Below, piece by piece: positions 1 through 12,964 of a stretch of DNA of 12,964 bases; positions within the stretch are counted from its first letter, which is position 1, and each line of letters starts with the position of its first letter. Source of the DNA: a virus. Under the pieces are notes generated by a model. That model had not been told where the DNA came from, did not search any database, and worked only from the letters and a program-made list of their open reading frames with translations. Both the position numbers and the translations under genes were made by a program. Where the stretch lies: the UHGV virus genome UHGV-0179208, one strand, 5' to 3'.

Positions 1-85
1 TATTAATATGGTCTTTAATAAAATTTTCTTGAGCTTGTTTATTTTTAAATTGATACCATTTATTAACTTCAAATCTAATAGCCAT
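1..85 (-). CDS. 5'-partial ORF (first 28 codons, [28 protein letters not shown]...), gene continues past the window start
   Basis: Manual translation: ATG at 85..83 shares a base with the TAA of the upstream ORF (TAATG); frame stays open to position 2. Not in the ORF track. No function assignable. Confidence 0.35.
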
Positions 86-300
86 TAATAAATTTCCTTC
101 AAGTAAGTTGTACCGTCTTCAGTGATTTCACGGAATACACCGTAAATTGGTTGTTTATCACCAACCTTTTCATACACATAAACCGAAGTCAAGTGAGTAA
201 ACTTAATGGTGTGTTCCTTTTGAACTACTACCAAATCTGGATCGAATAATACATCTTCAAATTCGTCATTAGTGCAATTCTGAACAATTTTACGTTTCAT
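85..300 (-). CDS. hypothetical small protein, 71 aa
   Basis: ORF track. ATG at 300..298 preceded by GAGGA (reverse complement of 308..312). Lies in the position where T4 has cef/goF but I do not recognise the sequence. Confidence 0.55.
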
Positions 301-313
301 TACAATTTCCTCA

Positions 314-538
314 TTAATTAAACAGTGGAGCGATGCGTTTCAGAAGAGTAGCAGCACCTTTGGCGAATTTTACATCATGAAAAACAGTTTCTTCTTCCGT
401 TACAACACGAGCTTTAATGTTTTCACAATCCCAATTTTTACGAACAATCTTCAAAAGCTGCAGTAAATCTTTACATTCAGCAATATCGATAACACATCCA
501 CGAGAATCTTCCATTATCGCACGATAACCGTAAGCCAT
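314..538 (-). CDS. hypothetical small protein, 74 aa
   Basis: ORF track. ATG at 538..536; upstream Shine-Dalgarno is weak. Same strand and packing as neighbours. Confidence 0.5.
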   Translation of the reverse strand: MAYGYRAIMEDSRGCVIDIAECKDLLQLLKIVRKNWDCENIKARVVTEEETVFHDVKFAKGAATLLKRIAPLFN

Positions 539-607
539 ACCATAATCGTTGAAAGATTGCTCGATGATAATTAAGTTTTACATTTTATTCTCCAAGTTGT
601 TTTCTGT

Positions 608-650
608 ATCAGTAGTTGATATTGATATAGTACCATAATCAACTACTGAT
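608..650. repeat. perfect 13-bp inverted repeat (atcagtagttgat / atcaactactgat) with 17-nt spacer, intergenic
   Basis: Read directly: 608..620 is the exact reverse complement of 638..650. AT-rich stem and no U-tract, so not a classic intrinsic terminator. Confidence 0.6.
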
Positions 651-679
651 GTATATAGTTTTATGAAAAAATTTAAACT

Positions 680-1168
680 TTATGCATAGAGAGCATTGCT
701 ATAGTGTTTAATCCAACTTTCAGGAATGACTTTGTATGTTCCTAAAAATACCACATTGTACAACTTAACACCATCTTCTACCCATTGATCGGTAATATAT
801 CCACACATAGCGCGAGTATAAGCAGCCTTTCCATCATCTTTGATAAATTTAAATTCGCAAGGAGCAATGAACTTAATAGCTTGACCGAGTTTCCACTTAA
901 AGTCTACACCTACATGTGAAGTATCAATCGTTTCAATTCCTTTAGCAGGAACAGCTTTCAAAAACGCAGATTCAAGAAATTTCGCACGAACATAGCCAAA
1001 CTGAGGTTTAGACTTTCCATCTTTAGGAATGATACGCACTTTTACTTCAGAATCTTCATCTTTAACGCCATGTTTAAGCTGAATGCTTACAATTTCGACC
1101 AATTTTCCTGCTGCTTTAGAGCGGGATTTATCAGATACACGAGCTAATTCACCAATATTAATAATCAT
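680..1168 (-). CDS. MotB-position protein, 162 aa (possible MotB-like DNA-binding protein)
   Basis: ORF track. Size (162 aa) and position (three ORFs downstream of dexA in transcription order) match T4 motB as I recall it. Name is tentative; I do not recognise the sequence itself. Confidence 0.45.
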   Translation of the reverse strand: MIINIGELARVSDKSRSKAAGKLVEIVSIQLKHGVKDEDSEVKVRIIPKDGKSKPQFGYVRAKFLESAFLKAVPAKGIETIDTSHVGVDFKWKLGQAIKFIAPCEFKFIKDDGKAAYTRAMCGYITDQWVEDGVKLYNVVFLGTYKVIPESWIKHYSNALYA

Positions 1169-1206
1169 AGTTATTTCTCACTTGTTAAAAAGATTTTATA
1201 CTCCGC

Positions 1207-1241
1207 GGGACCATTATACTCTGGTCCCAAGAGTTTGTAAA
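1207..1241 (-). promoter_or_regulatory. sigma70-like early promoter candidate (minus strand TTTACA-17-TATAAT) overlapping a 7-bp-stem hairpin
   Basis: Minus-strand TATAAT = plus 1213..1218; TTTACA = plus 1236..1241; 17-nt spacer. Inverted repeat gggacca (1207..1213) / tggtccc (1222..1228) puts the -10 hexamer in the loop. Sits 40-70 nt upstream of the ATG at 1168. Confidence 0.4.
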
Positions 1242-1679
1242 CTAGCTTACACGAACATTAATCACTGCGCTGCGAGGAACTACGGAGTACTCTCCAGCAT
1301 GAACTACATTAAGAAGTTCAACGCCATCTTCAATCCACTGGTCAGTTACCCAACCGCCAATCGGATTCGCGAATGGACGACGAATATAAACTGCCTTACA
1401 CAACAAATCAGTCGGGTCTTCAGGTTTTTCAATTTCTGTCAATAGACTAAAATCTTTTTCATAAATAATAAGCGGTGATACCATTCCATAATAGTTTCTA
1501 ATTTCAATATACATCATACCGATAAGAATTCCGCTATTAACACTAATAACAGTAAAAGGATATCCGCCAGTTAAACCAAGAAGTTCACAAAACTTATTAT
1601 GAGCTGTATTAGACAGTACAGAAAAATTCTTAATTTCATCAAATTTTTTCAATTGATAAACAGCATTATTTTTAATCAT
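1242..1679 (-). CDS. hypothetical protein, 145 aa; paralog of the C-terminal half of the 162-aa ORF downstream (motB.1 position)
   Basis: ORF track. Shares TDQW(V/I)EDGV(K/E)L(Y/L)NVV...G(T/E)Y.V(I/V)P with ORF 680..1168. ATG at 1679..1677. Confidence 0.65.
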   Translation of the reverse strand: MIKNNAVYQLKKFDEIKNFSVLSNTAHNKFCELLGLTGGYPFTVISVNSGILIGMMYIEIRNYYGMVSPLIIYEKDFSLLTEIEKPEDPTDLLCKAVYIRRPFANPIGGWVTDQWIEDGVELLNVVHAGEYSVVPRSAVINVRVS

Positions 1680-1689
1680 AATTTTCTCT

Positions 1690-2190
1690 TTAATCTAAGG
1701 TAATAAAGCCTTTTAATTCGGCATGGGATTTGCGGAACATTACTTGGTGCCCACCAATGATAACTTCATCTTCAGGAACTTCGTATACAGCAAGATAAAA
1801 TCCTTTAGAAGCTAATTCTTCACGCTCTTCTCGTGTGAACCATCTCATCATATCATATTCACTAGCGAAAGCAAAATGATAAAGACCTATAAACCATCCG
1901 GGAATATGATATTCTACTCCAACATAATCTTTCTTGAACTTAGTATTAATTGCTATATTAGCATTTTTAACTAATAATTTGTCTTCGCGCGGAAGAGGAA
2001 TTCTTTTGTTATCATTACTATGATGTGTAAAATTAGGTCTATCATAACCTACGTGTAATAACCACTCTTCGCTCCATGAATCTATTATACTCCTGTATGG
2101 CGTTATTTGAACACAAAGATTTCGACGTATTGTTATAGCATCTTCACAATTAAGAATACTAAACGATGATTCAACACGGTAAATTTTCAT
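1690..2190 (-). CDS. hypothetical protein, about 166 aa (motB.2 position); ORF track extends it to 2229 via a TTG
   Basis: ORF track 1690..2229. The first in-frame ATG is at 2190..2188 and is preceded by GAGGA; the track start at 2229 is TTG and lies upstream of the predicted promoter start site. Confidence 0.65.
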   Translation of the reverse strand: MKIYRVESSFSILNCEDAITIRRNLCVQITPYRSIIDSWSEEWLLHVGYDRPNFTHHSNDNKRIPLPREDKLLVKNANIAINTKFKKDYVGVEYHIPGWFIGLYHFAFASEYDMMRWFTREEREELASKGFYLAVYEVPEDEVIIGGHQVMFRKSHAELKGFITLD

Positions 2191-2217
2191 TTTATTATCC
2201 TCAGTAGCTATGGTGTT

Positions 2218-2246
2218 ATAATACCACAACTAACAGAGGAAGTAAA
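2218..2246 (-). promoter_or_regulatory. T4 early-type promoter (minus strand TTTACT-17-TGgTATTAT)
   Basis: Minus -10 TATTAT = plus 2218..2223 with TGG immediately upstream; -35 TTTACT = plus 2241..2246; preceded by A-rich AAAAAGTTG. Same module recurs at 5844, 7179 and 9281. Confidence 0.5.
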
Positions 2247-2253
2247 CAACTTT

Positions 2254-2937
2254 TTATCGTTTTGTTGGAAGAGATAGAGGATCGCACTCTTCCTCTGACG
2301 GAGCATCTTCAAGACCCATAGCATACCGCAAAGCATACTTCATCATCAGGATGTCTTTCGCACAGTCATGAATAGAATCATGTACAACGAATCCATCTAA
2401 AGTTCCCTTTGGAAGAGGACACGTGGTCATATCACGAACAAGCAGAAGTGCTTCAATTCTGGTACGAATATCACGTTGATTCCAGAATTTACATGGTTCT
2501 AACTTAAATGTGTCAAGTTCATTCTCGGAAACGCCGTTAAGACGCTGAATATCGCGAATGAGATCGACTAAAATTGGAAAATCAAACGACATTCCACGGC
2601 ACCAGCCTTGAGATTTCCAAGGATCGATGTTATGTGCATTGATGTAATCATTAAATTTTGCAATACCATCGATAGTGCTTACATCTTCATCTGATGGTGC
2701 AATATTTTTTCGAGCTTCAGGAGACTGATTTTTCCACCATTCGATAGTGCTTTTAGTAAAAAGACGATGTCCTTTTTGGCTTTTTAAATCAAACTTGATT
2801 TTAATGCCGCGTGAAACTAATTCATCAAATGTTTCAACTACTTCTGGATTAGGGTCAAAGGCAATAACAGCCAAATCAATAACAGCTGCCTTTTCACCGC
2901 TTCCCATTGTTTCAAAATCTATAATAAAATCAAACAT
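2254..2937 (-). CDS. dexA: DexA, 3'->5' DNA exonuclease A (DEDD family), 227 aa
   Basis: ORF track. N-terminal DFETMG exonuclease motif (Exo I D-x-E); 227 aa equals T4 DexA; located downstream of dda as in T4. Confidence 0.8.
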   Translation of the reverse strand: MFDFIIDFETMGSGEKAAVIDLAVIAFDPNPEVVETFDELVSRGIKIKFDLKSQKGHRLFTKSTIEWWKNQSPEARKNIAPSDEDVSTIDGIAKFNDYINAHNIDPWKSQGWCRGMSFDFPILVDLIRDIQRLNGVSENELDTFKLEPCKFWNQRDIRTRIEALLLVRDMTTCPLPKGTLDGFVVHDSIHDCAKDILMMKYALRYAMGLEDAPSEEECDPLSLPTKR

Positions 2938-3179
2938 TAAATTTTCCTCGCTAAATCGCGAATTTGACCTACAGTATAATCTTGGATATAAACTTTATTA
3001 ATGGGCTCATCAATAAATTTTGCCATAGATTCAATATCTTTTTGTATCTCTTCAAGACTGTATACTATCTTTAAAGCTTTTTCGCGAATAGTAACATTAT
3101 CAGGTCCTGAATTTTCTTGAATGACAGCTTTAACATTTGCCATAAGAGATTTAAACTGATGCAAACTTAATTCAATCAT
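2937..3179 (-). CDS. hypothetical small protein (dexA.1 position), about 80 aa from the ATG at 3179 (ORF track gives 91 aa from 3212)
   Basis: ORF track 2937..3212. ATG at 3179..3177 forms an ATGATTGA overlap with the stop of the upstream ORF. C-terminus resembles that of ORF 3172..3432. Confidence 0.55.
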   Translation of the reverse strand: MIELSLHQFKSLMANVKAVIQENSGPDNVTIREKALKIVYSLEEIQKDIESMAKFIDEPINKVYIQDYTVGQIRDLARKI

Positions 3180-3432
3180 TAATAATCGCCTTATAAAGAT
3201 GGCTAATTTCACCTAAAATGTAATCACTGATTGTAACAGTTTTTACTTCACCACAAAAGAATTCTAACGCAATCAAATCTCGTTCAATTTCTTCCAATTG
3301 AAGCATTAACTTGCCTGATTCAATTTTTACATTTCTGCGATTTTTACTATAAGCTATTTCATATATTTCGCTCACTTTATCTTGAAGTAGATAAAACTGG
3401 TCTTTAGTTATTTCCACGAATAGCTTCCTCAA
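3172..3432 (-). CDS. hypothetical small protein, 86 aa (dexA.2 position); paralog of the adjacent ORF
   Basis: ORF track. Shares LEEI..D and a C-terminal (I/T)(Q/S)DY.(V/L)G(Q/E)I motif with ORF 2937..3179. Confidence 0.55.
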   Translation of the reverse strand: MRKLFVEITKDQFYLLQDKVSEIYEIAYSKNRRNVKIESGKLMLQLEEIERDLIALEFFCGEVKTVTISDYILGEISHLYKAIIND

Positions 3433-3438
3433 ATTTAA

Positions 3439-4758
3439 TCATACGTAAAACACATCATAACGACCACGAGTGACACCAACATAAAGAAGCTGCTGAGCTA
3501 ATTCAGCATCTGCATAATGAATACAAGGCGTATAGATGAAAGCACGGTCTACAGACATACCCTGAGCTTTATGGAATGTTGACGCAGGAAGTGCTTTCAC
3601 TTTACTAAACTGTGATTTAGCATCCCAAAAATCACTCCACGGAGCTTTTCCACCTTTATTCCAATTTTTGTAAGTTTCTGCCGTTTTACCTAAAAATAAG
3701 TTAAACTTATACAGCTCTTCATCAGATGAAATTATTTTAATCTTTTCACGATAATATTCATCATCGCCGTAAGTTTCTACTGTTAAATCCCAATGACGAA
3801 TTAGATATTCTCCAGAAACACCACGAGCTTTAACAAAGGTTGATGTATACTCTGCTTCTATAATACGAACTAATTGTCCGTTATTAAAAATAATTTCTGA
3901 CACAGGCTTTCCATCAATTTTATATGTTTTAATTAATGGTTCCTGCATTACAATAATTTCACCGACAATAAAATCTTTATCAGTTTCAAAAATCTTTTTA
4001 CGAATGATGCTATTTAACTTATCAACAGATTTATTCGTAAATGCCATTACGCGATTTTCAAACAAATCATCTAGTGATTTGACGATTGAAAAATAATTTA
4101 CCATAAAATCGCGTAAAGCGGTATCACCGGTAAATCCACGTACTCCATGACCGTCAACAACTTTATCATAAATCCACTTACCGTTACGAACGTCAGTAGC
4201 TACATCAATAATAGGAGCATTACTGCGTTTAACTTCAGTGAGTTCACACTGATAAAAGTCTTTGTGTGTAAAGAATGGACTGATATAAGCAGTGTTTTCT
4301 CCTGGGTCAACAGGTCTAATTTGCTTATTATCGCCTATTCCAATTATAGTACACCACGGCGGGATAGTTGAAAGCAGAATTTTAAATAGCTTTCTATCAT
4401 ACATTGATACTTCATCGCAGATTAATACCCTGCATTTAGCTAAATCCGGTACTTCTTTTTGTTCAAAAAGAACGTTTTCTTCATATGTTACTGGGTTAAT
4501 TTTGAGAATACTGTGAATAGTACTTGCTTCTTTCCCAGATAGTTTTGAAAGAATCTTTTTAGCTGCATGAGTAGGAGCTGCTAAAATAATACCAGTTTCA
4601 CCTGTAGATATTAGGGCTTCAATAATGAACTTAGTAAGAGTAGTCTTACCAGTACCAGCAGGTCCATTAATAGTTACATGATGTTTCTTTTCTTTAATAG
4701 CCCTCATAACGATGTTAAAGGCATTTTTCTGGCCTTCTGTCAAATCATCAAATGTCAT
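3439..4758 (-). CDS. dda: Dda, SF1B 5'->3' DNA helicase, 439 aa
   Basis: ORF track. Walker A GPAGTGKT, Walker B DEVSM; length and overall sequence agree with T4 Dda as I recall it. Confidence 0.93.
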   Translation of the reverse strand: MTFDDLTEGQKNAFNIVMRAIKEKKHHVTINGPAGTGKTTLTKFIIEALISTGETGIILAAPTHAAKKILSKLSGKEASTIHSILKINPVTYEENVLFEQKEVPDLAKCRVLICDEVSMYDRKLFKILLSTIPPWCTIIGIGDNKQIRPVDPGENTAYISPFFTHKDFYQCELTEVKRSNAPIIDVATDVRNGKWIYDKVVDGHGVRGFTGDTALRDFMVNYFSIVKSLDDLFENRVMAFTNKSVDKLNSIIRKKIFETDKDFIVGEIIVMQEPLIKTYKIDGKPVSEIIFNNGQLVRIIEAEYTSTFVKARGVSGEYLIRHWDLTVETYGDDEYYREKIKIISSDEELYKFNLFLGKTAETYKNWNKGGKAPWSDFWDAKSQFSKVKALPASTFHKAQGMSVDRAFIYTPCIHYADAELAQQLLYVGVTRGRYDVFYV

Positions 4759-5066
4759 CGGAAAGTCCCTGCAATTGGAATACTAACAATACGCCCAGTA
4801 TCTAGAATTCGTTGATATAATCTTTGTGTATCTACATCAGGCTTAACATGTTTAACTTCTATTTTATTAAACCAAAACTTGCGTGGAGTCTCAACTAGTC
4901 TTGGAATTCCCATACCTAAAGCTAGTTTATATTGGTCTTTGAGAGTAGTAAAAACTCTATCAGCAATCTCTCTTTCAAAAAACACAGCAGGACGATGTTC
5001 ATCAAGTGGAACTGGCGCCGTAAATCCGTCTTTGTCTCGGTAAACTATCGCATATACATAAACCAT
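4755..5066 (-). CDS. hypothetical protein, 103 aa (dda.1 position)
   Basis: ORF track. Its stop overlaps the dda start (ATGA); synteny with T4 dda.1. Confidence 0.6.
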   Translation of the reverse strand: MVYVYAIVYRDKDGFTAPVPLDEHRPAVFFEREIADRVFTTLKDQYKLALGMGIPRLVETPRKFWFNKIEVKHVKPDVDTQRLYQRILDTGRIVSIPIAGTFR

Positions 5067-5067
5067 A

Positions 5068-5814
5068 TTATCCTCGGATAAGTTTAAAAATTGAACAATT
5101 TAGCGGGTATCCTCTTTTCAGTTTAAGTTTATCAATAAAAGACAAGTTTTGATACCGCTCTACACCTTGAATAATTTTATCACACATATCATATTGCATT
5201 TCTGCTTCTGACAACTTTTTCACAATTTTCCAATCCGAGCCTTTAAGAAGAACGTTCAGTTTAACAACTTCAGCGCCTTCTGCTATGCGAGAACCATCAA
5301 TACGAGCTTTAAGTGCTATAATCCTTAGCTTAATGTCAGAGGTCTGTTTTGATTTAGAAAGCTGAGAAATGTGTTCAATTCGATTTTCACGTTTTTTCTG
5401 TATAGCTTTAATTTGATTATAAGTCTTTTTGATTTTAGCCCATTTCTTTTCATCTAAATTTAGTTTATGAACTTTTTTCGCAGATGAACGACCAATTCGC
5501 AAAGCAAATAAATCACGCTTTTCAATCAACTCTTCTAAAGTATAATCAGAACGAAATGTATTATACTTTTTCTTTACTGCAATAACATTCCCTTTAATGT
5601 ATCCAATGTTATTATCAAAACGTTCTAATGATAATTTCTCTCCTTCAATACGATTATCAAAAGGTTCTCCCGAGTAAGCACAAACTTTTTGATCTAAAAT
5701 GTTCTTAATGTAATTGAAGTCTAAGTTAAAATCTTTAGAACGTCTTTTTGCAGATGCCTGAGTATGCTCTAAACGACGTTTAATTTTACGAATTTGGTTA
5801 TTAGACAGTTTCAT
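5068..5814 (-). CDS. srd-position protein, 248 aa (possible Srd-like regulator); contains a degenerate HNH-like segment
   Basis: ORF track. Position between dda.1 and modA matches T4 srd. Segment CAYSGEPF...LSLERFDNNIGYIKGNV resembles an HNH fold without the catalytic His. Very K/R-rich. Confidence 0.5.
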   Translation of the reverse strand: MKLSNNQIRKIKRRLEHTQASAKRRSKDFNLDFNYIKNILDQKVCAYSGEPFDNRIEGEKLSLERFDNNIGYIKGNVIAVKKKYNTFRSDYTLEELIEKRDLFALRIGRSSAKKVHKLNLDEKKWAKIKKTYNQIKAIQKKRENRIEHISQLSKSKQTSDIKLRIIALKARIDGSRIAEGAEVVKLNVLLKGSDWKIVKKLSEAEMQYDMCDKIIQGVERYQNLSFIDKLKLKRGYPLNCSIFKLIRG

Positions 5815-5843
5815 ATTTTCTCACGGACGGTTAACTTACTTAT

Positions 5844-5872
5844 ACTATATCATTTTTACTTCAGCTTGTAAA
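5844..5872 (-). promoter_or_regulatory. T4 early-type promoter (minus strand TTTACA-17-TGaTATAGT) upstream of the srd-position ORF
   Basis: Minus -10 TATAGT = plus 5844..5849 with TGA upstream; -35 TTTACA = plus 5867..5872; preceded by AAAGTTG (plus gtaaacaacttt, 5868..5879). Confidence 0.45.
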
Positions 5873-5884
5873 CAACTTTATGTA

Positions 5885-5912
5885 AAATGCTTTAAAACTT
5901 TCGTGGTATAAT
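5885..5912 (+). promoter_or_regulatory. plus-strand middle-promoter-like element (MotA box aaaTGCTTTA, 12-nt spacer, TGgTATAAT), antisense to modA
   Basis: Plus strand: TGCTTTA at 5888..5894 preceded by aaa; TATAAT at 5907..5912 preceded by tgg. Matches the T4 middle promoter arrangement. No plus-strand gene follows it. Confidence 0.35.
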
Positions 5913-5929
5913 GAATCTAAGTCCTTCCA

Positions 5930-6532
5930 TTATAGATTAAATCCTTCAAAATCAAGAGTATAGATAGTGTATGTTGAATACTTTTTATACTCATATCTAT
6001 CTGCAATTCTAAATACACTTCCAGCTGGTATCATTACTTCTTGTTCATCTGAAACTAATTCCATATTACGATAACGATGGCTATCCGGAAACTTAAAGTT
6101 TGGATTGTATTCTTTACAGCGTAGAGCTTTTATAGCATACTCCTGGAAATTGAATACCATAGGAGCTTTGAATTCAAAAATAACTTGTGTGTTATACTCT
6201 AAACCGGAAGCAAAATGTAGAGCTATATTTTTATCATATGAAGCTGATACGACTTAATCAAAAGTAATAATAACAATTCCTTCATTTAATATAAGTTTAG
6301 TCTCAACTGGAACACCTCTCCAAAGAGGTTTATCGTTTGGAACCAAACGAGATTTGATTATTTCATTTAACCAAGTATGGTCATCTGGTTTGTTGGTAAT
6401 ACAACGAATTAAAAGTTCAATTTCAGATAAATTAAACCCTTCAGAAAGCAATTCTTCACGAATAGAAGCACGCACCGATGCATCCATTGATTTTATTTTA
6501 AAATCTTTTAGTTGCATTACTGAGTATTTCAT
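5930..6532 (-). pseudogene. modA: modA-like ADP-ribosyltransferase, 200-codon frame interrupted by one in-frame TAA (codon 93)
   Basis: ORF-track ORFs 6254..6532 and 5930..6160 are in the same frame. Manual translation of 6161..6253 is open (VVSASYDKNIALHFASGLEYNTQVIFEFKAP). The only stop is TAA at 6254..6256. Motifs: LWRGV before the stop, VSAS just after, DEQEVMIP in the C-terminal part. Confidence 0.6.
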
Positions 6533-7152
6533 TCAACTACCTCAATATCATAAACTTTAAATGTTCCAAATGAATCGTGTAATTTTTCTTTTGAAATAGA
6601 AGTTATTTTATACTTTCCAATTGGAATCATCCATTCTTGTTCACGCACAATCATCATTAAGTTATCAGTACGCTCTGAATCTAATCCATCAGTATCTTCA
6701 TACGTGTACTTAAACTCAGTATTAGGAGAAGAAAGTATAATATCGCTGATATGGTCAGAATAATTAAAAGCTTTATTAGTTTTTAAACGAAGTATTATTT
6801 TAGTAAAATATTCAGCATAAGAAAAAGAACACGCTGTATGCAAACTAGTAGTAAATGAATCTACCCTGTTCGTTGAAAACACTTCTCCAACTTGTAAATC
6901 TTTAATAAGTTCTTTTGTCGATTTTGATATACCACGATATAGCTGATAAGGTGATTTAGTTAAATGCTTTTTAACGATTTTATTCAACTGCCGATGAAGA
7001 GCTTCATTCTTTTTGGCTTCCATACATTGCCAAAGAACAGACTGCTCAAAGTCAGTAAATTTTTCACAGACCTTTTTATACATATCATATTGAAAATCAA
7101 CGCTTTCAGCTTTTATAGATAACTGTTCAACATCTGCAGGATTAATAATCAT
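6529..7152 (-). CDS. modB: ModB-like mono-ADP-ribosyltransferase, 207 aa (R-S-E class)
   Basis: ORF track. Catalytic motifs LYRG (Arg), FTTSL (S-T-S), REQEWMIP (E-x-E); 207 aa; immediately upstream of the modA-like frame, as modB is in T4. Confidence 0.7.
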   Translation of the reverse strand: MIINPADVEQLSIKAESVDFQYDMYKKVCEKFTDFEQSVLWQCMEAKKNEALHRQLNKIVKKHLTKSPYQLYRGISKSTKELIKDLQVGEVFSTNRVDSFTTSLHTACSFSYAEYFTKIILRLKTNKAFNYSDHISDIILSSPNTEFKYTYEDTDGLDSERTDNLMMIVREQEWMIPIGKYKITSISKEKLHDSFGTFKVYDIEVVE

Positions 7153-7178
7153 GATAGCCTCCGTATACTTCAGAAGCT

Positions 7179-7207
7179 ATCATATCATCGTTAGAAAGGA
7201 AAGTAAA
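7179..7207 (-). promoter_or_regulatory. T4 early-type promoter (minus strand TTTACT-17-TGaTATGAT) upstream of modB
   Basis: Minus -10 TATGAT = plus 7179..7184 with TGA upstream; -35 TTTACT = plus 7202..7207; AAAAAGTTG upstream; GGAGG Shine-Dalgarno 5 nt before the modB ATG. Confidence 0.5.
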
Positions 7208-7219
7208 CAACTTTTTGAA

Positions 7220-7402
7220 TTATTTTGCCCAGGGAGCCCAAGGCGGAGGGTCAAGATGGTATGAAGCTAGTTCTTCTAGAAGAGCATCTGGGGCTTCAAT
7301 TCCATAATTCTGTAATACTATACGGTACTCTTTCTTATAATCACTAGAATCATTCTGGATATTCGTAGAATGATTATCTTCTAACATCTCAAATAAATCC
7401 AT
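7220..7402 (-). CDS. hypothetical small protein, 60 aa
   Basis: ORF track; ATG at 7402..7400; consistent strand and packing. Confidence 0.5.
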   Translation of the reverse strand: MDLFEMLEDNHSTNIQNDSSDYKKEYRIVLQNYGIEAPDALLEELASYHLDPPPWAPWAK

Positions 7403-7410
7403 ACTAATTC

Positions 7411-7881
7411 CTAGCGATAAAAACCAAATTGACGATTAGCTTCAATAATCTTTCTTTCTTCTTCGGACATTCTCCAGCGTAGTCCAACATCAAAATGAGC
7501 CCAGACCATCTTAACAAATGCATTTATATCTTTAATATCTTCAATAATGAATGTTTTACTTTTAGAAGGTTGACTCGCTAATTTAACTTTATCGTCTTCA
7601 AACATGTCAAAAAGACCATATTCATGAGCTCTTTTATAGCCTTTAATAGTTAAAGCTTCGGAAGAAGAAAACGGTGAATCAGTATTCTGCAAAATATCTT
7701 CAGTATGCTTTATAATTAGAATAACATTTTCTGGATATTTTCTTTCTTTTATATCTTTAATTAAAAAATCCGGATTTTCTGCTAAAGGAATAATTAATGA
7801 GCATTTTTTACCAAGTGTATTTACTGATTTACCTTCTTTGGACATAAATTCTATTGAATAATGTTTTGCTACTTCAATCAT
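7411..7881 (-). CDS. hypothetical protein, 156 aa
   Basis: ORF track; ATG at 7881..7879 overlapped by the stop of the upstream 54-aa ORF. Confidence 0.65.
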
Positions 7882-8038
7882 GTGATTTCCTTTTGCCTAC
7901 TAATGGACCGTCAGGAATTTTATTTTCCTGGATATACTTCTCATTTTCTTCCATCATTTTACTGCCAATTTTAAGAAGCAAATCCAAGGCTTCATTTGCT
8001 TTAGCCTTTGCCTCTTCTAACGTCATATCTTTGGTCAT
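7874..8038 (-). CDS. hypothetical small protein, 54 aa ([54 protein letters not shown]); absent from the ORF track
   Basis: Manual translation. ATG at 8038..8036 overlaps the TGA of ORF 8035..8238 (ATGA); its own TGA at 7876..7874 overlaps codons 2-3 of ORF 7411..7881. Confidence 0.5.
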
Positions 8039-8238
8039 GATTTATCACCATAGATGTCTCTCATCAATTTAAGCGCTGAGCGTTCTAATTTCTTTTCTTT
8101 CTCAGCACTAATCATTGATTTCATCCATTCTTCTGACTCGTTCTGCATTTCTTTATTTGCTTGTTCAACCCAACCATCATCAATATACATTGAGTTTGGT
8201 CTACTGAACCATTCAAGCATTTTCTTCAGAACTTTCAT
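8035..8238 (-). CDS. hypothetical small protein, 67 aa
   Basis: ORF track; ATG at 8238..8236; acidic and K-rich. Confidence 0.55.
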
Positions 8239-8698
8239 TTACTTTACCCAAAACAACAGTAGGAGCATCATCAAATTCATGAATTTTTAGCAAATTTGGA
8301 TGTAAACTATTCCATACAGAAGAAATAAAGTATGATAACGCATCTTCACTCGCAATTATAAATTTATTTCCTTTATCTATTTTCCAGCTATATACTGAAT
8401 CATACGAATAGAAAGATAAAGGTTTATCATTATATTGTTCTGCGCTAACATTGATGTATTCGGATTTAGTAAATGCTTCAATTGCTCTAAACGGAATATT
8501 TGGTACAGTTTCAATAATTCCGATCTTTTTAAGTTTTATTTCAGCATCTTCTGGAACTGGCATTGAAACAAAATTTTCTACGAGATACATTGGGTCACAA
8601 TAACCCTTATCAATCATTACTGCTACAGTAATTGGAACGTCTTTAGCAAACGACATACTATTACTGCTAATATACATTTCAAACAAAATCGCTTCCAT
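8213..8698 (-). CDS. hypothetical protein, about 161 aa from the ATG at 8698 (ORF track starts at a TTG at 8710)
   Basis: ORF track 8213..8710. First ATG at 8698..8696 is preceded by AGGAAA; the TTG at 8710 overlaps the upstream stop and is less likely. Confidence 0.6.
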
Positions 8699-8706
8699 AA
8701 TTTTCC

Positions 8707-9048
8707 TCAATCACAAGATGTAGATGAACAACTAGAATCACAAGAACTTCCACATGAATCGCCCGTCCATACATGAACAGGAACATTAGTGTCATATGAA
8801 TCAGAACTAGACTGTGTATTCTGCGTATTAGATGATGTAGTAGGTGTTGACCAGCGCCAAGGATTTTTATAATATTCTTGGGCTTCTTCATAAGTCATAG
8901 TAACTGCTTCTACTGTTCCATCTCCCATATAAACATATTCAACTACAGTTAAAGGAAGATAGTCATTTGAAATAGGAACTACACCTTCTCCAGGAGTCGT
9001 AGAGAAAAAATCTTTAAAGAAACTTTTAAACCAATTAAAGATAAACAT
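8707..9048 (-). CDS. hypothetical protein, 113 aa, with Ser/Thr-rich linker and Cys/Ser-rich C-terminal tail ([18 protein letters not shown])
   Basis: ORF track. ATG at 9048..9046 overlaps the TAA of the upstream ORF (TAATG). Hydrophobic N-terminus [11 protein letters not shown]. Confidence 0.6.
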
Positions 9049-9254
9049 TACAAAAAGCCTCTTTTGAATTCGACTTGCTTCTCGCCATAATCATATCGAA
9101 TCTCTGCATTAAATTCGACAGAACCATCTGCGTACATCATAAATGAATGCACAACAACTTCTGTAGACCATGGCTGTAGTTCATATTTCTTCATTACATG
9201 CCGCGAAATGATAATATCTAAATCTTCATTTGGTTTAATCCAACGATTTAACAT
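9048..9254 (-). CDS. hypothetical small protein, 68 aa
   Basis: ORF track. ATG at 9254..9252 preceded by GAGGAG and by the early promoter at 9281..9309. Confidence 0.65.
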   Translation of the reverse strand: MLNRWIKPNEDLDIIISRHVMKKYELQPWSTEVVVHSFMMYADGSVEFNAEIRYDYGEKQVEFKRGFL

Positions 9255-9280
9255 AGTGCTCTCCTCTATAAGATAATTCT

Positions 9281-9309
9281 ATTATACCATACTCATTTTA
9301 GAAAGTAAA
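9281..9309 (-). promoter_or_regulatory. T4 early-type promoter (minus strand TTTACT-17-TGgTATAAT)
   Basis: Minus -10 TATAAT = plus 9281..9286 with TGG upstream; -35 TTTACT = plus 9304..9309; exact 17-nt spacer. Confidence 0.6.
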
Positions 9310-9320
9310 CCGGTAAAATG

Positions 9321-9346
9321 AAAAAAGGACTCCCGGAGGAGTCCTT
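9321..9346 (-). terminator. rho-independent terminator downstream of soc
   Basis: Inverted repeat aaggactcc (9325..9333) / ggagtcctt (9338..9346) with 4-nt loop cgga. On the minus strand the GC-rich stem is followed by TTTTTTCATTTT. Confidence 0.7.
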
Positions 9347-9352
9347 GAATTA

Positions 9353-9589
9353 TTAACCACCTATTTCTGTAGGCGTAAACATTGCAGCATTCTTAGTTTT
9401 CCAAGTTGCTGCATCGGAAACTACATCAGAATAAGCTGCTTTTTCTGACGGAAAGATTTGATAATGAGAATCTGCGATACGATGCTCGTTAGAATAAATT
9501 TCAAACGGAACAGAAACTTCCATACCTTTAACTTCTTTGCCTTCACCCGCTGGATGAGTAAAGGTCTTGATGTTAACGAAACCACCCAT
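9353..9589 (-). CDS. soc: Soc, small outer capsid (decoration) protein, 78 aa
   Basis: ORF track. Conserved Soc segments VNIKTF, GKE.SV.F, HYQ.FPSEKAAYS shared with T4 Soc as recalled, but overall diverged. Own late promoter upstream and terminator downstream. Confidence 0.8.
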   Translation of the reverse strand: MGGFVNIKTFTHPAGEGKEVKGMEVSVPFEIYSNEHRIADSHYQIFPSEKAAYSDVVSDAATWKTKNAAMFTPTEIGG

Positions 9590-9620
9590 AATAAACTCCT
9601 TTATTGTTTAATTACAAGTG

Positions 9621-9628
9621 TATTTATA
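9621..9628 (-). promoter_or_regulatory. T4 late promoter core TATAAATA upstream of soc
   Basis: Plus tatttata at 9621..9628 = minus TATAAATA, 32 nt upstream of the soc ATG (9589). The only exact TATAAATA I found on the minus strand. Overlaps the stop of the HNH gene. Confidence 0.7.
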
Positions 9629-10460
9629 ATCCATTTTCAAATCTCTTTATCATGTTTATATAATTTTCGTCAGGATAACCTAGGCTAACTGCTAGTTTTC
9701 TAAAATTGACATATTTAGGTTTGTTGTTATTAATCCATAATTCTCTAAGCTCTTTTTCATAATTCCATTTAAGTTGATTTCTGCGTGCAGTTTTGCTTAA
9801 AGTTTTTCCTTTAGCTTTTAAAGCTTTTTCAGATGACTGTTTTAATTTTTGAATATTTAAAACTTCTTCTATAGATAAATTATTTTCCTTTGAATATCTT
9901 ATGCAAAAATCTTTTACTGCGGCTATTAGGCAATTTTTGTGAGTACCTAAAATTTCTGGGTTATTTTCTTCAACTAAAATTCCCCAATATCTTCGGTAGC
10001 GAGGCATATCTCTTGAAATCCAGTCATTATACCAAAAATCAAAGTTGGAATACATGAAAGATTTTCTTTTACGAAGAGTATCTTGGTTTATCCATTGCTC
10101 ACGTTTATCAGCCCATAACTTAATAGTAAAGTCTTTTTCTGAGTCAGAAAGCTTCTTAAATTGTGAGCTATTTACTGAGGTCATTCTCTGGAATGCATTC
10201 AGCAATCCAAATCTTCCAGTTGAACATAAGAGATAGTGAACATATATGTGTTGATATATTGGGAGATATACTCTATTCCAAGGATGTATTTTAAAATCAC
10301 TATACTCAGGAAATGCGCATTTAGGAAGTATATGATGGGCTTCTGTTTTAGATTTGATGTGAGTGTTTAACTTATATTTATCTATAATTTTTAAGTACTC
10401 ATCTAAAAGTTCCCATTGCGGGAACTTTTCTTTAAGAGCGGATTTGAAATTAATATCCAT
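9624..10460 (-). CDS. HNH-family freestanding homing endonuclease (about 278 aa from the ATG at 10460; ORF track starts at a TTG at 10475)
   Basis: ORF track 9624..10475. HNH motif EAHHILPKC...N.V.L....H...H. C-terminal about 45 aa are about 50% identical to the C-terminus of ORF 10970..11620. Weak Shine-Dalgarno. Start overlaps the 3' end of gene 56. Confidence 0.75.
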   Translation of the reverse strand: MDINFKSALKEKFPQWELLDEYLKIIDKYKLNTHIKSKTEAHHILPKCAFPEYSDFKIHPWNRVYLPIYQHIYVHYLLCSTGRFGLLNAFQRMTSVNSSQFKKLSDSEKDFTIKLWADKREQWINQDTLRKRKSFMYSNFDFWYNDWISRDMPRYRRYWGILVEENNPEILGTHKNCLIAAVKDFCIRYSKENNLSIEEVLNIQKLKQSSEKALKAKGKTLSKTARRNQLKWNYEKELRELWINNNKPKYVNFRKLAVSLGYPDENYINMIKRFENGL

Positions 10461-10968
10461 TATCTTGACGTTCAAAATTATGTTTGTTCTTCAAATAATA
10501 AAGTTTAAAGATTTCTTCAGCCGTAAGACCAAGACCTTGGAACATGTTCAGAACGAAATGAAGAATATCAATCATTTCGAATTTAATTTCCAACTGGTCT
10601 TGTGGAGACAAATCAGTAATCAGAGTTTCACGACGTTCACCATGTTGAGCTTTCCAAGGCTTCCATACAGCAGATGCATCTTTTTCGCCATTGCTCATAC
10701 CACCAAGAGATGTCAGATGTTCACGGAATTCATCATCAATGTAATCTTTCTGATTACGCAGCCAATCAACAACTTCACCAGCAGTAGTCAAATCATCAGG
10801 ATGACGATTATATTCAGGTTTATCTTTAGCTAAACGAACCTGTAGAGATTTCTGCATATCAAGCATAACCTGCAGCGGGTCTTTTTCGTCACCGAGAATA
10901 TCCCAATATTCATTTTGAGCTTTATCTGCACCAGCGATCAGTTGACTACATTCGTTGAAATGTGGCAT
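10450..10968 (-). CDS. 56: dCTP pyrophosphatase (dCTPase-dUTPase, MazG-like), 172 aa
   Basis: ORF track. Size (T4 gp56 is 171 aa as recalled) and position between soc and gene 61. ATG at 10968..10966 preceded by AGGAAA. Sequence not verified by alignment. Confidence 0.7.
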   Translation of the reverse strand: MPHFNECSQLIAGADKAQNEYWDILGDEKDPLQVMLDMQKSLQVRLAKDKPEYNRHPDDLTTAGEVVDWLRNQKDYIDDEFREHLTSLGGMSNGEKDASAVWKPWKAQHGERRETLITDLSPQDQLEIKFEMIDILHFVLNMFQGLGLTAEEIFKLYYLKNKHNFERQDNGY

Positions 10969-10969
10969 G

Positions 10970-11620
10970 TTATTTTTCCTTTCTTATGAAGTTTTCTATC
11001 ATATGTCTATAGCAGATATTAGGATAACCTGCCTTGACAGCTATTTTATTAAATTTTGTGCGTTTAGGTCTATTATTATAAACCCATAATTCATAAAGCG
11101 CATCATAACTATTCCATATTTCTCCTCGCCTAGGATTTGGTAAACCATATCGAGGTGAATTTTTACCGCTAAATCTTCCTTTTCGGGCTTTACTCATATT
11201 AGCCTTGGCTTCATCGGATATAATTTTACCTTTATGAGCTAGACGCATTTTGGCTTTAGTTTCTTCTGGGGTCTTTTTGCCTTTAATCCATGACGGCTTG
11301 CCATATCTAGGATTATTTTCACCCGAGAAAAGAACGGAGTTTTGGATTTTAAGGGTTTCTATTAATCTACTTGTTAATTTAACACCTTTATTATATCGCA
11401 TTAAATTTACAGCATAATGCAATCCTCTCACATCTGGATATATTTTAGTTAATAATCTATGAGCTATAAAATGCTCACGCGCAGTTAACTCAACAAGATT
11501 GTTTTTGCCATCTGTTCCTCCCATACATCTAGGAATTATATGATGGCGTTCTTTATATCCGCCAAGATGCCGGCATTTAGCTTTTGTAATTAAAGCCGAG
11601 TAAATTTTTTGGTAATTCAC
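10970..11620 (-). CDS. HNH-family freestanding homing endonuclease, 216 aa, GTG start
   Basis: ORF track. HNH motif ERHHIIPRCMGGTDGKNNLVELTAREHFIAH; repeated NNPRYGK / KNSPRYGLP NUMOD-like modules; C-terminus paralogous to ORF 9624..10460. Start is GTG at 11620..11618 (in-frame stop at 11636..11638). Confidence 0.8.
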   Translation of the reverse strand: MNYQKIYSALITKAKCRHLGGYKERHHIIPRCMGGTDGKNNLVELTAREHFIAHRLLTKIYPDVRGLHYAVNLMRYNKGVKLTSRLIETLKIQNSVLFSGENNPRYGKPSWIKGKKTPEETKAKMRLAHKGKIISDEAKANMSKARKGRFSGKNSPRYGLPNPRRGEIWNSYDALYELWVYNNRPKRTKFNKIAVKAGYPNICYRHMIENFIRKEK

Positions 11621-11653
11621 ATATATCCTTTCAATTCATGGATTAGTAGATCA

Positions 11654-11680
11654 ATTATACAATAAATATATAAAGCAATA
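11654..11680 (-). promoter_or_regulatory. T4 middle (MotA-dependent) promoter candidate: MotA box tatTGCTTTA, 11-nt spacer, TATAAT
   Basis: Minus TGCTTTA = plus 11671..11677; minus TATAAT = plus 11654..11659. Lies 35-60 nt upstream of the GTG of the HNH gene and would also drive gene 56. Confidence 0.5.
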
Positions 11681-11690
11681 AGGAGGACAT

Positions 11691-11891
11691 ATGGTACAAA
11701 AATTAATGGCACTTGTTAATGCCATCAAAGGTAATAAAAAACGTATAGCTTTTACTATTTCTGCTATGATAGGAATTTTACTTTGGAATTTTGTTTTATC
11801 GCCAGTTGCTATTGCTCATGGCGTTAGTATTCCAGTAATTACTCTTGATACATTCGTAGATTTAGCATTTGCTTTAGTTGGGTTAATTTAA
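11691..11891 (+). CDS. plus-strand small hydrophobic protein, 66 aa (two predicted membrane-spanning segments)
   Basis: ORF track. Canonical AAGGAGG at 11680..11686, 4 nt before the ATG at 11691. Hydrophobic stretches IAFTISAMIGILLWNFVLSPVAIA and VITLDTFVDLAFALVGLI. Its stop overlaps the gene 61 stop on the other strand (TTTAAA, 11887..11892). Confidence 0.5.
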   Translation: MVQKLMALVNAIKGNKKRIAFTISAMIGILLWNFVLSPVAIAHGVSIPVITLDTFVDLAFALVGLI

Positions 11892-12916
11892 ATCTTAGCA
11901 TATTTAGATAGCCGCATTTTAGCCATCAACCCTTGGGCAATATTATTTTTCATATATTCCATAATTTGTTCAGGGGTTGCACCTTCCTTTCTAATCATAT
12001 CATTAACATCTTTTGATTTCCAGGGAGATTTATCCCAAAACATAACCCTTTCTCCTGCATCAACTAATTTAGTCATTCGCTTGATAGTGTCAGGATGACG
12101 AGGTTCATTATCTAAAACCCATACACGTCTATCTTTAAATGGAACAATTTCTAGGTCTAATTGACCGCCTGTAATAGCTATACCATTTTCAATAAAAAGC
12201 GAATCTATAGGTCCTTCTAGAACATATACATCACCGTCTTTAACCCGTTCAACACCATAGATTTTTGTTGCCTCAGGATAAGCTTTGATGGTGATATATT
12301 TTTGGGGAGCATCTTTCTTTAATGCACGTCCTTGAAAAGACTCAGCTTTTCCATTAGCATTATAAATTGGAATAACAAGACGAGGCTCAGGTATTTCCTT
12401 TTTATATGTTCCCGGTGCTATGCTATTAACTAATTTAGGCCATTCGGTTGTAAACCAAAGATATTTCCATTTATCCTTTGGAATACAACGAGCTTTTACA
12501 TATTTTATAATTGGATGGTCTTCCGCCAGTTTATCTAATCTAACACATGACGGAAGAGATTTAATTATTTTCTTCTCAGGCTGCTTAGGAAGTTCTTTAG
12601 GTTTTTCTACTGGACGACTTTTACCTTTTTCTTTTCTTATTTCAAAGATATACTCACGATATAAATCAGGTTCAAACTCCTTTAAATATATTCCGATTGG
12701 TGCATGATAGTTACAGTTATAACAATGAATGTTTCCTTCATTATTATCACCATAATACCATCCACGGGCTTTATTTTGGTCGGTTTTTGAATCTCCACAC
12801 ACTGGGCATCTAAACCGCAATTTAAAAGTTGAACTATTATTTACTTGTGTGAATTTAGGTAAATGAGCTAATGCACGATACGCAAACTCATTATCAATCC
12901 AAGCTATTGATGACAT
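11888..12916 (-). CDS. 61: DNA primase gp61, 342 aa (zinc ribbon plus TOPRIM)
   Basis: ORF track. Zinc ribbon CPVCGDSK...CYNCNYH; TOPRIM-like VLEGPIDSLF and VLDNEPR; 342 aa equals T4 gp61. Confidence 0.88.
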   Translation of the reverse strand: MSSIAWIDNEFAYRALAHLPKFTQVNNSSTFKLRFRCPVCGDSKTDQNKARGWYYGDNNEGNIHCYNCNYHAPIGIYLKEFEPDLYREYIFEIRKEKGKSRPVEKPKELPKQPEKKIIKSLPSCVRLDKLAEDHPIIKYVKARCIPKDKWKYLWFTTEWPKLVNSIAPGTYKKEIPEPRLVIPIYNANGKAESFQGRALKKDAPQKYITIKAYPEATKIYGVERVKDGDVYVLEGPIDSLFIENGIAITGGQLDLEIVPFKDRRVWVLDNEPRHPDTIKRMTKLVDAGERVMFWDKSPWKSKDVNDMIRKEGATPEQIMEYMKNNIAQGLMAKMRLSKYAKI

Positions 12917-12964
12917 ATTAACTCTACTTTATCTTTAGATACCTCATACTTCTTATTAGGAATC
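12904..12964 (-). CDS. 3'-partial ORF (last 19 codons, ...IPNKKYEVSKDKVELICHQ); its stop overlaps the gene 61 start
   Basis: Manual translation: only one minus-strand frame is open across 12904..12964; TAG at 12906..12904 overlaps the gene 61 ATG region. Too short to assign. Confidence 0.3.
   Translation of the reverse strand, partial: IPNKKYEVSKDKVELICHQ

Follow-up and report, generated by a model that had tools for sequence, protein, structure and literature searches.

Middle transcription in bacteriophage T4 is a textbook case of sigma appropriation, and the site in the genome that best fits its promoter consensus lies on the opposite strand. The window analyzed here, a stretch of 12,964 nucleotides (UHGV virus genome UHGV-0179208), contains such a site in the spacer between srd and modA, where it points into the mod genes in antisense. 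This raises the question of whether the site is a genuine promoter and, if so, what a middle promoter that faces early genes might do.

Results

A middle-promoter sequence pointing into the mod genes

The window is a segment of a T4-type phage (Tequatrovirus); its positions 5400 to 6600 share 98.8% identity with phage wV7 and 97.4% with T4. Its minus-strand genes follow the order dda, dda.1, srd, modA, modB, mrh-family genes, soc, gene 56, and gene 61 (features around the element are listed in Table 1). As an earlier sequence-only reading of this DNA had stated, all neighbors of the element (dda, dda.1, srd, modA, and modB) lie on the minus strand, and modA is interrupted: it carries an in-frame stop at codon 93 (6254-6256), where T4 has lysine, and is otherwise full length. 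Judged from its reading frame, modA in this wV7-like lineage is either a pseudogene or a nonsense allele that can be suppressed; in the part that matches 5400 to 6600, wV7 records have two features annotated as ADP-ribosylase. Because the element is intact though modA has already been inactivated, modA alone cannot be its target. The window's phage presumably encodes MotA, as members of the genus do, wV7 and T4 being its closest relatives and Tequatrovirus members; motA itself would lie outside the window.

A T4 middle promoter is defined by a MotA box, a 12-bp-type spacing, a sigma70-type -10 element, and the lack of a -35 element (PMC2988021, PMC6755090), the modal distance from box to -10 in known middle promoters being 12 ± 1 (PMC2988021). 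The element fits this definition because it combines a box that matches (a/t)(a/t)(a/t)TGCTTtA perfectly, a 12-bp spacer, and a -10 that is both extended and consensus, with no -35: at 16 to 18 bp from the -10, the sigma70 hexamer TTGACA is matched at 0 to 2 of 6 positions. A sigma70 scan of the window did not have the site among its predictions. The sequence at 5885 to 5912 agrees with the aaaTGCTTTA and TGgTATAAT first read on the plus strand; of the original wording, “12 nt, then TGgTATAAT,” the spacing of 12 is correct, but TGg lies inside those 12 nucleotides (taken literally, the wording would give 15 nt). Beyond the hexamer, which sits in intergenic DNA (the 115-bp srd-modA spacer), the plus strand reads gaatctAAGTCC. 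From a 7-nt spacing, the start is predicted at A5919 (or A5920), A5919 being 11 nt before the modA stop codon.

Table 1. Features around the mod/srd element in the window
Feature	Position	Strand	Remarks
dda	3439-4758	-	
srd	5068-5814	-	T4 annotation over the 97.4%-identical match
srd early (sigma70) promoter	5844-5872	-	-35 TTTACA at 5872-5867; 17 nt; TG-extended -10 TATAGT at 5849-5844
MotA box aaaTGCTTTA	5885-5894	+	Centered near -30; core TGCTTT invariant in 9 genera
12-nt spacer aaactttcgTGg	5895-5906	+	Last three bases (5904-5906) are the extended -10, TGn (TGg)
-10 hexamer TATAAT	5907-5912	+	Invariant in 9 genera and in all Tequatrovirus variants examined
Discriminator and initially transcribed sequence gaatctAAGTCCTTCCATTA (predicted)	5913-5932	+	Common to PuvsY and the T4 gene 3/gene 2 site
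modA	5930-6532	-	First gene crossed in antisense from the element
modB	6529-7152	-	Second gene on the antisense path

Several other features of the window were recorded. The motif CTTACGGACGG lies at 5826 to 5836 and in the srd-leader DNA of T4, and it is also found in the srd leader in Mosigvirus and Dhakavirus; its Jiaodavirus copy falls within the middle-promoter spacer, and a 6-nt deletion affects the motif in the window and in Lv5cm. Upstream of modB on the minus strand, a 14-bp hairpin overlaps a TG-extended early promoter (7150-7184 and 7179-7207), and the two together look like a promoter-plus-stem-loop cassette. In the place of T4 dam, the minus strand encodes a homing-endonuclease-like open reading frame of 216 amino acids with a NUMOD3 motif (10970-11620), preceded at about 11640 to 11680 by a strong middle-promoter-like tattgcttta-11-TATAAT of 18.3 bits on the same strand.

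Rank among T4 middle promoters

The exact pattern TGCTTTA-N12-TATAAT is expected 0.01 times per window and was observed once (it turned up in 1 of 200 shuffles). T4 has the same element, with one difference in the spacer (plus strand, 11863-11890; predicted start, 11897). In the whole 168.9-kb T4 genome, exact TGCTTTA-N11-13-TATAAT occurs at three places only, namely, the mod/srd site, a second plus-strand site (here, +76000), and the mapped promoter P45.2. The 58 mapped T4 middle promoters (Hinton 2010, Table 1) served as the training set for a weight matrix, with which we scored both strands of T4. The mod/srd site ranks first (22.4 bits), followed by +76000 (21.4 bits) and PuvsY (21.1 bits), and the next 16 sites are all mapped promoters on the minus strand. 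Below the two plus-strand outliers, the best remaining T4 site on that strand scores 15.4 bits. Per strand of a T4-sized genome, 0.01 sites of at least 20 bits are expected from 200 dinucleotide-Markov genomes, versus 2 observed on the plus strand of T4; the top score in the 200 random genomes was 20.3 bits. It had been proposed that the motif might be a chance match in AT-rich DNA; with an expectation of 0.01 both in the window and at 20 bits or more, a chance origin is excluded.

The second perfect plus-strand site lies between late genes 3 and 2 (T4 AF158101.6, 75963-75993; predicted start, 76000). Between the gene 3 start codon and the beginning of its box are 11 nt, the site points to genes 53 and 5 and to oriE, and its leader AAGTCCCTTCCATTC resembles the leaders of the mod/srd site and PuvsY. 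The site is kept in RB69 (NC_004928, 79256-79296), where it corresponds to “Pm:79256 +” of a hidden Markov model (HMM) list (Nolan et al. 2006); in the part of that report available to us (PMC1524935), we found neither a discussion nor an experimental test of this entry.

Conservation across Tevenvirinae

The gene order ADP-ribosyltransferase, srd, dda.1, and dda is widely conserved. A search of IMG/VR with Srd gave 7 loci, 6 of them near-identical (97 to 100% to the query), and the comparison set consists of GenBank phage records. It comprised Tequatrovirus (the window, T4, JoYop, Lv5cm, phiD1, KIT03, and RB68), Mosigvirus (RB69, SF, and NBG1), and representatives of Dhakavirus, Kanagawavirus, Karamvirus, Gelderlandvirus, Winklervirus, Jiaodavirus, and Tegunavirus. 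In each of these MotA-encoding genera (9 of 9 examined), TGCTTT(A/T/C) followed after 12 to 13 nt by TATAAT is present in the mod/srd spacer, on the strand antisense to both genes. The sequence-only reading had named absence of the motif from relatives with the same gene arrangement as the observation that would speak against it; the motif was found in all nine genera, in antisense orientation. Within the mod-srd loci (2.5 to 4.2 kb each), the element is the best plus-strand match of the T4-trained matrix, with scores of 14.8 to 22.4 bits. The positive genera covered by our tblastn sample have MotA homologs, STML-198 itself among them, and Winklervirus LC53 has a MotA homolog (PMC10132071). 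The one Krischvirus locus examined has no such site (top score, 9.5 bits); the Krischvirus type phage RB49 is described as lacking motA and the middle-promoter consensus (PMC1524935).

Among the nine genus representatives, pairwise identity is 0.91 in the box core, 0.30 (about random) in the spacer, and 1.00 in the -10 hexamer; it is 0.61 from -6 to +4 and falls to 0.36 from +5 to +14. By its distribution along the alignment, the conservation pattern is a promoter footprint and not a generally conserved block, and the comparison demonstrates purifying selection on exactly the bases that define the promoter. Within Tequatrovirus, the element changes only in the spacer or at the tolerated position of TGCTT(T/C)A, and the adjoining srd promoter and leader/untranslated region (UTR), which gather substitutions and indels, are less conserved than the element.

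The same bases could in principle be kept as a minus-strand RNA element (in the modA 3' UTR or srd 5' UTR) and resemble a promoter by coincidence; in Karamvirus, Gelderlandvirus, Winklervirus, Jiaodavirus, and Tegunavirus, the complement of the element does lie in srd-leader DNA, 11 to 14 nt from the start codon. However, conservation coincides exactly with the box and the -10, and the 12 to 13 nt between them are free to vary; comparison with shuffled sequences gave no significant fold on either strand (z of -0.6 to -0.8; plus strand, -0.63); and the element region has no match in Rfam. PuvsY, moreover, has the cassette described below in the opposite genomic orientation, so that the constraint goes with the direction of the promoter rather than with the genome strand. 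Both chance and a minus-strand RNA element are effectively excluded.

Relation to PuvsY and to replication origins

PuvsY is an experimentally mapped, MotA-dependent promoter that serves both uvsY and oriF. From TGG to +14, which includes the first 14 predicted transcribed nucleotides, the element and PuvsY have the same base at 27 of 29 positions. A 51-nt element query finds three places per Tequatrovirus genome, and the three sites of T4 (mod/srd, +76000, and PuvsY) have in common TATAATG..TCTAAGTCC(C)(T/A)TCCA(T/A)T. The same type of leader is present at T4 +76000, at the RB69 gene 3/2 site 79256, at RB69 PuvsY, at the RB69 mod/srd site, and at the rnlB promoter of the Mosigvirus moha, where the cassette stands in sense orientation (predicted promoter, 703-760 of the locus). 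Because the same leader recurs at these other T4, RB69, and moha sites, the element is a member of a small family of promoter cassettes used at several loci. We read it as a paralog of the PuvsY-type cassette, kept between the mod gene(s) and srd throughout the MotA-encoding Tevenvirinae.

Two further observations concern these leaders. The consensus A(A/G)GTCC(N)(T/A)TCC(A/G)(A/T)T is common to a subset of strong middle promoters of T4, RB69, and moha. In RB69, the annotated uvsY (NC_004928, 117104-117598) is N-terminally extended and abuts gene 25, and its annotated 5' part contains a T4-like start (MKLEDL...) as well as a promoter of the PuvsY type; the annotated start is probably too far upstream.

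The shared 27 positions suggest one alternative function. The element could be a component of an oriF-type origin, in which a short transcript would form an R-loop in A+T-rich downstream DNA and prime rightward leading-strand synthesis, as at PuvsY/oriF and P34i/oriG. Both oriF and oriG consist of a middle promoter and an unwinding element of no specific sequence, and the mechanism of oriA is poorly defined, a nearby MotA-dependent promoter being said to be involved (PMC3016281). The first 100 bp downstream of the element have an A+T content of about 71 to 73% and exceed about 91% of T4 50-bp windows in duplex instability, much as PuvsY does. ModA is toxic to Escherichia coli (PMC2988021), and fragments that bear the site may have escaped plasmid-based origin screens. 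At the sequence level, the middle-mode promoter that such an origin contains is present here. The site does not, however, coincide with a mapped origin: oriA was mapped near soc and gene 56 (T4 15.3 to 16.8 kb; annotated at 16763), that is, 3.4 to 4.9 kb from the site at 11.9 kb. Duplex instability does not discriminate, since ordinary promoters such as PnrdC.7 score higher, and the leader is not origin specific, given the ordinary sense expression of rnlB that the cassette is predicted to drive in Mosigvirus. We regard an origin function as quite unlikely.

A copy of the PuvsY-type cassette might also be silent in vivo, that is, nonproductive and retained by gene conversion or recent spread rather than by local selection. 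The discriminators of the three T4 sites (gaatct, gaatct, and gggtct) and of the three RB69 sites (ggtttt, ggttct, and ggtttt) are more alike within a genome than between genomes, a likeness that hints at concerted evolution. Some good consensus matches reportedly give no transcript in vivo or in vitro, as Stoskiene et al. are said to have found in 2007, and the mod/srd site could be one of these. The 2010 review table of 58 mapped T4 middle promoters includes the site's neighbors Pdex.2 (10058) and Pdda.1 (11138) but not the site itself (Hinton 2010). The inactive consensus-like sites documented in T4 are, however, GATT-box sites (PMC2988021), and the box here is of the GCTT type. The table places all 58 motifs on the minus strand, which also carries the prereplicative genes (Hinton 2010), and earlier mapping may have skipped the plus strand. 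The element occupies the same syntenic position in nine genera, with spacers unlike each other and unlike that of PuvsY; gene conversion is disfavored because it would homogenize the spacers, too. Retention of a silent copy is, in our judgment, improbable.

Possible antisense product and expression in motA-amber infection

On the plus strand downstream of the element, the only open reading frame is a 13-codon ATG frame that lacks a Shine-Dalgarno sequence, and a coding product was rejected on these grounds. No conserved intrinsic terminator was found on the plus strand across the 10 loci scanned; hairpins are present at +396 and +415 in T4-type phages, both with poor T-tails and both within the modA codons that specify KPLWRG. 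A discrete cis-antisense RNA like OOP RNA of phage lambda is not apparent here, the scanned loci offering neither a conserved terminator nor an RNA structure or Rfam family.

Published stranded RNA sequencing (RNA-seq) of T4 infection at 5 min (PMC6024815, Table S1) allows an indirect look at the mod genes, the motA-amber allele being leaky and the effect of the knockdown differing by promoter. The ratios of motA-amber to wild type were 0.88-fold for modA and 1.11-fold for modB, neither of them significant, 1.48-fold for srd (p about 0.001), 0.23-fold for dda.1, and 0.30-fold for dda, and 44% of early genes rose at least 2-fold in the experiment (PMC6024815). Because modA and modB stay near 1 while so many early genes rise, the data give no indication that mod mRNA is strongly silenced in a MotA-dependent way at 5 min, and the response of the target mRNA expected of an OOP-like antisense RNA was not seen for either gene with this leaky allele. 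Antisense silencing is thus weakened as a function of the element; promoter activity is not refuted, because the amber allele is leaky and the knockdown effect is promoter dependent.

Promoter arrangement at the mod-srd junction

In every locus, transcription from the element would enter the 3' end of the mod gene, 6 to 40 nt from its stop codon, and the arrangement relative to the srd early promoter differs between genera. In Tequatrovirus, Mosigvirus, Dhakavirus, and Kanagawavirus, the two promoters stand back to back, with predicted starts about 82 bp apart in the window. An overlap of the element with the srd early promoter had been claimed for the window; the core elements are separate, with 12 bp between the -35 and the box, and what overlaps the box is the upstream alpha-CTD/UP-element zone of the early promoter, as generally in Tequatrovirus. 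In Karamvirus ZX13, Gelderlandvirus STML-198, and Winklervirus Gravdalen, the promoters are face to face. Their predicted starts, on opposite strands, coincide to within one base pair, so that both open complexes cannot coexist in these three genera. In the mod-srd intergenic region of Jiaodavirus and Tegunavirus, we found no early promoter that fits the -35/-10 search pattern.

These arrangements raise the possibility that occupancy is itself the function: MotA/AsiA-polymerase bound at the element would shut the srd early promoter by occlusion or competition, and the antisense transcript would be a by-product. Mutually exclusive open complexes in three genera, the position of the Tequatrovirus box in the UP-element zone, and the rise of srd upon MotA knockdown are all in its favor, although that rise lies within the general early-gene trend of the motA-amber data. 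However, Jiaodavirus and Tegunavirus keep the element where the search pattern detects no srd early promoter, and what the genera have in common is an orientation towards the mod gene rather than a fixed place with respect to the srd promoter. In addition, the full -10, discriminator, and start region are conserved, which implies productive initiation rather than mere binding. As a sole function, occupancy is unlikely.

Discussion

The proposal that the element is a genuine promoter of the MotA type gains support from the statistics, from homology to PuvsY, and from a phylogenetic footprint in nine genera. Taking these together, we consider it likely that the element is a genuine, active MotA/AsiA-dependent (sigma-appropriation) middle promoter. 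A role in a local switch or in transcriptional interference is a more tentative proposal, which we rate somewhat below even. The combined reading, in which an active middle promoter serves as an early-to-middle switch at the mod/srd junction, is the one that we slightly favor.

Under this combined reading, RNA polymerase would be recruited to the box and the extended -10 as MotA and AsiA accumulate, and initiation at about A5919 would proceed rightward on the plus strand, antisense to modA and then to modB. The transcribing polymerase would run head-on into early-mode polymerases that pass modB and modA towards srd, dda.1, and dda. The purpose may be a local, MotA-triggered switch from early to middle transcription at the junction. 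There are three effects that could contribute to it: (i) occupation of DNA that the srd early promoter needs, (ii) collision with read-through early transcription, and (iii) an untranslated antisense RNA across the mod genes. That the element is active in vivo, that it starts at the predicted position, and that it works as a switch is what we infer here; the motif, its rarity, its homology to PuvsY, and the purifying selection on it are established by the comparisons above.

The element has been kept through the whole history of the MotA-encoding Tevenvirinae, facing the mod genes, which encode toxic early ADP-ribosyltransferases. An active element would mean that MotA serves T4 not only to turn genes on but also to fire transcription against early units. 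Such activity would bear on how early transcription is brought to its end, at about 3 min, and it might bear on the sites of origin-proximal R-loops. A broader idea is that the mod/srd site and T4 +76000/RB69 +79256 represent a small conserved class of plus-strand “wrong-way” MotA promoters, which would act as head-on brakes that end early-mode transcription or would be the missing promoter parts of oriA and oriE. Both sites have the PuvsY/oriF core and the leader AAGTCC(N)TCCATT, and oriA and oriE lie 3 to 5 kb to the right of the two sites; we give this idea only a small chance of being correct.

The T4 entries AF158101.6, NC_000866.4, MT984581, and M30001 have no promoter feature at the site, and the literature that we searched for antisense or asRNA reports near modA and srd in T4 contained nothing relevant. 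A T4 differential RNA-seq (dRNA-seq) preprint puts the number of phage start sites at 150, 22 of which are antisense (bioRxiv 10.1101/2024.04.04.588121). Its “modA-modB transcript” was considered as a possible antisense RNA and rejected: the reverse transcription primer has plus-strand sequence (T4 13092-13118) and targets the sense mRNA. One precedent is the RB69 ortholog, which was HMM-predicted as “Pm:12081 +” with a score of 7.9 (Additional file 4 of Nolan et al. 2006, PMC1524935). This is a direct ortholog, with aaaTGCTTTA-13-TATAAT between srd and modA on the plus strand (12081-12122), but it is a low-score list entry, for which we found no discussion, test, conservation analysis, or mention of the antisense geometry in the available part of that report. 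What is new is a deeply conserved plus-strand element that opposes early genes in antisense and is missing from the list of mapped T4 promoters; the class of promoter itself is known.

Three known systems invite comparison. In phage lambda, the promoter of OOP RNA lies just past the 3' end of a regulatory gene and directs transcription back into that gene, on a course convergent with that of the main early transcript. The mod/srd element has the same convergent geometry. Unlike OOP RNA, which is a short, terminated transcript made by unmodified host polymerase, the product of the mod/srd element is predicted to be activator dependent and lacks a conserved terminator, and the motA-amber data show no effect on mod mRNA.

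PuvsY (start at T4 115371, minus strand) is similar in its MotA box, TGg-extended TATAAT, discriminator gaatct, and start region AAGTCC.TCCA.TA, and the matrix scores of the two are comparable. The box of PuvsY is TGCTTCA with a spacer of 13 nt, whereas that of the mod/srd element is TGCTTTA with 12 nt, and the spacer sequences are unrelated. PuvsY is codirectional with its own gene, uvsY, and with all prereplicative transcription, whereas the mod/srd element is antisense and has no gene downstream.

In orientation, a precedent is P34i, which depends on MotA, lies within late gene 34, and gives a transcript antisense to that gene. P34i is the promoter of origin oriG, and no origin has been mapped at the mod/srd element. 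The two also differ in strand and in what they oppose in antisense: a late gene from the minus strand for P34i, and early genes from the plus strand for the mod/srd element.

Follow-up and report, generated by a model that had tools for sequence, protein, structure and literature searches.

An internal stop codon in the modA gene of a T4-like phage contig is very probably a base-calling artefact

ModA of T4-type phages is an early, NAD-dependent enzyme. In bacteriophage T4 its target is Arg265, which it ADP-ribosylates in both alpha subunits of RNA polymerase. T4 ModA is strongly toxic to E. coli, and deletion of modA has no clear phenotype (PMC2988021). The substitution E165A abolishes ModA activity (PMC11404850), and laboratory modA-null phages of the T4 type are viable (PMC2988021; PMC11404850). 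Here we describe a modA ortholog that is interrupted by a stop codon in the contig as deposited, compare it with its closest relatives and weigh the explanations for the interruption.

The window, i.e. the whole stretch of DNA that was analysed (12,964 nt), is the complete gut-metagenome contig ena:ERZ1304577:NODE_4769_length_12964_cov_4.112015. Positions 5930..6532 of its minus strand hold one frame of 200 sense positions followed by a terminal TAA, and translation reveals exactly one internal stop, the TAA of codon 93 at 6254..6256 (minus strand). The ORF list accordingly contains two pieces of this frame, a 92-aa ORF (6254..6532) and a 76-aa ORF (5930..6160), both on the minus strand. The initial annotation had joined the two into a single 200-codon frame broken only by this TAA, with the arginine motif before the stop and the S-x-S and E-x-E motifs after it, and all of this is borne out by the ORF list and the translation: LWR72GV lies upstream of the TAA, VS96AS98 and DE163QE165VMIP lie downstream, and the catalytic signature R-S-EXE (R72, S96/S98, E163/E165) is complete in the frame but split by the TAA after R72. 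The same annotation held that the 92-aa product lacks catalytic residues, and we concur; the product is without the catalytic Glu165 and would be inactive, because E165A abolishes the activity of ModA (PMC11404850). The ATG at 6160 is preceded by AAAGCTCCT, and there is no Shine–Dalgarno sequence or ribosome-binding site at this place, just as had been described.

That the gene is modA-like and of the size of T4 ModA is likewise correct. With codon 93 read as Lys, its product is identical to T4 ModA (NP_049635) in 192/200 amino acids (96%, E=3e-149) and matches PHROG 832 'RNA polymerase ADP-ribosylase' (E=3e-32), and the precomputed annotation of both fragments is PF26816 Mod_ADP_RT. Scans of the product against Pfam and NCBIfam profiles returned no match, the family model being apparently absent from the copies scanned. 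The best phage record has 98.3% nucleotide identity to the modA of the window, and the window is 95–98% identical to approximately 500 Tequatrovirus (T4-like) genomes. Its gene order is that of T4, cef-motB-dexA-dda-srd-modA-modB-modA.2...soc-56-61, and the order srd-modA-modB-modA.2 is common to the window, T4 and 12 other Tequatrovirus records. The adjacent paralogue of 207 amino acids, which had been reported as intact, is indeed so; it is the modB ortholog (6529..7152, minus strand), overlaps modA, carries the motifs LYRG, FTTSL and REQEWMIP, and encodes the same protein as scaffold L026 and contig L017, both introduced below. Judged by homology and synteny, the locus is an ordinary T4-type modA ortholog with a predicted function as RNA polymerase alpha ADP-ribosyltransferase, interrupted in this contig.

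Elsewhere in the window, the interval from soc to gene 61 (9624-11891) comprises a 278-aa ORF, gene 56, a 216-aa ORF and a 66-aa ORF on the plus strand. The 216-aa ORF is a homing endonuclease according to the annotation of its relatives and has a faint NUMOD3 match. T4 has segF-56-dam at this position, whereas the window is without dam there; the arrangement of the window is also found in several relatives (PYPS2T, fPS-2).

The most informative comparison is with WUHA17-1_SAMN06233224-S039 scaffold_249 (ERZ28654506; 168,996 bp; hereafter L026), which shares the ModB protein of the window. Positions 1-12964 of the window align with L026 end to end and without gaps, with 12,945/12,964 identical positions and 19 mismatches, and the contig represents essentially the same phage. 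The uninterrupted modA coding sequence that is absent from the contig is present in this near-identical scaffold as an intact 200-aa ORF with AAA (Lys93) as well as Q80, Q84 and D87. Across modA the two agree in 597/603 nucleotides, and every position outside the patch described below matches, including the rare R43 allele. The initial annotation suggested an alignment with T4 ModA to learn which sense codon occupies the site of the stop, and named reads with a sense codon there as a finding that would speak against an interrupted gene. The alignment gives AAA, Lys93: this is the codon in T4, in the closest record KRT47, in 12/12 aligned references, in L026 and in approximately 500 relatives, and among the homologues it tells against the stop.

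The 19 mismatches to L026 fall into two dense patches, of six and nine substitutions respectively, and four single differences. The first patch comprises six substitutions within 39 nt (6256..6294, minus strand; gene columns 239-277) at positions 6256, 6263, 6273, 6283, 6293 and 6294; on the coding strand five of them are A>T and one is C>G. Their effects on the codons are Q80L (AA>TT), Q84E (C>G), D87V (A>T), the silent T90T (A>T) and K93* (A>T), and outside this patch the alignment shows modA to be near-identical to T4 and KRT47. It is misleading to speak of a single in-frame ochre codon, as the initial annotation did, when the TAA is one of six A>T or C>G changes in 39 nt. The second patch comprises nine substitutions (12904..12955, minus strand), eight A>T and one C>G on the coding strand; it lies within the last 61 nt of the contig and stops 9 nt short of its end. 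Here the substitutions cause P5A in gp61, alter the leader of gene 61 and convert the stop codon of 61.1 from TAA to TTA, so that the stop is lost. The substitutions look unselected: four of the five altered modA codons (4/5) carry missense or nonsense changes, a stop codon has disappeared and a gene leader is altered. The four singles, given on the plus strand, are C>A at 101 (cef W67L), C>A at 1620 (synonymous), C>A at 2235 (intergenic) and A>T at 10718 (gp56 L84H); they are probably isolated base-call errors, and neither cef W67L nor gp56 L84H should be trusted.

All 19 mismatches to L026 are transversions (on the plus strand 13 T>A, 2 G>C, 3 C>A and 1 A>T), while the 5,335 differences between L026 and 12 other Tequatroviruses in this region consist of 4,109 transitions and 1,226 transversions (77% / 23%); at a natural fraction of 0.23, the chance of drawing 19/19 transversions is P ~7e-13. 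The coding strand of the two patches contains 49 A, 22 T, 14 G and 6 C, and the only bases that have changed are A, 13 times and always to T, and C, twice and always to G, which on the plus strand gives T>A and G>C as the signature of both patches. When the window is set against 12 full-length references, 72 positions are private to it; these are mostly scattered transitions, and the two tight patches stand out from them.

Nor is the stop allele encountered in other sequences. A 71-nt query across the stop was compared with 497 phage records; the best of these matches in 67/71 positions, and none has any of the four changes of the first patch that the query covers. With a query for the second patch, the best match among 503 phage records was 76/85, and none carries any of the changes. 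An exact scan of IMG/VR and the JGI metagenomes did not find a 26-mer bearing the TAA, and the exact 92-aa protein occurs in this one contig only across the whole gene-position index.

We consider it very probable that the stop in modA is a sequencing and assembly artefact and that the underlying phage modA is ordinary and intact, because 19/19 differences from L026 are transversions, the two patches bear one and the same signature, the coverage is only ~4x and no relative shares the changes. Of the three readings offered by the initial annotation, sequencing error is favoured over the nonsense allele and readthrough, on the strength of L026, the transversion spectrum and the twin patch. The contig name is in the style of SPAdes, where 'cov' denotes the mean k-mer coverage (4.1x). 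Under a Poisson distribution with a mean of 4.1, the probability of a k-mer coverage of 1 or less is 0.084, corresponding to ~8% of positions. Errors at contig tips fit a low-coverage artefact, and the second patch, within 61 nt of the end of a contig with a coverage of 4.11, is a case in point; it probably belongs to the same class of artefact as the modA patch. A sibling assembly provides a further contig of the same phage, L017 (ERZ1304862 NODE_31121; 2345 nt; cov 2.95), which corresponds to window 6509-8853 and stops 20 nt into modA, short of codon 93. The only mismatch between L017 and the window is located 10 nt from the end of L017 itself, a sign that errors may gather at contig tips in these assemblies.

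A plausible source of such errors is the sequencing chemistry. In the two-colour chemistry of Illumina, A is read as red plus green, C as red, T as green and G as dark; in NextSeq 500 two-colour data profiled with AfterQC, A/G and C/T errors are very scarce, and bubbles, to which NextSeq flow cells are prone, cause local damage to reads (PMC5374548). If a single channel is miscalled, the result would be transversions only, with a red fault interchanging A and T or C and G and a green fault interchanging A and C or G and T, and a transition would require the failure of both channels. The patches would fit a fault of the red channel, i.e. red lost in a minus-strand read or spurious red in a plus-strand read, and the three C>A singles would be explained by spurious green. 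Where coverage dips, and at a contig tip, a single poor read, possibly one damaged by a bubble in the flow cell or one with a degraded 3' tail, could provide the sole path through the de Bruijn graph and thereby become the consensus; the depth, base quality and strand at 6256-6294 are inferred. As to the instrument, the label 'WUHA17' in the scaffold name suggests Wu et al. 2017 (PRJNA361402), for which use of the NextSeq 500 is stated at the level of the project (PMC9867701); a re-analysis paper names no instrument, and a literature search for the sample accession did not find it. Judging by the scaffold label and the identity of the strain, the reads behind ERZ1304577, and likewise sample SAMN06233224, are probably from PRJNA361402 and hence from a NextSeq 500.

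Two considerations count against an artefact. The first patch is well inside the contig, in its middle, and any single read responsible for it must have been free of errors to either side. Moreover, ModA is dispensable as well as toxic and independent modA nulls exist elsewhere, so that a null allele is not implausible in general. The strongest competitor is a real TAA, generated by a localised multi-base event such as an error-prone tract that hit modA, with a second tract at the 61.1/61 junction. The toxicity of ModA to E. coli and the lack of a clear phenotype upon its deletion (PMC2988021) speak for such an allele, the change does stand in the deposited contig, and modA is disrupted independently in other assemblies. 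On 15 public contigs the C-terminal 76-aa ORF is a gene call of its own, and five inspected loci show clean disruptions: a 5-nt AGTAT duplication in a 164.9-kb human-gut contig (L018 2624-3231; ERZ916169), with seven further similar places; +T in L019 (2628-3231; SRR33913798); +C in L020 (2628-3231; ERR15315860); -AC in L021 (2631-3231; SRR17762126); and TGG>TGA (W71*) in L023 (21-623; ERR10215114). Real loss of a toxic and dispensable modA may recur in T4-like phages. In two scaffolds of ~975 nt (L024 and L025), modA is interrupted only by stretches of N and absent sequence; such breaks come from gaps in the scaffolding rather than from mutation, and they inflate the tally of contigs with a separate 76-aa ORF.

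For the contig at hand, however, a real allele would have to account for 19 transversions and 0 transitions relative to L026, for a twin patch exactly at the contig tip, for a contig coverage of 4.1x and for changes that are shared by no other genome or contig searched. In short, two strand-specific A>T/C>G tracts would be required within 13 kb, one of them exactly at the contig end, and we know of no phage or host process that makes only A>T and C>G changes, on one strand, in tracts of 40–50 nt. We hence judge a genuine nonsense allele to be improbable. Less likely again is a particular form of it, in which both patches are real and reflect a strand-asymmetric A>T/C>G hypermutation acting on 40-50-nt stretches, for example bypass scars of a defence-imposed base modification, one of which disabled modA. 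Were the stop real, a T4-like phage of the gut would have lost a host-takeover enzyme in nature, a modestly interesting result.

A templated origin of the patch, whether by recombination or gene conversion with a divergent modA or by a quasi-palindrome template switch to sequence close by, is very doubtful. T4-like genomes are mosaic, identity across the relatives is patchy, and clustered multi-base changes are a hallmark of templated mutation; yet k-mers of at least 12 nt that include a changed base do not recur in the contig on either strand, the variants occur in none of the 497 and 503 phage records respectively, and the flanks of the patches are identical to L026. Imported natural sequence would moreover consist mainly of transitions and mainly of synonymous changes, and the patches are neither. 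The template switch was rejected in its own right, with no donor in the contig and with short chance matches that are rarer than for the unmutated string.

T4-type phages carry tRNA genes elsewhere in their genomes, and the frame is open before as well as after the stop, with all catalytic motifs intact, as would be expected if programmed readthrough or a suppressor tRNA decoded the TAA and full-length ModA were still made; we give this almost no credence, seeing that the stop is conserved in no relative and AAA is found everywhere else, that genes of the contig end in TAA more often than in any other stop (17/27 gene calls, including the end of modA itself), that the window holds no tRNA gene and that the neighbouring missense changes mark the patch as something other than a designed recoding site. 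A diversity-generating retroelement was considered as well and discarded: neither strand holds a repeat of the patch, no reverse transcriptase is found among the gene calls of the contig, A changes to T only and not to any base, and C>G changes are present too.

A base-calling artefact, the explanation that we favour, has consequences beyond this gene. At 4x coverage, a patch of instrument-specific miscalls can make a gene in a metagenome contig look like a pseudogene. Three simple checks bring this to light: the contig is compared with a near-identical genome, transitions are weighed against transversions, and similar patches are examined for how far they lie from the end of the contig. The same three checks apply to other interrupted-gene findings in low-coverage assemblies.

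How, then, does the locus compare with the known systems? Like T4 ModA, the frame in the window has 200 codons with R72, S96-x-S98 and E163-x-E165 all in place, and it shares with T4 the ATGA overlap of modA and modB in addition to the srd-modA-modB-modA.2 order. It differs from T4 ModA by the TAA at codon 93, Q80L, Q84E and D87V, all four of which lie in the suspect patch, and by H43R, S53T, A76V, V81I and C185Y, which are also present in L026 and are natural. The resemblance to the two-colour error spectrum of the NextSeq 500 (PMC5374548) lies in the restriction to transversions and in the local runs, as seen in the window; that published spectrum is a per-read statistic, whereas the errors proposed here are in a consensus and would need near-single-read coverage, and the likeness depends on the platform that we infer for the run behind ERZ1304577. 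Like the modA-null phages of the T4 type, the protein encoded in the window loses everything after R72, including E165, but the null alleles in other assemblies are single clean events without a halo of transversions or a twin patch at the contig end. L026 is without all 19 transversions of the window, and the two are otherwise identical.

Follow-up and report, generated by a model that had tools for sequence, protein, structure and literature searches.

The open reading frame at positions 8707-9048 on the minus strand of the window (the whole 12,964-nt stretch of viral DNA analysed here, UHGV-0179208) is the DUF7206-family gene mrh.1 of a T4-like phage (Tequatrovirus), an accessory gene of the early class that the phage can do without in the laboratory. 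Its product is modular, with an amphipathic helix, a conserved hairpin, a freely varying spacer, and a disordered Cys/Ser/Asp tail. Conservation of this tail exceeds chance: the penultimate Cys is found in 128 of 129 family representatives and the terminal Asp in 127, despite an overall column identity of only ~27% and a Cys content of 0.1% among family residues outside the tail. We propose for Mrh.1 an anchor-spacer-warhead layout, in which a tail of thiols and carboxylates would ligate a metal centre; this is a best guess, to which we assign a probability of about 0.3.

Identity and genomic setting of mrh.1

The frame is a real ORF of 113 aa with an ATG start and a TGA stop at 8707-8709. The homology and profile search that the preliminary description had called for places the protein in DUF7206 and PHROG 2031 as the ortholog of T4 Mrh.1. 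The Pfam model DUF7206 (PF23836) aligns with residues 4-113 over model positions 2-107 of 107 at 104 bits (cut-off 25.6), and PHROG 2031 matches at E 4.8e-33. The protein is identical to T4 Mrh.1 (NP_049642.1; gene T4p027, UniProt P20706) at 111 of 113 positions, with equal length and the same tail; the only two differences are K12 for T and T95 for A. Both DUF7206 motifs are present, i.e., the EYVYMGDG hairpin and the S-C-D-S...[SG]-C-D-COOH terminus, and the small protein is acidic, with a net charge of -10. The ORF is already catalogued, though uncharacterised; the tail motif is a modest new lead. The gene and its immediate surroundings are arranged as follows.

8707..9048, minus strand: mrh.1 CDS (Pfam, PHROG, T4 identity)
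8705..8708, minus strand: GAGG Shine-Dalgarno of downstream mrh (mrh ATG 8696-8698), overlapping the mrh.1 stop (TGAGG)
9058..9061, minus strand: GAGG Shine-Dalgarno of mrh.1, 9 nt upstream of the ATG, from sequence
9048..9254, minus strand: mrh.2 (68 aa; PHROG 1873), upstream and translationally coupled, opening the early transcription unit
9281..9309, minus strand: sigma-70-type promoter-like site (TTTACT-17-TATAAT with TG), upstream of mrh.2
9325-9346: terminator-like hairpin after soc, preceding the mrh.2 promoter-like site

The window, T4, and loci L001-L011 share the gene order soc-mrh.2-mrh.1-mrh-srh, and the stop codon of mrh.2 runs into the start codon of mrh.1 as TAATG, with base 9048 in common. 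In T4, mrh.1 RNA is classed as 'early' (PMC9697503, supplementary file 4), and the gene (14685-15026) falls within delta-12, a dispensable region spanning 16,280-3778 (PMC6070864). The window genes scanned include soc, Mrh.2, two MRH-family proteins, Srh ('decoy of sigma32'), a ModA/B-type ADP-ribosylase, Srd, and homing endonucleases, the others being unmatched; a dCTPase and a primase were recognised by eye from the ORF list. Thus, mrh.1 sits among sigma-factor and RNA-polymerase modifiers, and by guilt by association its target probably lies in the host transcription or stress-response machinery. In a synteny check for a conserved phage partner, mrh.2 was found coupled to mrh.1 in the core genera; however, the neighbours of distant members (Serratia phage PS2 and metagenomic sequences) are unrelated. 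Since neighbours are not conserved in the most distant members, the argument from association is a weak one.

Roughly 500 Tequatrovirus genomes contain mrh.1. The family set comprises 129 full-length representatives, all of them found in T4-like phages or in metagenome contigs of phage-like character, and the named hosts of the T4-like phages carrying Mrh.1 are enteric bacteria throughout. Exhaustive searching of 1.84 billion representatives with HMMER returned 44 matches, all within the Mrh.1 family, and thus no bridge to a characterised family. Profile searching against PDB sequences produced nothing but noise at E > 1, NCBIfam only a sub-threshold FxLD lanthipeptide match, and the PADLOC defence/anti-defence models no match at E <= 1 for Mrh.1 and three homologs. 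A fold search with the AF2 model retrieved nothing from the PDB at E <= 0.001 and only Mrh.1 family members from BFVD; since the model is of low confidence, these fold searches are uninformative on function. Homology to the sigma-32 decoy Srh, prompted by a similar N-terminal W-L-K motif, was rejected (hhalign probability 12%, 12 columns). The Rfam scan found zero RNA families across the window. Within the searchable library, a literature search on 'mrh.1' and 'DUF7206' yielded no relevant paper, and genes of the mrh.1 region are not mentioned in the toxIN counter-defence paper (PMC9391042).

Architecture of the protein

Six segments can be distinguished along the chain.

9001..9048, minus strand: residues 1-16, N-terminal aromatic amphipathic helix (AF2 helix 3-15; muH 0.56)
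8893..8949, minus strand: residues 34-52, conserved beta-hairpin core (AF2 strands 34-40 and 46-52; EYVYMGDG at 8917-8940)
8848..8892, minus strand: residues 53-67, T4-clade-specific short helix (AF2 helices 53-61 and 63-67; family column occupancy only 34%)
8779..8847, minus strand: residues 68-90, Ser/Thr/Asn/Gln low-complexity spacer (pLDDT < 50; conservation 0.05, occupancy 0.09)
8758..8778, minus strand: residues 91-97 VHVWTGD, the junction W-[TAS]-G-D before the tail (conservation 0.60, occupancy 0.92)
8710..8757, minus strand: residues 98-113, Cys/Ser/Asp tail, predicted to be disordered (AF2)

AF2 models for two clades give a helix, a hairpin, and a disordered tail (pTM 0.22-0.30). The hydrophobic N-terminus of the preliminary description is indeed aromatic and hydrophobic in character, but forms an amphipathic helix (K8/K12/D13) rather than a signal peptide or transmembrane segment; its muH reaches 0.69-0.70 in other clades, and K8 (95%) and F15 (96%) are near-invariant across the family. 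A secreted, lipoprotein, or membrane protein was considered and rejected by a simple hydropathy calculation, not a dedicated predictor, in which the Kyte-Doolittle mean over 19 residues peaks at 0.84; an N-terminal Cys and a lipobox are both lacking. The earlier suggestion of a lipidated or disulfide-rich (secreted) tail is consequently unlikely, given that no signal peptide, lipobox, or transmembrane segment is present.

The hairpin, with the consensus EYVYMGDG-x2-E-x-V, is the block modelled with the best confidence (pLDDT 77-87), and the same hairpin is modelled in a Mosigvirus-type homolog. Its residues are 88-100% conserved, with E37, Y40, G42, D43, G44, E47, and V49 at 96-100%. By region, conservation amounts to 0.72 for the hairpin and 0.71 for the tail, compared with 0.05 for the spacer. 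The spacer includes the Ser/Thr-rich stretch quoted earlier (residues 68-88, 8785-8847) and is hypervariable in length and sequence, yet the frame is always kept through indels of 3 to 153 nt. For example, a 9-nt unit encoding NTQ occurs once in T2/F26, twice in T4 and the window (8812-8829), and three times in SfPhi01, all in frame, and an in-frame 51-aa insertion gives rise to 164-aa variants.

Mrh.1 proteins from other T4-like genera, for example those of JS98 (P0021), IME08 (P0014), RB69 (RB69ORF025c), and Enterobacter and Serratia phages, carry two tail Cys. They share with the window protein the M-x-x-W/F-L/I-K-x-L-F helix, the hairpin, the W-T-G-D junction, and a Ser/Asp/Gly/Tyr tail ending SCDS...SCD, and in the alignment WTGDS at the junction is common to the window protein and the Mosigvirus/Dhakavirus-type proteins. 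However, their middle is a charged helical or P/T/Y-rich segment, in place of the S/T/N/Q spacer, and their tails hold two Cys and about two Tyr, whereas the window protein has four Cys and zero Tyr. Both kinds of middle are present in the recombinant 164-aa proteins of Sf24, 235Ecol030PP, and fPS-90.

Conservation of the C-terminal tail

The C-terminal sequence quoted in the preliminary description occupies residues 96-113 (8710-8763); it was said to hold five Cys, although the protein contains only four, spaced C-x3-C-x3-C-x4-C.

8752-8754, 8740-8742, 8728-8730, and 8713-8715, minus strand: codons of C99, C103, C107, and C112, respectively

Across the family, the second tail Cys lies 4-10 residues upstream of the penultimate one (mode 6-8), usually inside "SCDS", and per-residue conservation is 98% for S102, 96% for C103, 94% for D104, 95% for S105, 92% for S111, 100% for C112, and 98% for D113. 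C103 and C112, together with D104 and D113, are thus the family-wide motif, and C99 and C107 are additions of the T4 clade at sites that tend to hold Tyr in other clades. The (S)SC repeat noted earlier does exist in the T4 clade, but merely elaborates a simpler family motif, SCDS-x(3-6)-[SG]CD-COOH. Two tail Cys are present in 121 of the 129 representatives and four in 5. One distant member (P0137) ends ...SSSFD and has no Cys in its tail. Tails with two Cys average 2.0 Tyr and those with four 0.2, a trade-off based on 5-7 sequences, mostly of one clade. The last 25 residues of the 129 proteins consist of 42.5% S, 14% D, 13.6% G, 8.3% C, and 7.7% Y, and the 3225 tail residues include 0 Lys, 0 Glu, and 0 Leu.

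The preliminary description made its reading depend on conservation of the tail and maintenance of the frame in related phages. Together with one other segment, the tail shows the highest conservation in the family, and the frame persists through every linker indel mentioned above. Because it is conserved family-wide, we regard the tail as functional. Its codons vary synonymously (TGT/TGC, GAT/GAC, and Ser switches between TCN and AGY), and the terminal S-C-D is retained with different codons in three unrelated downstream contexts, which together show selection at the protein level.

These observations bear directly on the reading that the tail has no specific function, being neutral low-complexity sequence, a by-product of overlap with a downstream signal, or a shadow of the His-rich ORF as the real gene. 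Such a reading could draw on the mrh Shine-Dalgarno, which overlaps the mrh.1 stop in the T4 clade, on the dispensability of mrh.1 in the laboratory, and on the failure of shotgun proteomics to detect Mrh.1. The missing detection is uninformative, since trypsin gives peptides of 8, 4, 49, 4, and 48 residues. Overlap with the ribosome-binding site was rejected as the cause of terminal conservation, since the TGAGG stop/Shine-Dalgarno context is missing from distant relatives that still end in SCD. The overlapping frame is the following.

8679..8891, minus strand: out-of-frame His-rich ORF (70 aa, 8 His), in the +1 frame relative to mrh.1

It is open only in T4-clade sequences (69-70 aa), whereas the longest Met-initiated ORF in the same frame of seven distant loci is 8-21 aa. 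This closure supports the earlier view that the His-rich ORF is a by-product and no gene. The DNA, described earlier as repetitive, is barely so: Tandem Repeats Finder found no tandem repeat in the gene, and the sole notable direct repeat is an exact 10-nt pair, AATCACAAGA, encoding two Ser-Cys-Asp triplets. One GenBank record (P0006) annotates a frameshift fusion into the His-rich ORF. With the motif kept in 128/129 representatives at ~27% identity, through different codons and contexts, and with the alternative frame closed outside the T4 clade, the absence of a specific function is effectively refuted.

Possible chemistry of the tail

The preliminary description had also raised the possibility of a substrate-like peptide. 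As a RiPP-type precursor, the N-terminal part would act as a leader and the Ser/Cys/Asp tail as a core to be modified by a host or phage enzyme through thioether, azoline, or dehydration chemistry. The order of a leader-like region, a spacer, and a Ser/Cys-rich extreme C-terminus is suggestive of this, recalling TIGR04363 and the Gly/Ser/Cys cores of microcin B17 McbA-type precursors, where such a C-terminus follows a longer N-terminal region, and residues 95-109 weakly match the FxLD lanthipeptide model TIGR04363 (E 0.034). However, that match, at 14.1 bits, is compositional and far under the 30-bit cut-off, and the two-Cys homologs P0009 and P0076 have none. No dehydratase, cyclase, YcaO, or radical-SAM match was found among the window genes scanned, and neighbours around distant members are not conserved. 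Moreover, a RiPP core is usually variable, whereas the Mrh.1 tail is the most conserved part. No enzyme of laboratory E. coli that performs such chemistry is known to us, and we consider a RiPP-type substrate very improbable.

A redox or thiol-exchange arm, in which a reversible disulfide on the flexible tail makes Mrh.1 a pseudo-substrate or competitor of thioredoxin or glutaredoxin (host or phage), or forms a mixed disulfide with a target, appears unlikely, although less so. Both Cys fall in the final 6-12 residues of a disordered tail rich in Gly and Ser, and tail Cys numbers are almost always even. The arrangement may be likened, as a functional analogy only, to that of E. coli NrdA, the alpha subunit of class Ia ribonucleotide reductase, whose C754 and C759 are two Cys in the last ~10 residues of a flexible Gly/Ser-containing tail. 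However, NrdA carries CX4C on a large enzyme, while the Mrh.1 Cys are flanked by Asp and stand 4-10 apart (mode 6-8), which exceeds the spacing of known shuttle pairs (CX2C or CX4C) and varies more, and no homology to NrdA, or to any redox protein in Pfam, PDB, or NCBIfam, is evident. Exchange is further disfavoured because the Asp flanking both Cys and the very acidic tail should raise the thiol pKa and slow the reaction. Nor would redox exchange explain the conserved Tyr and the exclusive use of Asp, never Glu.

Alternatively, the tail could be a linear motif without chemistry of its own, i.e., a disordered acidic Ser/Asp/Tyr peptide whose S-C-D-COOH end fits a host or phage pocket, the Cys serving for shape only; it could also mimic a C-terminal tail or nucleic acid. 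This possibility deserves tentative consideration. The tail is disordered in the AF2 models of two clades, strongly acidic, and devoid of basic residues, the extreme conservation falls right at the C-terminus, as expected of a carboxy-terminal docking motif, and the remaining protein resembles short fold-on-binding elements (pTM 0.22-0.30). However, two Cys, the rarest and most reactive residue, are kept at 96-100% amid Ser, which is sterically similar and one mutation away, and this argues that the thiol itself is needed. In addition, if the tail simply acted as an acidic or nucleic-acid mimic, Glu should be able to replace Asp, yet Glu accounts for 0 of the 3225 tail residues.

Judged from the sequence pattern, metal binding is the most plausible tail chemistry. 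Since Asp follows both conserved Cys (94-98%) and Glu is never used, the geometry of the carboxylate seems to matter. The variable Cys-Cys spacing in a Gly/Ser loop would suit a flexible chelate, and Tyr-to-Cys swaps (TAT-to-TGT) at ligand-capable positions are consistent with the Tyr/Cys trade-off; the extra Cys could also be near-neutral, because a single mutation can turn a Ser, Tyr, or Gly codon into one for Cys. AF2, which predicts the tail as disordered, cannot model metals.

We envisage that the helix and hairpin would dock Mrh.1 onto a partner or membrane surface, from which the flexible spacer would let the C-terminal Cys-Asp...Cys-Asp pair reach and ligate a metal ion. The ion could be held jointly by two chains, in the manner of a zinc clasp or hook, or belong to a metal centre of a host protein. 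Such ligation could modulate a host factor during takeover. As two Cys, the number in most members, are too few for a one-chain site, a second chain or partner must be assumed; the T4 clade, the window included, has raised its thiols from two to four, adding C99 and C107 and losing Tyr, which would permit a self-contained four-ligand site.

The zinc clasp of CD4/CD8-Lck and the Rad50 hook have CxC or CxxC spacing. Mrh.1 may resemble them in that a short Cys pair, in an otherwise unstructured segment, would complete a metal site only with a second chain; however, CxC and CxxC are absent from the Mrh.1 tail, in which most members have only two Cys, 4-10 apart, and there is no relationship in sequence or fold. 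The Ser-Cys dipeptides and the short Cys-rich segment of T4-clade Mrh.1 are likewise reminiscent of metallothioneins and Cys-rich tails of the SlyD or HypB type, but no more than 4 Cys are present, most family members having 2, and CxC/CxxC clusters are missing. A zinc ribbon, finger, or metallothionein is defined by at least four ligands in CxxC/CxC knuckles or by a family match, and Mrh.1 shows neither, being unlike any metal-binding family in Pfam, NCBIfam, or the PDB by sequence, or by fold.

A more specific form of the metal-ligation proposal, which we regard as doubtful, is that the nearly invariant Cys-Asp-COOH tail may be an undescribed viral "thiol-carboxylate warhead", in which a flexible arm, tethered through the amphipathic helix and the hairpin, would insert a thiol and an adjacent free carboxylate into the metal site of a host protein. 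It could act as a cysteine-switch-like block of a zinc enzyme, or form a zinc clasp with a host factor from the sigma-32, chaperone, or RNA-polymerase network, which is targeted by the neighbours srh, mrh, modA/B, and srd.

Significance

T4 is the best-studied lytic phage, and many of its early genes, mrh.1 included, are still without an assigned function. The odd tail of Mrh.1 is not low-complexity noise but a sharply defined motif that uses Asp exclusively and is free of Lys and Glu, and the anonymous DUF7206 thereby becomes a concrete and cheaply testable case. If the tail does not ligate a host metal centre, mrh.1 stays one more dispensable accessory gene; if it does, Mrh.1 would represent a new kind of small-protein device for host takeover.

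Identity, gene order and expression of mrh.1

The 113-aa product of ORF 8707..9048 (-), whose translation agrees with the sequence quoted in the preliminary description, is essentially certainly Mrh.1/DUF7206. Along its full length the protein fits the Pfam family DUF7206 (PF23836), scoring 104 bits (cut-off 25.6); it also matches PHROG 2031 and shares 111 of 113 residues with T4 Mrh.1 (NP_049642.1; gene coordinates 14685-15026). The order soc-mrh.2-mrh.1-mrh-srh is common to the window and T4, and the DNA is 80-99% identical in ~500 sequenced Tequatrovirus genomes. Every tested defining feature of DUF7206/Mrh.1 is present in the protein; membership tests for characterised metal-binding, RiPP-precursor, secreted-protein and defence-related families came out negative, so that Mrh.1 falls outside all four. 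The mrh.2 stop and the mrh.1 start overlap (TAATG), and the mrh.1 stop shares TGAGG with the Shine-Dalgarno sequence of mrh.

Sequence elements in and around mrh.1
9325-9346 (-): terminator-like hairpin, AAGGACTCC-TCCG-GGAGTCCTT plus a T-run, directly after the late gene soc
9281-9309 (-): strong sigma-70-like promoter site with a near-consensus extended -10, just upstream of mrh.2
9 nt upstream of the mrh.1 ATG: GAGG
8812-8829 (-): two-copy 9-nt unit coding for NTQ-NTQ, within mrh.1

Judged by its sequence, the promoter-like site would start an early mrh.2-mrh.1-mrh-srh unit, and together with the hairpin it fits the classification of T4 mrh.1 RNA as 'early' (PMC9697503, supplementary file 4). 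In the same study, Mrh, Mrh.2 and Srh were detected and Mrh.1 protein was not (PMC9697503); this is uninformative, since trypsin is predicted to cut Mrh.1 into peptides of 8, 4, 49, 4 and 48 residues. The dispensable T4 delta-12 deletion spans map units 16,280-3778 (PMC6070864); T4 mrh.1 lies inside it and is thus non-essential in the laboratory.

Protein architecture and spacer variation

Mrh.1 is a small, very acidic protein (net charge -10) in which an amphipathic helix and a short conserved hairpin are followed by a freely varying spacer and a disordered tail.

Regions of Mrh.1; conservation is the fraction of 114 sequences with the top residue
Residues 1-16: N-terminal helix, 0.43
Residues 34-52: hairpin, 0.72
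Residues 53-67: helix, 0.12
Residues 68-90: S/T spacer, 0.05
Residues 91-97: W-T-G-D junction, 0.60
Residues 98-113: tail, 0.71

AlphaFold2 with the family alignment predicted a helix at residues 3-15, strands at 34-40 and 46-52 (pLDDT ~77-87) and helices in 53-67, with pLDDT <50 from residue 70 on. The model of a Mosigvirus-type homolog agrees in its N-terminal helix, its hairpin and the disorder of its tail, and differs in its helical middle. The N-terminus, previously called hydrophobic, is aromatic but amphipathic (muH 0.56). With K8, K12 and D13 present and the Kyte-Doolittle mean peaking at 0.84 among all 19-residue windows, it qualifies as neither signal peptide nor membrane span.

The polar low-complexity stretch quoted earlier corresponds to residues 68-88. 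The spacer is plastic, yet the frame is maintained in relatives, except in the frameshifted P0006 and L006. Tequatrovirus genomes differ in how many copies of the NTQ unit (9 nt, AATACGCAG AATACACAG) they carry, with one copy in T2/F26, two in T4 and the window and three in SfPhi01 (loci L020-L022), always in frame, giving proteins of 110, 113 and 115 aa; spacer variation across Mrh.1 proteins yields lengths of 110, 112, 113 and 115 aa. Forms of 164 aa occur in Shigella phage Sf24 (L023 453-947), 235Ecol030PP (P0003) and Yersinia phage fPS-90 (BFVD A0A449C3E1), in which a T4-type N-terminal half is joined through a 51-aa Mosigvirus-type middle (MEEIIRQPEKAGNVG...LPLNSKKLKEHLD...AVSS) to a four-Cys T4-type tail; they are evidence for domain-level recombination between genera.

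The DNA itself, supposed to be repetitive, is hardly so: mrh.1 contains no tandem repeat, and a single exact 10-nt direct repeat codes for both Ser-Cys-Asp triplets. The overlapping same-strand, out-of-frame ORF 8679..8891 (70 aa, 8 His) is open, at 69-70 aa, in the T4 clade only. In seven distant loci the frame is closed, the longest ORF from a Met being 8-21 aa, which bears out the suggestion that the His-rich ORF is a compositional by-product. Frameshifted mrh.1 is seen in one GenBank phage record (P0006, 141 aa), whose annotation extends into the His-rich +1 frame, and in one metagenome contig (L006 2095-2425); these may be true pseudogenes or reflect errors of sequencing.

Conservation of the C-terminal tail

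A profile search over 5.8 billion proteins returned ~125 clusters, every one with PF23836 and all from T4-like phages or phage-like metagenome contigs (named hosts: Escherichia, Salmonella, Edwardsiella, Serratia, Enterobacter, Cronobacter). Only a few further members, and no link to another family, came from exhaustive HMMER searching of 1.84 billion representatives.

The C-terminal end of Mrh.1 reads as first quoted, but it holds four cysteines (99, 103, 107, 112), not five, spaced C-x3-C-x3-C-x4-C, with no Cys elsewhere in the protein. Comparison across 129 full-length representatives, as the preliminary description had advised, shows that the tail is conserved; of its Cys spacing, the penultimate position is fixed (128/129), while the second Cys lies at a variable distance, 4-10 residues upstream (mode 6-8). 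The terminal residue is Asp in 127 representatives and Asn in 2, position -3 is taken by Ser, Gly or Thr, and C-D-S-[GS] occurs within the tail in 112. Conservation is 92-100% at each of S102, C103, D104, S105, S111, C112 and D113; C99 and C107 occur as T4-clade-specific additions. The last 25 residues comprise 42.5% Ser, 14% Asp, 13.6% Gly, 8.3% Cys and 7.7% Tyr, and Lys, Glu and Leu are absent from all 3225 tail residues, with Cys making up 0.1% of family residues outside the tail. Tails with two Cys average 2.0 Tyr versus 0.2 in those with four (few sequences, mostly of one clade), consistent with Tyr-to-Cys (TAT-to-TGT) replacement.

The ribosome-binding site of the next gene does not explain this conservation, since the terminal codons vary synonymously (TGT/TGC, GAT/GAC, Ser TCN versus AGY) and the motif is kept with three unrelated downstream contexts (TGAGGAAAATTATG; overlapping TAAATG/TAATGA; an unrelated spacer). 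Among distant members, P0134 and P0136 keep the tail and are missing the hairpin motif; P0137 keeps the hairpin and ends in ...SSSFD. The thiol/carboxylate motif of the tail is under strong purifying selection, and that the tail is without function is scarcely credible.

Putative mechanism of the tail

We propose an anchor-spacer-warhead design for Mrh.1. The thiols themselves would matter in it, since Cys is kept at 96-100% although Ser is one mutation away and sterically similar. A docking motif at the C-terminus, or an acidic mimic, acting without thiol chemistry, is a possible alternative, only slightly less likely than metal ligation. Among thiol chemistries, metal ligation is tentatively favoured (probability about 0.3), in a clasp/hook-type site that would be completed by a second chain or, alternatively, at the metal centre of a partner protein. 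Such ligation is suggested by the Asp after each conserved Cys, with Glu never tolerated, by the elastic Cys-Cys spacing within a Gly/Ser loop and by the passage of the T4 clade from two Cys and ~2 Tyr to four Cys. The acidic context, which should disfavour thiol-disulfide exchange, likewise points to metal ligation; a redox arm built on the Cys pair, as in the C-terminal tail of class Ia RNR alpha, is unlikely, and a RiPP-like substrate very unlikely. The tail resembles zinc clasps and hooks, the RNR C-terminal Cys pair, the Ser-Cys dipeptides of metallothioneins and lanthipeptide cores by analogy, with no homology.

Genomic neighbourhood and significance

The window comes from a T4-like phage and is its early "39-56" region, with nearly all genes on the (-) strand. 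ORFs of 342, 172, 439 and 227 aa, recognised by eye, we take to be primase 61, dCTPase 56, Dda and DexA. Family scans identified two homing-endonuclease ORFs, soc, mrh.2, srh, a ModA/B-type ADP-ribosylase, srd and two MRH-family proteins, namely mrh and a modA.3-like paralog.

Neighbouring features
5068-5814 (-): Srd, 248 aa (PHROG 1400, E 2.5e-108)
8213-8710 (-) and 7411-7881 (-): T4_MRH family (PF24070) paralogs, counterparts of T4 mrh and modA.3
9624-10475 (-) and 10970-11620 (-): paralogous homing-endonuclease ORFs (PHROG 655) flanking dCTPase gene 56
11691-11891 (+): 66-aa hydrophobic protein (PHROG 2024, unknown function, E 1.9e-30)

In T4, segF lies on one side of gene 56 and dam on the other, whereas endonuclease ORFs occupy both sides in the window; its mobile-endonuclease content therefore differs, and dam is absent at that position. 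The second of these ORFs additionally carries a NUMOD3 motif. The 66-aa ORF, between an endonuclease ORF and primase 61, is the sole clear (+) ORF of the window. Over its N-terminal ~90-160 residues, Srd also matches HNH and endonuclease VII-type PHROGs more weakly. The Mosigvirus/Dhakavirus-type loci L007-L011 are without the first T4_MRH paralog, and srh directly follows mrh.1. A similar amphipathic W-[LIF]-K start is seen in Mrh.2 (9048-9254; RWIKP), Mrh.1 (8707-9048; NWFKSFF or xWLKNLF), Srh (8035-8238; SWLKDWL) and homologs in loci L007-L012; homology of Mrh.1 and Srh through this start was not significant in hhalign profile-profile comparison (probability 12%).

The srd, ModA/B-type, two MRH-family and srh genes target host sigma factors and RNA polymerase (PMC6070864). 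These neighbours hint at a target of Mrh.1 in host transcription or the stress response, a weak argument because the most distant family members are without conserved neighbours. The ORF is not new: T4 has a nearly identical ortholog, a gene that has been in the catalogue for decades and is today a DUF. No paper discussing mrh.1 or DUF7206 was found in the literature searched, and the family-wide C-terminal S-C-D-S...[SG]-C-D-COOH signature thus appears undescribed; it is no surprise, but a modestly interesting and easily testable lead.

What the first reader, a model, noticed from the sequence alone, without database searches (positions are those of the whole stretch)
9624..11620. Two paralogous HNH homing endonuclease genes bracketing dCTPase gene 56
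ORFs 10970..11620 and 9624..10460 both carry HHI(I/L)P(R/K)C HNH cores and share a C-terminal domain of about 45 residues at about 50% identity (W.N..ELW..NN.PK...F.K.AV..GYP...Y..MI..F). They sit directly on either side of gene 56, with the downstream one overlapping the gene 56 stop. In T4, the neighbourhood of gene 56 is the target of the GIY-YIG endonuclease SegF; here the same locus carries two endonucleases of a different family. Both have poor initiation signals (GTG start; weak Shine-Dalgarno), typical of freestanding homing endonucleases. This suggests repeated independent invasion of the 56 locus and possible marker exclusion against related phages.
Basis: partly seen in the sequence, partly recalled or inferred. 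Interest (0 to 1): 0.65.

Follow-up and report, generated by a model that had tools for sequence, protein, structure and literature searches.

The report
Two selfish nuclease genes flanking gene 56
A T4-like phage carries two unrelated-by-descent mobile HNH "homing endonuclease" genes inserted precisely on either side of its essential dCTPase gene; this is a clean but ordinary example of a well-known kind of selfish phage DNA.

Summary
The window is the 61–56–soc early region of a Tequatrovirus (T4-like phage). ORF2 (10970-11620) and ORF1 (9624-10460), both on the minus strand, flank gene 56 (10450-10968). Both have an intact HNH core and share a 49-residue C-terminal module at 47% identity.

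They belong to the Mob-type family of free-standing HNH homing endonucleases, but they are not a local duplication: each has more than 150 closer relatives elsewhere.

Both are sporadic inserts. Of 855 phage records matching the region, about 31 carry ORF1, about 60 carry ORF2 and 8 carry both.

- **ORF2** is a 649-bp insert flanked by a 7-bp repeat that is gene 56's Shine-Dalgarno sequence.
- **ORF1** fills the slot that segF fills in T4. It uses the same ATG inside the gene 56 tail, has the same 11-nt overlap, has a hairpin at the equivalent position, and its stop codon lies inside the soc late promoter.

Each insert travels with a short gene 56 tract, even into Klebsiella phages of another genus, where the endonuclease is 92-97% identical and its neighbours 61-79%. 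That is a homing footprint. Cleavage and marker exclusion remain inferred.

Verdict: new members of a known kind, already auto-annotated in GenBank. Interest is modest.

The parts
10970..11620 (-). ORF2: free-standing MobE-like HNH + NUMOD3 homing endonuclease gene (216 aa, GTG start)
   Evidence: ORF. PHROG 655, 1.3e-59. Pfam NUMOD3 29.5 bits, above the cut-off. About 45% identical to annotated mobE over aa 1-165. Absent from Kha5h and others.
11462..11554 (-). ORF2 HNH catalytic core (aa 23-53: E23 H25 H26 N40 H49 H53)
   Evidence: These columns are invariant or nearly invariant in a 99-sequence alignment. The family profile aligns this stretch to the HNH motifs of McrA, a group II intron maturase and Cas8f-HNH. 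AlphaFold predicts strand-strand-helix here.
11141..11314 (-). ORF2 NUMOD3 repeats / linker (aa ~103-160)
   Evidence: Pfam NUMOD3, 2 stretches. This is the most diverged part of the gene in the Klebsiella-phage copy.
10988..11131 (-). ORF2 C-terminal three-helix module shared with ORF1 (aa 164-211)
11626..11632 (-). Upstream copy of the 7-bp direct repeat GAAAGGA; original gene 56 Shine-Dalgarno, now serving ORF2
   Evidence: Homology to the insert-free Kha5h resumes at 11626.
10977..10983 (-). Downstream copy of GAAAGGA inside the last codons of ORF2; now serves as the SD of gene 56
   Evidence: Homology to Kha5h ends at 10983, and the two segments overlap by 7 bp.
11654..11678 (-). T4-type middle promoter (MotA box TTGCTTTA, 11 nt, TATAAT) upstream of ORF2 and gene 56
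   Evidence: Sequence. The same stretch is annotated 'predicted middle promoter' in fPS-2. It is present unchanged in insert-free relatives.
10450..10968 (-). Gene 56 (dCTPase/dUTPase), the bracketed essential gene
   Evidence: Pfam dUTPase_2. Annotated as gene 56 / dCTP pyrophosphatase in relatives.
10929..10968 (-). First ~40 nt of gene 56 that travel with ORF2 (co-conversion tract)
   Evidence: Identical in 10 of 11 ORF2+ loci, including a Jiaodavirus whose gene 56 then diverges. 10/11 ORF2+ loci vs 2/11 ORF2- loci carry it.
10450..10491 (-). Last 42 nt of gene 56 that travel with ORF1 (and with segF in T4); contains ORF1's ATG
   Evidence: Identical in all 8 ORF1+ Tequatrovirus loci of the panel and in T4. 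16 of 42 positions differ from the allele in loci without either endonuclease.
9624..10460 (-). ORF1: free-standing Mob-type HNH homing endonuclease gene (278 aa, ATG start inside the gene 56 tail)
   Evidence: ORF. PHROG 655, 4.5e-33. 774 relatives in an exhaustive HMMER search. Absent from IME340 and others.
10236..10337 (-). ORF1 HNH catalytic core (aa 42-75: H42 H43 N62 H71 H75)
   Evidence: Nearly invariant columns in a 110-sequence alignment. hhalign to the ORF2 family gives 99.8% probability, E=2.3e-27. Predicted strand-strand-helix.
10405..10429 (-). Terminator-like hairpin inside the 5' end of ORF1 (10-bp stem, then UUUU)
   Evidence: RNA fold z=-3.4. Annotated 'terminator' in fPS-2. 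T4 segF has a different hairpin at the equivalent place (PMC2988022).
9639..9785 (-). ORF1 C-terminal three-helix module shared with ORF2 (aa 226-274)
9621..9628 (-). soc late promoter TATAAATA; contains ORF1's stop codon and marks the right edge of every insert at this site
   Evidence: The only TATAAATA in the window. All occupants of the site end here.
9353..9589 (-). soc (small outer capsid protein), downstream neighbour
   Evidence: Pfam Soc, 8e-18.

Best explanation
ORF1 and ORF2 are two independently acquired, free-standing Mob-type HNH homing endonuclease genes. They lie in the two intergenic gaps that flank the essential dCTPase gene 56 of a T4-like phage.

**Shown here**
- Both have intact HNH catalytic residues and belong to one family of phage homing endonucleases.
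- Both are precise inserts that are present or absent among near-identical phages.
- Each is built so that it does not disturb its neighbours. ORF2 takes over gene 56's Shine-Dalgarno and supplies a new copy inside its own last codons. ORF1 starts at an ATG inside the last codons of gene 56 and stops inside the soc late promoter.
- Each is tightly linked to a short gene 56 tract: about 40 nt at the 5' end for ORF2, and 42 nt at the 3' end for ORF1.
- Each has crossed genus boundaries together with that tract.

**Inferred, by analogy with T4 MobE and SegF**
- In a mixed infection the enzyme nicks or cuts the insert-free allele in or next to the adjacent end of gene 56.
- The T4 recombination machinery repairs the break from the insert-bearing genome. 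This copies in the endonuclease gene and the neighbouring gene 56 tract, and so excludes the rival phage's markers locally.
- The linked gene 56 tract carries the substitutions that make the carrier immune to its own enzyme.
- Expression is kept low. ORF2 has a GTG start on the gene 56 middle-promoter transcript. ORF1 depends on re-initiation at an 11-nt overlap, followed by a terminator-like hairpin inside its 5' coding region.
For: **Identity**
- PHROG 655 'homing endonuclease' matches both over full length. NUMOD3 is above threshold in ORF2.
- HNH residues are invariant across the family alignments.
- The ORF2 family profile hits solved HNH domains (McrA E=0.004, intron maturase E=0.011).
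- The ORF1 and ORF2 profiles align at 99.8% probability.
- AlphaFold models (pLDDT 87 and 86) show strand-strand-helix at the motif.
- 21 of 110 ORF1 relatives carry NUMOD3.

**Mobility**
- Counts in the phage database: 855 records match the region, ORF1 at >=80% identity in about 31, ORF2 in about 60, both in 8.
- Single-occupancy genomes exist: Kha5h and IME340.
- ORF2 is flanked by a 7-bp GAAAGGA repeat.
- ORF2 sits directly before gene 56 whether dam or dam.1 lies upstream.
- The empty soc/56 site reads TAA-GT-TATAAATA, and every occupant ends at that promoter.

**Transfer between genera**
- In Klebsiella Jiaodavirus 15882-6-1, ORF2 is 92% identical, against gp56 77%, gp61 61% and soc 68%. 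The high-identity block ends 40 nt into gene 56.
- In Klebsiella phage Phi_KR8, ORF1 is 97% identical, against gp56 79% and gp61 61%. It has the same gene 56 tail and has since been hit by a nonsense mutation.
- In Gaprivervirus DK-13, ORF1 is 88% identical, against gp56 70%.

**Linkage**
- The gene 56 3' tail is present in 9/9 ORF1 or segF loci and 0/13 others. The 5' tract is present in 10/11 ORF2+ loci and 2/11 ORF2- loci.

**Precedents**
- SegF: inserted at soc/56, target gene 56, 11-bp overlap, terminator in the 5' coding region (PMC2988022).
- MobE nicks the 5' end of the gene downstream of its insertion and co-converts the flanks (PMC2790892).
Against: - No cleavage, nicking or homing was or could be tested here, and the target sites are unknown.
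- The Pfam HNH model is below its cut-off for ORF2 and silent for ORF1.
- Two ORF2-free phages (Kha5h, L009) carry the ORF2-linked gene 56 5' allele, so linkage is not absolute.
- The loci compared are not phylogenetically independent, so the Fisher p-values are only indicative.
- Some copies are decaying (Phi_KR8 nonsense mutation, PYPS2T lost stop codon), so activity of this particular pair cannot be assumed.
Confidence: 0.82

Rival explanations
1. The two genes are defunct or domesticated remnants of homing endonucleases. They no longer cut DNA and persist by hitch-hiking, by drift, or because they now do something else for the phage, such as regulation through their DNA-binding modules.
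For: Decay is seen in relatives: a nonsense mutation in the Phi_KR8 ORF1 copy and a lost stop codon in PYPS2T ORF2. T4 itself carries defunct endonucleases such as I-TevIII (PMC2790892). ORF1 has lost recognisable NUMOD motifs and matches no Pfam model.
Against: Both reading frames are intact here and in nearly all relatives at 95-100% identity. All HNH catalytic residues are retained. Recent transfer between genera with sharp co-conversion boundaries indicates activity in the recent past.
Confidence: 0.12
2. ORF1 and ORF2 arose by a local duplication of one endonuclease gene around gene 56, making them true recent paralogues.
For: They are in the same family, have the same domain order, and share a 47%-identical C-terminal module.
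Against: Each ranks only about 150th among the other's relatives. There is no overlap between the top 150 relatives of ORF1 and the top 120 of ORF2. Overall identity is about 21-25%. Each occurs alone in many genomes. The shared C-terminal module is equally similar in endonucleases at other loci.
Confidence: 0.02
3. The presence/absence pattern reflects deletions from an ancestor that carried both genes, through ordinary recombination among T-even phages, and not active invasion.
For: The 7-bp GAAAGGA repeat could mediate precise loss of ORF2. Kha5h and L009 look like such deletion products, with the ORF2-type gene 56 5' allele and no ORF2.
Against: The same slots hold unrelated occupants in other phages: segF, a pair of small ORFs, and dam. 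Truly empty sites exist in more distant genera. The endonuclease genes are far more similar between genera than their neighbours are, which requires gain by transfer.
Confidence: 0.04

Closest known systems
T4 MobE (free-standing HNH homing endonuclease between nrdA and nrdB)
   Same: It is the closest characterised relative of ORF2: about 45% identity over the N-terminal 165 aa to annotated mobE genes. Both are promoter-less cassettes inserted just upstream of an essential nucleotide-metabolism gene. MobE's mapped target lies in the 5' end of the downstream gene and it co-converts flanking DNA (PMC2790892). ORF2 shows the matching footprint in the first ~40 nt of gene 56.
   Different: The locus differs (61/dam-56 rather than nrdA-nrdB), and so does the C-terminal region. 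ORF2 has a GTG start on a captured Shine-Dalgarno. No RBS-sequestering hairpin was found. No biochemical data exist.
T4 SegF (GIY-YIG homing endonuclease between gene 56 and soc)
   Same: ORF1 occupies the identical slot. It has the same 42-nt gene 56 tail, the same ATG (ATGGATATTAA), the same 11-nt overlap, a hairpin at the same distance into the coding region, and it ends at the soc late promoter (PMC2988022). SegF's C-terminus weakly matches the C-terminal module of ORF1/ORF2 (E=6e-4 to 9e-6 among 5270 ORFs).
   Different: The catalytic domain is unrelated: HNH rather than GIY-YIG. There is no other sequence similarity (BLASTP E=0.07). The hairpin sequences are not homologous.
T4 MobC / MobD and MobD-like genes of T6-type phages
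   Same: These are the nearest named relatives of ORF1: 41% over aa 17-121 to an annotated mobC, and 29-30% over nearly full length to MobD-like genes.
   Different: They sit at other loci, identity is low, and none has a characterised target (PMC2988022, Table 1).
SegH / Hef replacing mobC / mobE in T4 relatives (Sandegren et al. 2005; cited from memory, seen only in reference lists)
   Same: It is a precedent for endonuclease genes of different families occupying the same intergenic site in different T-even phages.
   Different: The loci differ, and I did not read the paper.

Membership tests
HNH (beta-beta-alpha-metal) nuclease superfamily | Conserved His (general base), Asn, and His/Asn (metal ligand) motif | tested here: met
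   ORF2: H25/H26, N40, H49, H53 are invariant or nearly so in 99 sequences. ORF1: H42/H43, N62, H71, H75 are nearly invariant in 110 sequences. The ORF2 family profile aligns the motif to McrA, a group II intron maturase and Cas8f-HNH.
HNH (beta-beta-alpha-metal) nuclease superfamily | Score above the curated Pfam HNH (PF01844) gathering threshold | tested here: not met
   ORF2 scores 14.7 bits against a cut-off of 21.4. ORF1 has no hit. Only 2 of 110 ORF1 relatives hit the model. This Mob-type subclass is poorly covered by the model; PHROG profiles and hhalign do detect it.
HNH (beta-beta-alpha-metal) nuclease superfamily | Two strands followed by a helix carrying the motif (fold level) | tested here: inconclusive
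Free-standing (intronless) homing endonuclease genes of T-even phages | Intergenic location, not inside an intron or intein | tested here: met
   Both lie between intact genes. Rfam finds no intron.
Free-standing (intronless) homing endonuclease genes of T-even phages | Sporadic presence/absence among close relatives, with precise insert boundaries | tested here: met
Free-standing (intronless) homing endonuclease genes of T-even phages | Co-conversion of flanking sequence, and lateral transfer detectable as endonuclease identity exceeding flank identity | tested here: met
   ORF2 92% against gp56 77% and gp61 61% in a Jiaodavirus, with a sharp boundary 40 nt into gene 56. ORF1 97% against 79% and 61% in Phi_KR8. 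Linked gene 56 tracts.
Free-standing (intronless) homing endonuclease genes of T-even phages | Site-specific nicking or cleavage of the endonuclease-free allele | not testable with these tools
   Needs enzyme assays or in-vivo break mapping.
Free-standing (intronless) homing endonuclease genes of T-even phages | Endonuclease-dependent super-Mendelian inheritance / marker exclusion in mixed infection | not testable with these tools
   Needs phage crosses.
NUMOD3-containing endonucleases | NUMOD3 motif above the Pfam threshold | tested here: met
   Met for ORF2 only: 29.5 bits against 20.4, in 2 stretches. ORF1 has none, although 21 of 110 of its relatives do.
GIY-YIG Seg endonucleases (SegF) | N-terminal GIY-YIG catalytic domain | tested here: not met
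   ORF1 and ORF2 have no similarity to the SegF N-terminus. Only the genomic slot and a weak C-terminal module match are shared.

The most novel reading that the evidence does not exclude
The soc/56 slot may be a reusable landing pad where one endonuclease replaces another in situ. ORF1 (HNH) and SegF (GIY-YIG) share the same 42-nt gene 56 tail, the same start codon, a hairpin at the same position and a related C-terminal module. One may therefore have displaced the other's nuclease domain or whole gene while inheriting its expression context, and possibly its gene 56 target. Together with ORF2 at the other end, two nickases bracketing gene 56 could drive replacement of the whole essential gene. 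That would explain why gene 56 is only 67-75% identical among phages whose neighbouring genes are 99% identical.
Probability: 0.15. Interest if true: 0.55.

Novelty: new member of a known kind. Interest (0 to 1): 0.3.

Why it matters
If both enzymes are active, this phage holds its essential dCTPase gene between two selfish nucleases. In mixed infections they should force their own gene 56 allele, and themselves, onto related phages. That affects how therapeutic T4-like phages recombine in cocktails, and it may explain part of the unusual diversity of gene 56.

The locus is also a tidy natural experiment. Four alternative occupants of one 2-nt intergenic site, and clear co-conversion boundaries, give concrete target-site predictions for two uncharacterised HNH endonucleases. 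None of this changes the known picture of intronless homing.

Tried and rejected
- **Sequence searches of the PDB.** Single sequences found nothing for either protein. The ORF1 family profile also found nothing.
- **Word-indexed homology search.** It found only 3 relatives of ORF1; the exhaustive HMMER search was needed.
- **IMG/VR.** It holds almost no close relatives of ORF1.
- **RBS-sequestering hairpins.** I looked for the kind described for mobE at the ORF2 and gene 56 starts and found none (z=-0.8 and 0.1).
- **RNA families.** Rfam had no match in the window.
- **Generic sigma-70 promoter scan.** No more hits than in shuffled sequence.
- **Belle et al. 2002 (SegF).** The paper is not held, so SegF facts come from two later papers (PMC2988022, PMC2330249).
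- **Local-duplication idea.** Rejected.
- **C-terminal module as a gene 56-specific DNA reader.** Rejected. The same module, at similar identity, occurs in endonucleases at other loci.
Full report
**1. Context**

The window is the early region of a Tequatrovirus (T4-like phage). All main genes lie on the minus strand:
- primase gene 61 (11888-12916)
- a small plus-strand ORF, dam.1 (11691-11891)
- ORF2 (10970-11620)
- gene 56, dCTPase (10450-10968)
- ORF1 (9624-10460)
- soc (9353-9589)
- further downstream mrh, srd, dda and dexA

Megablast of 9200-12000 finds 855 phage records. The best is 97% identical, and only 8 cover the whole query.

**2. Observation check**

- ORF1's ATG overlaps the end of gene 56 by 11 nt. 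ORF2's stop is 1 nt from the gene 56 ATG.
- The shared C-terminal stretch is 23/49 identical, E=1e-10.
- The N-terminal domains are 35% identical over 57 residues, E=5e-5.

One correction is needed. ORF2 has a GTG start but a good Shine-Dalgarno: GAAAGGA, 5 nt upstream.

**3. What the proteins are**

- Pfam gives NUMOD3 above threshold for ORF2, HNH below threshold for ORF2, and nothing for ORF1.
- PHROG 655 'homing endonuclease' matches both over their full length, at 4.5e-33 and 1.3e-59.
- An exhaustive HMMER search finds 774 relatives of ORF1. In an alignment of 110, H42, H43, N62, H71 and H75 are nearly invariant. 21 of the 110 carry NUMOD3 and a few carry I-HmuI or I-TevI DNA-binding domains.
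- ORF2 has more than 1000 relatives, mostly NUMOD3-positive. E23, H25, N40, H49 and H53 are invariant.
- The ORF2 family profile aligns its motif to solved HNH domains: McrA E=0.004, a group II intron maturase E=0.011, and Cas8f-HNH.
- The two family profiles align with each other at 99.8% probability, E=2.3e-27.
- AlphaFold models (pLDDT 87 and 86) place strand-strand-helix at the motif and a three-helix bundle at the C-terminus.
- The fold searches on ORF1 were uninformative.

**4. Not a local duplication**

Each protein ranks about 150th among the other's relatives. Their top-hit lists do not overlap.

The C-terminal module has the consensus W..y.eLy.LW..NnKPK...F.KiAv..GYPD..Y..Mv..F. It is present in 44 of the 273 sequences examined (271 collected proteins plus ORF1 and ORF2) and in endonucleases at other loci. 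The 47% identity between ORF1 and ORF2 is therefore typical of the module and not specific to this locus.

A profile of the module also picks up the C-terminus of SegF homologues, at E=9e-6 to 6e-4 among 5270 ORFs, with no false positives. This fits the description of segF as a 'hybrid' in PMC2988022.

**5. Insertion polymorphism**

| Feature | Phage records |
|---|---|
| ORF1 at >=80% protein identity | about 31 |
| ORF2 at >=80% protein identity | about 60 |
| segF | 50 |
| pair of small ORFs at the soc/56 site | 252 |
| dam | 184 |

Representative genomes show every combination:
- both: fPS-2, PYPS2T, G2540-3
- ORF1 only: Kha5h, Ec_O157kw, PhiZZ23
- ORF2 only: IME340, Killian, G4498
- ORF1 with dam: ACG-C40
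- ORF2 with dam and the small ORFs: IME537
- segF with dam: T4
- small ORFs with dam: T2

**6. Anatomy of the ORF2 insert**

Relative to Kha5h, the insert is 649 bp and is bounded by a 7-bp direct repeat, GAAAGGA, at 11626-11632 and 10977-10983. In empty sites this heptamer is gene 56's Shine-Dalgarno. The upstream copy now serves ORF2's GTG. The downstream copy lies in ORF2's last codons and serves gene 56.

A T4-type middle promoter lies upstream at 11654-11678 (MotA box TTGCTTTA, 11 nt, TATAAT). It is unchanged in empty sites. ORF2 is therefore a promoter-less cassette riding on the gene 56 transcript.

In IME537, ORF2 lies between dam and gene 56. Its position is tied to the gene 56 start and not to whatever lies upstream.

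**7. Anatomy of the ORF1 insert**

In truly empty sites the gene 56 stop is followed by GT and then the soc late promoter TATAAATA. Every occupant fills this 2-nt gap and ends at the promoter: ORF1 (821 nt), segF (659 nt) and the small ORFs (about 375 nt). ORF1's TAA lies inside the promoter, which is the only TATAAATA in the window.

On the left, all eight ORF1+ Tequatrovirus loci and T4 share an identical last 42 nt of gene 56. That tail contains the ATG used by both ORF1 and segF. It differs at 16 of 42 positions from the allele in loci that carry neither endonuclease. PhiZZ23 has a T2-like gene 56 (70% amino-acid identity to the window) but the ORF1-type tail, which locates a recombination junction.

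A 10-bp hairpin followed by UUUU lies at 10405-10429, inside ORF1's 5' end (z=-3.4). It is annotated as a terminator in fPS-2. T4 segF has a non-homologous hairpin at the same place. The review PMC2988022 records segF's 11-bp overlap and its internal terminator.

**8. Footprints of homing**

- All ORF2+ loci with >=92% protein identity share AAC-ATGCCACATTTCAACGAATGTAGTCA at the gene 56 start. Most ORF2-free loci read A-ATGGCT(C/T)ACTTTAA(T/C)GAATG.
- In Klebsiella Jiaodavirus 15882-6-1, ORF2 is 92% identical while gp56 is 77%, gp61 61% and soc 68%. The high-identity block starts at ORF2's start codon and ends 40 nt into gene 56.
- Klebsiella phage Phi_KR8 carries ORF1 at 97% identity, against gp56 79% and gp61 61%. 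It has the same gene 56 tail, and the endonuclease gene now has a TGG-to-TGA nonsense mutation.
- Gaprivervirus DK-13 carries ORF1 at 88%, against gp56 70%.

These are the expected stages of invasion, co-conversion and decay.

Kha5h and L009 have the ORF2-type gene 56 start but no ORF2. Either ORF2 was lost precisely through the 7-bp repeat, or they represent the allele into which ORF2 first inserted.

**9. Mechanism**

Sections 3 to 8 establish family, architecture, mobility footprints and expression context. The remaining steps are inferred from MobE and SegF. [quoted passage not shown] SegF targets gene 56 and excludes T2 markers (PMC2988022, PMC2330249).
- ORF2's product probably nicks at or near the start of gene 56 in ORF2-free phages.
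- ORF1's product probably acts near the gene 56 stop.
- The linked tracts probably confer self-immunity.
- Repair copies the insert into the rival genome.

No enzymology or crosses could be done here.

**10. Comparison and novelty**

Both genes are already annotated as 'HNH endonuclease' or 'homing endonuclease' in RefSeq records. I found no paper that characterises them.

They are new, uncharacterised members of a well-known kind. The most interesting aspect is that an HNH gene and the GIY-YIG segF use the same landing pad, start codon and gene 56 tail. This points to cassette replacement at a pre-adapted site.

Noticed in passing
window 5068-5814 (-): The srd gene matches the PHROG for Srd anti-sigma factor at 2.5e-108. 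Its N-terminal ~90 residues also match PHROGs named endonuclease, HNH endonuclease and endonuclease VII (1e-18 to 1e-7), which hints at a nuclease-derived domain.
   Followed up: no
window 9353-9589 (-); loci L003, L005, L008, L134-L136: soc exists as two allele classes only about 45% identical in protein within Tequatrovirus, while the adjacent mrh.2 and gene 61 are 99-100% identical. The window has the non-T4 class.
   Followed up: partly
window 10450-10968 (-): Gene 56 is hypervariable within the genus. Protein identity to the window is 67% (T2), 70% (PhiZZ23) and 75% (T4), against 98-99% for gene 61.
   Followed up: partly
L004 2706-2730 (phage ACG-C40), equivalent to window 10405-10429: The loop of the ORF1 5' hairpin is inverted (GCAAT to ATTGC). 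This changes two codons but keeps the stem, so the structure and not the peptide appears to be conserved.
   Followed up: no
L031 1400-4800 (IMGVR_UViG_2974741249): The contig has duplicated gene 61 fragments. It also has a T4-like gene 56 with an internal deletion, followed by the first 20 codons of ORF1 fused to a second, window-type gene 56. This is either a recombinant or a mis-assembly.
   Followed up: partly
L140 785-1534 (phage DK-13): A third HNH endonuclease gene (249 aa, 36% identical to ORF2) sits directly after gene 61 in this Gaprivervirus. The 61-56 interval therefore has at least two distinct insertion points.
   Followed up: no
L141 2501-3333 (Klebsiella phage Phi_KR8): This ORF1 homologue is 97% identical but carries a TGG-to-TGA nonsense mutation, making it a decaying copy in another genus.
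   Followed up: yes
L131 3237-3920 (phage PYPS2T): An extra A before the ORF2 stop (AAAAAATAAC) removes the stop codon, so ORF2 runs 31 nt into gene 56.
   Followed up: partly
L005 3764 (T4), equivalent to window ~10946: The T4 record places replication origin oriA 22 nt inside gene 56. That is within the tract that travels with ORF2, so the ORF2 insert separates the promoter from this point.
   Followed up: no
L006 4019-4389; remnants in L003, L134, L135, L138: The commonest occupant of the soc/56 slot is a pair of small ORFs (66 and 57 aa; 252 records). 'ORF2-only' phages such as IME340 retain only a 30-45-nt remnant of it.
   Followed up: partly
window 680-1168 (-) and 1242-1679 (-): By eye, two adjacent ORFs share a C-terminal motif (..TDQW(V/I)EDGV.L.NVV..G.Y.V.P.S). 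They are probably a small paralogous pair.
   Followed up: no
window 9969-10070 (-), ORF1 aa ~131-164: ORF1 contains a second, degenerate internal copy of its own C-terminal module (BLASTP E=0.004; second domain hit).
   Followed up: partly

Follow-up and report, generated by a model that had tools for sequence, protein, structure and literature searches.

The closest described relatives of the small gene analysed here are found in phages related to T4. In phage RB69 the homologous protein, RB69ORF029w, is predicted by TMHMM to have one transmembrane (TM) segment at residues 21-41 and no signal peptide, and none of the 31 late promoters predicted in that genome is located at ~16032(+), upstream of its gene (Nolan et al. 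2006). The family that comprises these proteins, phrog_2024, is labelled as being of unknown function.

The transcriptional program of T4 provides a framework for considering such a gene. All early and middle transcripts of T4 are counter-clockwise and only late transcripts are of either polarity (PMC2988020, Geiduschek and Kassavetis). Late promoters consist of TATAAATA at -13..-6. Position -13 shows little conservation among T4-like phages (PMC1524935), and of the variants that occur naturally in T4, A(-13) is the most frequent (9 of 50 sites; PMC2988020). The consensus for MotA-dependent middle promoters is (a/t)(a/t)(a/t)TGCTTtA at a distance of 12+/-1 bp from TAtaaT (PMC2988021).

Here, we analyse a small open reading frame (ORF) in a stretch of phage DNA of 12,964 nucleotides, referred to as the window. 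The window is a Tequatrovirus segment with 98% identity to phage IME340 across 2 kb, and its gene order follows that of the T4 early region (motB, dexA, dda, srd, modA/B, mrh, soc, 56, 61), with all of these genes on the minus strand.

Results

A plus-strand gene in the gap next to the primase gene

A sequence-only reading of the window had drawn attention to a 66-codon plus-strand ORF among genes transcribed from the minus strand. The ORF is located exactly as described, with its ATG at 11691 and its TAA at 11889-11891, it codes for 66 aa, the remaining credible genes of the window are all on the minus strand, and the ORF occupies the only sizeable gap between them (Table 1). Two further features named in that reading are read directly from the DNA: (i) the Shine-Dalgarno (SD) sequence AAGGAGG 4 nt before the ATG, which occurs a single time in all 12,964 bases with both strands counted, and (ii) the overlap, within the palindrome TTTAAA, of the stop codon of the ORF with that of gene 61 (11890..11888 on the minus strand). 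With a total of 12 plus-strand ORFs of 60 aa or more (60-156 aa) in the AT-rich window, the length of the ORF alone is unremarkable. The features that lie above chance are the unique SD sequence, the position in the gap and, above all, conservation under purifying selection.

Table 1. Coordinates of the small gene, its predicted signals and segments, and its neighbours in the window
Feature	Position	Strand	Details
HNH/NUMOD3 homing endonuclease gene, left neighbour	10970..11620	-	phrog_655, E 1.3e-59; Pfam NUMOD3
Predicted MotA-type middle promoter	11654..11680	-	MotA box TATTGCTTTA at 11680..11671, 11-nt spacer, -10 TATAAT at 11659..11654
T4 late-promoter-like box AATAAATA	11661..11668	+	Consensus TATAAATA at -13..-6; A at -13 is a variant; 7/8 match
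Shine-Dalgarno sequence AAGGAGG	11680..11686	+	Followed by ACAT, then ATG (4-nt spacing)
Small protein-coding gene	11691..11891	+	phrog_2024 member, 66 aa: MVQKLMALVNAIKGNKKRIAFTISAMIGILLWNFVLSPVAIAHGVSIPVITLDTFVDLAFALVGLI
Terminator-like hairpin with U-run	11703..11728	-	Within codons 5-13 of the small gene; folding -14 kcal/mol
Predicted transmembrane helix, codons 19-41	11745..11813	+	Carries invariant W32-N33 and P38
Predicted C-terminal amphipathic helix, codons 51-66	11841..11888	+	Conserved D53 and D57; marginal second TM segment
TTTAAA with overlapping convergent stops	11887..11892		Stops of the small gene and gene 61
Gene 61 (DNA primase), convergent neighbour	11888..12916	-	342 aa, 99% identical to T4 gp61

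The predicted protein matches phrog_2024 over its full length (E 1.9e-30; residues 2-66 against positions 1-65 of the 65-position profile), and the same family is matched by all 12 diverse homologs tested. Using tblastn, we find homologs in 696 phage records, including T4 (92% identity), T6 and RB69 (RB69ORF029w, 52%) and, more distantly, Gaprivervirus VR20 (49%) and Kanagawavirus ZX14 (31-40%); with the ZX14 protein as the query, Marfavirus R3_1 and Jiaodavirus KP17 are added to the family. The genera with homologs are Tequatro-, Mosig-, Gapriver-, Kanagawa-, Jiaoda- and Marfavirus, and Enterobacter phage CIP9 may have a homolog as well, as hinted by a structure-search match (30% identity, E 0.6). 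The gene is missing from Krischvirus RB49, in which 14 bp separate genes 56 and 61. With a wider profile, we obtain 117 protein clusters (90% identity), with lengths of 56-73 aa except for a few truncated entries and with no credible functional name among them; where the contigs are of sufficient length, their size is that of T4-like genomes. An exhaustive HMM search of 1.84 billion representatives returns six sequences, all of which are family members or truncated or garbled copies. The identical protein is already public (e.g. AWD91638.1) and present on 170 contigs. Since the gene is already catalogued as phrog_2024, as RB69ORF029w and in hundreds of entries labelled 'hypothetical protein', it is not novel as an entity.

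The situation is different in the reference genome of the group. The T4 homolog is intact at 17738-17938 (+) and has AAGGAGG upstream; in both AF158101.6 and NC_000866.4 the 309 bp from dam to gene 61 (17626-17934) are without an annotated feature. The T4 copy is an unnamed gene missing from this reference annotation, on which published T4 omics studies presumably relied; such studies would not report the small gene, because the annotation lacks it. Our literature searches for Ribo-seq, mapping of transcription start sites, antisense or late transcripts or peptides at the T4 locus returned nothing relevant.

In every locus inspected, the convergent right-hand neighbour of the small gene is the primase gene, usually with overlapping stop codons. 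This arrangement is seen in T4, RB69, VR20/VR25, ZX14, R3_1, KP17, BW-1 and fPS-2, and the counterparts of gene 61 are annotated as primase in the relatives. The stop codons overlap as in the window in T4, RB69 and Marfavirus R3_1, the overlap is longer in ZX14, and there is none in Jiaodavirus KP17, in which an 18-nt gap with a GC hairpin separates the two genes. VR25-type Gapriverviruses have two tandem paralogs, a T4-type gene followed by a ZX14-type gene, the latter overlapping the primase stop; in VR20 this second, primase-proximal ZX14-type paralog is a pseudogene and ~200 bp separate the intact gene from the primase gene. The left neighbour is the HNH gene in the window, dam in T4, gene 56 directly in BW-1 and RB69, and other small ORFs in ZX14 and R3_1. 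In total, these comparisons show that, while its left neighbour varies, the small gene has kept its tail-to-tail position relative to the primase gene in six genera or more.

The small gene is under purifying selection

The match is uninterrupted and covers at least 80% of the protein in 686 of the 696 records. Codon tests were carried out on 26 distinct sequences, including 15 from Tequatrovirus and seven from Mosigvirus, and gave dN/dS values of 0.15 and 0.12, respectively, for these two genera. The pN/pS ratio in the real frame (0.17 in Tequatrovirus and 0.135 in Mosigvirus) is the lowest among the six frames, and variable sites at codon positions 1/2/3 number 10/3/15 in Tequatrovirus and 6/1/19 in Mosigvirus. 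In comparisons between genera, pN is 0.33-0.47 and saturation is reached at synonymous sites (pS 0.67-0.84). Among apparently intact natural copies all indels are in-frame, one of them being a natural deletion of three codons in OE5505. W32, N33, P38, G44, P48 and G64 are invariant in 12 sequences from six genera, even at an overall identity of 22-31%, and a GGAG-type SD sequence precedes the homologous ATG in every genus examined.

These data show that the small ORF is a real gene under purifying selection on its amino acid sequence. The sequence-only reading had held open a chance ORF and had proposed to look at the frame in relatives, at synonymous versus non-synonymous change and at frame-disrupting indels; on all three counts the comparison speaks for a gene, and the conserved SD sequence adds to this. 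A record of a laboratory T4 mutant has lost 2 nt within the small gene and 4 nt within the SD spacer, implying either that the gene is dispensable in culture or that the record contains errors.

The product is predicted to span the membrane once

Residues 1-18 are predicted to form an amphipathic helix with five Lys/Arg; the TM segment that follows is joined to the C-terminal helix by a G-x3-P loop. All sites for cleavage by trypsin fall within residues 1-18. On the Wimley-White octanol scale the best 19-mer has a dG of -10.7 kcal/mol in the window protein and of -6 to -13 kcal/mol in other genera, and the best C-terminal 19-mer reaches only -0.6 to -2 kcal/mol. An AlphaFold2 model built from an alignment of eight sequences (mean pLDDT 78) has helices at residues 2-14, 16-42 and 52-65, with a pLDDT of ~85 for helix 16-42. 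The net charge is +5 at the N-terminus and -2 at the C-terminus in three of the four genera scored, and by the positive-inside rule a topology with one span and the N-terminus inside is the likeliest. The product is, therefore, probably a one-pass membrane protein with an N-in/C-out orientation rather than a two-pass protein.

Earlier, two hydrophobic segments of helix length had been described and a topology prediction had been called for. The first segment (residues ~19-41) stands as a confidently predicted TM helix; the second does not, as the C-terminal stretch scores only marginally and includes two acidic residues. The accompanying proposal of a small membrane protein is supported by hydropathy, by the AlphaFold2 helix and by the TMHMM result on the RB69 homolog. 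The Trp-Asn pair in the middle of the membrane segment together with the Pro/Gly pattern suggests self-association or binding to another membrane protein.

A candidate late promoter and its overlap with minus-strand signals

In each of the 15 distinct upstream contexts examined, the motif ATAAATA precedes the ATG by 16-22 nt and is placed immediately ahead of the SD sequence, and it is kept across genera despite at least six unrelated upstream contexts; in 4-13 kb of flanking sequence the background is one to two occurrences per strand. The box is AATAAATA in the window, in BW-1-type phages and in RB69, and it is an exact TATAAATA in ZX14 (Kanagawavirus) and R3_1 (Marfavirus). In the window the only exact TATAAATA precedes the homolog of soc, which we take to be a late gene as in T4 and which served as a positive control. 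A scan for sigma-70 promoters gave hits no more numerous than in shuffled sequence.

Because clockwise transcripts in T4 are only late, a clockwise gene within the early region is expected to be late, and because the ATAAATA motif matches the T4 late-promoter box, we infer that the small gene is transcribed late from a putative gp55-dependent promoter. The late-promoter-like box is absent from the 2006 RB69 predictions, which counts against a late promoter, and from the annotated records inspected.

At position -13 the box of the T4 copy has a G (GATAAATA) and those of VR20 and KP17 have a C (CATAAATA). G(-13) in T4 and C(-13) in Gapriver- and Jiaodavirus are rarer variants and likewise count against a late promoter.

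The plus-strand box sits within the spacer of the MotA-type promoter, which is predicted to drive the HNH gene and gene 56 on the minus strand; at the equivalent position the fPS-2 record has an annotated 'predicted middle promoter'. In the window this spacer could add a constraint of its own on the sequence around the late box. In T4, dam lies between the small gene and the gene 56 middle promoter, and it is the small gene, not the middle-promoter spacer, that retains ATAAATA.

The 70-bp spacer to the left of the ORF (11621-11690) is homologous to the T4 gene 56 promoter region. The sequence-only reading had placed the ORF where T4 has oriA. The T4 record has oriA within gene 56 (16763), at a distance of ~1 kb from the homolog of the ORF, and names the transcript from the gene 56 promoter as the oriA primer; the ORF, then, is not at oriA, but the adjoining promoter does match that of the T4 oriA transcript. 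No Rfam family and no tRNA is found anywhere in the window.

The minus-strand hairpin inside the small gene is annotated as a terminator in the fPS-2 record and is a possible terminator of gene 61. It is present in the Tequatrovirus sequences folded (window and T4) and is not found in RB69-, VR20- and ZX14-type sequences.

Discussion

Combining the selection data with the predicted topology and the candidate promoter, we consider it rather probable that the small gene, a genuine member of phrog_2024, is transcribed late and codes for a one-pass inner-membrane protein. In this model, (i) RNA polymerase with gp55 would initiate at ~11674, and a 17-nt leader would begin just before the SD sequence, (ii) the 66-aa product would insert in the inner membrane and leave the basic amphipathic helix of its N-terminus (five Lys/Arg) in the cytoplasm, (iii) the last ~25 residues would be periplasmic, with the acidic amphipathic helix resting on the surface of the membrane, and (iv) the protein might act on the envelope late in infection, e.g. 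by tuning lysis timing or membrane integrity, a step that is speculative. That the protein is a non-essential late envelope accessory is our best guess, held with low confidence. A more elaborate version, in which a late, oligomerising inner-membrane peptide functions in lysis timing, lysis inhibition or membrane integrity and in which, jointly, antisense shut-off of the primase is coupled to remodelling of the envelope, strikes us as improbable.

The antisense element of that version can also be considered on its own. No plus-strand intrinsic terminator is found for 2.5 kb downstream of the small gene in Tequatrovirus and, therefore, a late transcript would be antisense to gene 61; conversely, gene 61 has a single terminator-like hairpin, which is found 160 nt into the small ORF, so that complementarity to the gene 61 mRNA would extend over most of the small gene. 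Speculatively, the late transcript of the small gene runs antisense into gene 61 in Tequatrovirus. The main role of the locus could accordingly be exerted at the RNA level, with a late antisense transcript shutting off the primase and the peptide being secondary or, conversely, with read-through from gene 61 acting as an antisense RNA on the small gene in a manner resembling type I toxin-antitoxin systems. The convergence with the primase gene at every locus inspected in six genera, often with overlapping stops, fits such a role, and reviews (among them PMC2988020) record T4 regions that are transcribed from both strands at different times as well as antisense transcription of gene 32. However, selection targets the amino acid sequence, the intergenic GC hairpin in Jiaodavirus would stop read-through, and VR20 keeps an intact gene despite the ~200 bp that separate it from the primase gene after decay of the paralog. 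Given that the hairpin is restricted to Tequatrovirus among the sequences folded and that Jiaodavirus has the GC hairpin, an antisense role would be secondary and lineage-specific. A main role at the RNA level is unlikely in our view, and an RNA-level effect can only be an additional role at most.

Alternatively, the membrane protein could be a lysis protein, i.e. a holin, an antiholin or a pinholin-like protein; a holin-like peptide was among the examples offered by the sequence-only reading. The product is small, membrane-embedded and probably late, it has at least one TM segment (19-41) as holins do, and the polar Asn in this segment could line or pack a pore. The fold search with the AlphaFold2 model against viral structures retrieved only the family itself, in which one member is labelled 'Holin' in UniProt; we rejected this label as unsupported and as contradicted by hundreds of 'hypothetical protein' labels. 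None of 12 members tested matches a Pfam family even at E<=10 and, consequently, there is no match to a holin or an Imm family; NCBIfam likewise gave no match for the small protein, and a search with a sequence profile against the PDB returned nothing credible (best E 0.3, unrelated TM helices). Instead of the hydrophilic, charged C-terminus of holins, the last 24 residues are hydrophobic and acidic, with no Lys/Arg and two Asp, and end in ...ALVGLI, the basic cluster being N-terminal. The two-Met start (M1, M6) is not conserved outside Tequatrovirus. Moreover, T4-type phages already have the holin T, the antiholin RI and spanins. We regard a lysis protein of this kind as quite unlikely, and neither the holin-like example nor the exclusion and toxin-like peptides also named by the sequence-only reading find positive backing in our data. 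We set aside the label 'putative head morphogenesis protein' in the BW-1 record, as the labels next to it are evidently wrong.

That the small gene is cargo of the HNH cassette or, in a different reading, codes for an early superinfection-exclusion or immunity protein is very unlikely. In the window the gene abuts the mobile endonuclease gene, but it is found in 696 records versus 32 with the HNH arrangement and occurs without HNH beside dam in T4 and beside gene 56 in BW-1 and RB69; because the left neighbour varies among phages, the small gene is not endonuclease cargo and this candidate was rejected. In favour of exclusion, another example from the sequence-only reading, Sp and Imm of T4 are both small envelope proteins, with Sp being encoded nearby. 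The lack of a match to the Pfam Imm family stands against it, and the location on the plus strand together with the late-promoter-like motif argues against an early exclusion role, given that this strand is transcribed only late in T4 (PMC2988020).

Finally, we reject as exceedingly unlikely the idea of a chance ORF whose DNA or RNA is conserved as a non-coding 3'UTR or terminator of gene 61 and as a promoter of the downstream gene: plus-strand ORFs of 60-156 aa are frequent in the AT-rich window, the minus-strand hairpin and middle promoter overlap the 5' end of the ORF, and the reference T4 annotation lacks it, but purifying selection is specific to the frame with an excess of third-position changes (dN/dS 0.12-0.15), W-N-x4-P-x5-G-x3-P is invariant at 22-31% overall identity, only in-frame indels occur in apparently intact natural copies, the start codon and SD sequence are kept in every genus examined, and the hairpin, being absent outside Tequatrovirus, does not account for the conservation of the ORF.

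The identification of this gene closes a small annotation gap in that the T4 interval from dam to gene 61, 'empty' in the reference, is occupied by a conserved gene. It is one of very few clockwise genes in the long counter-clockwise early region and, given its own plausible late promoter and the membrane protein that it is predicted to encode, it provides a cheap and well-defined target for knockout and expression experiments. The small gene does not reveal a new kind of system.

The nearest known system is the phrog_2024 family itself, including RB69ORF029w (AAP75931.1) and VR20_029. The window protein shares with these proteins the length (63-69 aa), the convergent position at the 3'-end of the primase gene, the W-N...P...G...P motif and the single predicted TM segment; there is no material difference and the window protein is a member of the family.

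Compared to T4 late genes of the gp55-dependent type, e.g. soc, the small gene has a 7/8 match to the box and an AT-rich segment downstream of it, and its clockwise orientation is that of most T4 late genes. Unlike in these genes, the box overlaps a divergent MotA-dependent middle promoter, and the late promoter is a prediction.

Phage holins and pinholins, e.g. holins of classes II and III, resemble the small protein in being small, with a polar residue in a TM segment, and in residing in the inner membrane late in infection as we predict for the small protein. Whereas holins usually have a basic C-terminal tail, the small protein shows the reverse arrangement, being basic at the N-terminus and both acidic and hydrophobic at the C-terminus, and it probably has a single TM segment.

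Type I toxin-antitoxin loci likewise code for a hydrophobic peptide of less than 70 aa and have an mRNA complementary to a convergent transcript, as predicted here. In these loci the partner is a dedicated sRNA, whereas here it would be the mRNA of the protein-coding gene 61 in a lytic phage. The antisense overlap in the window, which by our predictions would extend from the gene 61 stop to the hairpin (11728..11703), is not conserved in all genera and, unlike in type I toxin-antitoxin loci, has been lost in Jiaodavirus and VR20.

The small gene in T4 and its relatives

Reference T4 carries an intact homolog of the small gene, i.e. of the 66-codon plus-strand ORF that is convergent with primase gene 61 and encodes a predicted membrane protein, and this homolog is preceded by AAGGAGG and GATAAATA. 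The 309-bp dam-61 interval has zero annotated features in this reference (AF158101.6 / NC_000866.4). In the laboratory T4 mutant T4_7t1 (L018, OL964745.1, ~1200..1400), the small gene lacks 2 nt, 4 nt are deleted from the spacer between its SD and ATG, and the dam gene is split; these changes are either sequencing errors or genuine mutations that abolish function in a stretch the phage can do without.

In the VR25-type gapriverviruses the small gene is doubled, with a T4-type copy followed in tandem by a paralog of the type found in the Kanagawavirus ZX14; the second-copy pseudogene of VR20 carries no annotation. Product names in the record of phage BW-1 (OR125554.1, L003) look unreliable: the homologs of T4 61.1 and 61.2 are assigned as 'major capsid protein', the small ORF after them is labelled 'DNA polymerase', and the small gene itself is a 'putative head morphogenesis protein'.

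Coordinates of features in the window and, where named, in related phages
Feature	Location	Strand	Context
Small-gene homolog, intact, 66 codons	T4 AF158101.6 / NC_000866.4 17738..17938 (T4 record L002 3739..3939)	plus	92% identical
Tandem small-gene paralogs	L012 and L014, 2495..2692 + 2701..2901		VR25-type gapriverviruses
Second small-gene copy, pseudogene (ATG TGA, then frameshift)	L006 2201 onward		VR20
Terminator-like hairpin + U-run, for gene 61	11703..11728	minus	within small gene codons 5-13
GC-rich hairpin AGGGGC-TTTG-GCCCCT	L032 2193..2209		KP17 gap between small gene and primase
MotA-box middle promoter, consensus	11654..11680	minus	same 27 bp as late-promoter-like box
Late-promoter-like box	11661..11668	plus	inside middle-promoter spacer
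TATAAATA, exact	9621..9628	minus	31 nt upstream of soc homolog start (9589)
HNH-type homing endonuclease gene, phrog_655	9624..10475	minus	one flank of gene 56
HNH-type homing endonuclease gene, phrog_655, GTG start, NUMOD3 motif	10970..11620	minus	other flank of gene 56

Candidate transcription signals

The terminator-like hairpin lies 160 nt beyond the gene 61 stop. By folding, it is present in the Tequatrovirus sequences (window, T4) and was not found in the folded sequences of other genera. In Jiaodavirus (Klebsiella phage KP17), the small gene and the primase gene end short of each other, leaving an 18-nt gap, and the GC-rich hairpin in this gap could act as a bidirectional terminator. 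To the left of the small gene, oppositely oriented promoter and promoter-like elements overlap, and the region of the middle-promoter spacer is homologous to the T4 gene 56 / oriA-primer promoter region. The single exact occurrence of TATAAATA in the window is that upstream of the soc homolog. Across 54 residues, the product of this homolog shows an identity to T4 Soc of just 56%, compared with 99% identity for the primase.

Homing endonuclease genes

Gene 56 in the window is flanked on both sides by HNH-type genes of phrog_655 (n=2), and the GTG-initiated gene is inserted between gene 56 and its middle promoter. The closest relative, IME340, lacks a gene of the 9624..10475 type but has one of the 10970..11620 type. 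At the site of the former, T4 has the GIY-YIG endonuclease segF.
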